A stretch of 64,000 nucleotides of DNA from positions 1 to 64,000 of the forward strand of contig CAYONI010000001.1 in assembly GCA_964405295.1 (NCBI GenBank). The letters are read 5' to 3'. Made by a program: the position numbers and the translations under genes. This DNA is from an uncultured Methanosarcinales archaeon (GTDB taxonomy: Archaea; Nanobdellota; Nanobdellia; Woesearchaeales; CAYZNE01). The notes beneath the pieces were generated by a model. The model was given only the letters and a program-made list of their open reading frames with translations, made no database searches and was not told the DNA's origin. Below, piece after piece: positions 1 through 64,000 of this stretch (position 1 is its first letter; every line of letters starts with the position of its first letter).

Positions 1-1563
1 TATCACCGTAAGGGCAAGGGTTCCTCAACAATGCAAATCAGTTGAGGGTTAGTTGGTCCTAACCTAACTCCTAATTGGAGTAAAGGGAAAGGGGAACAGG
101 TTAATATTCCTGTACCATCTAAATATGTGCGGCAACGCAAGACATGTTTCTGACACTTGGGGTTAGGCAGACATATTTTATCTGATATGTTAATAAATGC
201 AAAACAAAGGAGTATCGTTATGATGAGAATTTGTTTAACTTTTAGAACAGTGCACATTTGTGCATTCTGCTGATACCTTAGGTCCGTGAAAAAGGAACTT
301 GTAAAAATTTTAGATGGCCATACCCAGAACCGGCACAGGTGCCCCTAGGTGAGAAGCCTAAGGTGTGTAGGGATAATCTAGTCAAGGGAATTCGGCAAAT
401 TGGCCCCGTACCTTCGGTATAAGGGGTCCCTACTTTTGTATCCGCATGGGTGCGATTGTAGGGTGAAATTACAAGGATGGTCCGACTGTTTAACAAAAAC
501 ATAACCAACTGCTAGGCTGTAAAGCTGTGTATAGTTGGTGACGTCTGCCCAGTGTCAGTACCTTAAGCCTTCTTTCAAGGGGGTGAAGGGCTGATAAACG
601 GCGGGGGTAACTATAACTCTCTTAAGGTAGCGAAATGCCTTGCCGTTTGAATGACGGCCTGCATGAATGGCGTAACGAGATCATCGCTGTCCCTAACTAG
701 AACCCTCCGAACTTTCTATTCTGGTGCAAAGGCCAGAGATTCCCAGTGGGAAGTGAAGACCCCGTGAAACTTTACTGTAGCCTGTTGTTGTGTTACGGGA
801 TTTGTTGTATAGTGTAAGTGGGAGTTGTTATGATTTAGGCGCCAGCTTGAATATAGACGCCAATGTAACACCACTCTTCAAATTCTGTGATACTTATTTG
901 CAATGCAAAGACATCAATTGGTGGACAGTTTGGCTGGGGTGGCACCCCACTGAAATGATATCAGTGGGGCCCAAAGGTCTGCTCAGGTGGGTCAGAAATC
1001 CACCGTAGAGTGCAAGAGCAAAAGTCGGCCTGATTGGGTTTCTAATAAGTGGAAATCCAAAGTAGAAATACTGGTCTAGCGATCTGTTAGTTCTCCTTGA
1101 TGGGGGCTAGCATTGACCGAAAAGTTACTCCGGGGATAACAGAGTTGTCGCGCCCGAGAGCTCATATCGACGGCGCGGCTTGCTACATCGCTGTCGGCTC
1201 TTCCTATCCTGGATGTGCAGAAGCATCCAAGGGTGGGGGTGTTCACCCATTAAAAGGGATCGTGAGCTGGGTTCAGAACGCTGTGAGGCAGTTTGTTTAA
1301 TATCTACTGGGAATGTTCAGTGTCTGATGGGAAGGACCATTTAGTACGAGAGGAACGATGGTTCGAAGCCTCTGGTGTATCAGTTATCTGATAAGGTAAG
1401 CTGAGCAGCTACGCTTTAAGGGATAAGTGCTGAAAGCATCTAAGCACGAAACCCACCTAGAAAAGAGACATGAGAACGCCTATAGAAGATGGGTTTGATA
1501 GGACTGGCGTGTAAGTACCAAGCTTCGGCGAGGTATTCAGCGTGCAGTTACTAATAAGTTCGC
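1..1563 (+). rRNA. rrl: 23S rRNA, 3' part (5' end lies outside the window)
   Basis: Universal LSU motifs: GTAACTATAACTCTCTTAAGGTAGCGAAAT (~607), GAAGACCCCGTG, GGGGATAACAG, sarcin-ricin loop AGTACGAGAGGAAC (~1343), GCTGAAAGCATCTAAG. 3' end approximate; T-tracts follow. Confidence 0.97.
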
Positions 1564-1862
1564 TTTAATCTTTTTTTAGTCTAATTTTTTTATGCATGAT
1601 TCATTTTTTTTTATTTTATCTCAATAGCTTTTGTTATTGAGCATTTTTTCTATGTATTTTTCTAAAACTAGCTTTTGCTATATTCTTTTTTACCACAATC
1701 TTTATAAATAAGTTATCTAAGTAATATAAATAAACTAAATAAATCAATTTAACTAACTTAGTAAAGTAAGTTAAGTAAGATAAGTTAGTAGATTAAAGCT
1801 CCACATAGTTAACTTATTAAATGGTAAGTGTAATAATTTGTTATAAGGGGAGTAGGTGTAAA

Positions 1863-1985
1863 ATGGTAAATGTAAATATTGCTATTTCAAATGAATTGCA
1901 TAAACAAATGAAAGTTAAGTGTGCAATAGATAATTTTACAATTAAAGAATATATTACTAAAGTTCTATCCAAGGAAATCAAATAA
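1863..1985 (+). CDS. Small ribbon-helix-helix (CopG/ParG-like) DNA-binding protein, 40 aa
   Basis: Read by hand: MVNVNIAISNELHKQMKVKCAIDNFTIKEYITKVLSKEIK*. Upstream GGAGTAGGTG SD. Beta-strand then two helices, the RHH pattern. Confidence 0.75.
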   Translation: MVNVNIAISNELHKQMKVKCAIDNFTIKEYITKVLSKEIK

Positions 1986-2018
1986 TAACCAGATATTAAT
2001 ATATGAGATAAAACAAAC

Positions 2019-2177
2019 ATGGTCAATATAAATATAGAAATTCCTGATGAATTGCATAAAAAAATAAAAGTTTATTGTGCAATGAATAATATTACCATAA
2101 AAGACTTTGTTATTTCTTCATTAACTAAGAATCTTAAATCAGATAGTAAAGGACATAAATCTCGGAGTAGAAAGTAA
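2019..2177 (+). CDS. Small ribbon-helix-helix protein, 52 aa, paralog of the previous gene
   Basis: Read by hand: MVNINIEIPDELHKKIKVYCAMNNITIKDFVISSLTKNLKSDSKGHKSRSRK*. Stop overlaps the next start (TAATG). Confidence 0.78.
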   Translation: MVNINIEIPDELHKKIKVYCAMNNITIKDFVISSLTKNLKSDSKGHKSRSRK

Positions 2178-5100
2178 TGAATAAAGACCCAAAGAGTAAA
2201 AAAGAGAAAAAGAAAAAGCTCGAAGAGTTATTAAGACAAGGATCTTTTGTAGCTCTTTTTATATTATTTGCATTCCTAATAGTGAGTTATGGCCCTGAAG
2301 AATTTTCTTTATCAAGATTAACTGGATTAGTATCTTTTAATGGTGGTGACCCTGCAATGGGTTCTGTTTATACTGACGATGATTTAAATTGTAGTTGGGA
2401 TTATGATGATGCAATAAATGTAACCATTGTATGGTTGAATGGCAGTGTTCTTTACATAACACTTGAAGGAACTGTAGGAGAATTTCCTAGCCCTCAAACC
2501 ATATCTTCTTCTGTTACTAGAAAGGGTGAAACTTGGACTTGCAATGTTACTTTATTTAATACAACAGATAATGTTACTGATGAAGTAAGTGTAGAAGTTC
2601 AAAATTCTCCACCTATTAATCTTAAAATTTACTATGGTGTTGGAGAAGTTGGTTCATCGTTTACTATGTATGAAGATATACAATATGATTTAATAATTAA
2701 TGCAACAGATGCAGATAATGATACACTTATTTATTCACTTGAAGATGAAACTAATCTATTAAATATTTGTTCTGTTGCATCTTATACAGGGGCAATAACT
2801 TGTCTTGTTGATCATGCTATTTTAGATCCTGAAGTTGATGGAAGTGAAACAACAAAATACCAAAATGATACACAGTTTCAAGCAACTGATAATGATGAGG
2901 GGGGGCTTCCTAATAAACTTATAGATTTCACTTTAATACCTGTAAATGACGCACCGATTATTACGCTTAATGAATCTGTTGTAGATATAAATACAGATAC
3001 AAATTATACAGAAGCGTTTACAGTTACTGATGAAGAAGAAGATGCATATACTCTTTCAGTTGTTAATAATAATCGTGATAGCCCTGGAAGTTTAAGTTAT
3101 ATTGAAATTAATGAAACTACAAAAGAAATATATTTTAATACATCAGATGGTAGTGCTGCACCTGCAGATTTTGGTAATTATTCAATAAATATTACTGCAG
3201 TAGATTCAACCAATAATACTGTTAATACTACTTTTGTTTATAATTTAACAATTAATAGCACAAATCACGCTCCGAATATAACTCAAATAACACAGCAAAT
3301 AAATGGTGTGCAAGGTCAGCCTTTTATTTTAGAATTTCATGCGACAGATATTGATGTTGGTGTTGGAGAGAATCTGAGCTTTTCTTCAAATCAATCTGTT
3401 TTTACAGATAACTTTTCAAATTTTATTAATTATACTATTAATGATGTTGGCCATTATAATGCAACTATTAATATAATTGCACTCAATAATACACATATTG
3501 TTCAAAGAGATTTTATTGTTTATGTAGAAGATCAGTTTGGTTCAACTGATTCCACAACTATAAATGCAGTTTTTAATAATACTAATGATTATCCTGTAAT
3601 TAGTGATAATAGTAGCCATCAAAATAATACCTTTAGTACTTCTCAAAACATTTCAAATCTTAATGCTTATCTTTATACAAATTTTGTGTATGTAATTAAC
3701 GGTAGTGATGTTGACAATTTTACTTATGAGGGTGAGAACATAACCTATACAATGAATTATTCTGGAGATTATTTTAATCTTTCAACTGATGGAATCTTTG
3801 GTTTTCATAGTACTAATGATACGTTAGTTGATAATACTTATTTATTTAATATTACCCTAACTGATGATGGGACCAGTAATTTCCAAGCAGGAACACCTTT
3901 ATCAGCATTTAAAGTATTAGAATTAACTGTTCTTAATAATACTGTGCCATATTTTGTTTATGGTTTAGACAATATTAATTGTTCTGAGGATGTTGCTTGT
4001 TCTTTTAATGTTACTGGAACTGATGATGACGGAGGTGACTTTGTTAATTATTCAATAGAATCAGTCAGTTTAATTAATGGTTTTGGAAACTCTTCTTTTA
4101 CTTTTGATATAACTCAAGCAACCGGAATAATTAATTTTATACCCAATCAATTAGATGTTGGTAATTATTCAATAAACTTAAGCCTTCAAGACCAAAGAGG
4201 GGCTGTTATTTATGATTCATTTATTTTTTCAATAAATAATACTAACAACAATCCTGAATTGACTAAGCCAATAGTTTTCCCTAATGCTTCTAGTGAAGGA
4301 ATATTTTATCAAATACCATATTCGTCAAGTGTTGTTGTAACTGGTGATGACGACGACCTTTATGTAATTGGTTCAACAGAAGTTTTAACCTATAGTTTTA
4401 ACATAACTCCTACAATCCCCGATATATTCTCAATAAATTCGTTAACAGGAGAAGTAACTATTGATACTTTTGTTGCAGATTGTGCAAATAAAACTTATAA
4501 TATAACAATCACTCTTACAGATTCTTTAGGTGTTAATGATACCTATGATACTAATTTTACAATATATCTGAGAAGTAGTTCTCCAGAAATAGAGAGCATA
4601 TACCCTTATGGTAATGAGAGTGATAATTATCAAATCATTTATGCTTGGAATAACACAAATCAGTCTTCAGGCGGAACAACAATGATGGTAGAAAACGAAA
4701 ATGTATCGATAATATTTAATCATACAACTGTAGATAGTGATTCAACACTAAATTATAATTGGACTGTTAATGGAGAGCTAATAAATGATTCCAGTTTAAT
4801 TGATGGTAATCATACTCTTAATTATACTTTTAACTTTTTTAGTAGTGATTCTTACGAAGTATTATTGCAAGTAGTAGATGATACTTTTAATGAAGTTAAT
4901 TGGACTTGGGACTTAAATATTACAAATGTTAATCGTCTTCCTATTTTAAATAATTCACTTCCAAATTTTACTGGAAACCGTTCTGTTGATGGTTCAATAA
5001 TGGTACCTGATTATTTTACACTTCCAAGTTTCAGTTCAGGGTTACAAAGATTTTATGATCCTGATTTTGATATTAATGAAGACTGGTTGCTAGGTGATGA

Positions 5101-6103
5101 TGAAACTTCAAATCTAACTTATGAGTATACCTCTGGTTGTAATGCTTATCTAAATATTACTATTACAGGTGATACTCTTGATCTAAAAGGTTTAACTGAA
5201 GGCTATTGTTCTATGGTTTTCACTGCAGAAGATGTTTTCGGTGGTGTCGTCAATAGTAATGAAGTGTTCGTTAATGTTACTGCTAAATATCAAGGTCCTA
5301 CCGAGCCTGCTGGAGGAACAACTAGGCACCCAGTTAGTCTTCCTTTGGAGGGGGATAATGATCCTTTCCCTCTGGAGATTATTAGTGCGAAAAGCGTTGT
5401 TATGTATCAGAATCAAACAATTATTATTCCAATTGAATTAAAGAATAATTGGACTGGGCCGTTGAATGGGGTTTCATTGGGTATTAAAACTGAAGAAGGA
5501 GATGTTGAGTATTCATTAAGCTCCACTTTTGTTGATTTTATTTATGTAGGAGAAAGTGAATTTGTTAACTTAACATTGATTAATTATAGGGATCCTGGAA
5601 GTTATGAATTAGAAATACACGCAAATGTTTCTGACCCTTCATTTATGGATAGTGCACTCATAATAATTAATTCATTAGAGGAGAAAAATGAAGGTGAAAC
5701 TCTTGAAACAAAACTTTCTTTTGCAAGGGACCTACTCGATAATAATGGTGAATGCCAAGAGCTAGTGGAATTATTAAGACAGGCAGAAGATAGTTTAGCA
5801 GAAGGAGATAAAGATGAAACTTCAAAACTTTTAGATATTGCAATAAATGGTTGTAAACATATGATTGAAGAGTACAATAAACAATCAATAAAAGAAGAGC
5901 CTGGAAGTGTTAGTCTGGTTTTTGGTAGGGATTTTTTAAAAGATTTATTTAATAATAGAACGATCCTATTGGTATTAGGAATAATTATTTTGGTCATAGT
6001 TTTGGGTCTTGTATTCTTAAGAAAATGGATGTTAAAAAAGAAACCAGCTGAATTTGCAAATATTGAGGATGAGCATAAATCATTAAATGATGAAAGTAAA
6101 TAA
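2177..6103 (+). CDS. Large membrane-anchored surface glycoprotein with cadherin/Ig-like repeats
   Basis: 1308 aa. N- and C-terminal TM segments, repeated N-x-x-P...DxD cadherin-like motifs, very many NxS/T sequons. Confidence 0.8.
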   Translation: MNKDPKSKKEKKKKLEELLRQGSFVALFILFAFLIVSYGPEEFSLSRLTGLVSFNGGDPAMGSVYTDDDLNCSWDYDDAINVTIVWLNGSVLYITLEGTVGEFPSPQTISSSVTRKGETWTCNVTLFNTTDNVTDEVSVEVQNSPPINLKIYYGVGEVGSSFTMYEDIQYDLIINATDADNDTLIYSLEDETNLLNICSVASYTGAITCLVDHAILDPEVDGSETTKYQNDTQFQATDNDEGGLPNKLIDFTLIPVNDAPIITLNESVVDINTDTNYTEAFTVTDEEEDAYTLSVVNNNRDSPGSLSYIEINETTKEIYFNTSDGSAAPADFGNYSINITAVDSTNNTVNTTFVYNLTINSTNHAPNITQITQQINGVQGQPFILEFHATDIDVGVGENLSFSSNQSVFTDNFSNFINYTINDVGHYNATINIIALNNTHIVQRDFIVYVEDQFGSTDSTTINAVFNNTNDYPVISDNSSHQNNTFSTSQNISNLNAYLYTNFVYVINGSDVDNFTYEGENITYTMNYSGDYFNLSTDGIFGFHSTNDTLVDNTYLFNITLTDDGTSNFQAGTPLSAFKVLELTVLNNTVPYFVYGLDNINCSEDVACSFNVTGTDDDGGDFVNYSIESVSLINGFGNSSFTFDITQATGIINFIPNQLDVGNYSINLSLQDQRGAVIYDSFIFSINNTNNNPELTKPIVFPNASSEGIFYQIPYSSSVVVTGDDDDLYVIGSTEVLTYSFNITPTIPDIFSINSLTGEVTIDTFVADCANKTYNITITLTDSLGVNDTYDTNFTIYLRSSSPEIESIYPYGNESDNYQIIYAWNNTNQSSGGTTMMVENENVSIIFNHTTVDSDSTLNYNWTVNGELINDSSLIDGNHTLNYTFNFFSSDSYEVLLQVVDDTFNEVNWTWDLNITNVNRLPILNNSLPNFTGNRSVDGSIMVPDYFTLPSFSSGLQRFYDPDFDINEDWLLGDDETSNLTYEYTSGCNAYLNITITGDTLDLKGLTEGYCSMVFTAEDVFGGVVNSNEVFVNVTAKYQGPTEPAGGTTRHPVSLPLEGDNDPFPLEIISAKSVVMYQNQTIIIPIELKNNWTGPLNGVSLGIKTEEGDVEYSLSSTFVDFIYVGESEFVNLTLINYRDPGSYELEIHANVSDPSFMDSALIIINSLEEKNEGETLETKLSFARDLLDNNGECQELVELLRQAEDSLAEGDKDETSKLLDIAINGCKHMIEEYNKQSIKEEPGSVSLVFGRDFLKDLFNNRTILLVLGIIILVIVLGLVFLRKWMLKKKPAEFANIEDEHKSLNDESK

Positions 6104-6175
6104 AATAGTTATATATTAGGTGAGAAAGCTTTTTAAATTGTCATAATATAATTTAATAAGTAAAAGGTTAGTAAA

Positions 6176-7679
6176 ATGAAAAAAAAAGAGGGAGAGTTAT
6201 TAATTAGAGAACTTAAGAAGGTTGTTATTAAGAAATGTGGTTATCTATTATCGAAGAAAATCATTCTTGAGAAGGAGGTTTATTCATTAATTAAACTATT
6301 TTTTAAGAGCTATTTCGAAATTGATTATGAATTATCATTTGCGGATTTAATTTCTCATATAGATAAAGGAAATATTACTGAAGAAACAAAAAATAAATCA
6401 ATAGGGTTCTTAATAGGTATAAATAAAGAAGTATATTCTGGTGTAGAAGTTGAGCATCCTGATTTTCATTCGGTAATTAATAATTTTAAGGAATTAGTTG
6501 AAGCTTTAATTAAAGAGAAAGAACAGCTTTCATTATTTGAAAACGGGCTTAAACACGCATTAAAAACATCTTTTGTTAAGAGTCTTTTTATTAAGAAAAA
6601 GAACATCAAAATTGATGAGCCTATTAATATTGAAAAGACATATGTTTCAGTTAGAGAAAAATTAATTGATAATATAGATAAAGTCATAGGGCAGCCCATT
6701 ACTTATAATAAGAAGAAGTTATCTAGTAAGAAAAAGATTTCTAATGTTAAGGATATTATTCCAACTAAAATTCAAACAGAACTTGTCAAAGAAGATAAAA
6801 TGGTTTCTCCAGAAGATCTTTTTAATAGATATGGTCCGGATANNNNNNNNNNNNNNNNNNNNNNNNNNNNNNNNNNNNNNNNNNNNNNNNNNNNNNNNNN
6901 NNNNNNNNNNNNNNNNNNNNNNNNNNNNNNNNNNNNNNNNNNATGATGTTAATGATGTTAATGATGTTAATGATGTTAATGATGTTAATGATGTTAATGA
7001 TGTTAAGATTGATTCCACCAAGAATATTTCTAATAATCAAACTCATAAAGAACTTGTTAAACTTAAAGAGAACATAGATGAATCAAAAAAGGAACCTATT
7101 AAGAATTCAATTATTATTCCAGAAGAAAAAATCAGCATTCCTCATTTGGCAAATAGTAATTTGTCTGAATCAGATCTAAGAGATATTGATTGGTCTGCAG
7201 ATGTTAGTTTTCAATCTAAAAAGAATAATATAAGTACTCATAAAGAAGTTAATCCTATTGTGAAAGATTTTGTTGAGGCAGAGTTTTATGAGGATAAGCT
7301 AGATGAGTATTTGGATAATAAAGAAGCAGTTTTTTCAGATAAAGATGTTAAAGTTCATGAAAAACTTCTTATTGATGCTGAAAAATACATGGATAATACT
7401 TCAGAAAAGTTAAAGAAAGTTATTATTGGTGCATCAGTAAGTAATAAAAAAGCTGTTGCAGATAATGCTTTATCGTTTCATCTAAAGATAACTAATTTTA
7501 TTGGTAAGATGCATAAAGATATTAATATTAAAGATATGAGGCAGTTAAGTATAGATTATAAAAGCACGCTTGGGTTATATAAGCTTTTAACAAAAAAAGA
7601 GAAAAAATTGTTTTATGATGATTTAATGACTGCTTATAATTTAATAAATGATTATAAGAAAAATAAAAAAGTGATTTAG
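6176..7679 (+). CDS. Hypothetical protein, probably one gene interrupted by an assembly gap, with an internal DVN repeat
   Basis: ORFs 6176..6946 and 6744..7679 are open on either side of the 100-N gap. The frame change is explained by an arbitrary gap size. Confidence 0.6.
6943..7005 (+). repeat. 9-bp tandem repeat (ATGATGTTA)n encoding (DVN)n
   Basis: Seven visible copies directly after the N gap; true copy number unknown. Confidence 0.9.
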
Positions 7680-7741
7680 ATTTTATGATTAATTTTTAGA
7701 TTTATAAAATATTTATAAAAAATAAAGTTGAGTTGGTATAA

Positions 7742-8782
7742 ATGGAAATGGATAATAAAAAAATAAAAGAACTAGATAAGTTTACAAAAGAAATTAAAAT
7801 TGATCCTGAATTATCAAAAGAGGTTATAGAGATAAAAACTAAGCTTGATGCAGTTAAAAAAGAAATTAGTAAAATTGTTGTTGGGCAAAAAAAGACTGTT
7901 AATTCTTTCTTAGAGGCGCTTCTTGCTAATGGGCATGTATTGGTAGAAGGTGTTCCTGGTATTGCCAAAACTCTTCTTGTAAGAACATTGTCTGTTATAA
8001 CAGGGTGCATTTTTTCAAGAATTCAGTTTACACCAGATCTTCTCCCTACAGATATTGTTGGAATAACTATGTATGAAGAGGGTAAGGGTTTTTATAGCGT
8101 AAAGGGCCCAGTTTTTGCAAATTTTGTTCTTGCAGACGAGATTAACAGAGCCCCCCCTAAAGTTCAATCTGCACTTCTAGAGTCTATGCAGGAGAAGCAG
8201 GTGACAATTGGTAAAGAAACTTTTAAATTGCCAAAACCTTTTTTTGTAATGGCAACTCAAAACCCTATTGAGAACCTTGGAACTTATGTGTTGCCTGAAG
8301 CTCAAATTGATAGGTTTATTTTTAAGATAAAAATGTCATATCCTTCTTCAGAAGAGGAGTTGGAAATTTTACATAAAAATATGACTACTCATGATTTTTC
8401 AGAGTTTCAATTAGTTCCTTTACTTAACCAATCTGAGATTGGAAGAATGCAGAATGTTGTAAAGAAAATTTATCTTGATAAAAAGATAGAACAGTATATT
8501 ATTTCAATTGTTGATGCAACTAGAAATCCTGAGAATTTTAATCTAGAACTTGGTAAATATATTGCGTTTGGTGGCAGTCCAAGAAGTAGCATTGCTTTGT
8601 TTATTGCATCAAAAGCTCGTGCTGTTATGGATGGTAGAACTTATGTTACACCTGATGATGTAAAACAAGTTGCACATAATGTGTTAAGGCATAGAATTTT
8701 GTTAAATTATGAAGGTCAAGCTGAAGAAATAAACACAGAAAAAATAATAGATGAAATATTAAAGAGGGTTCCTGTAATTTAA
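7742..8782 (+). CDS. moxR: MoxR family AAA+ ATPase
   Basis: GVPGIAKT, RIQFTPDLLP, DEINRAPPKVQSALLE, ATQNPIE. Confidence 0.95.
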   Translation: MEMDNKKIKELDKFTKEIKIDPELSKEVIEIKTKLDAVKKEISKIVVGQKKTVNSFLEALLANGHVLVEGVPGIAKTLLVRTLSVITGCIFSRIQFTPDLLPTDIVGITMYEEGKGFYSVKGPVFANFVLADEINRAPPKVQSALLESMQEKQVTIGKETFKLPKPFFVMATQNPIENLGTYVLPEAQIDRFIFKIKMSYPSSEEELEILHKNMTTHDFSEFQLVPLLNQSEIGRMQNVVKKIYLDKKIEQYIISIVDATRNPENFNLELGKYIAFGGSPRSSIALFIASKARAVMDGRTYVTPDDVKQVAHNVLRHRILLNYEGQAEEINTEKIIDEILKRVPVI

Positions 8783-8803
8783 TAGTTATGTTGGTTAATT
8801 ATA

Positions 8804-9703
8804 ATGAAGGTAAAAACACTTAATTTGGATTTTAATAATAAGATGCAGCCAATTGAACTTAGTACAAGGCAGAATCTTTTATCAGAGATATTTGAGGGTA
8901 AATGGGTTGCAAGATATAAAGGTAGGGGAATGGAATTTTCCGAATATAGAAATTATGTTTATGGGGATGATGCAAATAATATTGATTGGAGAGCAAGTCT
9001 AAGGTCAAATAATCTTTTGGTTAGGCAATTTGAACAAGATAGGAGTGTAAACGCTTTGTTTGTTCTTGATGTAAGTGATAATATGCTTTTTAGTTCTAGG
9101 CAAGATGGTAAAATGAAAGTGGAATATGCAGCTGAATTAGTTATGGCTATGTCAAGACCAATACTAAACACAGGTAATGCTGCAGGATTAATTATGTTCA
9201 ATAATACTATAGTGACTAAACTTGACCCTAATATTGGTCTTGCTGTTGAACATCGAATGAAGTCTTTATTGACAAATCCTGAAAATTACGGAGGTAAGTT
9301 TAACTTTAATAAAATGATGAAAGTTCTTTTAAATTTAAAAGAAAGTAAACTTGTTATAATAATTATTACTGATTTTATAGGGCTTAAAAAAGGATGGGCT
9401 AAGTATATTGAAATTTTGAATGAGAAATATGATATTATTGGAATAATGGTTAAAGATCATCGTGATAGATATCTTCCACCTAGAGGGCAAGTTGTTGTAC
9501 AAAATCCTTCATCTAATAAAAGAATTTTTGTTGATTCCTCAAAATATGGAAAGTTATATCATCAAACAATACTTGATGAGGAAAGAAATATTTCAAGATT
9601 GTTTAAGGCAATGAAGTGTGATATGTTAAGGTTGGAAACAACAGAAGATGCTTTTTCAAAATTAGTTAAGTTTTTCAGAAAGAGAATTGTTGTAAATTCT
9701 TAA
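8804..9703 (+). CDS. DUF58 family protein
   Basis: G.EF.EYR.Y..GDD...IDW.AS motif; follows moxR. Confidence 0.9.
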   Translation: MKVKTLNLDFNNKMQPIELSTRQNLLSEIFEGKWVARYKGRGMEFSEYRNYVYGDDANNIDWRASLRSNNLLVRQFEQDRSVNALFVLDVSDNMLFSSRQDGKMKVEYAAELVMAMSRPILNTGNAAGLIMFNNTIVTKLDPNIGLAVEHRMKSLLTNPENYGGKFNFNKMMKVLLNLKESKLVIIIITDFIGLKKGWAKYIEILNEKYDIIGIMVKDHRDRYLPPRGQVVVQNPSSNKRIFVDSSKYGKLYHQTILDEERNISRLFKAMKCDMLRLETTEDAFSKLVKFFRKRIVVNS

Positions 9704-9710
9704 GTTTCTG

Positions 9711-10694
9711 ATGAGTGTTATTAATATGATAAAAATAATTTTTGAAAATCCTGTATTTTTGTGGTATTTGTTAAGTATACCTATACTAATTATAAGCCAT
9801 TTTACTTTTTTAAAAAATGCAAGATTTAAAGCTATACGATTTTCAAATTTTCGAACAATTGAAAGATTAACTGGTGTTGGCCCAGATAAAGTTATGACAA
9901 AGAATTGGAGTATGTTAATAATGAGGTTATTTGTTTTATTCTCTGTTATTCTTGCAATAAGTGCTCCTGTTGTATGGTATAAGAATTTTAGCCACGATGC
10001 AGATTTTGTCTTAGCTATTGATGCAAGTGCTTCAATGCTTGCAAAAGATTTTGAGCCAAGTAGATTGGGTGTAGCTAAGGAACAAGCTAATCTTTTTGTT
10101 ACAAGTATTAGAGGAGATTCAACAATAGGCGTTGTGACTTTTGCAGGTAGCTCGTTTATTGATCAGCTTCCGACAAATAATAAGAACTTAATTAAGAATA
10201 CTATTAGTAATATTGAGCCGATTGTATTAGGTGGAACAGATTTAGCAGGTGCAATTATTAGTTCAACTAATCTTTTAATTCTGTCTGAGCGAGGGAGAAT
10301 TCTTGTTCTATTGAGTGATGGTAGTAATACTGTTGATACTTTTAACAAGAAGTCTTTGGATACTGCACTTAAATATGCCAATAATAACCAAGTTATAATA
10401 AATACAATTGGAATTGGATCTTCGAATGGTAGTATTGGGTATCTTCCAGAATATTATAATGTTACTGCAATTTATGATTCAGAACAATTAAAATATATTG
10501 CTAATTCTACTGATGGAAATTTTTATAATTGTGAGACTGTAGAGGTATTTTCTGAGGCATTTGGGGATATATTACGTAATCCTCAAAAAACTTATATTCA
10601 TAAAGATTTAAATTCAATACTTCTTTTGATTGCGCTATTGATATTATTTTTTGAGTGGGGTTTGGCTAATACCAGATTTAGGAGATTGCCCTAG
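9711..10694 (+). CDS. BatA-like vWA domain membrane protein
   Basis: N-terminal FENP..LW TM segment, MIDAS DASASM, LLSDG, C-terminal TM. Confidence 0.9.
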   Translation: MSVINMIKIIFENPVFLWYLLSIPILIISHFTFLKNARFKAIRFSNFRTIERLTGVGPDKVMTKNWSMLIMRLFVLFSVILAISAPVVWYKNFSHDADFVLAIDASASMLAKDFEPSRLGVAKEQANLFVTSIRGDSTIGVVTFAGSSFIDQLPTNNKNLIKNTISNIEPIVLGGTDLAGAIISSTNLLILSERGRILVLLSDGSNTVDTFNKKSLDTALKYANNNQVIINTIGIGSSNGSIGYLPEYYNVTAIYDSEQLKYIANSTDGNFYNCETVEVFSEAFGDILRNPQKTYIHKDLNSILLLIALLILFFEWGLANTRFRRLP

Positions 10695-10714
10695 GGTTAT
10701 TTTTTAGAAAATAA

Positions 10715-10936
10715 TGCTTCAAACGGGCTTCTTGCTTGAAAATTAAATTTTCTGCGTCACAGGAGCTTCGTTCAAATCTAGTTAGAATAATTAGGGTATT
10801 TCTTCGAAACACTTTAAACATGTTCCAAACGGGATCCGTAGCAAACTTGTTTGCGAGGCATCCAATAAACGAAGTTTATTGAGTGTCTTTGAATCACTTT
10901 TGGAGTTTACTAAGGTATTCTTAAGAATACCTTTAA
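10715..10936. repeat. Two degenerate copies of the tRNA-Glu 3' end with structured spacers
   Basis: TGCTTCAAACGGG at 10715 and TGTTCCAAACGGGAT at 10821, versus TGCTCCAAACGGGAT at the tRNA (10937). Perfect palindrome AAGGTATTCTTAAGAATACCTT at 10912-10933. Confidence 0.85.
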
Positions 10937-11011
10937 TGCTCCAAACGGGATTCGAACCCGTGTCCTCGGCGCGAGAGGCCGAGATGATTGGCCGGACTAC
11001 ACTATTGGAGC
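10937..11011 (-). tRNA. tRNA-Glu(CTC)
   Basis: Reverse complement folds as a cloverleaf: GCTCCAA acceptor stem, anticodon loop CT-CTC-GC, T arm GGTTCGAATCC. No encoded CCA. Confidence 0.95.
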
Positions 11012-11021
11012 AAAAAAAGAA

Positions 11022-13505
11022 TTAGTCACCATTAACAATTTTTGCAATACTTGTTACTTTGTCTCCCGGTTTAAGTTTCATAATTCTTAGACCCTGAGTG
11101 TTTCTTCCTATAACAGAAATTTGGGAAGCTTGAGTTCTTATTACTTGCCCTTGTTTGCTCATAATGATTATTTCATTTTGATCATAAACTTGTCTTATCT
11201 CTACAACTTTTCCATTTCTTGGACTACAAATAATGTTTCTAACTCCTTTTCCGCCTCGTCTTATAAGACGGTATTCAGGAATGCTTGTTCTTTTTCCATA
11301 ACCATTCTCTGTTATTGTTAGAATTGTAGCGTCATCTTTTGCAACAACTGCACCTATAACTTTGTCATTAACAAGAGTTATTGCTCTTACTCCTCTAGCA
11401 CCTCTTCCTATTGATCGAGCATCTTTTTCATTAAATCTTACTGCTTGACCATTTCTTGTTGCAATCATTATATTTTCTGTGCCTTTTGTTTTCAGAACTT
11501 TAACTAATTCATCTCCTTCATCAAGGTTGATTGCAATAATTCCACCATTTCTTGGTCGACTATAAAGTTTTAGTTCTGTTTTTTTGATTACTCCTTTCTC
11601 TGTAACCATTGCAAGATATTCTGATTTACTAAAATCTTTTATTGGAATGACTGCACTAATAGAATCTTCTTGTTCTAAGTTTAGTAAATTAATTATTGCT
11701 TTTCCTTTACTTTGTCGTGAAGCTTCAGGTATTTTATAGACTTTTAACCAATGAACTTTTCCTTTGTTTGTAAAACAGAGTAAGTATGACTTTGTATTTG
11801 CAATAAAGATGTCCTCGATAAAATCTTCTTCTTTCGTTTGCATACCAATAACTCCCTTTCCTCCTCTATTTTGGATTTTGTAGCTTTCTATTGGCATTCT
11901 TTTAATATAACCGGAATTTGTTATCATGATTACCTGATCTTCTTCTTCAATCATGTCTTCAATGTCAACATCTTCCTCTTGATCTGATATTTCTGTTCTT
12001 CTTTCGTCTCCGAATTTTTCAATTATTTCTGTGGATTCATCTTTAATTATTTTTCTAATTTCATTGTCATCAGCTAATATCTTTTTCAATTCTTCTATTA
12101 AGGTTAGAGTATCTCTTAGATCAGTTTTTATTTTGTCTTGTTCTAAGCCAGTTAGTTTTTGTAGTTTTAGATCAAGTATAGCTTGAGATTGTTTTTCGCT
12201 TAAATCAAATTCTTTTATTAGTCCTTCTCTTGCATCTTTTGCAGAATTGGAAGATTTAATTAATTTAACAACTGCATCAAGATTATTTAATGCAATTACT
12301 AGTCCTTCTAGTAAATGTGATTTGTCTTCTGCTTTTCGTAAATCAAATTTAGTTCTATTTACTATTACTTCTTTTCTATGATTAATGAAGACGTCTAATG
12401 CGTCTAGTAGTGTCAAAGTTACAGGTTTTTTATCTAGGATTGCGAGAAGATTAATTCCAAAGCTAACTTGTAATCTTGAATGTTTCATTATTTGTGCTTC
12501 AACAACTTCGTATGATGCATCTCGTTTTAATTCAATGACCACTCTGATACCTGTTCTATCAGTTTCATCTCTTATGTCTGCGATGCCTTCAATAACTTTA
12601 TCTTTTACAGCATTTGCAATTTGTGTTATCATTAGAGCTTTGTTGACCATGTAGGGCAATTCTGTTATTATAATCGCATTTCTATTTCTTACTGTTTCTG
12701 GATGGCATTTCCCTTTAATTTTTATTATTCCTTTTCCTTTTGCATAAGCTGTTTGTATTCCTGTTCTGCCAAGTATTATTCCGCCTGTTGGGAAATCTGG
12801 ACCAGGAATATATTCTATTGCTTCAGCTACAGTCATCTCAGGATTATCAATTTTTGCAATTATTGCAGAACAAACTTCTTTGACATTATGTGGGGGTATA
12901 TTTGTTGCCATTCCCACAGCAATTCCTGAAGAACCGTTAACTAATAGGTTGGGTAATCTTGCTGGAAGAACTTCTGGTTCTTTTAATGATCCATCAAAAT
13001 TTTCTACAAAAGAAACTGTTTCTTTATTAATATCTTGAAGTAATTCTTCTGTAATCTTCATCATCTTTGCTTCAGTATATCTCATTGCTGCAGGGCTATC
13101 TCCATCTATACTTCCGAAGTTTCCCTGTCCATTAACTAAAGGGTATCTAAGTGAGAAATCTTGTGCCATTCTAACCAGGGCATCATATACTGATTGATCT
13201 CCGTGAGGGTGATATTTACCAAGGCAGTCACCAACAATTCTTGCAGATTTTCTAAATTGCTTATTGTACTGTAAACCAAGATCATTCATTGAAAAAAGAA
13301 TTCTTCTGTGAACTGGTTTTAACCCATCTTTTGCATTAGGAAGTGCTCTTCCAATTATCACAGACATTGCATAATCTAGATATGAAGTTTTCATTTCTTC
13401 ATCAATTACTTGAGGGATTATTTTGTTATTTTTTGTTTCTAGATTTTCATCATTCCTAATGTCTTTTTCTTCATTATTCTTAAGAACTTTATCGTCGTGC
13501 ACCAT
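11022..13505 (-). CDS. gyrA: DNA gyrase subunit A
   Basis: [22 protein letters not shown] catalytic Tyr, GyrA box QNRGGKG, C-terminal beta-pinwheel repeats. Confidence 0.97.
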
Positions 13506-13586
13506 ACTAAAACAAGAAAGAGTTTAGCTTTATAAGTGTTGTGTTTTTATATTGGTTTTCACTCATAAAAAGCTAATGATTTTATG

Positions 13587-16511
13587 TTATTTGATAGTTA
13601 TATTAACTGGGGCTGGTCCGGCAGATAAATCGTTTCCATCCCAATTAACTTTCCACACAATTATTCTTTGATTGGAAGTTGCTGATCTTAAATCAGAAAA
13701 TTTTTCAAAGTGCTTTGTGTATTCTCCATCAAAATAAAATAATTTTGTAAATGTTGAAATTGCCAAATCTTGAGAACTAATAACTGCTTTGTTTCCAATA
13801 TTTAATACTGAAATATCTACACCGCTTGTTGAAGAATTATATGTTTTTAATTCATTATTAATCTCAGTAGTAAACGATCTTATATCTATTTTATCTTCAC
13901 CGATTTTTGTTGCGCCATTATATACTCCTAATATTCCTTCGCCTGTTTCAGTTAATTTATTAAAAATATACTTTTCTATAACTAAATCTGCGCCATTTTG
14001 TGAACCAATCTTTAGATTAATATTACAATTAACTGTATTGTTAATGTGTAAACAAGAGCCTGTACCAAGGTATCCTGGCCAATCACTTATCCACGTATTT
14101 GCTTCTTTCTCGTTTTGAAGCATATTTATTTCATCAAATAAAACTTCAATCTCTGCATCTTCATAATTATGTTTTTTTGCAAGTTCTGTAAATGCCGCAA
14201 AATCTTTGTTTTTTCCATTGTAATAAAGATCTGCTTTTTTGAAATCCCAAAGCCCAAAATGTGCCCAAACTGCAGATTTAGAAACCAGATCTTCGCTGGT
14301 TATATAATATGCTTCTGGGGGATTACAATGTGTTTTTTGTAAAACCATATTTGCTAAACTATCCTCAATTCCCCTATTAAGTAATATTTCTTTGGCATCT
14401 AGTTTATTTTCTTGAACTATTTCATCAAGAATTTCAACAGTTAATGCAGGATTGTCAAGTTCACTATTTAGTGTATCAAATGCATCGTTTGACCCACAAT
14501 GAAGCATTCTTAATATTCCAACAGTCAAATTTTCATTGCTTGTTACAAGTGATTTTCCAACCCAGTGAGCCATAGGGGTATTCTGGCTTGCACCGTCAAA
14601 AGTTACTGCTCTATCGGCAACTGCTTTAAACCAATGTCCAAAATCCCACCATGAGGTAATAATTGCTTTTTCATCTGATTCTGCTCTTATTTTTGACAGT
14701 GAATCATACCATGCATCATTCATTTGAGGTATTTCGTTTAATGCAGTTGTATGAGCTGCATCAAAATAATTTACAAAAATAATTATTATAAGAACCAAAA
14801 CAATTGCTTTTGTTGCAATCTTTGGTATATCAAATAATGTATGTAACTTTTTACTTAGTTTAATAAATATTATCCCAATTGTTAATCCAACCATTAATGA
14901 GAAAGGGTGAATTCCCAATAGAACAAATCTTATTCCCCTAACTGAAGCAAAAATTGTTCCTGCGAAAAGAGCACCTAATAATGCAGGGAGTAATATACTT
15001 GCTCTTTCTGTTTTATCTTGAAATAAATTAACTAATATTCCTGCTGCAATAGTTAGTAGAACCAAAAATATGTAAAAGTTAGGACTGATATTTGTTATTG
15101 CAGATTTGCTGGTTAAAATTAAATATATAATTGTTGAACCAGTAAGATAAGTCCATGTTTTTTTATTATATGTCTTTATTAGTGATAAGGGAATCGCAAG
15201 TAGTGCAATAAAAATCATTGTCTGACCAAGGTTGCTAGATGATAGTGCTCTTGTTATTCCTGATAAGCTCTGAGCATTTAATTCTGCTACGGTGGTATAG
15301 ACATTTGGCCATAATGTTGAATGAACTGCATTTTGTATACCTGCAGATTTTGTTATTGAAGTTAATGCGTTAATAACTGTTTGAATTCCATTAAGTATTA
15401 TTGTTGTTAAAAGATATAGTACGGTTATAAGAATGTTTGATCTAACAACTCTAGAGTGAAATATTTTAATATGTTTTTTCTTTGATTCTTTTGAATCAAT
15501 AAATATTTTTATTATTTGATAAAGTATCATCCCAATTAGTATTGCAATTAAAATATCAAATGAAAAATACCATCCTCCTCCCCAGGTCTTGTAAAATATC
15601 CAGGTTGAGATTCCCGCTAATATCGCAAATAATCCTTTTTTCTTATAGCTTCTTGCAGAGAATGCTTCTATAATAAACCAAAATATAAATAGTGGCATGG
15701 TTATACCATATGCATCTGTATCTACAAATCCTGCAGGAGTTCTACCTAATAGATAAGGGTGTATTCCAACAAGTAATGCTGCGACAAATCCTCCTACAAT
15801 GCCAGCATATCTTTTAATAATAAAGAATGCGGGTATAAGGCCTAATAGGATAATTAGTGCAGGAATAATATATATTGAGTTTAATAGTGGTGTTCCTGGT
15901 TTAAAAAAATTAGATATTTTGTATGTCCAAGAAAGAATTAATGCATGTCCATCAAGTGTCATTTCCCTGCCTTTTGGGGCAATTTCGTGTGTATTCCAGC
16001 ATATTCCATCTTTTATTTCATCACATACAGTTCCTTCTTCAACTAGGTTTGCTGCTTTTAAATAATAATAATAGGGATCTATTGCAAGTAAATACGTCTG
16101 ATTGTTGTCGTCTTGAAAATCAGCTTTAAATTGTGTTGATAATTGTTCTTTAGAAAGTTCTATGTTATTTTTTTCTGTTTGATAAATTTCTATAAATCTT
16201 TTATCTATAAGATCATTTTTATTTGTTTCTGGCAGATTAGGGTATTCTGTGTCTATTTGTGCTTTTATTTGAGACTTGTAATGACTAATTATTGAGTTTT
16301 CTGCCCAATTTTCTGTTTGTGGTAATGTTTCAGTATATAACCTAAAATACATTGAAAAAAACATTGCAACTAATATCAATAGTATTATTAATGCAGTTTT
16401 ATTGAATATTTTTTTATTAGAAAATATTTTTGTTGCTTTAAGTTTTATACCTTTTATATTTAGCTTAGTTTCAATAGTATCGCTAGTATTGTGTTTCTTA
16501 TGATCGTTCAT
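13587..16511 (-). CDS. aglB: Oligosaccharyltransferase (STT3/AglB)
   Basis: DPYYY, DTD, TVAEL and WWDFG motifs; many TM helices. Start moved to the ATG with a GGGGT SD. Confidence 0.92.
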   Translation of the reverse strand: MNDHKKHNTSDTIETKLNIKGIKLKATKIFSNKKIFNKTALIILLILVAMFFSMYFRLYTETLPQTENWAENSIISHYKSQIKAQIDTEYPNLPETNKNDLIDKRFIEIYQTEKNNIELSKEQLSTQFKADFQDDNNQTYLLAIDPYYYYLKAANLVEEGTVCDEIKDGICWNTHEIAPKGREMTLDGHALILSWTYKISNFFKPGTPLLNSIYIIPALIILLGLIPAFFIIKRYAGIVGGFVAALLVGIHPYLLGRTPAGFVDTDAYGITMPLFIFWFIIEAFSARSYKKKGLFAILAGISTWIFYKTWGGGWYFSFDILIAILIGMILYQIIKIFIDSKESKKKHIKIFHSRVVRSNILITVLYLLTTIILNGIQTVINALTSITKSAGIQNAVHSTLWPNVYTTVAELNAQSLSGITRALSSSNLGQTMIFIALLAIPLSLIKTYNKKTWTYLTGSTIIYLILTSKSAITNISPNFYIFLVLLTIAAGILVNLFQDKTERASILLPALLGALFAGTIFASVRGIRFVLLGIHPFSLMVGLTIGIIFIKLSKKLHTLFDIPKIATKAIVLVLIIIIFVNYFDAAHTTALNEIPQMNDAWYDSLSKIRAESDEKAIITSWWDFGHWFKAVADRAVTFDGASQNTPMAHWVGKSLVTSNENLTVGILRMLHCGSNDAFDTLNSELDNPALTVEILDEIVQENKLDAKEILLNRGIEDSLANMVLQKTHCNPPEAYYITSEDLVSKSAVWAHFGLWDFKKADLYYNGKNKDFAAFTELAKKHNYEDAEIEVLFDEINMLQNEKEANTWISDWPGYLGTGSCLHINNTVNCNINLKIGSQNGADLVIEKYIFNKLTETGEGILGVYNGATKIGEDKIDIRSFTTEINNELKTYNSSTSGVDISVLNIGNKAVISSQDLAISTFTKLFYFDGEYTKHFEKFSDLRSATSNQRIIVWKVNWDGNDLSAGPAPVNITIK

Positions 16512-16907
16512 TAAAATACCCCTTAGATCTGTTGTGTATAAGAAGTTTGTTAGAACTTCTTGCAAGTTCAAAAGTTGATTTATATTATGGAATCAATTTT
16601 TGTTGTTTTAATATTTGGAAATAACTTATTTTTTTATAAATGTTTCAGTTATTTTAGTTTTTGTTTATAGGTATTTATAGGAAACATTTGGAATAGGAGG
16701 ATTTTAGTTATTTTAACAATTTATATAGGTATTTAAAGGATTTCTTCTAAATATTGATTTGTAATCACTCTAAAATAGAAATATTTAAATATAACACTGA
16801 ATATTTAGGTTTAAATAGTTAAATTTAGTACATTTTCTGAAAAAAAGGGGAGAGATAGTAGTAAATAAATCATTTTAATGAAATATTTAACGCTTGAGGG
16901 GATTTAA

Positions 16908-18131
16908 ATGAAAAAAATAAATACAATAGGAATTTTAGCATTTATAATAATTGCAACTTTACTTCTTTCTGCTTGCAGTTTGACTTATATGCCTGACAAT
17001 GAAACTGCATTTGATATGGATTCAGATGCGCTTTATGATAGAAGTGAAATTATGTTTGATGATGTGTCTGATTCAGGTTTGTCTGATGAAGATAGAGAAT
17101 TAATAAATTATGCTGAGGATGGTATTACTGAATCAGATGTTTCTATGACAATAGATGCTATTGAGGGTGAACTTATCGATCTTCAACCAAAAGCAGTTGA
17201 TCCAGATGATGATTTAGTCGAATATTCTTTTTCAGGACCATTTAACGATGTCGGTCTGTGGCAAACAAAAGATGGTGATATTGGAAAATATCTTATAACC
17301 ATAACTGCAACTGATGGAGATTTAATAATAAAAGAATATGTTTTAATAATTATGCATGCTCGGAATAGGGCTCCAGTTATTGAGTGTCCAGAAGATGTAG
17401 TTGTTTTTGAAACGGGAATTGTAAATTTAAATTGTAACCTTTATGATTTAGAAAATGATGTTTTTTCATTATCTTATTCCGGTTGGATGACTTCTGATGA
17501 ATATACAACGACTTATGATGATGCAGGAGAGTATACAGTTATTGTATCTGCAAGAGATAGTGAGAATAATACTATTCAAAAAGAAGTAAATATTATTGTA
17601 AAAAATAAGAATAGGCTTCCTATGTTAAGCGGTGTTGAAGATGTTTACGCAACTGAATCAGATATTATTATTATGGGTGTTAGTGCTGTTGATCCTGATA
17701 GTGATAATCTTGTTATAACTTTTGGTTCACCTTTTGATGAGGATGGTGTATGGATCACTGCAGATGGTGATGATGGATCTTATGCTTCATATGTGCAAGT
17801 AAATGATGGTGTTGATACTGTAACTGAAAGTTTTAATGTTTTTATTGAACATTTAAATACAAGACCTTACTTGGCTCCAATTGAAGATATTGAGATAACT
17901 GAAGGAGATCTTGTTTTAATAGAAACTAATTCAACTGATGCTGAAGATGATGAGTTAACAATAACTTTTAGTGGTTGGATGACTTCAGAAGTATATGCAA
18001 CAACTTATGATGATGCAGGTGAGCATTATGTAAAAGTTACTGTTAGTGATGGAGAACTTGAAGTTTCACAAAATGTAAAAGTAACTGTTGCTAATTTGAA
18101 CAGGCCTCCTGTGTTTGTTGTTCCAGGATAA
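16908..18131 (+). CDS. Acidic lipoprotein with tandem Ig/cadherin-like repeats
   Basis: Lipobox LLSAC; repeated SGWMTS..Y.TTYDDAGE and F..PF...G.W.T..GD units. Confidence 0.75.
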   Translation: MKKINTIGILAFIIIATLLLSACSLTYMPDNETAFDMDSDALYDRSEIMFDDVSDSGLSDEDRELINYAEDGITESDVSMTIDAIEGELIDLQPKAVDPDDDLVEYSFSGPFNDVGLWQTKDGDIGKYLITITATDGDLIIKEYVLIIMHARNRAPVIECPEDVVVFETGIVNLNCNLYDLENDVFSLSYSGWMTSDEYTTTYDDAGEYTVIVSARDSENNTIQKEVNIIVKNKNRLPMLSGVEDVYATESDIIIMGVSAVDPDSDNLVITFGSPFDEDGVWITADGDDGSYASYVQVNDGVDTVTESFNVFIEHLNTRPYLAPIEDIEITEGDLVLIETNSTDAEDDELTITFSGWMTSEVYATTYDDAGEHYVKVTVSDGELEVSQNVKVTVANLNRPPVFVVPG

Positions 18132-18287
18132 TTATTATTTATTCAACTTTGTTGTGTTTAGTTTTGCTAAACAACCAATAGTCTTTGACTATTGTGTTAA
18201 TGATTAAATTTTTTTAATTTTTGTTTAATAATGTTCAATAACTAATAGTTATTGAACATTTTATTTTAGAAATATAAAGGTGAAAAC

Positions 18288-18683
18288 ATGAATAAGAAAA
18301 CAAGTTTATTGATAATACTATTATTAATAATAGTACTTTTAGGAGTATTAAATTTAATGTGGGTTATGGATATTAAAGATACAGAATTAGAAGTTAATAT
18401 AGATTCTTCTGTGCCTGTATTGTCTGGTCAAACTGTGAAAACTGTTTTTATGACACAGCATCAAGATAGACTTTATCCAGAAACAATTACTGCAAATAAA
18501 GGTGATATTTTAATAATTAGTTTTGCAGATAAGAATGTGACAACTTTGGAAATTCCTGGTTATGATCTTACTCAAAAAGTTAAGGTTTATAATTTTGAAT
18601 TATTTTTAGATAAACAGGGAACTTTTGAAATATATTGTCATGATTGTGTATCTAAATTTCCTACAGTTCTTATTGTTGAATAA
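18288..18683 (+). CDS. Membrane-anchored cupredoxin-like protein
   Basis: N-terminal TM, PETITANKGD, GTFEIYCHDC. Confidence 0.6.
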   Translation: MNKKTSLLIILLLIIVLLGVLNLMWVMDIKDTELEVNIDSSVPVLSGQTVKTVFMTQHQDRLYPETITANKGDILIISFADKNVTTLEIPGYDLTQKVKVYNFELFLDKQGTFEIYCHDCVSKFPTVLIVE

Positions 18684-18689
18684 TTTAGA

Positions 18690-18735
18690 TTCCGGCTTTT
18701 TGTCGGTGCCAATAACTCTTGAAGTTATTGAGCAT
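18690..18735 (+). repeat. Dispersed double-hairpin element (TTCCG..CGG-TGCCAATA..TATTGAGCA)
   Basis: Same architecture as the copies at 26065, 28111 (minus strand) and 52242 and inside the tRNA-Glu repeats. Confidence 0.75.
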
Positions 18736-18795
18736 TTTTATCTTTTCTTAAAGAAATCTTTATAAATAGTTTATTTCTTCTATTAGTAATGTACC

Positions 18796-18905
18796 GAGTC
18801 CGTAGCTTAGTCTGGTGGAGCGCTGGTCTTATATGGCCAAATCTCGTTTTAGGGGTTTTGTTCTGAGTTAGTCAGTGGTCGGGGGTTCAAATCCCCTCGG
18901 ACTCA
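18796..18905 (+). tRNA. tRNA-Ile(TAT) with a 36-nt intron at position 37/38 (18834-18869)
   Basis: Body nearly identical to tRNA-Ile(GAT) at 21318. Anticodon TAT at 18830-18832. Bulge-helix-bulge with a CTTA/TGAG central helix and two 3-nt bulges. Confidence 0.9.
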
Positions 18906-19030
18906 TTTTTTTTCTTATGAATTTGTTTTGGGATTTGAACATGTTCCCGTGGTACCAATTGGGCTCATTTCTATATTATATTTCTACTATAACAAAAATA
19001 TTAAATACTAAGACTTCTAAGTTAGTTAAT

Positions 19031-19828
19031 ATGAAGAATAAAGAGATATTTAATTGGCTTGTAAGAGAACACGTTGGTAGAGATTGGATAAATGTTAGAA
19101 AATATGTAAAAGATGGAACCTTAAATTCTATGAAAATTATTCCTGGTAATACTGAAAATCCCTATTATGGAGGAATCCTTATTTTTGCAAAAGGAAAAAA
19201 GTTTGCAACTAATCTAAAAAAGATGAATATCGTGCTTGCAGGAAAGATGAATGTTTCTTATAATCTTTCTACATTCGATAGGTTTAGTAGATATTGCAAG
19301 AAGTTTAGAGTTGAAGATGGTGCAACAGTAATTGATAAGAGTAGTGGATTGGCTTATCATGTTTCTGTTTTTAATAATAATCCTCAGATATTCTGGACAT
19401 TTAAAGAAAGGTGGAATTTCGCATTTAATGGAGTTTATAAGACATATAAGATTGGGAAGATGCTTCCATCAGATTTTACAGATAATAAAGGATTAAATAA
19501 AGTTGGTGATTCAGTGGAGCTTATAGGTACTAAAACTTATGTTGCTATTGTTTTGCCTCAAGCATATCCTAAAGTTCATACGTTTCAAATAAAAAGAACT
19601 GCATATACTTCTCTTGGAATGGGTAAAGTGACTCATTTTGATAGTGAAGGGTTGTTAGAAGAGTTTTATCTTGCGTACATACCTAAACATAAAGGAGAAT
19701 TTCTCGATGCAAAGCATAAGGTTGTTGGGGTATATAGGTACTATGACCGTAGTAGAGGAGTAAAGAAAATATTCAGAAGAGAATTATTAATAGGTTTTGG
19801 TGATTTAAAGAATATTGGGATGAATTAA
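19031..19828 (+). CDS. Hypothetical protein, possible degenerate DAC (DisA_N) fold
   Basis: Start moved to ATG 19031 because the track start overlaps the tRNA. GGILIF..EDGATVID..LIGTKT..GKVTHF pattern. Confidence 0.55.
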   Translation: MKNKEIFNWLVREHVGRDWINVRKYVKDGTLNSMKIIPGNTENPYYGGILIFAKGKKFATNLKKMNIVLAGKMNVSYNLSTFDRFSRYCKKFRVEDGATVIDKSSGLAYHVSVFNNNPQIFWTFKERWNFAFNGVYKTYKIGKMLPSDFTDNKGLNKVGDSVELIGTKTYVAIVLPQAYPKVHTFQIKRTAYTSLGMGKVTHFDSEGLLEEFYLAYIPKHKGEFLDAKHKVVGVYRYYDRSRGVKKIFRRELLIGFGDLKNIGMN

Positions 19829-19876
19829 AGAAATAGTTTCTTATACAACAAAAATCAAATTTTTGAGTATCATAAA

Positions 19877-20653
19877 CTATAAAAATAATTTTTGATAGTT
19901 AAGATAAATATTGTTTGCAACTTCTTCCTCGTTTAAACCTTTAAGTTCTGCAATCTTTCTTATGACAACAGTTACATTGCTAGAATCATTAATTCCCCCT
20001 TTAATGGGTGCAAGAAAAGGAGAATCTGTTTCTGTGAATAATCTATTGAGTGGCGTAATGTTAATTATAGAATGAAAGTGCATTGCTCTTTCAACGTTGG
20101 CAGGAATTGAAAAATACCAACCATTATCAATAATTCTTTGAACAAATTTTTTCTTGCCTGAAAAACAATGCATAACTACCTTTTTTGCATTCATTTCCTC
20201 AAGTGCAATTATTGTGTCTTCTTCTGCCTTTCTAGAGTGAACAATAATTGGGATGTCTTTATCGATAGAAATTTGTATTAGTTCTTTAAAGTATTTTATC
20301 ATTAACTCTTTGGCTTCAATGGTTAGAGGCTTTTTGTGTTCAGGATTTCTTCCTCGGAAATAATCAAGACCCACTTCTCCAATTGCAATGCACTCATTGT
20401 TTCTGATAAAGTTAAATTCTTTTTTAATTTCTTCTTCAGAATATTCTGCAAAATGTGTAGGATAGAATCCGAGTGCAGGTTTAACAATATTGTATTTTTG
20501 TGCATACTCTAGAGATTTTCTATTGCTCTCAGGCTCAGTTCCTTGGGTTATAATTACTTTAATTCCTGCATTCCTACATTTATCTATAACCTCATCAAGT
20601 CTCTCAACTAAGCCCTTATAGCTTAAATGGGCATGCACATCAATTAGTTCCAT
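19877..20653 (-). CDS. tatD: TatD family nuclease
   Basis: IDVHAHL, IGEVGLDY, VHSR, MHCFSG, ETDSPFL. Confidence 0.93.
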   Translation of the reverse strand: MELIDVHAHLSYKGLVERLDEVIDKCRNAGIKVIITQGTEPESNRKSLEYAQKYNIVKPALGFYPTHFAEYSEEEIKKEFNFIRNNECIAIGEVGLDYFRGRNPEHKKPLTIEAKELMIKYFKELIQISIDKDIPIIVHSRKAEEDTIIALEEMNAKKVVMHCFSGKKKFVQRIIDNGWYFSIPANVERAMHFHSIINITPLNRLFTETDSPFLAPIKGGINDSSNVTVVIRKIAELKGLNEEEVANNIYLNYQKLFL

Positions 20654-20731
20654 AATAGTGCATTAAATAGAATGTGTTTATTAATTTTGTGTAGAATATA
20701 AGAATCAAAAATAAGAATAATAAAATTAGGA

Positions 20732-20833
20732 TTATTTCTTTAATCTTTTACGCTTTTCTTTCTTCATTCTTTTACGTTGCCACTTCCAACGCATTTGACC
20801 TTTCTTTTTCCAACGTCTTGAACTTCTCTTCAA
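20732..20833 (-). CDS. rpl41e: Ribosomal protein L41e (eL41)
   Basis: Read by hand: TTG start after a GGTGA SD; MKRSSRRWKKKGQMRWKWQRKRMKKEKRKRLKK*, matching the archaeal L41e pattern. Confidence 0.85.
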   Translation of the reverse strand: MKRSSRRWKKKGQMRWKWQRKRMKKEKRKRLKK

Positions 20834-20899
20834 TTTATCACCAAATTCTCATATTTTATTTTTGTTTCTTTCCTAATGGAAACCTCATATAATTTAAAA

Positions 20900-21175
20900 T
20901 GCTCCAAACGGGATCCGTAGCAAACTTGTTTGCGAGGTGTCCAATNNNNNNNNNNNNNNNNNNNNNNNNNNNNNNNNNNNNNNNNNNNNNNNNNNNNNNN
21001 NNNNNNNNNNNNNNNNNNNNNNNNNNNNNNNNNNNNNNNNNNNNNGAAGATTATTGAGCATCTTTGAATCCCTATAAATTTAAAATGCTCCAAACGGGAT
21101 CCGTAGCAAACTTGTTTGCGAGGTGTCCAATAATCGAAGATTATTGAGCATCTTTGAATCCCTATAAATTTAAAA
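20900..21175. repeat. 90-bp tandem repeat array, each unit starting with the tRNA-Glu 3' 15-mer; contains an N gap
   Basis: Units begin at 20900 and 21086 and the tRNA begins at 21176 (period 90). Visible unit sequences are identical. Gap at 20946-21045. Confidence 0.9.
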
Positions 21176-21250
21176 TGCTCCAAACGGGATTCGAACCCGT
21201 GTCCTCGGATCGAAAATCCGAGATGATTGGCCGGACTACACCATTGGAGC
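21176..21250 (-). tRNA. tRNA-Glu(TTC)
   Basis: Cloverleaf with anticodon loop TT-TTC-GA; almost identical to tRNA-Glu(CTC) outside the anticodon arm. Confidence 0.95.
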
Positions 21251-21317
21251 AAACTCTTGTAACTAATTGGATTAAACTTCTATTTAAAAGCTTTTTGAAA
21301 TTAGCAGAGTAATAAAA

Positions 21318-21391
21318 TGAGTCCGAGGGGATTTGAACCCCCGACCACTCGATTATCAGTCGAGCACTCCACCGGACTAAGCTACGGACTC
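21318..21391 (-). tRNA. tRNA-Ile(GAT)
   Basis: GAGTCCG acceptor stem, anticodon loop CT-GAT-AA, T arm GGTTCAAATCC. Confidence 0.95.
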
Positions 21392-21392
21392 A

Positions 21393-21468
21393 TGGCGCCT
21401 TTGGTCAGAATCGAACTGACGACCTGTCGGTTAACAGCCGACCGCTCCAGCCACTAAGCTACAAAGGC
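21393..21468 (-). tRNA. tRNA-Asn(GTT), CCA encoded
   Basis: GCCTTTG acceptor stem, anticodon loop CT-GTT-AA, ends GCCA. Confidence 0.95.
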
Positions 21469-21557
21469 ATGATTGTGAGGGGTAAATATTGATTTATAAA
21501 AGTTTTGTTGTTTGTAAGTTGTTTACTTACATACTCAAAAATATTATTTTTGTTGTT

Positions 21558-23084
21558 CTAATCATTAAAAATTGAATTAATTATTTCTTTAGAATCAAAC
21601 TTTTTTAAGTCTTTATATTCTTGTCCTGTTGTTATAAATAGGATTGGTTTTTTTGTTATATGACTTATTGAAATTGCTGCACCCCCTTTCTCATCAATAT
21701 CTGCTTTTGTTAAGATAATTCCGTCAATGCCAACTGATTTATTGAACTCTTTTGCTTGCTCAACGCAGTCATTACCTGTAATGCTTTCTCCAATAAAGAT
21801 TTTAAGATCAGGTTTTACAACTCTAATAATTTTTTCAAGTTCTTGCATTAGATTAAAGTTGCTATGCAATCTTCCTGCAGTGTCTATTAATACAACATCA
21901 ATTGATTTTGATTTTGCATGTTCTATTGTATCATATGCAACTGCTGCTGGATCTGCACCATAATCATGTTTTATTAGTTTGGTATTAAGGTTGTTTGTGT
22001 GTTCTTCTATCTGCTGAATTGCTGCAGCTCTAAATGTGTCTGATGCTGCAACTACACATGTTAAGTTGTTATCTTGAAAATATTTTATTAGTTTTCCTAT
22101 TGTCGTTGTTTTTCCTGAACCATTAACTCCTAACATTAATATTTTGTAAGGTTTTTCTGAAGTTTTTATTTTCTCGATTAAGTTTATTGGTTCATAATCA
22201 AACAGTGATTCTATTGTTTGCCTCAAGTTGTTTAGAATTATTTCATCTATTGATCTTCTCGTTACTTTTGTACTTTCTAATTCTTTTTTAAGATTAAACT
22301 TTATTTTTTCAATAACTTCAACTGCAACATTATTTTCTAAAAGTGCAACTTCAAGATCCCAGAATAATTCATCAAACTTTTCGTCTGTAATATTTAACTT
22401 AATTATTTTTTCTGATAGTTTTTTGAAGATTCCTTTTTTCTTTTGTGTTGGGTCGATAAGTTTTTCTTTTTCTTCTTCTGCAGAGATTTCTGCTTCTTGT
22501 ATATCCTGTTTTTCATGAGCAGGAAATTTAGGTTCTTTTTCTTTATGTTTTTTTTTGAATATGCCAAGAATCCTTTTTTCTTTTTTAGGCTCTTTAATTT
22601 CTTCTTCTGACTTTTCTTCAGGAACTTCTTCTTCAGTTTTCTTTACAATAACTTTTTTTTCTTCTATAGCTTCAAGTTTTTCTGCTGTTTCTTTTTTCCC
22701 TTCTTCTTTAATTTCTTCAACTACTGGTTTCGGAGATTCTTCAATAAATTTTTCCTTTGGTTCTTCTTCAGCTTTCTCTTCTATAATTTCTTTAACTTCT
22801 TCTTTCGCTGGTTCTGGAATAGGAATTTCTTCCTCAACTGCATCTTCAGCGTCAATCTTCGCCTGCTCTTCTAGAATCTCTTCTTCAATAGATTTAAGTT
22901 CCTCAGGTGCTTCTTTCTTCTTCTTAGAGAATATTTTTTTGAAAAAGCTTTTTTTCTCTTTTTCTAGAACTTGTTTCTCTTCTTCACTAATTTGATCTTC
23001 AGAAATAGTTTTAGCTTCTTCTGTAATTTCCCCAGCTATTTTTTCTGAGGTTTCTTTTATTTTCTTTTTTAGGAAGCCAAACAT
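21558..23084 (-). CDS. ftsY: SRP receptor FtsY with long acidic N-terminal region
   Basis: GVNGSGKTTT, DTFRAAA, DTAGR, TKAD, KGGAA. Confidence 0.96.
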   Translation of the reverse strand: MFGFLKKKIKETSEKIAGEITEEAKTISEDQISEEEKQVLEKEKKSFFKKIFSKKKKEAPEELKSIEEEILEEQAKIDAEDAVEEEIPIPEPAKEEVKEIIEEKAEEEPKEKFIEESPKPVVEEIKEEGKKETAEKLEAIEEKKVIVKKTEEEVPEEKSEEEIKEPKKEKRILGIFKKKHKEKEPKFPAHEKQDIQEAEISAEEEKEKLIDPTQKKKGIFKKLSEKIIKLNITDEKFDELFWDLEVALLENNVAVEVIEKIKFNLKKELESTKVTRRSIDEIILNNLRQTIESLFDYEPINLIEKIKTSEKPYKILMLGVNGSGKTTTIGKLIKYFQDNNLTCVVAASDTFRAAAIQQIEEHTNNLNTKLIKHDYGADPAAVAYDTIEHAKSKSIDVVLIDTAGRLHSNFNLMQELEKIIRVVKPDLKIFIGESITGNDCVEQAKEFNKSVGIDGIILTKADIDEKGGAAISISHITKKPILFITTGQEYKDLKKFDSKEIINSIFND

Positions 23085-23085
23085 T

Positions 23086-23460
23086 TTATTGGGTGTATTT
23101 TAATTTTTTTAATAATTCACTTAATTCTGTTGTTACTAAATTTTTATTCTCTTTTGTTCTTTCAATTTGTTTTAAAATTAATCCTTTCACTTCGTTTACT
23201 GACATTTCAGTCACTATGCCTTCTGTGCCTATGTTTACTAAGAATTTTGAATTATCTGTTATTTTTGCTTTAAAGAATATACCATTAACAATTGGGACAA
23301 GTATTTCAGTTTCTTTCTTTTCTTTTTCAAAATCGTTGAGTGTATTCTTAATTACTTCTAAATCTTGTAATTGTAGTTCCATGTCTTGCAGATATTTCTC
23401 GAGCATCTCGGTATTTTGTTGCATTCTGAACATTTCTTCGTAATCTGTTTGTGGTTTCAT
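23086..23460 (-). CDS. pfdA: Prefoldin alpha subunit
   Basis: Coiled coils around ILVPI..GIFFKAKI...FLVNIG; conserved aIF6-pfdA-ftsY synteny. Confidence 0.85.
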   Translation of the reverse strand: MKPQTDYEEMFRMQQNTEMLEKYLQDMELQLQDLEVIKNTLNDFEKEKKETEILVPIVNGIFFKAKITDNSKFLVNIGTEGIVTEMSVNEVKGLILKQIERTKENKNLVTTELSELLKKLKYTQ

Positions 23461-24146
23461 TTTAAGTATCCCAAAACTTCATCTGCATTAGTTATTTCTG
23501 GTCCTCCTGATTCTTCACCTATCAAGAAACCATTTTTATTAGATACAATCCCAGATTTTACATATGGTGATCCCATATTAACTGTTCCTGTATCTACTTT
23601 AACACCAAATGTTTCTTCAACTGTTTTTATATCTTCATTTGATGCTTCTCTATGAATTAGTGCTTTTTTTTGATTGTTATTTATTACTGTTGCTGCACCG
23701 ACGATTTCAATGTCTGCAATCATTCCTACTTTAACATTAATTCCTAATATGCTTTTTAGTTTTTTTATTTCGTTATCGGTATAATCAGGATTAACTATTG
23801 CGTTTTCTCCTGAGATAAGCATGTTGTTTCCAAAACAAGTAAGTTCAGTATTAAACACGATAAACTCAGTGTTATGCTTCTCACCTATAACTTTAAGTTC
23901 TTTAAGTTCTTTTTCAAATACAATTTCAGGGATTAGTATTTTATCTTTTGTTCCGTTAAGAAATACTCCTATTAGTGTTGTTCCTGCAATGCTAACTTTA
24001 TAGCATGGAACTTTTAGAACTTCTTTTACGTCTGCTAATTCTCTTTCATTAATTGATTTAGGAACTAATGCAAACTTATCATTCGCGTATATCATAAGTC
24101 CTATGTTTGATTCTCCATCTATTCTGAACTTTTTTACATGTACCAT
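23457..24146 (-). CDS. eif6: Translation initiation factor 6 (aIF6)
   Basis: NIG...AND, GTVNMGSPYV.SG, GPEI. Confidence 0.92.
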   Translation of the reverse strand: MVHVKKFRIDGESNIGLMIYANDKFALVPKSINERELADVKEVLKVPCYKVSIAGTTLIGVFLNGTKDKILIPEIVFEKELKELKVIGEKHNTEFIVFNTELTCFGNNMLISGENAIVNPDYTDNEIKKLKSILGINVKVGMIADIEIVGAATVINNNQKKALIHREASNEDIKTVEETFGVKVDTGTVNMGSPYVKSGIVSNKNGFLIGEESGGPEITNADEVLGYLK

Positions 24147-24282
24147 TAATTTACCCCTTGTTCTCTTAGAAATTCTGGTTGTTTATAAAGATTATTGAAT
24201 TGTTGATGTGTTTGCAGAATAAGTTATCATCTTGTAGTGACAAATAGAAATATTTATAAACTAATAGTTTTAACTCATAGAT

Positions 24283-24360
24283 ATGGAATTTGATAATATA
24301 TTACTTTCGATTAATTACACACCAATGTGGCTTTTTTCTAATAGCGTTAGCTATACTTGA
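24283..24360 (+). CDS. Candidate 25-aa leader peptide (uORF) upstream of the ABC-F gene
   Basis: MEFDNILLSINYTPMWLFSNSVSYT*. TTTATAAA box about 23 nt upstream, consistent with a leaderless start. Confidence 0.35.
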   Translation: MEFDNILLSINYTPMWLFSNSVSYT

Positions 24361-24462
24361 TTACATAAATAAATTCTAGATTTTATATCTACAGGAGCTA
24401 GAATTCTACTAATTTTTGCCTTTTTTTCAGAATATTAATAAACTAAAACAAAGGTGATAGAA

Positions 24463-26064
24463 ATGATGTTAAGAATTAAAAATTTAATAAAGTTATTTGG
24501 AGATAAAGAAATATTTTCAAATGCAGAATTAATTGTTCAAGATAAAGACAGAATTGCTTTATTAGGCCAAAATGGTACTGGCAAGTCAACTCTGTTTAAT
24601 TGTATTGCAGGAATTGAAGATTTTCAAGGATCAATAACTCTAGACAATAATCCTAAAGTTGCAGTAATGGAACAGGAAAAAGATTTTGATGATTTAGATC
24701 TTACTTTTGAGGATTATCTTAATCAAAAAAAAGAAAAGATTGACTTAAGGTTAAAAGGGTTAGAAGAACAAATAGGCGATCCAGAAGTTTATTCAGATAT
24801 GAGTAAGTATGAGAAAGTAATGCATGAGTATGAATTACTTTGTTCAAGAACAACTGAGAGTGTTGAGCTTGATAAATTTAAAAAATTCCTAGATGAATTA
24901 GGATTTTCCTTAGATTTATTGCCACAAAAGATTTCAACTCTTAGTGGTGGACAAAAAACTGCATTAAGATTGTCTGAGTGCTTAGCCAAGAATGCTGATT
25001 TTTTATTATTAGATGAGCCAACAAATCATTTAGATTTTAAATCTCGTAAGTGGTTGGAGACATATCTTATTGATTCAGAAAAAACTATTATTGTTATTTC
25101 GCATGATAGATATTTTTTGGATAGGTTTGTTACTAAGGTTGTTGAAATAGAGAATAAAGTGTTAGAACTTTACAATACTAACTATAGTAGTTACATAGTT
25201 GAAAGAGCAAAGCATAGACAAATTCTTACAACAACTCATGCTGTGACAAAAAAGAAGAAAGAAAGGCTTTTGGCATCTATGAGAGAGAAACGAAAGTGGG
25301 CTCATAAAGAAGGTGATAAACGATTTAAGGTTATTGCAGATAATCTAGAAAGACGAGCAGAGAATTTGCCAGATACTTTTAATCCTGAAGATGACGATGC
25401 AAATTATATTTTCAAATGTAAAAATGGCCCCAGGTCAAGTAATCTTGTTTTTGAGACGAAAAACATTTCAAAACAGTTTGGCGATCAAATATTATTTGAT
25501 AATGTAACTCTACAAATTCATAGAGGAGAAAGAATTGCAGTTGTTGGAGATAATGGTGTTGGAAAAACTACTCTGTTAAAAGTTTTAACTAGAAATATTG
25601 TTGTTGATTCAGGAGAAGTGAGTAACAATTCGGATTTGAGAGTTGGTTATTTTGATCAAGAAAGTAAAACTTTAGATTATAATCAAAAAGTTATGGATTA
25701 TTTGAGATCAGAGTATGCTCACATGGAAGATTGGGACATATTGTCTTTAGCTAGTAAATTTGGGTTTGAACATGACATTCAAAAGAAAAAGATAAAGTCT
25801 TTGAGTGGTGGGGAAAAAGCTAGATTACAGCTTCTGAAGATAACTCTTGCAGGCTATAATGTCTTGATTTTAGATGAGCCAACAAATCATTTGGATTTGG
25901 AATTAAGAGAGGCTCTAGAAAAAGCATTATCTATATATGAAGGAACTGTTGTTTTTGTTTCACACGATAGATATTTTATAGATAAGGTTGCAACAAAAAT
26001 TTTTAAGTTAAGTTACGCAGAGATAAAAGTCTTTGAAGGCAATTACTCAACAAATTTTTATTAA
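24463..26064 (+). CDS. ABC-F family ribosome-associated ATPase
   Basis: Two ABC domains (GQNGTGKST and GDNGVGKTT; LSGG; LDEPTNHLD), no TM segments. Confidence 0.93.
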   Translation: MMLRIKNLIKLFGDKEIFSNAELIVQDKDRIALLGQNGTGKSTLFNCIAGIEDFQGSITLDNNPKVAVMEQEKDFDDLDLTFEDYLNQKKEKIDLRLKGLEEQIGDPEVYSDMSKYEKVMHEYELLCSRTTESVELDKFKKFLDELGFSLDLLPQKISTLSGGQKTALRLSECLAKNADFLLLDEPTNHLDFKSRKWLETYLIDSEKTIIVISHDRYFLDRFVTKVVEIENKVLELYNTNYSSYIVERAKHRQILTTTHAVTKKKKERLLASMREKRKWAHKEGDKRFKVIADNLERRAENLPDTFNPEDDDANYIFKCKNGPRSSNLVFETKNISKQFGDQILFDNVTLQIHRGERIAVVGDNGVGKTTLLKVLTRNIVVDSGEVSNNSDLRVGYFDQESKTLDYNQKVMDYLRSEYAHMEDWDILSLASKFGFEHDIQKKKIKSLSGGEKARLQLLKITLAGYNVLILDEPTNHLDLELREALEKALSIYEGTVVFVSHDRYFIDKVATKIFKLSYAEIKVFEGNYSTNFY

Positions 26065-26100
26065 TTCCGACTTGTCGGTGCCAATAAGTTTTATTGGTAT
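26065..26100 (+). repeat. Dispersed double-hairpin element, possibly acting as a terminator
   Basis: TTCCGA-CTTG-TCGG-TGCCAATAA-GTT-TTATTGGTA immediately after the TAA stop, between convergent genes. Confidence 0.7.
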
Positions 26101-26113
26101 TTATTTTTTTATT

Positions 26114-28015
26114 TTACTTTAACCTCAAAGCATCTAGATTTCTAGGAAGATTAACTTCAACGTTATAACTTCTTCTCATAGAAGATGCAAGGTCTGCAGC
26201 TTGTTTTTGCTCACCATGATTTACAATTATTCTTCTGGGTTTTGGATTGCATCTATAGACAAAGTTCATTAATTCTCGTCTATCTGAATGTCCTGTAACT
26301 GTAAACTTTTCTATTTGCAGTTTAAGCTCTGTTGTTACAACATTACTTTTATCTTTATAAGAAAATGCTCTTTCTCCCTGTTGTATTCTTCTGCCAAGAG
26401 AACCTGGCCCTTGATAACAAGTAAAAATTAAACTATGTTTTGGGTCATCACCTATTCTTTTTAGATATTCAACACTCGGTCCTCCAACAAGCATACCGCT
26501 TGTTGCAAGAATAATACAGGGTTCTGTTGACTCAATTAATTGTTCTCTTTCTTTTCTTGAGCCAATATGTTTTACATTTGGATATAAGAAAGGGTTATCG
26601 TTTTTGTGAAATATTCTGTTTCTCATCGTATTATTTAAGAACTCAGGATAAGCAGTATATATCGCAGTCATATCCCAAACCATTCCATCAATGTAAATAG
26701 GAATTTCTTTTATTCTCTTATCTTTAATCATGTCTTGAATAATAATAAGAACTTCTTGTGCTCTTCCTGAACCCAGTACGGGCATAAGAACTTTTCCTTT
26801 TCTTTCTATAGTTTCAGAAATAAGCTTTTTAAGCATTTCATCTTGTTCTTTAAATGGAGGTAAAACAGAATCTTTACCACCATATGTTGACTCAATCATT
26901 AAAGTTTCTAATCTTGGAAATTTGCAAGCAGCTTGACTTAGTGCATGAGTTTTTCCAAATTTTAAATCACCAGTGTAAAGTATGTTGTGTAAACCATTTC
27001 CAATATGTAGGTGAATCATAGAACTTCCAAGCATGTGTCCTGCATTATACAAAGTGATTCTTACGTCAGGAGTTATGTCTGTAACCTCTTCATAATTTAA
27101 GGTTATTGTATGTTTTACCATTTCTTTTACTTCTTCACTTGTATAGATTGGGTCTTGCCCATCGTTAATTTGAATCTTTACAAGATCTAATTGTGATAAA
27201 CACATTATATCTCTTGTTGGTGCAGTGCAATAAACTGGACCTCTATACCCAAACTTAAATAAGTATGGTAGAAAACCAACGTGATCTAGGTGTGCGTGAC
27301 TTATTACTACTGCATCCAGTTCGTCTATTTTAAATTCTGGAGCTTCTAAGTAAGGGTAAGGAGCTTTATTATCTGCAACATTTATTCCACAATCAAGAAG
27401 TACCCTTGATTCAGGAGTTTGTAATAGGATCGCAGATTTTCCTACTTCCCTTGCTGAACCTAGATAAGTTATTCTTACCCATTCTTCTTTCTTTTGTCTT
27501 AGCCAGCCATTATAGATTCTTTCTCCTGTTTTATGAAGAAAGTTTCTTCTGAAATCTGAGTTCTCATAGAGTACAGCTCTTATATTTTCTACTATTTTAC
27601 TTTTGATTGCAGCGGTTCTTTGAATTGTTGGAACCCAGAAAGTTTTCTTTTTTATTTCAAGGAGCTTTTCTCCTGATTTTCCTATTGCGATTCCTGGCTT
27701 TTCTGCTTCAATTGTTACACAGGACCTTTGTGAATCAAAATTAATTTGTCCTATTCCTGCGTCTTTCCCAATTAATTTCTTAATTTGTTTTTCTGCTTTT
27801 TCCATATCCATACATATACTTGGGTCTGGTCTAAGCTCTATTCTTTTCTTTAGTCTATTAACTATTGATTTAACATCAGTTGTTCCATCAAAAACGTATT
27901 TCTCGTCTTTGGTATACAAAACTATGTTTGCTCCTTCAAAAGCCGCAGCTGAGATTTTACCTTTTGGTAAATCATTTGTTATTTCTTTTAAAATATCTAA
28001 CATTTTTGTTTTCAC
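26114..28015 (-). CDS. fttA: aCPSF1 / FttA beta-CASP ribonuclease
   Basis: N-terminal KH domains, SHAHLDH, NAGHMLGS, ESTYGG, GHSDR, NHGE. Confidence 0.95.
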   Translation of the reverse strand: MKTKMLDILKEITNDLPKGKISAAAFEGANIVLYTKDEKYVFDGTTDVKSIVNRLKKRIELRPDPSICMDMEKAEKQIKKLIGKDAGIGQINFDSQRSCVTIEAEKPGIAIGKSGEKLLEIKKKTFWVPTIQRTAAIKSKIVENIRAVLYENSDFRRNFLHKTGERIYNGWLRQKKEEWVRITYLGSAREVGKSAILLQTPESRVLLDCGINVADNKAPYPYLEAPEFKIDELDAVVISHAHLDHVGFLPYLFKFGYRGPVYCTAPTRDIMCLSQLDLVKIQINDGQDPIYTSEEVKEMVKHTITLNYEEVTDITPDVRITLYNAGHMLGSSMIHLHIGNGLHNILYTGDLKFGKTHALSQAACKFPRLETLMIESTYGGKDSVLPPFKEQDEMLKKLISETIERKGKVLMPVLGSGRAQEVLIIIQDMIKDKRIKEIPIYIDGMVWDMTAIYTAYPEFLNNTMRNRIFHKNDNPFLYPNVKHIGSRKEREQLIESTEPCIILATSGMLVGGPSVEYLKRIGDDPKHSLIFTCYQGPGSLGRRIQQGERAFSYKDKSNVVTTELKLQIEKFTVTGHSDRRELMNFVYRCNPKPRRIIVNHGEQKQAADLASSMRRSYNVEVNLPRNLDALRLK

Positions 28016-28110
28016 CTTTAATTAATGTTTGAACTAAACACTTTTTTAAGATAGTATGAATCTAAGATTTTCTTTTTTTTAAACATATAAAATAAAATGA
28101 TAAAAATTAA

Positions 28111-28137
28111 ATTTTATTGGCACCGATAAAATTGGAA
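28111..28137 (-). repeat. Partial copy of the dispersed double-hairpin element
   Basis: Reverse complement TTCCAATTTTATCGGTGCCAATAAAAT directly after the psmB TAA. Confidence 0.6.
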
Positions 28138-28776
28138 TTAATAAATGCCTGTGTTGATTTTTCCAGATTCAACAAATTTAAATCCGTCTTTATCTAGGAT
28201 TGCAATATCGAATCCGTTTCCAGACATTGTATCTCTTTTTAATGATGCATTAATTGCTTTTTTTGCTAATGCAATTCCTTCTTTTTGAGTCATTCCTTCT
28301 TTAAAATCATTTTCTAGAACACCTATTGCATAAACACTTCCTGATCCTGAAGATACAAAAGTTTTTATTGATGTAACAGAGCCATCAGGATATAAATCGT
28401 ATAGTGATAATTCACTATCTAATCCTGCAAGCAAAAAATGTGCAATTCCTTGTATCATAGAAGGAGTTCTTATTGAACTATATAGCATTCCTGCAAGCAT
28501 GTTCGCTGCTTCCTTAGCAGTTGTATTTCTGTTTGTTTGATTTTCTTTTAATGCTAATTGAGCTCTAATAACTTTAATTAGTAGTTGTGCTTCACTAACA
28601 GTTCCTGCCATTGTTAATGCGAATCGATCATTGATTTTTATAACTTTTTTAATATCCCCGCTTGTAACCATATACCCTGCTGTAACTCTTTTATCTGCAG
28701 CAAGAATTATGCAATCTTTACATACAATCCCCATAGTCGTTGTTCCAGTACTTAATGTATTTTCATTCTTATTCAT
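28138..28776 (-). CDS. psmB: Proteasome beta subunit
   Basis: Propeptide then TGTTT, AADKR, SGSGS; usual neighbour of aCPSF1. Confidence 0.95.
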   Translation of the reverse strand: MNKNENTLSTGTTTMGIVCKDCIILAADKRVTAGYMVTSGDIKKVIKINDRFALTMAGTVSEAQLLIKVIRAQLALKENQTNRNTTAKEAANMLAGMLYSSIRTPSMIQGIAHFLLAGLDSELSLYDLYPDGSVTSIKTFVSSGSGSVYAIGVLENDFKEGMTQKEGIALAKKAINASLKRDTMSGNGFDIAILDKDGFKFVESGKINTGIY

Positions 28777-28864
28777 CGAAAAACACCTTTTATAATTTTA
28801 TAGAAATCCTCATATTTAAGAATTATACCGATATAAACCTTATTTTATTTATAAATTTTTTGTC

Positions 28865-29107
28865 TTAATCCCTATCTTTTTTGAAATATTTATTATATAG
28901 ATTTACTGTTTGCTTGCATACAAATTCTGGTATTGCTCCCTTACCATCTTGTCTGATAAGCCCATCTGCTACTATTAAAACTCCTGCACCTATTAATATG
29001 TTGTCACATGTGCTGTTAGCACAAGTTGAGAGATATACTCCTGTTCCCATTAATCCAATTCCAATAACCGCTTCTGCTTTTGAAACTATTTCATACAATT
29101 CAGCCAT
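28865..29107 (-). CDS. Small hypothetical membrane protein
   Basis: 80 aa with two hydrophobic segments; TATA-like sequence upstream. Confidence 0.5.
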   Translation of the reverse strand: MAELYEIVSKAEAVIGIGLMGTGVYLSTCANSTCDNILIGAGVLIVADGLIRQDGKGAIPEFVCKQTVNLYNKYFKKDRD

Positions 29108-29220
29108 AATAAACGTAAATGCAAGTGGGTATATAAATATTAGTTATCTATTTCATAGAAGGTCTTAAAACACAAAACTTTTATAATTAAAGCCAACCAA
29201 CTCCTATTAGGAGGCTTAAA

Positions 29221-30510
29221 ATGGAATATTCAAGCATTAAAGATGCATTAGCTAAAAAATCAGGAAAAGTCAAAATCAGGGGATGGTGTTACAGAGAAAG
29301 AGGTTCAAATGCTGTTCGTTTCATAGTTATGAGGGATTCATCAGAAATAATCCAGTGCGTTTTTGATAAAGAAAAACTAGTGCCAGAGTTATGGGAAGAA
29401 TCTAAAAAAATTAAGATGGAAGCTTCATTTGAGGTTAGTGGGGAACTAGCTAAGAATGAAAAAGCTCCAACTGGTTATGAAATTCAAGTCGAAGAATTAA
29501 AAATAATTGGTTTGTCAGACACCTATCCTATCTCAAAAGATTTTAGTCCAGAGTTTCTGTTAGATCAAAGACATCTTTGGCTAAGAAGCAGAAAGATGAC
29601 TGCGAGTCTTAAGATTAGATCAACTATTTTATTCGCACTACACGAATTTTCTAGAAAAAACGGGTTTATTGAAGTGCAAGCACCGTCTTTAAGTGGTGCA
29701 ACAAGTGAAGGTGGATCTGATACATTTGAAGTTAAATATTTTGATAAAAAAGCTTATTTAACTCAATCTTGGCAATTTTATGCAGAGAATGTGATTAATG
29801 CAGTTGAAAAAGCATATGCAATTGCGCCAAGTTTTAGAGCTGAAAAATCAAAAACTCCTTGGCATGTTACAGAATTCTGGCATTATGAAATTGAAGGTGC
29901 CTGGATGGATTTAGCTGACAATATGAAACTTGCAGAAGAAGCAATTGAGTATTCAATCAAGATGGTTCTGGCTGAGAATAGATCTGAATTAGAAATTGTT
30001 GGTGCAGATATTTCTATGTTAGAAAAAATTAAAGCCCCATTCAAAAAAATTACTTATGAAGAAGCAATCAAAACTTTAAATGATAATGGGCACAAAATAA
30101 AGTCAGGAGATGATTTCGGTTCTGCAGAAGAAAGAGGTCTTGCAAAGTATTATGGAAATAATTTTGTTTTTGTTACAAATTATCCTTTATCTCTTCTAAA
30201 GTTTTATCATGGTGAAGATGAGAAAAAACCTGGAACAGGAACTAATTTTAATTTACTAGCACCTGGTGTTGGTGAGATGGTCGATGGTTCACAAAGAGAA
30301 CCTGATTTAAAGAAGATCATTGAAAGGTTAAAGAATGCTAAGATGGATTTAGGTGCTTCTGATTGGTATCTAGATTCTCGAAGATACGGAAGTGTTCCGC
30401 ATGCAGGTTTCGGTCTTGGTGTAGAAAGATTTGCAGCTTGGGTTTGTGGTTTCAAGACGATCAAGGATTCAATTCCTTTCCCGAGAACACCAAATAGATT
30501 TAGCCCTTAG
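29221..30510 (+). CDS. asnS: Asparagine--tRNA ligase
   Basis: Class IIb OB-fold, RHLWLRS, AYLTQS, FRAEKS, WY.D.RRYGSVPHAGFGLGVER. Confidence 0.88.
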   Translation: MEYSSIKDALAKKSGKVKIRGWCYRERGSNAVRFIVMRDSSEIIQCVFDKEKLVPELWEESKKIKMEASFEVSGELAKNEKAPTGYEIQVEELKIIGLSDTYPISKDFSPEFLLDQRHLWLRSRKMTASLKIRSTILFALHEFSRKNGFIEVQAPSLSGATSEGGSDTFEVKYFDKKAYLTQSWQFYAENVINAVEKAYAIAPSFRAEKSKTPWHVTEFWHYEIEGAWMDLADNMKLAEEAIEYSIKMVLAENRSELEIVGADISMLEKIKAPFKKITYEEAIKTLNDNGHKIKSGDDFGSAEERGLAKYYGNNFVFVTNYPLSLLKFYHGEDEKKPGTGTNFNLLAPGVGEMVDGSQREPDLKKIIERLKNAKMDLGASDWYLDSRRYGSVPHAGFGLGVERFAAWVCGFKTIKDSIPFPRTPNRFSP

Positions 30511-30521
30511 GGGCATTATTT

Positions 30522-31571
30522 TTATTTTTCCTTATAATCATCCATTTCTTCTTTTATTCTTGCAACAAAATGTGAATAGTCTTTTGCAAGAACATTTGCA
30601 CCACAAGCGTGCTCGTGGCCACCGCCGTAGGCTTGTTCAAATTCTTTTATTATTTTATCTAGTAAAGCTCTAACATTATAGTGTGCTGCTCGTAGAGAGC
30701 AATGAAGAAATCCAGATTTCTCTCTGCAGATAAAAATGAATTTGTCAGGATATCTATATAGCATTTCATTACTTAGCATAGCACTAAAAGACATTCTGTC
30801 ATTTTGATATTTGTATGCAATTAATTTTTCATCATTACTGTTCATTGATTTAATTACTTTTTCGTATTCATCTTGGAATTTTTTAGAGTGTTTTAAAATA
30901 AATTTTCCTTGTGGTGTTTTCTCGTCTAGGATTTCGTAAGGATTATGTATTCTTGTTAGAATTTTTATATTTGTTTTAACTTGTTTTGATGTTCCCTTAA
31001 GGCAAAAATCTAGAACTCTTGCAAGTTTTCCAATTTTACTATCAAACAATGCTTGTGCTGGATTTGTAATTTTTTCATCAAAAAGATTTTTGTATTGTTC
31101 ACAAAACTCTTCTTTAAAATCTGGAATATACCAGTCTGCAACTGCACCAGCCATACCAAGCCACAAAAGTTTTTTATCATTAAGTATTTTGTATACCCAA
31201 TAACTTGTTGGACTGTTATCTTTTGGATCATTAATCATTGGATTAAAATAATCTACTTTTTTACTTGCATCAGTTATAGGATGATGATCAATCCACAGTA
31301 TTGGAACTTTTGCTTTTGTTATGAATCCGTCTGCAACCTGGGGTTTATCAAGAATTATTATTCTGTCCGGCGCATACTCTTCAACAATCTTAAGATATTG
31401 CTCATTAAGTTCTGGTGAAGTTTTAATTGGAACTCCTCTGCCATCTCCAATATGTTTGTAAATCATTAGAAACGAAGACAATCCATCAGGGTCATCATCA
31501 AATAATATAAGTGGCCTGTGCGTATTATCTAGTATTTTTCTTATTTTCTTTATTTCTTGTTCAGTTATCAT
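30522..31571 (-). CDS. DHH/DHHA1 phosphoesterase
   Basis: DDDPDG, ILD, IDHH, GGGH..ACG. Confidence 0.9.
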   Translation of the reverse strand: MITEQEIKKIRKILDNTHRPLILFDDDPDGLSSFLMIYKHIGDGRGVPIKTSPELNEQYLKIVEEYAPDRIIILDKPQVADGFITKAKVPILWIDHHPITDASKKVDYFNPMINDPKDNSPTSYWVYKILNDKKLLWLGMAGAVADWYIPDFKEEFCEQYKNLFDEKITNPAQALFDSKIGKLARVLDFCLKGTSKQVKTNIKILTRIHNPYEILDEKTPQGKFILKHSKKFQDEYEKVIKSMNSNDEKLIAYKYQNDRMSFSAMLSNEMLYRYPDKFIFICREKSGFLHCSLRAAHYNVRALLDKIIKEFEQAYGGGHEHACGANVLAKDYSHFVARIKEEMDDYKEK

Positions 31572-31624
31572 CTTTTTAAGTGAAAAGCAGAATATTTAAA
31601 AAGATAGTCATTTTCTATACTATA

Positions 31625-31896
31625 GTAGGTAAGTAGCTAACTTTCGCTCTTAGAGTGAGGAAAGTCTGCCCACCATAAAAGGTCAGCACGTATGTGTGTC
31701 TTGAAAAGGACGGCAACCACTCAGAAACGGTACCTCTTGAGTGCAGAATGATGGATTAAATCCTGACATTGCTTAAGGATGGTTGAAACGGTGAGCCCTG
31801 ACTGGTGCAAGTTGTATAACGCTTAGTAGAATGTTAGCAAAGTTCATCCAAGCTTCGGCTTTGGGACTTACAGAAGGCAGCTTATCGCTTGCCTAC
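31625..31896 (+). ncRNA. rnpB: RNase P RNA
   Basis: P1 GTAGGTAAG/CTTGCCTAC; CR-I GAGGAAAGTCTGCC; CR-V ACAGAAGGCAGCTTA, forming P4. Confidence 0.92.
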
Positions 31897-31917
31897 ACTT
31901 TTAATTTTGGTGAGAAC

Positions 31918-32316
31918 ATGAAAAAAACTAATATAATCTTAATATCTGTGTTGATTATTTCTATATTGATTCTTTCTGGTTGCGGAAAGAACTATGTTTG
32001 TGCAGATGGGTCTGTAAAAGATGCAAAAGAATTATGTGCATACAACAAGGTTGCATCTATCCGAGATAGAGATGCAGATCAGAATGCAGAAAACTATGTT
32101 AAAGGTTATTTATTAAACACAGATTATAGATATACTTATGTTAATTCTGTTCTGAATGAAGGAGATTTTGAAGTTAAGTTTATTATCTCTTCTAAATATG
32201 ATCCAAATACCTACGAATCTTTAATTCTTGTAGATGGAATCACGGGTAATCCTGAATGTGTAGAAGGATGTGATTTTATGCAGCAAGTTGTTGAAGTAAA
32301 TCAAACAGAAATTTAA
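31918..32316 (+). CDS. Hypothetical lipoprotein
   Basis: Start moved to ATG 31918 (GGTGA SD); lipobox ILSGC. Confidence 0.7.
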   Translation: MKKTNIILISVLIISILILSGCGKNYVCADGSVKDAKELCAYNKVASIRDRDADQNAENYVKGYLLNTDYRYTYVNSVLNEGDFEVKFIISSKYDPNTYESLILVDGITGNPECVEGCDFMQQVVEVNQTEI

Positions 32317-32729
32317 GGTTCTTCCTGTCTTTCAGCGAGATTTTTCTCTTTGTAAGGGCAATCGAGATATTGATCCGGCTTATAATGTGCACAAGTAGTA
32401 TGTAAAACTAATTCTCCAAGCCCATATAACCCTCCAATAATTGCTGCCTTTTTCCAATTCTTTTTTACTTGTTTTATGATTAAAGGACCATACTTTTTTG
32501 TAATATACCTAGAACCAATAATTATGTGAGGTATTGTTAAAACAACCTTTACCCCAATTTTGCAACAAGCTTCAGCGATATCACCTACTTCGGTCATATC
32601 ATCTGAGTCATTAATTTCTTTAATAGTTTTAACAAGTCCTATAGGGGCATGAATAATGTCTTTTATTGCTTCTCCTATGTCCGATAGTCCTTCATTAGTA
32701 ATTTTTAATCCATAAAATGTAACACTCAT
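32313..32729 (-). CDS. Hypothetical protein
   Basis: 138-aa ORF with an AGGTGA SD. Confidence 0.55.
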   Translation of the reverse strand: MSVTFYGLKITNEGLSDIGEAIKDIIHAPIGLVKTIKEINDSDDMTEVGDIAEACCKIGVKVVLTIPHIIIGSRYITKKYGPLIIKQVKKNWKKAAIIGGLYGLGELVLHTTCAHYKPDQYLDCPYKEKNLAERQEEP

Positions 32730-32832
32730 CTTATCACCTTTATATGTGTAAAAGACGAAAATGCTTTTGAGTATTTAAACCCTTGCCATGTTGATAAATA
32801 ACTATTTAAATAAGCTCTAATTGAGTAATTAT

Positions 32833-34806
32833 ATGATTCTTGGACATATAATTGGCAAAATAACAACAACTCACTTCACTTTTGAGATAGAAAAACAAAC
32901 AAAGAAATTCGAGTTTGTTCAGATTTATCATAAGTTGTATGATTATGTTTTATGTCAGGTAATTGAGATTGAAAGAAATTCAAGAGATATTGCTAAATGT
33001 GTTGTTCTTGGAAGATTAGATGATAAAGGGAATATAAGGGGTATAAGGGTTCCTTTTGATCATAATTCTGAAGTTTTTAGAGCAGAAGATAAATTAATAA
33101 AAAATATTATTCAATTAGATTCTGAGAAAGATGCGTCTGCATTCCTGGGTGTTCTTGATGGTAGAAACATTAATGTTTTTCTTAATCTTCAAAAATTATT
33201 AACAAAGCATGTTGCAATTCTTGCAAAGTCTGGTGCAGGAAAGAGTTATTCTGTTGGGGTTCTTATTGAAGAGATAATAAATAAGAAAATTCCTTTGCTT
33301 GTTATTGATCCTCACGGAGAATATTCTTCGCTTAATATTGCAAATGATAATTTGCAAGAGTTAGAACTACTAAAAAAGTTAGGTTTAAAACCTCAGGGGT
33401 TTAAAGTAAAAGAGTATGGTAACACCCAGGTTAATCCTAACTGCATTCCTCTGAGGTTAAGTAATAAACTTGCTAGCAGTGAGGTAATGCACCTTTTACC
33501 AAAGCTAACTTCTAATCAGCAAGCCATTCTCTATGGTGCAATAAAGAATATTGAAGAGCTTAATTTTACTAACTTACTGCTCGAATTGGATGCAGAAGAA
33601 AATAATGCAAAGTGGGGAATAATAAATATTATTGAGCACATTAAAAACTTAAATGTATTCTCTGAAAATCACACTCCTTATCAAGAATTAGTTAAACCTG
33701 GTTCTTGTTCAATCATAAATCTAAAGGGAATTTCTCCTGATGCACAAGAAATTATTGTCTATAAACTATTAAAAGATCTTTTTGAGCTGAGAAAGAAGAA
33801 TTCTATTGCACCATTTTTCCTTATAGTCGAAGAAGCACATAATTTTTGTCCTGAAAGGAGTTTCGGAGAAATGAAATCAAGCAAAATTTTACGAACAATT
33901 GCAAGTGAAGGAAGAAAATTTGGTATGGGCTTGTGTGTTGTGAGTCAAAGGCCTGCACGTGTAGATAAATCTGTTCTTAGCCAATGCACAACTCAGATAA
34001 TTCTGAAAGTTACTAATCCAAATGATCTTAAGGCAATATCTAATAGTGTTGAAGGTATTAATTCTGAATCGATAAATGAAATTCAGAATCTTGCAATCGG
34101 AACTGCCATGGTAACGGGTATAGTTGATATCCCACTATTTGTTAATGTCAGGCCAAGAAAGTCAAAGCACGGTGGAACTGCAGTAGACATACTAAACATT
34201 GATGATAAATTCTTTGAAAAAGTTCAAGAGTTTAGTGAAAAAGAGTTGCTTCCAGTAATTGCACCAAAGATGACCATTAAGGATGTTATTCTTATGTCTG
34301 ATTCTGATGTAGAAAATGTCAAGGTAATACTTGTTCCTGCATTCCAAGTTGTCTGTTGTGCAAAAGATAATGAGGAGTTTAATATTCTCGTCGAGAGAAG
34401 TAAAGGTGATGTTATCATTGATCTTGAAGAATTCAAGACAAAAAAGATCCCAGAATTATATTTATTAGACAAAGATGCAGTTACTGCACTTAAGCAAGCT
34501 CATAGGCTTAAAGAGTTTAAAGCAAAAGAAATAAAAGATGTGGATGATAGAGGTTATACTTTGCACTTACTTGTTGATTATGGTTATCTTACTCACGAGA
34601 AGAATCTTTACAAGCTTTCAGACAGATATATTTTTTCAAGACTTGATAAGTTCCAAGAGTTTTCTACAATAGAATATAAAAATATTGAGTATCATGAAAA
34701 GAAAGATGCAGTTGTTGACGATGAAGCAATAAAGAATAAATTGCATAAGTACACAACAGTTATTGAGTGTCGTGAATGTTTTGTTGTTAAATACGAGCCT
34801 GAGTGA
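32833..34806 (+). CDS. HerA/DUF87 family ATPase with C-terminal extension
   Basis: HAS-barrel N-terminus, HVAILAKSGAGKS, IDPHGEY, EEAHNF, EGRKFG, SQRP. Confidence 0.88.
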   Translation: MILGHIIGKITTTHFTFEIEKQTKKFEFVQIYHKLYDYVLCQVIEIERNSRDIAKCVVLGRLDDKGNIRGIRVPFDHNSEVFRAEDKLIKNIIQLDSEKDASAFLGVLDGRNINVFLNLQKLLTKHVAILAKSGAGKSYSVGVLIEEIINKKIPLLVIDPHGEYSSLNIANDNLQELELLKKLGLKPQGFKVKEYGNTQVNPNCIPLRLSNKLASSEVMHLLPKLTSNQQAILYGAIKNIEELNFTNLLLELDAEENNAKWGIINIIEHIKNLNVFSENHTPYQELVKPGSCSIINLKGISPDAQEIIVYKLLKDLFELRKKNSIAPFFLIVEEAHNFCPERSFGEMKSSKILRTIASEGRKFGMGLCVVSQRPARVDKSVLSQCTTQIILKVTNPNDLKAISNSVEGINSESINEIQNLAIGTAMVTGIVDIPLFVNVRPRKSKHGGTAVDILNIDDKFFEKVQEFSEKELLPVIAPKMTIKDVILMSDSDVENVKVILVPAFQVVCCAKDNEEFNILVERSKGDVIIDLEEFKTKKIPELYLLDKDAVTALKQAHRLKEFKAKEIKDVDDRGYTLHLLVDYGYLTHEKNLYKLSDRYIFSRLDKFQEFSTIEYKNIEYHEKKDAVVDDEAIKNKLHKYTTVIECRECFVVKYEPE

Positions 34807-35634
34807 TTATTCTCCATAACAAGTTTTTTTATACAAGCAATTAATACACTTCTTATTTATTTTTCCTTCAAATGAAGGAAGTTTATCTGGAATAATTTTT
34901 CCTTCAAGAATTGTGATAACTTTATCTCTTGTAGAGAATATTTCATCTCTAAGAAAAGGGTTGAGAATAACTTCTCTGTCTTGTTCAAAGTCAAGGTATC
35001 TAACAATTCCAAATTCCACTTTTTTATTTTCATAGTGTTCTTGACAAAGAAGCATATAGCATCCAACTTGTAATTTGTGTGATGGCCAAACTCCTTGTCT
35101 TGGCATTGAGCCTGTTTTTAATTCTATTGGAACAACGTTCTCATCTGTGAATTCAACAGAGTCTATTATTCCTCTAAGCATTAGGTTCTCTGATTCAATA
35201 AACATTTCTGCTGTTTGCTCAGTTTTTATGTGTTGAAGAATATCTTTTCCTAAAACTTTGTGCTCAATAACTATTTCATGTATTGATTCTGCAACCTGTT
35301 TTGCTAGTGCGGTAAATGTTTCTATAAACTCGTTTGTTATTGTTTGAACATCTAAGTTAATCTTTTGCATTGTCTTAATGTTGTTAACTATGGTTCTTCT
35401 AACCAATTCAAGATAATTTTCTCTGAAAAGATTGAATATAAAATCAAAATCTCCTCTAGAAACTTTTGTAATAATAAAATCAAACCTTATGCTTGCCTCT
35501 TCTTCAATTTTGTGTCTGATTTTCCCCTTGACAAGTGCTTCATTTGGTTCTACTCGTATCTTTAAAACTTTAGAATAGTATATTTTTCTAGGGCAATATT
35601 GATACTCAGATAGTAATGTTACAGGAATTATCAT
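34807..35634 (-). CDS. cas4: Solo Cas4-like PD-(D/E)xK nuclease with Fe-S cluster ligands
   Basis: YCPRK, GIID, ELKTG, QVGCY, C-terminal CxxCxxxxxC. No CRISPR array or cas1 in the window. Confidence 0.85.
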   Translation of the reverse strand: MIIPVTLLSEYQYCPRKIYYSKVLKIRVEPNEALVKGKIRHKIEEEASIRFDFIITKVSRGDFDFIFNLFRENYLELVRRTIVNNIKTMQKINLDVQTITNEFIETFTALAKQVAESIHEIVIEHKVLGKDILQHIKTEQTAEMFIESENLMLRGIIDSVEFTDENVVPIELKTGSMPRQGVWPSHKLQVGCYMLLCQEHYENKKVEFGIVRYLDFEQDREVILNPFLRDEIFSTRDKVITILEGKIIPDKLPSFEGKINKKCINCLYKKTCYGE

Positions 35635-35727
35635 ATTATTAACAGTAGGTATTTTGTTTATAAGTTTTCTCTGAGTCTGACTTGTGTTTTCATAAATATT
35701 TTAAATACATCAGTTATTCTTGGTGTT

Positions 35728-36549
35728 ATGAACCACTACATACTTCGATATGGAGAAATTGCACTAAAAGGTAAGAATAGAGGACACTTTGAAAATAGGC
35801 TTGCCGGTAACATTAATATCTATGTGAAATCACGTTATGACACAGATTCAAGCGTTACAAAAATAAGAGGAAGATTAGTTCTTGCAACTGATGCAGATGT
35901 TGATTTAAGGCCGATATTTGGTTTAGTTTCTTATAGTAAAGCAGTTAAAGTTGAGAAAGAAATTGAGGCAATCAAACAAATAGCTCTTGAAGAGTTTGCA
36001 AAGATATCTACCAGCCAAACATTTAGAGTTGAAACTCATAGATTAGATAAATCTTTTCCTATGAAATCTCCTGAGATAAGTCGAGATGTTGGTGAAGGGA
36101 TTTATGAAAAATATAAAACCGAAGTTGATTTTAAAAATCCTGATGCAGTGTTGGGTGTAGAGATTCATAATAAAACTGCATTCATCTACACTGAAACAGT
36201 AAGGTGTTTTGGAGGTCTTCCTTTAGGTTCTTCAGAAAAGATTTTAGTGCCATTAAAAAATAACCGATCAATTCTAACTGCACTTAATCTGATGAGGAGA
36301 GGGTGTCTAATAACTTTTGTTGGCGATAAAAAAGAACTTTCTCTAATAAAATTATTTAATAATTATAAAGATCCTGTAATTATAAAAGAATATGAAGCTT
36401 TAAACGAGGAAATAAAAGCTTATGCTTCACCAAATGAAATTAGTAACCTTGATAAAGACAAAGATTTCCTCATGCTCTATCCTATTGCATTATTATCTGA
36501 TAAAGAAGTTGAAGAGGATTTAAAGAAATATGAAGAAATACAAAAATAA
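35728..36549 (+). CDS. THUMP-domain ThiI-like protein with degenerate catalytic domain
   Basis: RYGEIALKGKNR, THUMP domain, GGLPLG, but no SGGIDS PP-loop. Confidence 0.8.
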   Translation: MNHYILRYGEIALKGKNRGHFENRLAGNINIYVKSRYDTDSSVTKIRGRLVLATDADVDLRPIFGLVSYSKAVKVEKEIEAIKQIALEEFAKISTSQTFRVETHRLDKSFPMKSPEISRDVGEGIYEKYKTEVDFKNPDAVLGVEIHNKTAFIYTETVRCFGGLPLGSSEKILVPLKNNRSILTALNLMRRGCLITFVGDKKELSLIKLFNNYKDPVIIKEYEALNEEIKAYASPNEISNLDKDKDFLMLYPIALLSDKEVEEDLKKYEEIQK

Positions 36550-37333
36550 TGAGATTTTTGGTCATTCAACAAAGTTGAATACTTACAATAATATTTCAAT
36601 ACTTGGAACAAATCATATTGCTAAACAATCTATCACTGAGATAAAAAAGGCTTTCAAAAAGCTTAATCCTGAAATTGTTTGTTTAGAATTAGATAGCCAG
36701 AGATATGCTGGCCTAATGAGTAATAAAAAACAATCTTTTAATCCAAGAATAATTAAGCAGGTTGGTGTTAGAGGCTTTTTCTTCTCTTTTATTGGAGGGA
36801 TTGTTCAAAAATCTTTTGCAAAAAAGACAGGTCATAAACCTGGTGTTGACATGAAGACTGCATCAGGCCTAGCTAAAAAGAATAATGCTAAAATATTATT
36901 GATTGATCAACCAATCAAGAGAACTCTTTGGAATATTAGCCATAAGATTTCTAAGAAAGATAAGAAACATTTTGGTTCAGATATTTTTTGGAGTATGATT
37001 CTTGCGCTTCTTGGTAAAAAACTTTTTTTTAAAGTATTCAGAAGTGATAAGATAAGAAAACTTATCTATAATCGAATTTTGTTTATTGGATCACAGAGTT
37101 TTGATATTAATACAATACCGGACCAAGATTTAGTTTTGCAAATGATGGAAAAAGTTAGATATGTTTATCCTTCTGTGTATAAAATTTTGATACACGATAG
37201 AAATAAGTTTATGGCAACAAATTTGTACAACATAACTCTGAAGAATCCTGGTAAAAAAATAATTGCTATCGTCGGTGCAGGACATGTTCCTGGTATACTA
37301 GAACTATTAAGGAAGTATGATGCTAAAAACTAA
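36530..37333 (+). CDS. TraB/PrgY family protein
   Basis: LGTNH, LELD, RN..MA, VGAGHVPG. Confidence 0.88.
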   Translation: MKKYKNNEIFGHSTKLNTYNNISILGTNHIAKQSITEIKKAFKKLNPEIVCLELDSQRYAGLMSNKKQSFNPRIIKQVGVRGFFFSFIGGIVQKSFAKKTGHKPGVDMKTASGLAKKNNAKILLIDQPIKRTLWNISHKISKKDKKHFGSDIFWSMILALLGKKLFFKVFRSDKIRKLIYNRILFIGSQSFDINTIPDQDLVLQMMEKVRYVYPSVYKILIHDRNKFMATNLYNITLKNPGKKIIAIVGAGHVPGILELLRKYDAKN

Positions 37334-38064
37334 ATATTCTTTTGCATAATTTTTACAAATTCTTTTTTGCCTTTCTCACAGGCTTTTAGGAGAATTTTTA
37401 TACTTTTCTTTCTGATTGCATAGTTAGGACTCATCATTTTTTTAATGTCATTTTCAAACTCGAAAAGAGGTTTTTTAAAACCTTTTTTTACTAAATAATC
37501 AGTAATAAAATTTTTTACTAATTTTTTTTTAGAATTATATCTGTTTAATGCAAGTCTCTTTGTTAATATTTGACTAAGTTGATAATATAACCTATTAAAC
37601 CAATTAAAACTTGCAATTTTACTAAGAGGCTCTTTTTTCTCTTTAATCAATGTTTGTTTAATAACCCTATTTGATGTTTTACAGAAGATAAAGGATAGAT
37701 CTTTTTTGAATTCTGCATCAAGAAAATACTCTGCGATAATATGATTTATAGCGTAGAGTTTTAGTTTGTCTAACTTGTCATGCACTTCATAATCAATAAT
37801 TGCATGGCTCATAAATCCCAGTGCAAAAGATTTCTCTTTTTTTGTCCTAGCAATTTTTAATAAATGTTTTGCGAAGGTAATTGTTGAATTAATTCCTCTA
37901 TGTAGATAAATACTGAATTGCTTCTTTTTGTTTGGAATAAAATACCCTATATCAGGGAAAACGCTTCCTGAAAGAAAATATTTGATATTTATATCTTTGA
38001 AAAGTGTTGGTCTTTCTTGGATTAATTCTTTCATTATAGAAAGGTGTGTTGTTGGATTTGGCAT
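37330..38064 (-). CDS. Zinc-dependent phospholipase C family protein
   Basis: MP...TH, GSVFPD, GFMSH...D..VH, H...E..LD. Confidence 0.8.
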   Translation of the reverse strand: MPNPTTHLSIMKELIQERPTLFKDINIKYFLSGSVFPDIGYFIPNKKKQFSIYLHRGINSTITFAKHLLKIARTKKEKSFALGFMSHAIIDYEVHDKLDKLKLYAINHIIAEYFLDAEFKKDLSFIFCKTSNRVIKQTLIKEKKEPLSKIASFNWFNRLYYQLSQILTKRLALNRYNSKKKLVKNFITDYLVKKGFKKPLFEFENDIKKMMSPNYAIRKKSIKILLKACEKGKKEFVKIMQKNI

Positions 38065-38065
38065 T

Positions 38066-38821
38066 TTAGTTATGGTCTATAAATCTGTTTATTCTTTTCA
38101 TTTCACTAGTAGATATGTGATTTTTGAAATGTGATTTTTTTGGTGAAGGAGGCACGTGTGGTGCAGCCACATAGATTATCATTAATTTTTTAGCTTTCTT
38201 TTCAAATTCATCTATGCATTCTTCTGCATTCACAAGTTCATCATTTTTATTGATAATTAAGATATATGGTTTGTTATGAAATCTTGTTCTTCTGTCATTA
38301 GTTAATAATAGGCCCATTGTCTCAAAAAATGTTTTTGGGTCATTGTGTTTTAATATATTATTTACTATATTTTTAGGATATCCTTCTTTTTGCATAAGTT
38401 CACTAAAGAATTGACTTTCCCATGCAAGATGGTGTGCATTTAACTTTCCAATGGTTTTTACTAAAACTCTTGTTATTCCAATTTGTTTCTTATCCATTCT
38501 TAATTTTTCACAATCAAGATATGGTTCAATTGCGATTATTGCTCTGGCATTTTTAGCAGCCTTAGTATTGTTTGCAACCAGAAAGCCCAGAGAAATTCCA
38601 CCAAGAATATAATTGTCTAGTTGTAGATTGCTTATCTTATCATCCATATAATTAGCATAATTCTTTATAGATATTTTTGCCAATGCAGGAAGATCTTTTC
38701 TAAAGCCTGGCAAATCAAACGCATAAACCTTGAAGAATTCACTGAGATATTCTACAAATCCCTTGATTATATGTTTATTTGATGCAAATCCATTAATTAA
38801 TATTAAATTTGGTTTTTTCAT
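38066..38821 (-). CDS. Alpha/beta hydrolase
   Basis: NGF, DLPGF, nucleophile elbow GISLG, DELV, C-terminal His. Confidence 0.82.
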   Translation of the reverse strand: MKKPNLILINGFASNKHIIKGFVEYLSEFFKVYAFDLPGFRKDLPALAKISIKNYANYMDDKISNLQLDNYILGGISLGFLVANNTKAAKNARAIIAIEPYLDCEKLRMDKKQIGITRVLVKTIGKLNAHHLAWESQFFSELMQKEGYPKNIVNNILKHNDPKTFFETMGLLLTNDRRTRFHNKPYILIINKNDELVNAEECIDEFEKKAKKLMIIYVAAPHVPPSPKKSHFKNHISTSEMKRINRFIDHN

Positions 38822-38895
38822 ATTATCATTTCTACAATGGTCTTTTAAAAAGATTACTAAATAGATTTAAATAGATTGTTAGAGTTACACCTATT

Positions 38896-39354
38896 ATGGA
38901 CGGTGTGAACAGGATAAAGTTAGGTGAAGAAGTTTTTGACTTATTTGAATATGGGTTGGCAAGGTATATTATAAAGCGAAGATTAGATTCTCCAAGAAAT
39001 TTAAAAGAAGGGGATCAGGTTTCACTAATAAAATATGACCAAAGTGTGCTTTACGGTAAAGTTGACAAGATTATTATAGGAACATCAAAGAAAATTCTAG
39101 ATAAAATATTACTAGATGATGTCTGTTCAGATAAAAGGTTTGTTGAAGAAAAGTTTAAAGCAAAAAAATATAATAAATATATTCGAGTTATTCCTAGAAG
39201 TGATACCCTAAAAGAAAATTTAAAAGGCTCAATTATTAGATCTTATTCTTATTATTCTAAAGAATCAATACTGGTTTTTGTGCAATTAAAAGATTTTTTT
39301 TATAAGTTACCAAAAGATACTGATCAGTATGAAATTAACTTAAATTTTTTTTAG
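38896..39354 (+). CDS. Hypothetical protein (possibly ASCH/PUA-like)
   Basis: 152-aa ORF; LKEGD motif only. Confidence 0.45.
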   Translation: MDGVNRIKLGEEVFDLFEYGLARYIIKRRLDSPRNLKEGDQVSLIKYDQSVLYGKVDKIIIGTSKKILDKILLDDVCSDKRFVEEKFKAKKYNKYIRVIPRSDTLKENLKGSIIRSYSYYSKESILVFVQLKDFFYKLPKDTDQYEINLNFF

Positions 39355-40319
39355 TCACAAACTGCGCCAATCTTTGCAAGAAGAGCTTCTAGTTGAATAA
39401 ATTCATCACTTCCTTCAACTAATCTGAATTCTATATCCCCACAAAGCTTGATTATTTCTAATTTTTCTTTGTCTTTAACAGATTCAATGTTCCAAACGTT
39501 TTGCTGAATTTGTTTAATAACATCAATTCCAGAAAGTCCATATTCAAGCATAACTTTGAAAAGTAGTTTTTTAGAATCTAAGAATTTTCCTTGTGCAGCC
39601 ATTTCTAAGAGCTCAATTATTTCTTTTGGTTTTGCAACACTTGCAACTTTGAAAACAATGTCTTCATCAATTTTATCAGAAATTGCACAACAACTCTGCA
39701 TTAAATTTTCTAATCTTCTTACATCACCACTGCTTGCTTCATAAAGTGCTTCAAAACCTGCATCAGTTATCTTTAGTTTTTCATCCTTAACAATTTTGTC
39801 AACAATCTTTTTAATTTCTTCTTTTGGTAGAAGCTTAAATCTAAAAACTACGCATCTTGATTGTATAGGGTCAAGGATTTTAGAAGAGTAATTGCAGGAT
39901 AGTATGAAACGGCATGTCTGAGTGTAGTTCTCCATGGTTCTTCTAAGAGCTTGTTGTGCCTCTTTTGTTAGGGCATCGCACTCATCTAGATAGATAATTT
40001 TGAATGGAACCTTTCCAATAGCTTTTGTTCTTGCAAAGTCTTTAACTTTAACTCTAACAACATCAATACCTCTTTCATCAGAAGCATTTAGCTCTAGAGT
40101 ATTGTCTCTCCAGCTTTCTCCAAACAATTGTCTAGCTATAACTAGAGCCATTGTTGTCTTGCCAATACCTGCTGGTCCAGCAAACATTAAGTGAGGCATA
40201 TTTTTCTTTTTTACAAAGGCCTCAACTCTCTTAACTGCTTCTTTTTGTCCTTTAATCTCAGAAAAAGTCTTGGGTCTGTATTTCTCAGTCCATATGCTTA
40301 AAGCTGTTTTGTCAATCAT
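39351..40319 (-). CDS. rfcS: Replication factor C small subunit
   Basis: WTEKYRP, GPAGIGKTT, ELNASDERG, AQQALRRTME, SRC. No intein. Confidence 0.96.
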   Translation of the reverse strand: MIDKTALSIWTEKYRPKTFSEIKGQKEAVKRVEAFVKKKNMPHLMFAGPAGIGKTTMALVIARQLFGESWRDNTLELNASDERGIDVVRVKVKDFARTKAIGKVPFKIIYLDECDALTKEAQQALRRTMENYTQTCRFILSCNYSSKILDPIQSRCVVFRFKLLPKEEIKKIVDKIVKDEKLKITDAGFEALYEASSGDVRRLENLMQSCCAISDKIDEDIVFKVASVAKPKEIIELLEMAAQGKFLDSKKLLFKVMLEYGLSGIDVIKQIQQNVWNIESVKDKEKLEIIKLCGDIEFRLVEGSDEFIQLEALLAKIGAVCD

Positions 40320-40408
40320 TTTATATTATAGAAATGCTTGTGATTTATATAGGTTTTGGATATATCTTTCGAATACCTTTTTAAATCCTAATATTCATTA
40401 TTTTATAC

Positions 40409-41446
40409 ATGCGTTTCACAAAATTAAAATTTAAAAATAATATTGATAGTATTTTAACTCTATCTTTTAATCAAGGGTTTGATTCTTTTTTCATTAAAGC
40501 GGCAATAGTAAAATATGATTTTTTTAATAAGTTTGATATAAATGGAATGCCCTTTAACAAAATAGTAAAGAAATTTAATATTCCTGAAAAAAGCCTAAAT
40601 GTTCTATTACCTTTGTTTACAAGTTTTAATCTTTTAGTTTATAGAAAAGACAAATACTATTTAACTAATTACACTAAAGAATATTTCCTAAAAAAATCAG
40701 AAAAAAATATGGTTGATTTAATCAATTTTCGAAATTTTTTCTATCCTGAAAATATAACTTTTGAGATTATTTCTAAAGTATTAAAAACAGGAAAACCAAA
40801 TAACTATATGAAAAATTCTGGTGATTGGGTAAGTAGTATTGCAAACAATAAACTATTGGCTAAAACATTTACTAGTGCAATGGATAAAAGAGGAATATTT
40901 CTTGCTAGTAAGCTTGTTAATAAAATTGGTTTATCAAAAAATAATTATTTATTAGATATTGGGGGTAGTTCTGGAATTTATTCTTGTTTTTTGGCTGAAA
41001 AGTTCAAGAAATTAAAAATTGATATTTTAGAAATTCCTTCTGTTGCAAAAAATACTAGGTTAATTCTAAAGAAGAGAAAATTTGAAAAGAGAATAAATGT
41101 TATTGAAGGAGATATGTTTAAGTTTAATTCACATAAAAAGTATGATGTTCATTTATATTCTAATGTTATCCATGATTGGGATGTTAAAGATGTAAAAAGA
41201 TTATTTAGTCATAGTTATAAAAATCTTCCTCTAAATGGAAAAATTATTATTCATGATGGCCATCTTAAGTTTAATAAAAATAATATAAGCTTAATGCATA
41301 ATAATCTTCGGTTATTAATGTTTACTAAAGGTAGATATTACTATTATCATGAAATGCTAGATTTTTTAGAACAAGCAGGATTTACAAAGATTAAAGTAAA
41401 AAAGACTGTTTCTGGTAGAAGTTTAATAATTGGAATAAAAAATTAA
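40409..41446 (+). CDS. SAM-dependent O-methyltransferase (Methyltransf_2 with dimerisation domain)
   Basis: LLDIGGSSG, GDMF, SNVIHDW. Confidence 0.88.
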   Translation: MRFTKLKFKNNIDSILTLSFNQGFDSFFIKAAIVKYDFFNKFDINGMPFNKIVKKFNIPEKSLNVLLPLFTSFNLLVYRKDKYYLTNYTKEYFLKKSEKNMVDLINFRNFFYPENITFEIISKVLKTGKPNNYMKNSGDWVSSIANNKLLAKTFTSAMDKRGIFLASKLVNKIGLSKNNYLLDIGGSSGIYSCFLAEKFKKLKIDILEIPSVAKNTRLILKKRKFEKRINVIEGDMFKFNSHKKYDVHLYSNVIHDWDVKDVKRLFSHSYKNLPLNGKIIIHDGHLKFNKNNISLMHNNLRLLMFTKGRYYYYHEMLDFLEQAGFTKIKVKKTVSGRSLIIGIKN

Positions 41447-41464
41447 ATAAAAAAATAAAGAAGT

Positions 41465-41716
41465 TTATCTTCTTTTTTTCTTAGTTGCTTTTCTTTTAGC
41501 AGGTTTTCTTTTCTTAGCTACACCTACTTTTCTTTGAATCTTTTTCTCTGCAACTTCGATTTTTACTTCTTCTTTAAGGATTTTCGTAGCAATTCTTTCA
41601 ATATGATAATCCATTTTTGCAATTCTTCTTTCCATTAAAACTAAAACTCTTAATGAATATACTATTGCTGCTAAAGTTCCAATAATTATTGCTAATACAA
41701 CATGGTCAATTGCCAT
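41465..41716 (-). CDS. Small membrane protein with Lys/Arg-rich tail
   Basis: One TM, coiled coil, basic tail; GAGGTG SD. Confidence 0.7.
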   Translation of the reverse strand: MAIDHVVLAIIIGTLAAIVYSLRVLVLMERRIAKMDYHIERIATKILKEEVKIEVAEKKIQRKVGVAKKRKPAKRKATKKKRR

Positions 41717-41803
41717 TTAATAACACCTCACGTTAACTATATTAAATATAATAATAATCATATTACGAATAGCTTTTTAAATAGTTTTCGATTTATTTAA
41801 GCT

Positions 41804-42964
41804 ATGCAGAACCCTTTTACAATCAAAAGCAGAGCCAAGAATTCAATGGCTAGAACAGGCAGGTTCGTAGTTGGTAATAAAAAAGCTGAAACGCCTTTTT
41901 TTATGCCTGTCGCAACTAAGACTGTTGGTAAATTTATTGGGCCTAGTGATTATAATCGAATTGGCACTCAAACGATGATTGCTAACTCTTTGATATTGTA
42001 TCTTAATCCTGGTTTAAAGCATTTTGAAAAATCTGGTGGAATTCATAATTTTATGGGTTATCATAATATTCTTTTTACAGATAGTGGTGGTTTTCAAATG
42101 ATTAGAGAGGGTTTCTTTTTGCAGAGAAGTAAAAGAGCTGTTCATTTTAAGGATCCTGAAACTAGACAAGTTTATATAATGACTCCTGAAAAAGTTATGG
42201 ATACTGCACTAATAATAAAACCTGATGTTGCAATGGTCTTAGATGATTTATCACCTGCAAATGCGACTCATGATGAAGCGAAAATTTCAATGGAGAATAC
42301 TCATCGTTGGGCTAAGAAAGCGATTGATTATCATGAATCTAAAGATCCTGAACATAAACAAAAAGTGTTTGGTATTTCTCAAGGGTGCTTCTATGAAGAT
42401 TTAAGGAAAGAGTCTGCAAAATATATTAATAGTTTAAATTTTGATGGAATAGCAATTGGTGGTGTTGCAGTTGGAGAAACTCGTGAAGAAATGCTAATGG
42501 CAGTAAAAGCTGCACAATCAGAGATTGATGAAGATAAAATAAAATATGTAATGGGTGTTGGTAATCCTGCAGATATTATTAATCTTGTTGACCTTGGTTG
42601 TGATTGTTTTGATAGTATTTATCCAACTCAGAATGCAAGACACGGAACATTATTTTCTTTTGATGGTAAAATTGATATCCTGAAAGGTCCAAGTAGATTT
42701 TCTAAAGAACCTGTTGACAAAACTTGTAATTGTGAATTGTGTAAGAATCATTCTCGTTCTTTTATTAATTTCTTATTAAAAAATAATAATCCTGAAGGGA
42801 AACGACTTGCCTCGATTCATAATTTAATGTTTATGCAGAGACTTATGCATGGAATAAGAGATGCAATAGAGAAAGGTAAATGGGATTCGTTCAAGATGAA
42901 GATTTTGAAAGCCTATCCCTACAAAACCGGGTCTGCAGGAACTCAAGTTTGTACATTAAAGTAG
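41804..42964 (+). CDS. tgt: tRNA-guanine transglycosylase, bacterial queuine-type architecture
   Basis: TPFFMPVAT, DSGGFQ, GGVAVGE, YVMGVG, FDSIYPT, CxCxxC..H zinc site; no PUA domain. Confidence 0.9.
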   Translation: MQNPFTIKSRAKNSMARTGRFVVGNKKAETPFFMPVATKTVGKFIGPSDYNRIGTQTMIANSLILYLNPGLKHFEKSGGIHNFMGYHNILFTDSGGFQMIREGFFLQRSKRAVHFKDPETRQVYIMTPEKVMDTALIIKPDVAMVLDDLSPANATHDEAKISMENTHRWAKKAIDYHESKDPEHKQKVFGISQGCFYEDLRKESAKYINSLNFDGIAIGGVAVGETREEMLMAVKAAQSEIDEDKIKYVMGVGNPADIINLVDLGCDCFDSIYPTQNARHGTLFSFDGKIDILKGPSRFSKEPVDKTCNCELCKNHSRSFINFLLKNNNPEGKRLASIHNLMFMQRLMHGIRDAIEKGKWDSFKMKILKAYPYKTGSAGTQVCTLK

Positions 42965-42965
42965 T

Positions 42966-43895
42966 TTATCTTGATACTCTAAATGACATTTCTTTCTTCG
43001 GAATAAGGCTATAATTACTCAATACATTATAATATGTTTCTATAAACCCTATTGCAGATTTGAAGCTTGCCTCATTTTGTGGAATTTCCAAGATTAATGG
43101 GGTTTTTTCTTTGATGCAATATGGTAAGATATAATCCAATTGATATTCATTTAATTTTCCAAATTCAGTTGGTCTTTCTAGAATGTCGACTTCAGGAATT
43201 GGTCGTGTGTGTATAACCTGTGGACCCAATTTCAAGAAATCACTAATAGATTCTGAGTGATTTTTTTTTCTTGAAGCAAGTTCTTTAGGAAAGTGGTATT
43301 TGCTTAATTGTGCATTAATTTTTGTAGCTAGATTGGCGATATCAAGGCAAACCCCCATTTTATTGTATTTCATTAGATTCAATAATTTAGAATTTGAACT
43401 GTTGAATAAAGTTGTATGTCCGTATGCTCTTGAAGGTAGATTTTCAAATAAAATTTTTGGTTTAGTTTGATATTCATTAAAGATTTTATCAGTTTTTCCT
43501 TGAATGTAATTTAATATTAAAAAGATATTTTTAAAGCTATTTTTAATGTTTGAATTTTTTAGGTGAGAATAATTTTGGAATCCTGGATGAAATATTACAA
43601 AGTTTGCTTTTAAAAAACTTGCAGCAAATATAGCTTTATCGATAATTTCTTTGTTATTTTTGGTTAGTCCATCAATAGGATTGAATTTATGAAGTTCATG
43701 AGCTGCATGAATAATATATTTAAGTTTTGTATCTTTTAATAGATAAAAAGTTTCTATTTCTGTTCCAGGCGCGATATAGATTTGAACCCAGTTAACTTTA
43801 TTTTGGAAATGGAGCTCTTTAATAATATCAAAATTTTCTTTTTTAGCGATATTGCCAGAGCTGATTGAAAGCCCGAGTAGATTGTTTATTGTCAT
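42966..43895 (-). CDS. AP endonuclease 2 / xylose isomerase-like TIM barrel protein
   Basis: IIHA, FHPG, LFENLP, VCLD, LILE. Start uncertain. Confidence 0.7.
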   Translation of the reverse strand: MTINNLLGLSISSGNIAKKENFDIIKELHFQNKVNWVQIYIAPGTEIETFYLLKDTKLKYIIHAAHELHKFNPIDGLTKNNKEIIDKAIFAASFLKANFVIFHPGFQNYSHLKNSNIKNSFKNIFLILNYIQGKTDKIFNEYQTKPKILFENLPSRAYGHTTLFNSSNSKLLNLMKYNKMGVCLDIANLATKINAQLSKYHFPKELASRKKNHSESISDFLKLGPQVIHTRPIPEVDILERPTEFGKLNEYQLDYILPYCIKEKTPLILEIPQNEASFKSAIGFIETYYNVLSNYSLIPKKEMSFRVSR

Positions 43896-43991
43896 TGCTT
43901 GCTGGTTAGTGTAGATGTATTTAATAATGGTTAATGAATATTTTGTAGAAAAAGCCATATATTTATATAAGATGTTAGATTTACAAAGAAA

Positions 43992-44942
43992 ATGAATAAA
44001 AAAATACGTAAATCCTTATTTATCCTCTCAGAGAATAGTAGGGTTTCAACAAGACAATTAAGTAAAGAGTTGAAAGTAAGTCAGCAATCTGCATCATATC
44101 TTGTTGGGCAATTGGTTAAGAAAAAAATGATTACTCAATACTCATTGATTGTTGACCCTATAAAGCTTGGTTTTATTAATATTCTTGTAGGATTAAATTA
44201 TATTAATTTTGATAAAGAAATTAAAAAGCAGGTTGTCTCTGAACTTAAATCAAAGGATTATATTATATCTTTATACGAAGCAGATAGTGGGATTGATTTG
44301 CTTGTTGAATTTTCTGTTGCAAATCTTTCCTCTTTTAATAAGCTGCATACAGAATTCATTAAAAAAATGCATAAGCATGTTAATGTAAAATTTATTATGC
44401 CTATAGTAGTTAAACACATTTTTTCAAAGAATTATTTGAAAGATAAATTAATACATAAAGATATAGTTGTTGGTGGTGATAGAGAAACTAATATTCTTGC
44501 AAATAATGAGAAAATTATTTTGAATGAACTAATAAGTTATCCTAATGCAACATACATTTCTATGTTTAAAAAAACAGGTATTACCGTTAGAAAAATTGTT
44601 ACTATAAAGAAAAAGCTTGAAAGGCTTAAAATAATAAGGGGGTATAGTTGTGTTTTTAATCATAATAAGTTGGGAATTTCCAAAAGATTAATATTATTAA
44701 AGTTATCAGGTAAGGGTATTTCTGAAGTAAATTCTTTGGTAATGTATGCTAAGTTAAATAAGAATATAGTTAGTTTAACAAAATTATTGGGTGATTATAA
44801 TTTGCTTTTATTTCTTGAGGAAGTTAAATGCAATACTATTGTTCAGGAAATAAGGGAATTATTTTCTGTTGAAGATTATTTAACAATAAATATAAGCACT
44901 ATTTTAAAGAAAAGGTATAGTTCTTTATTGTCTGTCGATTAA
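43992..44942 (+). CDS. Tandem Lrp/AsnC family regulator
   Basis: Two wHTH plus AsnC ligand-binding units. Confidence 0.8.
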   Translation: MNKKIRKSLFILSENSRVSTRQLSKELKVSQQSASYLVGQLVKKKMITQYSLIVDPIKLGFINILVGLNYINFDKEIKKQVVSELKSKDYIISLYEADSGIDLLVEFSVANLSSFNKLHTEFIKKMHKHVNVKFIMPIVVKHIFSKNYLKDKLIHKDIVVGGDRETNILANNEKIILNELISYPNATYISMFKKTGITVRKIVTIKKKLERLKIIRGYSCVFNHNKLGISKRLILLKLSGKGISEVNSLVMYAKLNKNIVSLTKLLGDYNLLLFLEEVKCNTIVQEIRELFSVEDYLTINISTILKKRYSSLLSVD

Positions 44943-45017
44943 TTTTTGCTTTCTATTTCTAGTTTTATCAGCTCTTATTTCACAATCTTTTTAAAACATC
45001 TAAGCGTAGTTTGTAAC

Positions 45018-45449
45018 ATGTTAAATCCAATCATTACAGAATTTTCATTTGTAAACCTAGTAATTGCTTTTGCAGCAGCATGGGGATTGTCTATTATAAT
45101 AAAGGTTGTAATAGAGATAAGTAAAAACCAGCGATTCGATTGGTATTATTTTGTAACTGATGGTGGTTTCCCAAGTTCCCATTCAACTCTTGTAACTTCT
45201 GTTGCAACTGCGACATTCTTTTATTCTGGTTTCTCATTACTGACATTTATTGTTGTTGCTTTTGCGTTTATAATTATAAGAGATGCTCTTGGTGTTAGAA
45301 CAGAAGTTGGTAAACAGAGACTTATTCTTCAGAAGATTGTTCCGAAAGAATCTAGAAATTTAAGACGAGAAGGTCACACTCTGAAACAAGTTCTTTCAGG
45401 TATTGCTTTGGGTTTGATTGTAACTGTAGTTATGCTGCTTATTCTTTAA
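45018..45449 (+). CDS. Divergent PAP2 (DUF212) membrane protein
   Basis: GGFPSSHS, DA.GVR, GHT..QV..G. Confidence 0.88.
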   Translation: MLNPIITEFSFVNLVIAFAAAWGLSIIIKVVIEISKNQRFDWYYFVTDGGFPSSHSTLVTSVATATFFYSGFSLLTFIVVAFAFIIIRDALGVRTEVGKQRLILQKIVPKESRNLRREGHTLKQVLSGIALGLIVTVVMLLIL

Positions 45450-45927
45450 ATTTATTTAACTGAATTAATTTTTCTATTTTGTAAGAAAACTCTTTTGCCC
45501 TCATTAGGAAATCTTTTACATCATTAATGTTTATTTTCTTAAATTTAAACTTATCGTTACATATAACAAATTCTTTGTTTCGAGCAAATTCCATTGGACT
45601 GTTTTTGTGTTCATCGAGTATTTCTTTTATTTCCGTAATTGTGCTCATAATTGACTTTTCAAAACCATATCTTTTTACACACTTCTTTAGAAAAATATTT
45701 CTTCTTGATTGTGGAGAGTCATGAAAGTTTGAGATAAGCTTAACTTCTCTGTCTCTATAGATGAGTGCGGCAATTGATTGATCAAATGCATCATGAATTT
45801 TCATTAATACATTAATTAGAACTTTTGGATCTTGAATAAGGGTGTAAGTGTGATCTAGTAGGTATTGTGCATTTTGGATGTTCTTATTTGCTTGCTTAAG
45901 TTTTTCTTGATATCTGTTTTCTTCCAT
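45439..45927 (-). CDS. Hypothetical protein, HEPN-like helical fold possible
   Basis: 162 aa, helical, HK.SPMEF.R motif. Confidence 0.55.
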   Translation of the reverse strand: MEENRYQEKLKQANKNIQNAQYLLDHTYTLIQDPKVLINVLMKIHDAFDQSIAALIYRDREVKLISNFHDSPQSRRNIFLKKCVKRYGFEKSIMSTITEIKEILDEHKNSPMEFARNKEFVICNDKFKFKKININDVKDFLMRAKEFSYKIEKLIQLNKFKE

Positions 45928-46110
45928 TGGGATTTACTGTGTTTTTCTATTTTATAAGATTTCTCATATTATCAGCAACATTTATAAATAAAACTGCAAT
46001 TCTTAGTGTTAATACCGAAGTCAAGCATACTGTATGGTTAAGGCTTGATAATACCATCTGAGGTAATAAAAATGATGGGCAGATACTATTTCTGTTCATA
46101 GAGGTTTAAA

Positions 46111-46716
46111 ATGGCTGAAACAAAGAATGAATTTTTGATTCCTAATGAGGATTATTTAAAAGCAGGTATCCATATTGGAACAAAGTTCAAAACGAAATAT
46201 ATGAGTAAATTTATTTACAAAACTAGAACTGACGGTTTATCTGTCTTAAATATACAAAAGATAGATGAGAGAATTAAATTATTAATTAATTTACTTTCTT
46301 ATTATAAGCCAGGAGATATTCTTGTTGTTTCAAGAAGAGAGAATGGTTGGAAACCAATAAGTTTATTTGCAAAACTTACTGGATGCAAATTTTTTGCAGG
46401 AAGATATCCGCCTGGATTAATGACAAATCCTAATTTAGACACTTTTATTGAAGTAAAATTATTGTTTGTTGTAGATTCTTGGCCAGATAGGAATGCAGTT
46501 CAAGACGCATTAAAAGTTGGTATTCCTGTTGTTGCTCTATGTGATAGTAATAATCAAACAAATGGAATTGATTTTGTTGTTCCTTGTAATAATAAAGGTA
46601 AAAAGAGTATTGGTTTAATGTTCTATCTGCTTGCAAGAGAATACATGAAAAAGGTTGGTTTAATTAAATCTGATTCTGAGTTTAAGAATACTTTAGAAGA
46701 TTTTACTGCAGAGTAA
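46111..46716 (+). CDS. rps2: 30S ribosomal protein S2 (uS2)
   Basis: YL.AG.HIGTK, GRY.PG..TNP, PCNNKG. Confidence 0.95.
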   Translation: MAETKNEFLIPNEDYLKAGIHIGTKFKTKYMSKFIYKTRTDGLSVLNIQKIDERIKLLINLLSYYKPGDILVVSRRENGWKPISLFAKLTGCKFFAGRYPPGLMTNPNLDTFIEVKLLFVVDSWPDRNAVQDALKVGIPVVALCDSNNQTNGIDFVVPCNNKGKKSIGLMFYLLAREYMKKVGLIKSDSEFKNTLEDFTAE

Positions 46717-46733
46717 AGTTTTTTCTTTATTTT

Positions 46734-47012
46734 TTATTTCTTCTTAACAAAAATACCTGTGATTACATGTGCAATTATATAGTAGAATAATATTATCCCA
46801 ATTGTCTGCACAATACTAATAATAAAGTTCATAACAGATTCAATTGTAGATTGTCCTGATGAAACGCCACCAAATATTCCCGTAAAAGAAGTAACTGTGT
46901 TTGCTACTGTGTTAATAAGATAGGTTGTTACACCTGTTCCAAGTAATGCAAAACTTACGCCTAATAAAATAATCATTACAATTATTTTCAGTAAAAATTT
47001 TGTCATTATCAA
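46734..47012 (-). CDS. Small hypothetical membrane protein
   Basis: Two TM segments; overlaps the radB stop. Confidence 0.6.
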   Translation of the reverse strand: MIMTKFLLKIIVMIILLGVSFALLGTGVTTYLINTVANTVTSFTGIFGGVSSGQSTIESVMNFIISIVQTIGIILFYYIIAHVITGIFVKKK

Positions 47013-47692
47013 ACCTCTATTTTCTCAATGCCTTTATTTGTAATTTTAAAATATAATTCTTTGTTTTCTGCTTGACTTCTATGCTTTCTTAGAATGGCAA
47101 CTCTTTTATCATTATCTTCTTTTCGAAGTTCAACTAAGCATTTACCCCAGTATTTTAGAATATCGCCTCCAACAATATTAATCTTTTTCTTGTCTTCGAA
47201 ATCTTTGTATACTTGGTTAGTAATAAGAACAGGAATTTTTTGTTTTCTTGCAATTTCACTTAGATATGATATTTGTAATCCAAGTTCTCTGTTAGTTCCT
47301 TGAACATTTTTTGTTTTGCCAATTTCTAATCTGTAAAGCATAACAATACTATCAACGATTATTAGACCAATGTCTTTCATTTCAGCCAATTCTTTTAGTT
47401 TTGAGAATGCACCTTTTTGTTCTTGAAAAGTTGTGGGGCATAAAATGAATATATTATTTATACAGCTTTCAAAATTAGAACAAACCTGTTTAAATCTGTC
47501 AACAGAGAAGCTACCTTCTGTATCAATAAAAATAACTTTTTTTGTTTTGGAAACTTCTGCTGCACTTAGTAATGCAATATTGCTTTTACCAGTTCCTGGG
47601 CCGCCGTATATCATTGTAACTATATCTTTTTCATAGCCACCATTAAGAAGCTCATCAAAATCTTTACTACCAGAACTTATTTTCTCAGTCAT
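47009..47692 (-). CDS. radB: DNA repair and recombination protein RadB
   Basis: GGPGTGKS, IDTEG, TNQV and the RadB-specific KHR motif; no RadA N-terminal domain. Confidence 0.92.
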   Translation of the reverse strand: MTEKISSGSKDFDELLNGGYEKDIVTMIYGGPGTGKSNIALLSAAEVSKTKKVIFIDTEGSFSVDRFKQVCSNFESCINNIFILCPTTFQEQKGAFSKLKELAEMKDIGLIIVDSIVMLYRLEIGKTKNVQGTNRELGLQISYLSEIARKQKIPVLITNQVYKDFEDKKKINIVGGDILKYWGKCLVELRKEDNDKRVAILRKHRSQAENKELYFKITNKGIEKIEV

Positions 47693-47806
47693 AAAAATAT
47701 ATATTTATTAGGCGTTTATAAGTTTTTTCTTACTATTTTCGTATTGTTAAAAATCACTGGACTAGCAACAATAACCTTTTTAAAACACTGTTTTATCTCT
47801 TAGTTT

Positions 47807-48202
47807 ATGGGGGAATTTAATAAAATACTAAAATTAAACCCTGATGTTGAACATATTAAGATTCCAGGTAAAGTTGTTCTTGGTCTTTATGAGTATGTAA
47901 CAATCAAAAAGAAAAAAGTTTTAGCAAGAATTGATTCAGGAGCTGTAAAAAGTTCAATAGATTTAGATTTGGCTAAAGAATTAAAATTAGGCCCTGTTAT
48001 TGGGACAAAAGAAATAAAAAATGTTCATGGTTCAAGCGTGAGAAAACTCATTGAGCAAGAAGTTTGTTTATGTAGTAAAAAAATAAAATCAATATTTACA
48101 CTTCAAAACAGGCAAAAGATGAAATTTAAACTTTTAATCGGTCAAAATATCCTGACAAAAGGATTTGTGATTGATCCCAACAAAAGAATATTGGTGAAAT
48201 AA
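47807..48202 (+). CDS. RimK-associated retropepsin-like protease (RimB-like)
   Basis: ARIDSGA..SSI and LIG..L motifs; directly upstream of a RimK-family gene. Confidence 0.8.
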   Translation: MGEFNKILKLNPDVEHIKIPGKVVLGLYEYVTIKKKKVLARIDSGAVKSSIDLDLAKELKLGPVIGTKEIKNVHGSSVRKLIEQEVCLCSKKIKSIFTLQNRQKMKFKLLIGQNILTKGFVIDPNKRILVK

Positions 48203-48204
48203 AA

Positions 48205-49290
48205 ATGAAAGCAGCAATCATAAGTTTAGGTAGTGTAAGTTCTCAATGGACTGCAAAAGCTATGAGAAACTATTTCGATGAAGTTGACGAAATTAGTTTA
48301 AAGGATATAGAAATTTCTTTTACTGGTAAAAAACAAGAGATACTCTATAAGGGTAAGCCTTTGGGTCATTATGATGGAATATATGCTAAGGGTTCTTTTA
48401 AATATGCTAATCTTTTATCTGCACTTACAAGCATGCTTTCATCTGTGAGTTATTTGCCTATTAATTCTTCTGCATTTACAATTGCACATGATAAATTATT
48501 GACACAGCTAAGATTGCATGCAGCAAATATCCCTATGCCTAAAACTTTTTTAACATCAACAATTTCTGCTGCAAAGAATATTCTGAAGAAGATGAATTAT
48601 CCTATTATAATGAAGTTTCCAAAGGGAACCCAAGGTAAGGGAGTTATGTTTGCAGATTCAAAGGCAAGTGCGTTATCTATTCTTGATGCTCTTGCGGTTT
48701 TAAAGCAACCTGTTATTATTCAAGAATATGTTGAAACAGATTCTACAGATATTAGGGCAATTGTTATTGGAGAAAGGGTTGTGGCTGCATATAAGCGTGT
48801 TGCTGCAATTGGTGAGAAAAGAGCAAATATTCATCAAGGAGGTGCTGGTGAAGCAATTGTTCTTGATATTAAAACAAAAAAAATTGCGATTGCTGCAGCT
48901 AAGGTAATTAAGGCAGAAATTTGTGGTGTTGATATTTTAGAAGGAGCAAAAGGTCCTGTTGTTTTAGAGGTAAATATTAGTCCCGGGTTACAAGGTGTAA
49001 CTAAGTGTGCAAAAATTGATGTTGCTGATAAAATAGCAAAACATATTTTTGAAAAAACAAAGATACTAAAAATTTCTGATACTGATTCGAAAGCAAAGAG
49101 TTTGTTTATGGATCTAGGTATCGAAGATAGTTCTAAGGGTGATGCTGCTTCTGAGTTAATAACCACTCTTGATTTGAGATCAAATAGATTGCTTCTTCCT
49201 GAAGTCATAACTAAAAAAACAGAGTTTGGTGAACATGAAGAAGTTGTTCTAAAATTTAAGAAGGGAAAATTAGAAATTGATAAGTTTTAG
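48205..49290 (+). CDS. RimK/LysX family ATP-grasp ligase with AbrB-like C-terminal domain
   Basis: GTQGKGV, QEYV, DIR, RANIHQGG, GVDI, EVN.SPG; tail RLLLPE..TK. Confidence 0.88.
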   Translation: MKAAIISLGSVSSQWTAKAMRNYFDEVDEISLKDIEISFTGKKQEILYKGKPLGHYDGIYAKGSFKYANLLSALTSMLSSVSYLPINSSAFTIAHDKLLTQLRLHAANIPMPKTFLTSTISAAKNILKKMNYPIIMKFPKGTQGKGVMFADSKASALSILDALAVLKQPVIIQEYVETDSTDIRAIVIGERVVAAYKRVAAIGEKRANIHQGGAGEAIVLDIKTKKIAIAAAKVIKAEICGVDILEGAKGPVVLEVNISPGLQGVTKCAKIDVADKIAKHIFEKTKILKISDTDSKAKSLFMDLGIEDSSKGDAASELITTLDLRSNRLLLPEVITKKTEFGEHEEVVLKFKKGKLEIDKF

Positions 49291-49362
49291 TTTATTACAA
49301 TTTGAGGTTAATGTCCTTTGCTTATATTAATATAGATTTTCAAGTTGTAATGACTAGAAATT

Positions 49363-49767
49363 CTAGATGAATTTCTCATTTAATCTATTAAGATCATCAT
49401 TTGTTGCAAGTTCTTCAAACTTAAAAGAATTAACTTTGTCTTTTATTGTGCTAAGTTCATCTTTGCTAACAAGATTTTTGAAGTTTTTTGCAAGAACAAG
49501 AAAAAGTTGTTTTATATCTCTTAAATCATCATTGACTGAGATAGTTTCGTTGTGTAGTCGCTTGAATTTCTCATCAAGTTCTAACTCAGCACTAAATAAA
49601 TCTTCATCACGTTTCATTTGTTTTAGATTGTAAAGTTTTGAATCTTTTTCTAGTGCAGAAATTTGTCTTAGGTTAATTTTACTAAGAGCTGTAAGTTCTT
49701 GCATAGAAAGAGTTGATACTTTTTTATTTTCTACTTGTATTGTTTCTTTGCCAATATTTATGCCCAT
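49363..49767 (-). CDS. Hypothetical coiled-coil protein
   Basis: 134-aa ORF. Confidence 0.55.
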   Translation of the reverse strand: MGINIGKETIQVENKKVSTLSMQELTALSKINLRQISALEKDSKLYNLKQMKRDEDLFSAELELDEKFKRLHNETISVNDDLRDIKQLFLVLAKNFKNLVSKDELSTIKDKVNSFKFEELATNDDLNRLNEKFI

Positions 49768-49847
49768 AAATAGTATTTCTTACTTTATTGTTTATTAACT
49801 TTATCTTTTAAAAAACATTTATAAACATAAAACTCTTCTTAAGCATT

Positions 49848-50975
49848 GTGAGATCAGAGACAAGTGCATTTGATTTATTCTTTATAACAAAAGAATTACA
49901 AAAATTAAAGAATGCTAAATTAGAGAAAGTGTTTCATTCAAAAGAAAAAAAGAATGAGGTTTTGTTTAGATTTTACACTCAAGAATATGGGAAGTTGTTT
50001 CTTAGAGTTATGTCTCCAAATCATATTTACCTTACTCAGTACAAAGAAGATTATGAGGTGCCTTCTGGTTTTGGAATGTTTTTAAGAAGACATTTGCAAG
50101 GAACAAGACTAATTAATATAACACAGAAAGGGTTTGACAGAGTTCTTGACTTAGAATTTGAGATAAGAAAGAAAGGTGTTACTTCAACAAATCACCTTAT
50201 TGTTGAATTGTTTAATCCTGGTAATGTGATATTGATTAATGGTGATTCAAAGATTCTTGGCTTGTTAAACTCGCAAAGATGGAAAGATAGATCTATACTG
50301 CCAGGTAAGCCATATATTTTTCCTGAGCCACAATTTGACCCTATTAATTCAGATAAAGAAGGGTTTGTGAAAAAATTAAAGTCTAGTAATAAAGATTCTT
50401 TAGTTGTTGCTTTAGCATCGGATATTTCTTTTGGTGGAGAGAATGCAGAAGAATTATGTGTGCGAACTAAAATAGAAAAAGATGTTAAAGTTGCAGATCT
50501 CTCTGAAGGTGATTTTGAAAATTTGTTTAATGAAATACAAAATCTAAAAAATCAAGATGTTAAAGGAATTGTTTATGATAAAACAATAGTTGCTTTTGAG
50601 TTTATAAGTGCAGGAAGTATTAAGAAGCAATACAATTCTTTTTGTGAAGCTCTTGACGAGGAATTAACTGAGAAGAAAAATATTTCAAATTCCAAAAATG
50701 CAGAATCAAAACAAAAAACAAAAGTTAAGAAAATAGAGAATATTTTGGAAAAGCAAGAGGGAATGCTTGTTAGAATAATTGCTGATTCAGAGAAATATCA
50801 GAAAACAGGTGAAAAGATTTATGAGAATTATGAAGGGTTAACTGCTCTTTCGGCAGAAATTAAAACTCTTCGTGATACTATGGATTGGATAGATATAAAA
50901 AAGTTATTTAAAGAGAGATATCCTAGAGTTCAAATAAATGAGAAAAATAATGAATTGGTGGTTGATTTAGAATGA
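49848..50975 (+). CDS. NFACT/Rqc2 (FbpA) N-terminal domain protein, short form
   Basis: F.M.LR+HL, Q..FDRV, ELF..GNVIL, Y..P. Ends after the coiled coil. Confidence 0.85.
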   Translation: MRSETSAFDLFFITKELQKLKNAKLEKVFHSKEKKNEVLFRFYTQEYGKLFLRVMSPNHIYLTQYKEDYEVPSGFGMFLRRHLQGTRLINITQKGFDRVLDLEFEIRKKGVTSTNHLIVELFNPGNVILINGDSKILGLLNSQRWKDRSILPGKPYIFPEPQFDPINSDKEGFVKKLKSSNKDSLVVALASDISFGGENAEELCVRTKIEKDVKVADLSEGDFENLFNEIQNLKNQDVKGIVYDKTIVAFEFISAGSIKKQYNSFCEALDEELTEKKNISNSKNAESKQKTKVKKIENILEKQEGMLVRIIADSEKYQKTGEKIYENYEGLTALSAEIKTLRDTMDWIDIKKLFKERYPRVQINEKNNELVVDLE

Positions 50976-51874
50976 GTATTTTCCTAAAAAGATATCAAGA
51001 ATTGAATCCTGATTTTAATTTTAAAAAGTGTCCTGTATCCGAAGAAGTAAAGAATGTTCTTAGGGTTAATACTTTAAAAGTTAATGAGAAAATGCTTATT
51101 CAGCGTCTTAAGAAAATAGGTATTCATTTAAAGAAGATAGATTCTCTTCCTTATGCTTACAAGTACAAATCAAAGTTTTCTCTTGCATCAACAACAGAAT
51201 ATGCTTGTGGTTATTTTTATTTACAAGGGGCGGCTTCTCAAATACCCCCTATTGTTCTTAATCCAAAAGAAGATGATGAAGTACTAGATATGTGTGCTGC
51301 GCCTGGATCAAAGACAACACAAATTTGTCAATTAATGAATAATAAAGGATTGGTTGTTGCATTAGATAATAATGCTATGAGATTAAGTGCGTTGAAAAGT
51401 AATCTTTTAAGGTGTGGTTGTAAAAATGTAGTTCTTTACAAGAAAGATGCTCGTTTTGCTTTTGATTTTCATAGAAAGTTTGATAAAATACTTCTTGATG
51501 CACCTTGTTCTGGTAATTTTGTTATTGAATCTGAGTTTTTTGAAAAGAAAACTATTCAAGGATTTCTTGATAGAGCAAAATTACAAAAAGATTTGTTGAA
51601 AGCTGCATACAAATGTTTAAAGAATGGTGGGACAATGGTTTATAGCACTTGTTCTTTAGAACCAGAAGAGAATGAAAGAGTGATTGATTGGTTTATTAGA
51701 AAGCATTCTGATATGAAACTACAAAATATTGATTTTAAGATTCCTGGTTCTTCTCATGGATTAATTAAAGTTTTTGATAAGGAGTTGAGTTCAGAACTTA
51801 AAAAGACTATTCGTGTCTGGCCTGATAAGTCTAAAATGCAAGGGTTTTTTATTGCTAAGATGAAGAAGGAATAA
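50972..51874 (+). CDS. RsmB/NOP2 family RNA m5C methyltransferase
   Basis: RVNTLK, DMCAAPGSKT, LLDAPCSG, YSTCS..PEENE. Confidence 0.93.
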   Translation: MSIFLKRYQELNPDFNFKKCPVSEEVKNVLRVNTLKVNEKMLIQRLKKIGIHLKKIDSLPYAYKYKSKFSLASTTEYACGYFYLQGAASQIPPIVLNPKEDDEVLDMCAAPGSKTTQICQLMNNKGLVVALDNNAMRLSALKSNLLRCGCKNVVLYKKDARFAFDFHRKFDKILLDAPCSGNFVIESEFFEKKTIQGFLDRAKLQKDLLKAAYKCLKNGGTMVYSTCSLEPEENERVIDWFIRKHSDMKLQNIDFKIPGSSHGLIKVFDKELSSELKKTIRVWPDKSKMQGFFIAKMKKE

Positions 51875-51967
51875 TTTCGAGTTCTACAAAATATCTGCGA
51901 TTTTTCTTAGTTAATTCTTATTAAGTTATTATCTATTCTAAGGATATAAACATTTTAGGAGGTTAAA

Positions 51968-52222
51968 ATGGGATTAACAAATAAAAAGGAAAAACAACTA
52001 AGAAAAATGCCTATAATACAAAATGTGATTAGAAAGAGTAAAGACGGTAGATTTCTAATACATAAAGTGGTTATCACAACAATAAGGCCCATGGCTTATT
52101 ATAAAGCAATTATGGACAATACTGTTGTTGTAGACGAGGAAGATATTGATAAAAGTTTAGCTGATTACTTTGATAAGAATCCTACCCCCGACGTAGAAGT
52201 TAAGACTGGTGCAGAAATTTAA
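51968..52222 (+). CDS. Hypothetical protein
   Basis: 84 aa with a strong AGGAGGT SD. Confidence 0.65.
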   Translation: MGLTNKKEKQLRKMPIIQNVIRKSKDGRFLIHKVVITTIRPMAYYKAIMDNTVVVDEEDIDKSLADYFDKNPTPDVEVKTGAEI

Positions 52223-52241
52223 TAAAATTAATTTTTTTTAT

Positions 52242-52286
52242 TTCCGTTTTATTGGTGCCAATAAATATTATTATATTTATTGAGCA
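52242..52286 (+). repeat. Dispersed double-hairpin element
   Basis: TTCCG-TTTTA-TTGG-TGCCAATAAATA-TTATTA-TATTTATTGAGCAT between a CDS and the convergent 5S gene. Confidence 0.7.
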
Positions 52287-52311
52287 TTTTAATTTAAGAG
52301 AATAAAAAAAA

Positions 52312-52427
52312 CAGGACAGCTTTCTTAGCCTCCCGCACATAAGTGCAGTACCGCAGAGAACGTAAGTATGCTTTACTTCTGAGTTCGGAATGTGATCAGG
52401 TAGTTCCATACCACTATGACCGTCCTA
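52312..52427 (-). rRNA. rrf: 5S rRNA
   Basis: Reverse complement AGGACGGTCATAG..CATTCCGAACTCAGAAGTAAAG..GGTACT..GGGAGG..GCTGTCCT; the two ends pair. Confidence 0.93.
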
Positions 52428-52445
52428 ATTATGGTGAGTACAGGT

Positions 52446-52958
52446 TTATTTATAAATATTTCTATCTAGTACGGTCTGAGCTGTAAGCAGAAAGGCCTCA
52501 TTATTAATCTCAATTGTCTGAATAATACTGTCTCTCTTGAGTTCTGAGACATATCTATAAAATGTGGCTTTTGAGCATAGTTTTGCTGCATCTACAATGG
52601 TTCTTTTTAGGTCGCCAGGTCTAACCCTTTGCTGGCAAATGGTAGCTATTTTAGATTTAATCTTCCTTTTAAGAAATATACTAGAATCAATATGATTTGG
52701 AATGTAATTTTGTGGTATTTCTTGAGGTTGCGGTTCAATAGTTGGTGTCTCGATTTTTTCAACTTTTTCCTGAGAGCTTAATCTTAACTCAATTTTTTCA
52801 ATAATAGAATCTGCAATTTTTTCAATAAAGGTTTTATCATAAATTTCTGATCTTAAAAGATCAATGTCGTTCTGTAAATATTTATCACTTTCTTTAAGAT
52901 TATCCATGTCTTGCTTAATCTTTTCAAAGCTCTTTTTTAGTGCCTCTTCATTAACCAT
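52446..52958 (-). CDS. Coiled-coil protein with C-terminal winged-helix DNA-binding domain
   Basis: C-terminal LK..IVD..KLCSKATFYRYVSELK followed by a beta-hairpin wing. Start at 52958 or 52997. Confidence 0.7.
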   Translation of the reverse strand: MVNEEALKKSFEKIKQDMDNLKESDKYLQNDIDLLRSEIYDKTFIEKIADSIIEKIELRLSSQEKVEKIETPTIEPQPQEIPQNYIPNHIDSSIFLKRKIKSKIATICQQRVRPGDLKRTIVDAAKLCSKATFYRYVSELKRDSIIQTIEINNEAFLLTAQTVLDRNIYK

Positions 52959-53020
52959 AATTAAGGTGAATGAAGCTTTCTTTTTAATGATTTCCATCCT
53001 GGCCTAGTTTATAAATAGAA

Positions 53021-53157
53021 GAGTCTCAGATACAGGTCTCAGACAGTCTTGAGATGAGACTGAGACCCATTTAAATACAACTAGAGGTTCTAATTCTCCA
53101 TTTCCATATGAAATAGGGGGGTCTCAGGTGTCTCAGTCTCACTGAGACTAATAAGAC
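53021..53157. promoter_or_regulatory. GTCTCA/TGAGAC repeat cluster containing an ORB-like box (candidate oriC or centromere-like site)
   Basis: Eight perfect hexamers in about 130 bp; TTTCCATATGAAATAGGGGGG at 53101-53121. Confidence 0.55.
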
Positions 53158-53205
53158 TGCATAAAATTAATAAACCTCTGCATAAAATTATACTATGGTG
53201 ATAGT

Positions 53206-53751
53206 ATGATTCCAACAGTAGAACAAGCAAAAGAGATGCTAAAAAAGTATGTAAAAAAAGAAGAATTCCTAATCCATAATTTAGAAGTTGGCAGAGCAAT
53301 GAGGGCTCTCGCGATTCACTACAAAGAGGATCCAGAACTATGGCAAACAATAGGTCTTCTGCATGATATAGATATAGAACTCTATGGTGAAGAGTTAATG
53401 AATCATTGTGTTGAAGGAAAGAAAATATTGCAACAAGAAAATGTTGACGAGAATATCATAACAATAATAGTTTCTCATAATGAAGCATTAGGTTTTCCGC
53501 GAGATACTCTTGTAAAACACTGTCTATATTCTGCTGATGGTTTAACAGGATTGATTCATGCATATATTCTGATGAGGCCTAATAAGGACATTCAGCAGGG
53601 CAAAGTAAAGTCCGTTATGAAAAAGTATAAGGATAAGGCTTTTGCTAGAGGTGTTAGTAGAGAGGAAATAAAATCTGTAGAAACTACACTCAACATGGGA
53701 GTGAGGGATTTTGTAGAAATTGTTTTAGATGGTATGAAGAAATTTATTTAA
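53206..53751 (+). CDS. HD (HDIG) domain protein
   Basis: H..EV, GLLHDID, H, SHN, D.LTG. Confidence 0.85.
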   Translation: MIPTVEQAKEMLKKYVKKEEFLIHNLEVGRAMRALAIHYKEDPELWQTIGLLHDIDIELYGEELMNHCVEGKKILQQENVDENIITIIVSHNEALGFPRDTLVKHCLYSADGLTGLIHAYILMRPNKDIQQGKVKSVMKKYKDKAFARGVSREEIKSVETTLNMGVRDFVEIVLDGMKKFI

Positions 53752-54371
53752 ATATTTATATCAAATTTCTTAAAATCTTTCTTCAATTGTTTGTAATCTC
53801 TATATATAATTGCATTTAGCCCTAATTTTTTTGCAGGTCTTGCATCGTCAATAGGATTATCCCCAATCATTATTGCTTCTTCTGGTTTGCACTTAGTTTT
53901 CTTAAGTAATTGTTTGAATATTCTTGAATTTGGTTTTACCATCCCATGTTGATATGAGAAAAACGGATAATCAAAGTGTTCAATAAACTTGGTCTTTTTT
54001 TCTAAATGCTCGCAGTCAAAACAAGTTGAATTAGATAATAACGCTAATTTGTATCCTTGTTTTTTCAGTTTTTTTAACATGGGTATAACATGTTTGTAAA
54101 GCACAGCTTCTGACTTCTCATATTCTCTTATTGCCATGATTACATTTACAGCCTCTTTTGTGGTTGTTATTTTTATATTTTTTAGGAAGTTCTTATACAT
54201 ATTATATTCTGACTTCCAAATCTTTTTTTGAGTGCTGTTCTCAAAAATCTTTCTAAGTTTCTCCTTGCTTAGTTTAGGTTTAAAAAACTCAAAAGTAGAG
54301 TGTAATGTTCCGGGGGTATTATATGGATGTGCAAGTGTATGCCATAAATCAAATATTATTAGTTTTATCAT
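53748..54371 (-). CDS. HAD family hydrolase
   Basis: IIFDLWHTL, LLSN, KP, MIGD...D. Confidence 0.88.
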   Translation of the reverse strand: MIKLIIFDLWHTLAHPYNTPGTLHSTFEFFKPKLSKEKLRKIFENSTQKKIWKSEYNMYKNFLKNIKITTTKEAVNVIMAIREYEKSEAVLYKHVIPMLKKLKKQGYKLALLSNSTCFDCEHLEKKTKFIEHFDYPFFSYQHGMVKPNSRIFKQLLKKTKCKPEEAIMIGDNPIDDARPAKKLGLNAIIYRDYKQLKKDFKKFDINI

Positions 54372-54435
54372 TATACTCTTGTCAAACCATTAACTTTAAA
54401 AAGCTTATTAATAATTTTTCATCAGAGGTGTTTAA

Positions 54436-55785
54436 ATGTTAAATTATATTAATCTAAAATATAAACCTAAATATACAGAATTATTAGTTGAATATCGTGC
54501 TGAGCCTTCAAAAGGTTATACTCTTGATTATTGTGCAGAACAGATTGCATCTGAATCTTCTATTGGGACTTGGACAACGATCTCTACTATGAATAAAAGA
54601 ATTGCTAATCGTCTAAAGCCAACTGTTTATTATATTAATCCTAAAACAAAAATAATAAAGATTGCATATCCTCAAGCGCTTTTCGAAAAAGGTAATATGC
54701 CACAGATTCTTAGTAGTATTGCAGGGAACATTTTCGGAATGAAGATGTTAAAGAATTTAAGATTAGAAGACATTGAATTTCCTAGAGCAATTCTTAATAG
54801 TTTCAAAGGACCAAGATATGGTATTGCAGGAATAAGACAATTAATGAGATTAAAAAAGCGTCCATTAATTGGGACTATTGTAAAACCAAAAGTTGGTCTT
54901 AATGAAAAACAACATGCAAAAGTTGCATATGAAGCTTGGGTCGGCGGATTAGACATTGTTAAAGACGATGAGAATCTTAGTAGCATGACTTTTAACTCTT
55001 TTAGAAAAAGAATTGCTGAAACAGTGAAGATGAAAAAGTTAGCAGAAAAACAAACTGGTGAAAAGAAGATTTACATGCCAAATGTTACTGCAGAAACCAT
55101 GGAAATGCTAAGACGTGCAGATTATGTTAAAAGAAAAGGTAATGAATATGTTATGATAGATGTTTTGACTGCAGGGTTTGCAGCGGTTCAAACTCTAAGA
55201 AATCATACCGATTTAGTTATCCACGCACACAGAGCAATGCATGCCGCACTAACAAAAAATCATAAACATGGAATTTCTATGCTTTGCCTTGCAAAACTCT
55301 ACAGATTAATTGGTGTTGATCAAATACACATTGGAACTGCAGGCGTTGGTAAGATGGGTGGAACAAAAAATGAGATTGTTCTTATAGAAGAAGAAATGGA
55401 AGATGTTTATATTCCCAAAGAAGACAAAGAAAGAATTCTAGAACAGAATTGGGGGAATATAAAACCAACTTTAGCAGTTGCATCTGGTGGTCTTTCTCCT
55501 CTAAGTTTACCCCCTGTAATGGCTGCAAGGGGTAATAATATTGTTATGCAATTCGGTGGTGGATGTCATGGTCATCCTCAAGGAACTTTAAAAGGTGCAA
55601 TTGCAATCAGGCAAGCTCTTGATGCAACTCTAAAAGGTGTTTCTTTAAAGGAATATGCTAAAGACCATATTGAGTTACGATTAGCAATTAAGAAATGGGG
55701 TAAGCCTTCTAAGAAGAAAACTGTTAAGAAAAAGGTTTCTAAGAAAAAGAAAGTTGTGAAGAAGAAAGCTAAGAAAAAGAGATAA
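54436..55785 (+). CDS. rbcL: RuBisCO large subunit, form III
   Basis: ESSIGTWT, GTIVKPKVGL, catalytic GLDIVKDDE, HAHRAMH, loop-6 GKM, SGG, GGG..GHP. Confidence 0.95.
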   Translation: MLNYINLKYKPKYTELLVEYRAEPSKGYTLDYCAEQIASESSIGTWTTISTMNKRIANRLKPTVYYINPKTKIIKIAYPQALFEKGNMPQILSSIAGNIFGMKMLKNLRLEDIEFPRAILNSFKGPRYGIAGIRQLMRLKKRPLIGTIVKPKVGLNEKQHAKVAYEAWVGGLDIVKDDENLSSMTFNSFRKRIAETVKMKKLAEKQTGEKKIYMPNVTAETMEMLRRADYVKRKGNEYVMIDVLTAGFAAVQTLRNHTDLVIHAHRAMHAALTKNHKHGISMLCLAKLYRLIGVDQIHIGTAGVGKMGGTKNEIVLIEEEMEDVYIPKEDKERILEQNWGNIKPTLAVASGGLSPLSLPPVMAARGNNIVMQFGGGCHGHPQGTLKGAIAIRQALDATLKGVSLKEYAKDHIELRLAIKKWGKPSKKKTVKKKVSKKKKVVKKKAKKKR

Positions 55786-56160
55786 TTATTCTTCTATTCT
55801 TCTTAAGCTGTAATATAATCCAAAAAGTTTTTCAGGTTTAAAATATATTATTTCACAATCAAAATAATCCTCTTTTAGTTTTTTTAAAGTAAAGTCATCT
55901 ATATAAGCATTTCTTTGCACTCTCTGGGTTATAAAGATAGGATTATTATATTTTACAATGCCAAGATGATGATAAGCTTCTCTGTCTTCATCAAGTGCCC
56001 TAAATGCAATTATATCCCCTACACCTGGATTTTCTGTAGGTTCTAATTTATCAAGAAATAAGTGAACATCATAAGGTGATATAAATTTATCTTCAGGAAT
56101 TACTCTAGCCATGTATAATGCATAACTTGTGCAATTAACATCTTTTTCTTCATCAGACAT
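55786..56160 (-). CDS. Hypothetical protein, NlpC/P60-like Cys-His motif
   Basis: NCTSYA...PGVGDIIAF...HHLGIV. Confidence 0.55.
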   Translation of the reverse strand: MSDEEKDVNCTSYALYMARVIPEDKFISPYDVHLFLDKLEPTENPGVGDIIAFRALDEDREAYHHLGIVKYNNPIFITQRVQRNAYIDDFTLKKLKEDYFDCEIIYFKPEKLFGLYYSLRRIEE

Positions 56161-56172
56161 CTTAACACAAAC

Positions 56173-57480
56173 CTAAGGCATCTTTCTCTCTGGGTCTCTT
56201 GGTAAAAGAACTGCTTCTCTGACATTATCTAGGTTTAGCAATTTCTGAGTTATTCTATCTAGACCAAAACCGATTCCTCCATGTGGGGGAACTCCGTATC
56301 TAAATATTTCAGAATACTTTTTCATTTCTTCAAGGTTAAGGCCTTTTTCTTTTGCTTGTTTCTTAAGAATATCAAGTCTGTGTTCTCTTTGTGCTCCAGT
56401 GCAAATTTCTACACCATTAAATATTAAATCAAAAGATTTTGTTCCATTAGAATCATTTTCTGGTTTCATATGGTAAAATGGCCTTACAGCCCAAGGGTAA
56501 TTTGTTACGAAAACAAATTCAGAGTTATATTTTTCTTTTACAATTTCTCCAAGAAGTTGTTCTCCTTCTGCATTAAGATCGTCTTCTTCAGAATATTTCT
56601 TGCCTTTTTCTTCAAGTAAGTTTTTAGCTTCCTGCATTGTTATTCGAGGAATCTTTTTAGGAATTGCGTGAGTTATTCCTAATAATTTAAGTTCATTTGC
56701 GCACTCTTGTTTTAAATTTGTTAAAAGATCTATTAACATTTTTTCTGCAACATTCATAACATCCTTTTCATCATTGATAAAAGCCATCTCAAAATCTACT
56801 CCTGTAAACTCTGTTAGGTGCCTGTTTGTATGAGATTTTTCTGCTCTAAAAACTGGTGCTATTTCATACACTCTTTCAAATCCGCCATTCATAAACATTT
56901 GTTTATAGATTTGTGGTGATTGAGAAAGATAAATTGGAGAACCAAAATAATCCACATTAAATAAATCTGCACCTGACTCAACACCAAGTGTTGTCATCTT
57001 TGGTGTATTAATGTTAATAAAACCCTGCCTATCAAAAAAGTTTGTTAGAATTTTTATGATTTTACTTCTTATTTTAAATATTGCTTGATGTTTTAGGTTT
57101 CTTGTATCTAGAAATCTAAAATCAATTCTTTTATCTATGTTTGTATTGCTTTTGTCTGTATTATCTATTGGTAGTGGAACTTCTGATTTAGATAATAGTT
57201 TTATTTTATTAATTCCTATTTCTAAGCCCCATGTTGATTGTTTATTCTCTTTCACAACGCCAACAATTTCAACAACAGATTCTTTTGTATAGTTTTTTAT
57301 TGCTTCAAATGATTCATCTTCTGTTTTTCCTTTGAATGCAACTGTTTGCATATCGCCTGTTCTATCCCTAAGTATCAAAAACCTAATTTTGTTTAAGTTT
57401 CTTAGTTCTTGAATCCACCCTTTTAAGAGTACTTCTTTGCCAACATTTTCTTTAAGATCTTTAATCAATATTCTATTCAT
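56173..57480 (-). CDS. aspS: Aspartate--tRNA ligase, archaeal type
   Basis: RFLD.R, YLSQSPQ.YKQ, FRAE.S.T.RHL.EF, GAQREH, PPHGG.GFG. Confidence 0.93.
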   Translation of the reverse strand: MNRILIKDLKENVGKEVLLKGWIQELRNLNKIRFLILRDRTGDMQTVAFKGKTEDESFEAIKNYTKESVVEIVGVVKENKQSTWGLEIGINKIKLLSKSEVPLPIDNTDKSNTNIDKRIDFRFLDTRNLKHQAIFKIRSKIIKILTNFFDRQGFININTPKMTTLGVESGADLFNVDYFGSPIYLSQSPQIYKQMFMNGGFERVYEIAPVFRAEKSHTNRHLTEFTGVDFEMAFINDEKDVMNVAEKMLIDLLTNLKQECANELKLLGITHAIPKKIPRITMQEAKNLLEEKGKKYSEEDDLNAEGEQLLGEIVKEKYNSEFVFVTNYPWAVRPFYHMKPENDSNGTKSFDLIFNGVEICTGAQREHRLDILKKQAKEKGLNLEEMKKYSEIFRYGVPPHGGIGFGLDRITQKLLNLDNVREAVLLPRDPERKMP

Positions 57481-57533
57481 AGTAACACCTTTTATATTGT
57501 TTAGATTATCGTATTTATTTATAAATATTTATA

Positions 57534-58880
57534 CTATTTCTTTTTCCGGCTTCTTGGCATCAATAAATTCTTTGAGTTTACTGGGCGCTTCTTTTTCTTC
57601 TTATAAATAAAGAATTCAACCAGAACAAATAAAATTATTGCAATCGCTATAAGTGTTATAATTCCTATACTTTGAGCATTCAGTTTCTTTTTTTGCATTA
57701 TAACTGCATCTGCATACTCATCTTCTGGCACTAATGTTAGGTTGCTATTTCGTACAAGTATACCTATCATCATACACTCTAATTTTGAACTACTGTGAAG
57801 GCAACCAGAAATGTCCCCTTGAAGAGCAAATCCTGTATAACATGATTCTTTTCGGTTTTTATTATCTATTTGTTCACATAACCGTTTATCTTTTACGTAA
57901 ATTGCCAGATTCTCAAGACATACATCTCGCTGTATTAATGTTGGCATTTCATCACATATCCTTTTTGCAGTGGTTTTATCTACTTTAGCAATTTTATATA
58001 TTTCATTAATAACTTCATTGAAGTTTTTATCTTCTAACAAATCTTCTATAGAATACTCTTTAATTTTTAGTATCCCTGACGAGATTGTATTATCTGATTC
58101 TGCTGTCGCATAATAATCGCCTTTTTCTTCTGCAACCCACAATATTGTTAATCTGTCTTGATTAATTAGTGTTTGTTTTTCTGAAACAGTATTATCTCCT
58201 GTTAATGATTTTTTTATTATTTTTATTCTTATCAGTGAGTCATCACAGCCATTAGTCTCAACTATTAATTCAATTGGAAGATTCATACTTTCTTGTTCTA
58301 AAGTGAAATAAATATTTTCTAGGTTGCAAGTCCCAATGGGAGTTTGTTGAGATGGTGTTTGTGGAGGTTCAATTGGTGGGGGTGCTGGTTCTTCTTGCTC
58401 TCCTTTTATTATTAATATTGCAGAATCCAATTCTACATTATTTGTGTCAGTTTCAGGAATGATAACTATTTGGAAATTGCCTTTTCCAATGTTTTGATGA
58501 TTCAATATAAAATTTAGTTTATCATTCTCAGAATTAAATTGAGTGCAAGTTGTGTCAAGGTTTTGCATAACCTCATTCCAAGTATAATGTTCACCTTGAT
58601 TAACTAAACAGGCCTTACCAAAAATAATAATTTCTTCTTTTAGAGTAATCTGAAACTCAAGATTCTGATTCTCTATTTCAGGAACTGAAAATTTCAGTAG
58701 TGGTGCACAGATTTTACCTTCAACTTCATTAAAACAGATCCATGAACCTATCGGGTATGAGTCAGGAGCTTGACTATATACATATTTCATGCTATTTGAA
58801 GAAACTTCTTGTTCTGCATATACAAAATTAACTAATAAAATTAGAAGTGCTATAATTATTAGTATGTTTAGTTTTTTCAT
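57534..58880 (-). CDS. Secreted or membrane-anchored protein with Cys-rich repeats
   Basis: Signal peptide, Pro-rich linker, C..(I/M).....(R/K)(D/E).C repeats, C-terminal TM with basic tail. Confidence 0.7.
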   Translation of the reverse strand: MKKLNILIIIALLILLVNFVYAEQEVSSNSMKYVYSQAPDSYPIGSWICFNEVEGKICAPLLKFSVPEIENQNLEFQITLKEEIIIFGKACLVNQGEHYTWNEVMQNLDTTCTQFNSENDKLNFILNHQNIGKGNFQIVIIPETDTNNVELDSAILIIKGEQEEPAPPPIEPPQTPSQQTPIGTCNLENIYFTLEQESMNLPIELIVETNGCDDSLIRIKIIKKSLTGDNTVSEKQTLINQDRLTILWVAEEKGDYYATAESDNTISSGILKIKEYSIEDLLEDKNFNEVINEIYKIAKVDKTTAKRICDEMPTLIQRDVCLENLAIYVKDKRLCEQIDNKNRKESCYTGFALQGDISGCLHSSSKLECMMIGILVRNSNLTLVPEDEYADAVIMQKKKLNAQSIGIITLIAIAIILFVLVEFFIYKKKKKRPVNSKNLLMPRSRKKK

Positions 58881-59431
58881 TATACCCCTGCTGCAGGTTC
58901 TTCATCAGGTTCCTGTTGATTAAGAACTTGTTCTCTAACTAGAACTTTTTTACCTTTACTAATTAGTTCTAGATTAATTTTATTCTTTGTATCAATACAG
59001 TATACTCCAAATTCCCCTCCATTTATCGGTTCTACTTTTATTTCTCCGATATAGTGCATTTCAAAATCATTTTCAGTTAATAAGAATAAGTTTTCAGGAT
59101 TTTCTCGAGTTTCTCTTGAATTATAAATTTCTTGTGCTATTTCTGAGATTCTCAGTTCGGTAGGTATTAGTAAATTAACACTATAATCAATAAAACACAT
59201 CTTTGTAAGTGCTCTTGGTGGTCTCAAAAGGATAATATCTGTCGATCCTGAATTTTCATTAAGCATTGAATCAATATTTGTTTTTATTTGATTTACCATT
59301 TCAAAATTTGTTGTATCCTCAATAGAATTATTTAATCCTCTCATCAGGTATCCGCCTAATATTATTACCATTGCTAATGCTACAACGATTATAACAAAGT
59401 TAAATGCTTGTGCATACGCTTTTTTATCCAT
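58880..59431 (-). CDS. Pilin-like protein with a class III-type signal peptide
   Basis: MDKKA followed by a hydrophobic helix; Cys pair. Confidence 0.55.
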   Translation of the reverse strand: MDKKAYAQAFNFVIIVVALAMVIILGGYLMRGLNNSIEDTTNFEMVNQIKTNIDSMLNENSGSTDIILLRPPRALTKMCFIDYSVNLLIPTELRISEIAQEIYNSRETRENPENLFLLTENDFEMHYIGEIKVEPINGGEFGVYCIDTKNKINLELISKGKKVLVREQVLNQQEPDEEPAAGV

Positions 59432-59432
59432 A

Positions 59433-60785
59433 TTATTCCTCTAGATATATTACTTCTATTTCATCATCTATATATTCTACAACTGTCAGTTCAATGCCCA
59501 ATTCATTGAGTAGTTCGTTTAGGTTTGCATCTCCATTTTCATATTGTTGTATAAGATACAAATCTCTTATCAAATTACAAGTTGATTGCATCTGAGTATT
59601 ATTTATTTTTGTACAAACTGCAAAATCTCCATTAATAAGGTGTGCAGTATAGCAATCATCTCTTATATTAGTATTGTTTATTTCTGCGCAAATATCAGGA
59701 TCTTCAAATTCTAATGAAACACTCGATATACATCGATCAATGTTCTCTGCTTCTTTAATATTCTTACATTTATTTGTTGCTATGTCTGGATTATTTCTAC
59801 TAGTGCTTAATATTCTATCAATAAAATCTTGGAATATAACTGTTTCAGTATTTTGGTTAGAATTGTCTATAGGCGGTGGAAGATTTATGTATTGTTCTGG
59901 ATCTTGAATTTCATTAGAGTCTTCTCCACCATTGGTATCATTCGTTTGAGAAGTGCCGCTGCCAGGCATAGGAGGTTTAACTCTGAAATCAAATCTTGTT
60001 TGTGCCATCTTTCCATTATAGTCAGAATGAATATTCATTGTGTATTTTCCTGGTGCAAAATCTTCTGGGATAGTTATTCTTTTAGCTTGTTGTGTTGACG
60101 TAAATATTGCGATTGTATCTTTGCTTGAATCGACAACATTTAAGTTTTCGTTTAAAATGTCATAGGTAACATACATGTCAAATGTTTTTTTTGATCCCAT
60201 ACTTAAAATGTTTAAATTGAATCTAAGATCTTCACCAGGTACGACCTGTGTGTTTTCTGGTGTTGCAATTAAATCTAGAAGTGTTGTTGATTGCGATTGA
60301 ATGTTAATAAAATAATATCCCCCTCCTATTACAATGATTAATGCAAAAAATATTGCAAATATGTGTAGTGCTGTTCTTCCAGGGAGATGAACTTCATGTC
60401 TGTGTGTTGTAATATTTTGATTGAAGTTTGATTGAGTCTGTTGCGGTGGTTGTTGCGGAAGATGTGCTGCTGCATCATCAATCAAGTGTGTAGAATACCC
60501 TTTTTGTATAAGGTAGTTTCTTATCTGTTGGAACGTATACCCTTTTGATTCCATGTTTCTGATATAGTCAATAATTTGAACCAATGCTTGAGTATTTTGA
60601 GGTTGATTTTGCACAGTTGGCTGAACTTGTTGCATAGCATAAGTATAATGTTGAGAAATGATTGTTTCAGGGTAGTTTTTTTCAAGAAGATATTTTTTTA
60701 TTTGTTCAAAAGTGTAGCCTCTAGAAATCATAGTTTTAATTCCATTTAATAATACCTGATTCACCTCAGAACCGCTATTTTCCAT
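59433..60785 (-). CDS. Membrane protein with duplicated N-terminal helical module, Ig-like domain and Cys-rich repeats
   Basis: Two I..M.S+GYTF.QI+.YL..K.Y units, TM, and a Cys-rich C-terminus like that of 57534..58880. Confidence 0.7.
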   Translation of the reverse strand: MENSGSEVNQVLLNGIKTMISRGYTFEQIKKYLLEKNYPETIISQHYTYAMQQVQPTVQNQPQNTQALVQIIDYIRNMESKGYTFQQIRNYLIQKGYSTHLIDDAAAHLPQQPPQQTQSNFNQNITTHRHEVHLPGRTALHIFAIFFALIIVIGGGYYFINIQSQSTTLLDLIATPENTQVVPGEDLRFNLNILSMGSKKTFDMYVTYDILNENLNVVDSSKDTIAIFTSTQQAKRITIPEDFAPGKYTMNIHSDYNGKMAQTRFDFRVKPPMPGSGTSQTNDTNGGEDSNEIQDPEQYINLPPPIDNSNQNTETVIFQDFIDRILSTSRNNPDIATNKCKNIKEAENIDRCISSVSLEFEDPDICAEINNTNIRDDCYTAHLINGDFAVCTKINNTQMQSTCNLIRDLYLIQQYENGDANLNELLNELGIELTVVEYIDDEIEVIYLEE

Positions 60786-60857
60786 ATTCCCTCTTTTATA
60801 CTCTAATTTCGCCCAAAACCATATATAAAGCTTTCGACTAATTATTATAATAAATTA

Positions 60858-60972
60858 TTGTGTACTTAAGGTGAGCTTATTTCTAATCTTATTGCGAGTT
60901 CGTTGCAGAGAGTTGTTCCTTACGGGACTGCAGAACCTTCAAAAGAAGCAAAGATTGAGCGAAAGCACATAA
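60858..60972 (+). ncRNA. Unidentified structured RNA candidate
   Basis: GC-richer intergenic segment with nested complementary arms. Strand inferred from G-U pairs. Confidence 0.45.
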
Positions 60973-61016
60973 TAATTGAAACAAACTTTATAAAATCAGA
61001 TATTTTCTAAGTACTT

Positions 61017-62771
61017 ATGGTAAGAATAGCTATAGTTGACAAATCAAAGTGTAATCCTCTTAAATGTGGTAATTATTTGTGTAGATCGGTTTGTCCTGTG
61101 AATAGAGCAGGCGATGATGAGTGTATAATTATTGATGAGGTTGATAAGAAAGTCAAAGTAGTTGAAGAACTTTGCATAGATAAATGTTCTATTTGCGTAA
61201 AGAAATGTCCTTTTCATGCGCTAACCATTGTTAATTTACCTTCTGAATTAGAAACTGAGCCAATACATAGATATTCTGAAAATGGATTTGCCCTTTACAA
61301 TCTTCCTGTCCCTATTTTTGGTAAGGTTGTTGGTGTTATTGGTAGAAACGGTATTGGTAAATCTACTGCATTAAAGATTCTCGCAGGTTTAATTAAGCCA
61401 AACCTTGGAAATTTCAAAGAGAAAGTTCAGAACAAACAAATTATTGATTATTTTAAAGGAACAGAAGCTCAAGCTTTTTTCGAAAAACTTCTTGCAGGAG
61501 AAATAAAGGTTTCTTATAAACTCCAACAAGTTGATCTTATTCCTAAAGCTTTTGATGGAACTGTTCTTGATTTATTAAAAAAATCTGATGAAAAAAGTGA
61601 GTTAGATAATATTATTGACTTATTGGAATTAAGAAAAGTTCTTGATAGGGATATTAAAACGGTTTCTGGTGGAGAACTTCAAAGAATTGCTATTGCTATA
61701 ACTGTTTTGAAGAAGGCAAATGTTTATTTTTTTGATGAGCCAACATCATATTTAGATATTAAACAAAGACTTAAAGTTAGTAAGTTTATTCGAGGTTTGG
61801 TTAATGATCAAACTGCTGTTATGATTATAGAGCACGATCTAATTATTCTTGATTATATGGCTGATTTAATTCATTTAATGTTTGGTAAAGAGGCAATTTA
61901 TGGTATTTGTTCTCATGTTAAATCAACAAAATTAGGAATTAATACTTATCTTTTAGGTTATTCTAAAGACGAAAATATGAGGTTTAGAGATAAAGCTCTA
62001 ACTTTTGTTAAACCAAAAACAACAGAAACAGTTGCAGGTCCATTAATCACTGTATGGCCTAAGTTTGATAGGAAACTTGGAACTTTCGAGTTAAAATCTG
62101 AAGCAGGAGAAGTTAATGACAATCAAGTTATTGGTATTCTCGGTGAGAATGGTATTGGTAAAACTAGTTTCGTAAAAACTTTAGCAGGTGTTGATTCTGA
62201 TATTGTTGATGTAAAAGTTAAACTTGCCTATAAAGCACAGTATTTAGAGACAAGCGACGAAATTGTTGTCAACGTATTACAAAATGCTATTTCGAAATAT
62301 ACTAACCAATTAATCAAACCTCTTGATTTAGAAAAGTTATTTGAGAGGCAATTAAATGAATTGTCTGGTGGAGAGTTGCAGAGGGTTGCAATAGCACATT
62401 GTTTATCCCAAGACGCAGAACTCTTTCTTTTAGATGAGCCTTCTGCATATCTTGATGTAGAACAAAGAATTTTGGTTAGTAAAGTTATAAGAGAAATGGT
62501 TTCTACATACAGTAAATCTGCAATCGTAGTTGATCACGATCTTTTATTTATAGATTATCTTAGCGATAAATTAATTATTTTTGAAGGAGAGCCTGCAATC
62601 AGTGGTATTGCTAAAACTCCAACTGCACTTGTTAATGGTATGAATGGTTTTCTTAGAGATTTACAGATTACATTCAGAAGAGATGAAGAAAACAATAGAC
62701 CTCGTGCAAATAAAATTGATTCTCAATTAGACAGAAAGCAGAAGAGTGATGGAACGCTGTATTATGGTTAA
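61017..62771 (+). CDS. rli: ABCE1 / RLI ribosome recycling ATPase
   Basis: N-terminal Fe-S cysteines, two ABC domains (GRNGIGKST and GENGIGKTS), SGGELQR, TFRRD. Confidence 0.96.
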   Translation: MVRIAIVDKSKCNPLKCGNYLCRSVCPVNRAGDDECIIIDEVDKKVKVVEELCIDKCSICVKKCPFHALTIVNLPSELETEPIHRYSENGFALYNLPVPIFGKVVGVIGRNGIGKSTALKILAGLIKPNLGNFKEKVQNKQIIDYFKGTEAQAFFEKLLAGEIKVSYKLQQVDLIPKAFDGTVLDLLKKSDEKSELDNIIDLLELRKVLDRDIKTVSGGELQRIAIAITVLKKANVYFFDEPTSYLDIKQRLKVSKFIRGLVNDQTAVMIIEHDLIILDYMADLIHLMFGKEAIYGICSHVKSTKLGINTYLLGYSKDENMRFRDKALTFVKPKTTETVAGPLITVWPKFDRKLGTFELKSEAGEVNDNQVIGILGENGIGKTSFVKTLAGVDSDIVDVKVKLAYKAQYLETSDEIVVNVLQNAISKYTNQLIKPLDLEKLFERQLNELSGGELQRVAIAHCLSQDAELFLLDEPSAYLDVEQRILVSKVIREMVSTYSKSAIVVDHDLLFIDYLSDKLIIFEGEPAISGIAKTPTALVNGMNGFLRDLQITFRRDEENNRPRANKIDSQLDRKQKSDGTLYYG

Positions 62772-62839
62772 ATTTTATAAACAAACATGCATTCATCAAT
62801 AATAAAGATTTCACAGGAGCTAGTCCTGGAGGGGTTAAC

Positions 62840-63034
62840 ATGAAAGTATTTATTGAAAAAGAAAACAAGCAAATAGTGCTTGATAAAGAATGTACAGCAA
62901 AAGAACTTCTTGTAGAATTAGATATTAATGCTACAACTGTAATTCTAGTTAAGAATAATGAAACTATACTTTTAGATGAAGAACTCTCAAAGAATGATGA
63001 AGTAAAGATATTGTCAGTTGTCTCTGGAGGATAA
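62840..63034 (+). CDS. Ubiquitin-like sulfur carrier (SAMP/MoaD/ThiS)
   Basis: 64-aa beta-grasp protein ending VVSGG. Confidence 0.88.
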   Translation: MKVFIEKENKQIVLDKECTAKELLVELDINATTVILVKNNETILLDEELSKNDEVKILSVVSGG

Positions 63035-63037
63035 ATC

Positions 63038-63958
63038 ATGAAGTGTAGTTCGTGTTTAAAAAAAGCAGTTTATAATAATCAAGGAAGAGCTTATTGTAAA
63101 GATCATTTTCTAAACTACTTTGAGAGAAAGGTTTTTCGAACAATAAGAAAATTCTCATTAATGAAGCATGAAGATAAGATTTGTGTTGCTGCATCTGGGG
63201 GAAAAGATTCTCTGGCAGTTTTGTATATGACCATGCTTTACTGTAAAAAATATAAAATTGAATTTTTTGCTCTAAATATTGATGAGGGGATTGCAGATTA
63301 TAGAGATCACACTATTGATGACTTGAAAGTGTTCTGCAAAAGATATGACATTCCTTATCACATAATTTCATTTAAAGAAAGGTTTGGGTTTACTTTAGAT
63401 AAATTAATAAAAAAAGCATTAAAAATAGGAAAAAAGCCTTGTACGGTTTGTGGTATTCTAAGAAGAACTTTGCTTAATCGTGGTGCAAGAGAATTGGGTG
63501 CAACAAAACTTGTTACAGGACACAATCTTGATGATGAAGCTCAGGCATATTTAATGAATTTATTTTTAGGAAGCATGAAACATAACGCTGCACTCGGCCC
63601 AATCACTGGATTTAATGCTAATAATAAATTTGTTCCGAGAATAAAACCACTATATTTTATTTCTGAAAAAGAAACTAGGCTTTTTGCGTTTTTGAAAGAA
63701 TTTAGTGTTCACTTTAGTGAGTGCCCAAATATTGAACTGTCTTTCAGGGCAAAAGTTAGAGACAAATTAAATGAGCTGGAGTTGTTAAGAGCAGGGACTA
63801 AAAATGGAATAGTTAATGCTTTTCTTGAAGTTTTACCAACTCTAAAAGAGAAATACAAAAACACTAAAAGTTTTAGTTATTGTGAAAAATGTGGTGATCC
63901 CTGTGCAGGTAAAATGTGCAATGCATGTATATTAGAGGAAGAATTATGTCAGAAATAA
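63038..63958 (+). CDS. ncsA: tRNA 2-thiolation enzyme NcsA/TtuA (Ncs6 family)
   Basis: Zn fingers at both ends, PP-loop SGGKDS, CxxC, GHNLDD. Confidence 0.9.
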   Translation: MKCSSCLKKAVYNNQGRAYCKDHFLNYFERKVFRTIRKFSLMKHEDKICVAASGGKDSLAVLYMTMLYCKKYKIEFFALNIDEGIADYRDHTIDDLKVFCKRYDIPYHIISFKERFGFTLDKLIKKALKIGKKPCTVCGILRRTLLNRGARELGATKLVTGHNLDDEAQAYLMNLFLGSMKHNAALGPITGFNANNKFVPRIKPLYFISEKETRLFAFLKEFSVHFSECPNIELSFRAKVRDKLNELELLRAGTKNGIVNAFLEVLPTLKEKYKNTKSFSYCEKCGDPCAGKMCNACILEEELCQK

Positions 63959-64000
63959 ACTCAAGAAGTGAAATTATTATCGGAAAAGAAGGAATTAAAA
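63946..64000 (+). CDS. Partial CDS, possibly a UbaA/ThiF E1-like enzyme (truncated by the window end)
   Basis: MSEINSRSEIIIGKEGIK resembles the ThiF N-terminal SR....IG.EG; operon context fits. Confidence 0.5.
   Translation, partial: MSEINSRSEIIIGKEGIK

Follow-up and report, generated by a model that had tools for sequence, protein, structure and literature searches.

The stretch of DNA analysed here (the window, 64,000 nucleotides) belongs to genome G000, which is 97% complete, and contains a cluster of tRNA-Asn, tRNA-Ile and tRNA-Glu genes of which tRNA-Glu(TTC) is the final one. Behind this gene, a 90-bp unit is repeated in tandem around an assembly gap of 100 N (Table 1). One whole unit (21077-21166) and two partial units are visible and share 100% identity, in good agreement with the tandem array reported in a preliminary description of this DNA. 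Three parts make up each unit: a direct repeat of 24 bp that corresponds to the end of the tRNA and its trailer, a 50-nt module with one hairpin (H1) stacked on another, bulged one (H2), and an inverted T-arm of the tRNA that has decayed. The direct repeat is the same at 21077-21100, 21167-21190 and 20891-20914. The 15-mer from the tRNA 3' end with which the unit was said to open is exact (21086-21100), but the full direct repeat is 24 bp long because 9 nt of the trailer are included. Directly behind the array lies a 33-codon ORF rich in Arg, Lys and Trp (20732-20833, minus strand), which is conserved in genomes G001-G003 and which we presume to resemble ribosomal protein eL41.

Each contig end beside the gap shares 55 nt with the repeat, as is typical where an assembler leaves a loop unresolved, and we infer from this an assembly with k=55. 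Depth at the junction was measured in X1 and X2, two sequencing runs from which this DNA may derive. In both runs, the unit-to-unit junction formed its own 36-nt unitig with a depth of 27.8 and 26.4, respectively, compared with 41.8 and 40.3 for the unit body and 9.5-12 and 11-17 for the single-copy flanks. Since the junction unitig was present at 2-3 times the flank depth, the tandem array is real. It contains at least two and probably three to four identical copies, the latter being the best estimate from unitig depth, which is not itself copy number. A single unit was found at the same locus in the relatives of runs X3 and X4 and in genome G002. The array is likely an ordinary, late, strain-level expansion that arose after insertion, through slippage or unequal exchange between the 24-bp direct repeats. 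A second assembly gap in the window, at 6843-7006, is followed by a perfect 9-bp tandem repeat with seven visible copies in coding-like DNA.

Table 1. Positions of the parts of the tRNA-Glu(TTC) array and of related elements in the window.
Feature	Position	Strand	Remark
Intact host gene tRNA-Glu(TTC)	21175-21251	-	T-loop is the target site
First copy of 24-bp direct repeat	21167-21190	-	tRNA positions 59-73 plus 9 nt of trailer
Decayed inverted T-arm copy of the tRNA	21151-21166	+	Plus strand reads T-loop/T-stem; pairs with direct copy to form basal stem
Putative mobile module, orientation A (antisense to tRNA)	21101-21150	+	H1 stacked on H2
H1 of module	21101-21123	+	Closed by CC...GG
H2 of module	21124-21150	+	Bulged A at 21147, GAA triloop
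Second copy of 24-bp direct repeat	21077-21100	-	tRNA 3' end from position 59 plus trailer
Partial unit right of gap	21046-21076	+	Identical to whole unit
Assembly gap, 100 N	20946-21045		Hides 4 nt and probably one or two more units
Distal partial unit	20891-20945	+	Includes last 24-bp direct repeat (20891-20914)
Sister cassette, orientation A	10813-10900	+	89.5% identical over 86 nt; behind tRNA-Glu(CTC) 10936-11012
Full fold-back of trailer and tRNA end	10900-10935		Between sister cassette and tRNA-Glu(CTC)
Older decayed cassette, orientation B	10710-10785	-	Stacked behind first cassette at tRNA-Glu(CTC)
Relic of orientation-B cassette	18925-18970	+	Behind intron-containing tRNA-Ile(TAT) 18796-18905
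Dispersed module copy	18692-18736	+	8 nt behind stop codon of ORF 18288-18683
Dispersed module copy	52243-52286	+	T-rich intergenic stretch
Decayed module relic, bulge lost	18232-18260	+	Between ORFs 16908-18131 and 18288-18683

Among 33 tRNA calls with a canonical T-arm in G000, five carried a whole cassette with the 3' end of their own tRNA: Glu(TTC), Glu(CTC), Arg(CCT), Ser(TGA) and an intron-containing tRNA gene at C2:101226, the amino-acid types being Glu (twice), Arg, Ser and Tyr. Cassette relics were present at about seven more tRNAs (Ile-TAT, Phe, Arg-TCT, Trp, Asp, Lys-TTT and a displaced tRNA-Met end), and the cassette-bearing tRNAs of relatives included Gly, Trp, Ala, Val, Leu, Ile, Cys, Lys, Asp and Thr. 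At tRNA-Ser(TGA) in G000, two identical 100-bp units stand in tandem without a gap, and gap-free tandem cassettes likewise occur in G056 and G021, among further cassettes found across the order, some of them in tandem. The two Glu tRNA genes of the window share both their 3' end and their cassette. Module orientation varied between genomes and within loci. At Glu(TTC) the module is antisense to the tRNA (orientation A) in G000 and G002 and sense (orientation B) in G001 and G003, and both orientations are stacked at one tRNA in two cases, Glu(CTC) in G000 and Lys in G002. The tRNA-Ile(TAT) gene (plus strand) has a 36-nt intron and was detected only when introns were allowed, being missed by the default scan; the start of ORF 18875-19828 overlaps this gene and was probably called too early.

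Across the order, a search for the hairpin followed by a T-loop-like sequence matched 35 of 401 genomes, with 12 of the 30 listed loci directly behind a called tRNA. A looser genome-wide scan gave mostly chance matches and at least eight true cassette loci among the matches listed. The cassette was also present in two records labelled Candidatus Woesearchaeota (L172, L219). Viral contigs gave 28 and 9 pattern matches; none of these had a tRNA cassette, and the stem was plausible in no more than one. In three contigs of G000, no more than about 75 bases separate the contig terminus from the 3' end of a tRNA (C2 end, Thr-TGT; C17 start, Ser-GCT; C49 end, Gly-TCC), where unassembled repeats are possible. 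Within the same order, at least two unrelated hairpin inserts also duplicate tRNA 3' ends (L014:1569-1660, L132:1395-1480, L028, L125, L473), indicating that tRNA ends attract several families of mini-elements.

The layout at the tRNA genes comprises the intact tRNA, its trailer, the inverted T-arm copy, the module, a directly repeated tRNA end that starts at position 57-59 and the trailer again, and hence amounts to an inverted triplication in miniature whose third T-loop holds the module. Whichever strand it occupies, the module interrupts the copied T-loop directly behind TT, which gives GTT/C in orientation B and ATT/Y in orientation A (slash at the split). After the module the target resumes without loss of a base, except in orientation A of this genus, where one T is missing, and the base next to the module's terminal GCA usually agrees with position 57 of the local tRNA. 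By pattern search, 26 of 39 tRNA-end duplications had an inverted T-arm copy; several of the other 13 contained unrelated inserts. The inverted arm matched the purine of the local T-loop in 19 of 22 cases and the local T-stem in 53 of 104 comparisons (41.5 ± 3.5 after permutation, p 0.001), while its acceptor-stem part was overall no closer to the local tRNA (48/208 vs 43.3, p 0.20). Trailer and tRNA end are mirrored in full at some loci, such as Glu(CTC) of the window, and the turn at G52/G53 is often marked by a small GAAC-GNA-GTTC or TT-loop hairpin. One site outside tRNA genes, L429, displayed the same fold-back. The length of the direct duplication at tRNA ends varies, and for this reason, together with the absence of Cas1 from G000, a casposon was rejected. 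An internal contrast is offered by a 2.2-kb island at tRNA-Met (G000:C1:83033-85290, L493), which has a 31-bp direct repeat and leaves the T-loop intact. This island encodes no integrase and a single 355-aa ORF, which we take to resemble RelA/SpoT, and a cassette relic lies behind its displaced tRNA end.

Folded with RNA parameters, the unit adopts a Y shape (z about -2.6; 4 of 200 shuffles were equally good); with DNA parameters both arms are retained and the basal stem is replaced. The Y fold proposed earlier thus holds as the RNA minimum-energy structure, and its two arms, but not its base, persist in DNA. The pairing drawn for the second arm required correction, as TGC pairs with GCA in its outer part and a single A bulges out. 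In the direction of its own strand, the consensus of the module is CC-H1-GG followed without a linker by TGC-CAAWAA-x-TTWTTG-A-GCA. The two W positions, which were left free in the search pattern, agreed with each other in 82 of 89 distinct matches. In 13 aligned cassettes, related sequences from one of which the structure had been derived, 95.9% of cells were paired with 16 double changes; none of 500 shuffles matched this, and slid controls reached 32-44%. Homologous cassettes and covariation, both of which bear on the preliminary reading, were thus found among genomes of the order. The bulged A was invariant in alignment A1 and elsewhere formed part of the search patterns, and pairing at H2 positions 1-6 was imposed by the search filter and has no evidential value.

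Triloops occurred in 72 of 170 distinct H2 stems, with C-G closure in 49 and GNA loops outnumbering TNC loops by 13 to 4, so the unusually stable DNA mini-hairpin loops described for this unit hold in bulk. An H1 of the form CC...GG was present in 129 of 154 modules. TT preceded the module in 72 of 129 cases, compared with 14.6% of genomic CC, an enrichment that is inflated by T-rich intergenic DNA and spacers. With RNA parameters the GGTG strand folded better in 129 cases and the other strand in 37; with DNA parameters the numbers were 87 and 72, and neither strand was favoured. At gathering score, Rfam 15 matched only the tRNAs, and the unit corresponded to no known structured-RNA family. 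The resemblance of the H2 loop to the anticodon loop did not extend to other cassettes: TTC loops are found behind Asp and Ser, and other loops behind Glu in G002. Anticodon mimicry was consequently rejected, as the loop is neither kept across cassettes nor tracks the anticodon. We also considered a group II intron remnant in view of the GUGY...AY-like ends and the bulged A, and rejected it because the element measures 30 nt and its ends pair with each other.

The module is not confined to tRNA genes. A regular expression for the bulged hairpin matched 38 sites in G000 and one in the reversed genome; about 30 of the 38 look genuine, and crude ORF calling placed 11 sites 'inside' ORFs. Most dispersed copies in G000 occupy T-rich intergenic stretches, with a stop codon no more than about 35 nt away. 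Where orientation could be assigned, 11 were sense and 4 antisense, and the metagenome loci among the matches listed were sense in 20 cases and antisense in 4. The exact pattern matched 75 of 301 genomes of the order, including the unpublished G207, against 10 control matches in nine genomes. Among other orders of the class, one of 36 genomes matched, with a poor stem. A metagenome search gave at least 118 loci, nearly all of which form the stem. Nineteen dispersed copies of G001 and G002 were traced into G000, where six sites were clearly empty, one was probably empty and 12 were occupied; these polymorphic sites are not polarised for gain versus loss. At 10 of the 12 occupied sites the H2 loops differed, with flanking genes aligning at about 68-95%. 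G002 carries two modules at the site of the decayed intergenic relic in the window. Some dispersed copies may be kept as mRNA 3'-end elements.

Copies were also found within or beside other elements. The module lies upstream of a TnpB gene in L370 and within the ends of elements in G000 (contig C5) and G141 that we presume to be IS200/IS605-like. In G141 (L150-L155), a composite repeat of about 300 bp, present in at least 11 copies, combines two back-to-back modules with other hairpins and such an end. Two related DGRs (L392:2250-2760 and L371:390-830) have the module in their non-coding leader, ahead of template repeat and RT, and its loops differ between the two. This is possibly a conserved part of the DGR RNA or a shared old insertion. 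Identity of the whole family with a DGR hairpin was rejected, given that loops vary and most copies have no DGR.

A search for a mobilising enzyme gave no HUH (RAYT/TnpA) gene in G000, although one had been suggested to lie elsewhere in the genome: the Y1_Tnp profile had no match, and an HUH regular expression applied to ORFs below 420 aa returned two candidates, both false. Y1 was also absent from G001, G002 and seven other module-rich genomes (83-97% complete), and 10 of 20 genomes with at least three modules had none. Over 301 genomes, the association between Y1 and the module was weak (p 0.26, 0.03 and 0.15 at three thresholds, with kin not independent). Only one of 44 Y1 loci had a true module, 1 kb away. 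Cas1, the TnpB zinc ribbon and IS110 each gave no match in G000, and its one GIY-YIG and one HNH gene have no module nearby. Of 22 genomes with and 22 without the module, 8 and 5, respectively, had GIY-YIG genes; most of these encode long proteins, and the short ones were not flanked by modules. The one RT of G000 is located on a contig of 44% GC in a genome of 31% GC, which is probably foreign. Contigs C42, C54, C65, C76, C87 and C89 (43-46% GC vs 31%), which carry integrases and the RT, are probably all foreign to the bin. Clustering of module-adjacent proteins gave only housekeeping genes and no recurrent mobile gene, and a Pfam scan of these proteins covered 67 of 337. The tyrosine recombinase that had been suggested as a second candidate is represented in G000 by two full-length XerA-like genes on core contigs (C1:170266-171114 and C2:114708-115544), which scored 269.8 and 217.3 against NF040815 (cut-off 220), and by several other integrases. 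No module was found near the four integrase loci checked.

Judging by the observed anatomy and distribution, the polymorphism of sites and the insertion register, a gene-less, REP-like hairpin element of single-stranded DNA likely entered a copied tRNA T-loop and left the 90-bp unit as its footprint. The element part of the earlier proposal, a tiny non-autonomous element inserting serially at tRNA-Glu, is thereby supported; as worded it was too narrow, as insertion is not Glu-specific and the core is dispersed genome-wide. The fuller account that we favour, at about even odds, is that a non-autonomous single-stranded element is joined after TT by an enzyme acting in trans, that fold-back re-synthesis spares the tRNA, and that the direct repeats later expand. 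The single-strandedness, the enzyme and the order of these steps we infer. The enzyme would recognise the bulged hairpin in single-stranded DNA and join the module into exposed, single-stranded, T-rich sites. Such entry sites may include the T-loops of T-arm hairpins on either strand, U-tract stretches behind stop codons and the loops of other hairpin elements. At tRNAs, only events in which the 3' end is re-made would survive: two fold-backs during re-synthesis, one in the trailer and one at G52/G53, would produce the small inverted triplication and keep the gene whole. The inverted arm would then decay, and the direct repeats would permit the expansion and contraction of units.

The chief weakness of the single-stranded element is that the search for its mobiliser came out negative. 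In a bolder version, which we consider unlikely, the module is a mobile hairpin of the whole order, and the enzyme that moves it belongs to none of the Y1, DDE, Cas1 and IS110 classes. This enzyme would insert the module into single-stranded T-loops and drive a programmed double fold-back re-synthesis, and in this genus the hairpin would have been domesticated as a signal at mRNA 3' ends. Enzyme-driven re-synthesis of this kind would make any tRNA gene targetable without the element carrying its sequence and without killing it.

The two XerA-like recombinases, together with the other integrases of G000, keep alive a different explanation, which is possible although we doubt it. The unit would be the cargo-less product of a tyrosine recombinase, with the inverted arm and direct copy folding into a single-stranded att site like attC or that of CTX phage. 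A XerA-type enzyme would exchange this site with the T-arm, and repeated integration would build the array. We take the basal stem, bulged stem and variable tip of the unit to resemble the anatomy of attC. A circle re-entering the same tRNA end would give the observed order of parts, the shared 3' end and cassette of the two Glu genes fit such an origin, and T-loops are a known integration sub-site according to the accessible text of one source (PMC8371274). However, near-identical modules stand behind different tRNAs, each with its own end, and one circle cannot restore many tRNA ends. In addition, the copied T-loop is split, whereas the ordinary tRNA-Met island with its 31-bp repeat keeps it intact, most modules have no att-like flank, and the integrase loci checked were free of modules.

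The sense-strand bias of the dispersed copies and their better fold as RNA, which speak against the single-stranded DNA element, also fit a role in RNA. The array would be co-transcribed with the tRNA and cut at its pseudo 3' ends into RNAs of about 90 nt, and the module would be an RNA-stabilising or terminating structure. The E. coli TLRs, three of which are processed sRNAs in the available portion of their description (PMC8144298), are a precedent for this. Behind stop codons and before U-tracts, the sense strand is the preferred one for dispersed modules, which also fold better on that strand with RNA parameters and occur in DGR leaders. Still, the co-transcribed small-RNA array put forward in the preliminary description is weakened by the module's occurrence in either orientation behind the same tRNA. 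The copy number is one in relatives, most tRNA genes have no cassette, the loops are DNA-type triloops that do not track the anticodon, and Rfam gave no match. Sense bias and RNA fold support an RNA role for the dispersed copies, and not for tRNA cassettes in both orientations; for the array as a whole we regard an RNA function as improbable.

It is similarly improbable, and slightly harder to defend, that no dedicated enzyme is involved, and that fork stalling at T-arm hairpins and template switching by the host produced the inverted triplications, into which a host hairpin was patched through microhomology and gene conversion. In yeast, template switching gives inverted triplications at interrupted inverted repeats, according to the accessible text of PMC10766183, and the negative searches for a mobiliser (Y1, Cas1, GIY-YIG, TnpB, IS110, HNH) and the fold-back at the non-tRNA site L429 point the same way. 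Nevertheless, the module ends and the T-loop register are constant across many families and clean empty sites exist, which is not expected from random template switching. An assembly artefact in which a single unit is displayed twice would suit the standard gap size, the 55-nt overlaps seen at other gaps of the assembly and the single copies of relatives, but it is largely refuted and very improbable, because in each run the junction forms a separate unitig, 2-3 times as deep as the flanks, and gap-free tandem cassettes are found at tRNA-Ser (2 x 100 bp) as well as in G056 and G021.

Returning to the single-stranded hairpin element, its main interest lies not in the array itself but in an order-wide jumping hairpin with a fixed T-loop register, an inverted triplication and a missing enzyme. 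Because ends and register are fixed, orthologous sites are found both empty and filled, and both orientations occur at one target, the mechanism becomes testable once the enzyme is found. Entry into any tRNA gene without carrying a tRNA end would, if true, be a new targeting logic. In practical terms, such arrays break assemblies beside tRNA genes and can be mistaken for the att sites of islands. The accessible parts of the literature treat the spread of REP-type repeats and the origin of tRNA-linked repeats as open questions (PMC8266576, PMC3333891, PMC3733652, PMC6006769, PMC8144298), and one small archaeal element now links these two kinds of repeat.

Titles and abstract openings in the literature, with few subscription papers among them, contained no description of this element. 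Non-autonomous derivatives of IS200/IS605 (PATE-type) have hairpins with an extrahelical base and insert 3' of a short T-rich motif without target duplication. The module is similar in these respects, and it occurs inside presumed IS200/IS605-like ends in G000 (C5) and G141. It is not at the ends of the 44 Y1 loci checked, the genomes richest in it have no Y1, and G000 gave no match for TnpB.

REP and BIME repeats are described, in the accessible parts of four papers, as imperfect palindromes of 20-50 nt with a conserved bulge, intergenic and mostly behind genes, which form mosaics and tandem copies of strain-variable number, are alike within a locus and are presumed non-autonomous (PMC8266576, PMC3333891, PMC3733652, PMC6006769). 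According to two of these sources, in their available text, the hairpin that TnpA-REP requires must be single-stranded and bulged, and in nick-and-extend models tandem units are added together with flanking DNA (PMC8266576, PMC3333891). Measured against those descriptions, the module is likewise a short, imperfect, bulged palindrome, multi-copy, intergenic, mostly downstream of genes and variable in tandem number. It differs in being archaeal and in having two stacked hairpins with conserved ends CC and GCA. The conserved GTAG/CGTC foot is absent; on the left the module ends in CC, the flank before it is variable and in most cases closes with TT, and GTAG occurs only inside the H1 of this genus. 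In contrast to REP-RAYT pairs as described there, no Y1 gene is flanked by the module (genomes 83-97% complete), and the module enters tRNA T-loops with an inverted triplication of its target. As tests for the GTAG foot and for a flanked RAYT gene found neither, we do not class the module as REP/BIME.

The accessible text on the E. coli TLRs (tyrT, rrA/B/F) describes repeats of 18-19 bp of the upstream tRNA or rRNA end, one to five per locus and with no known origin (PMC8144298). Like the TLRs so described, the array consists of units in tandem downstream of a tRNA, about 3-4 in number, and every unit terminates in the 3' end of that tRNA, here 15 nt from the tRNA and 9 nt from the trailer. 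The unit departs from them in holding a module common to dispersed repeats, in either orientation, and an inverted T-arm copy. As at the T-loop att sites of tyrosine integrases, in the available part of their description, the tRNA is intact, a displaced 3' fragment lies downstream and the junction falls in the T-loop (PMC8371274); as in integrase islands, a direct repeat of the tRNA end bounds the element. Compared with the same account, however, the units of 57-147 bp contain no gene, the T-loop of the fragment is split, and an inverted arm is present. Many different tRNAs are entered by one module, unlike in the islands described there. Finally, the triplication with an inverted centre, junctions at short interrupted inverted repeats and one arm that later decays recall ODIRA as set out in the accessible text of PMC10766183, from which the cassettes differ in measuring tens of bases instead of kilobases and in combining a foreign module at one junction with a fixed register and no internal origin.
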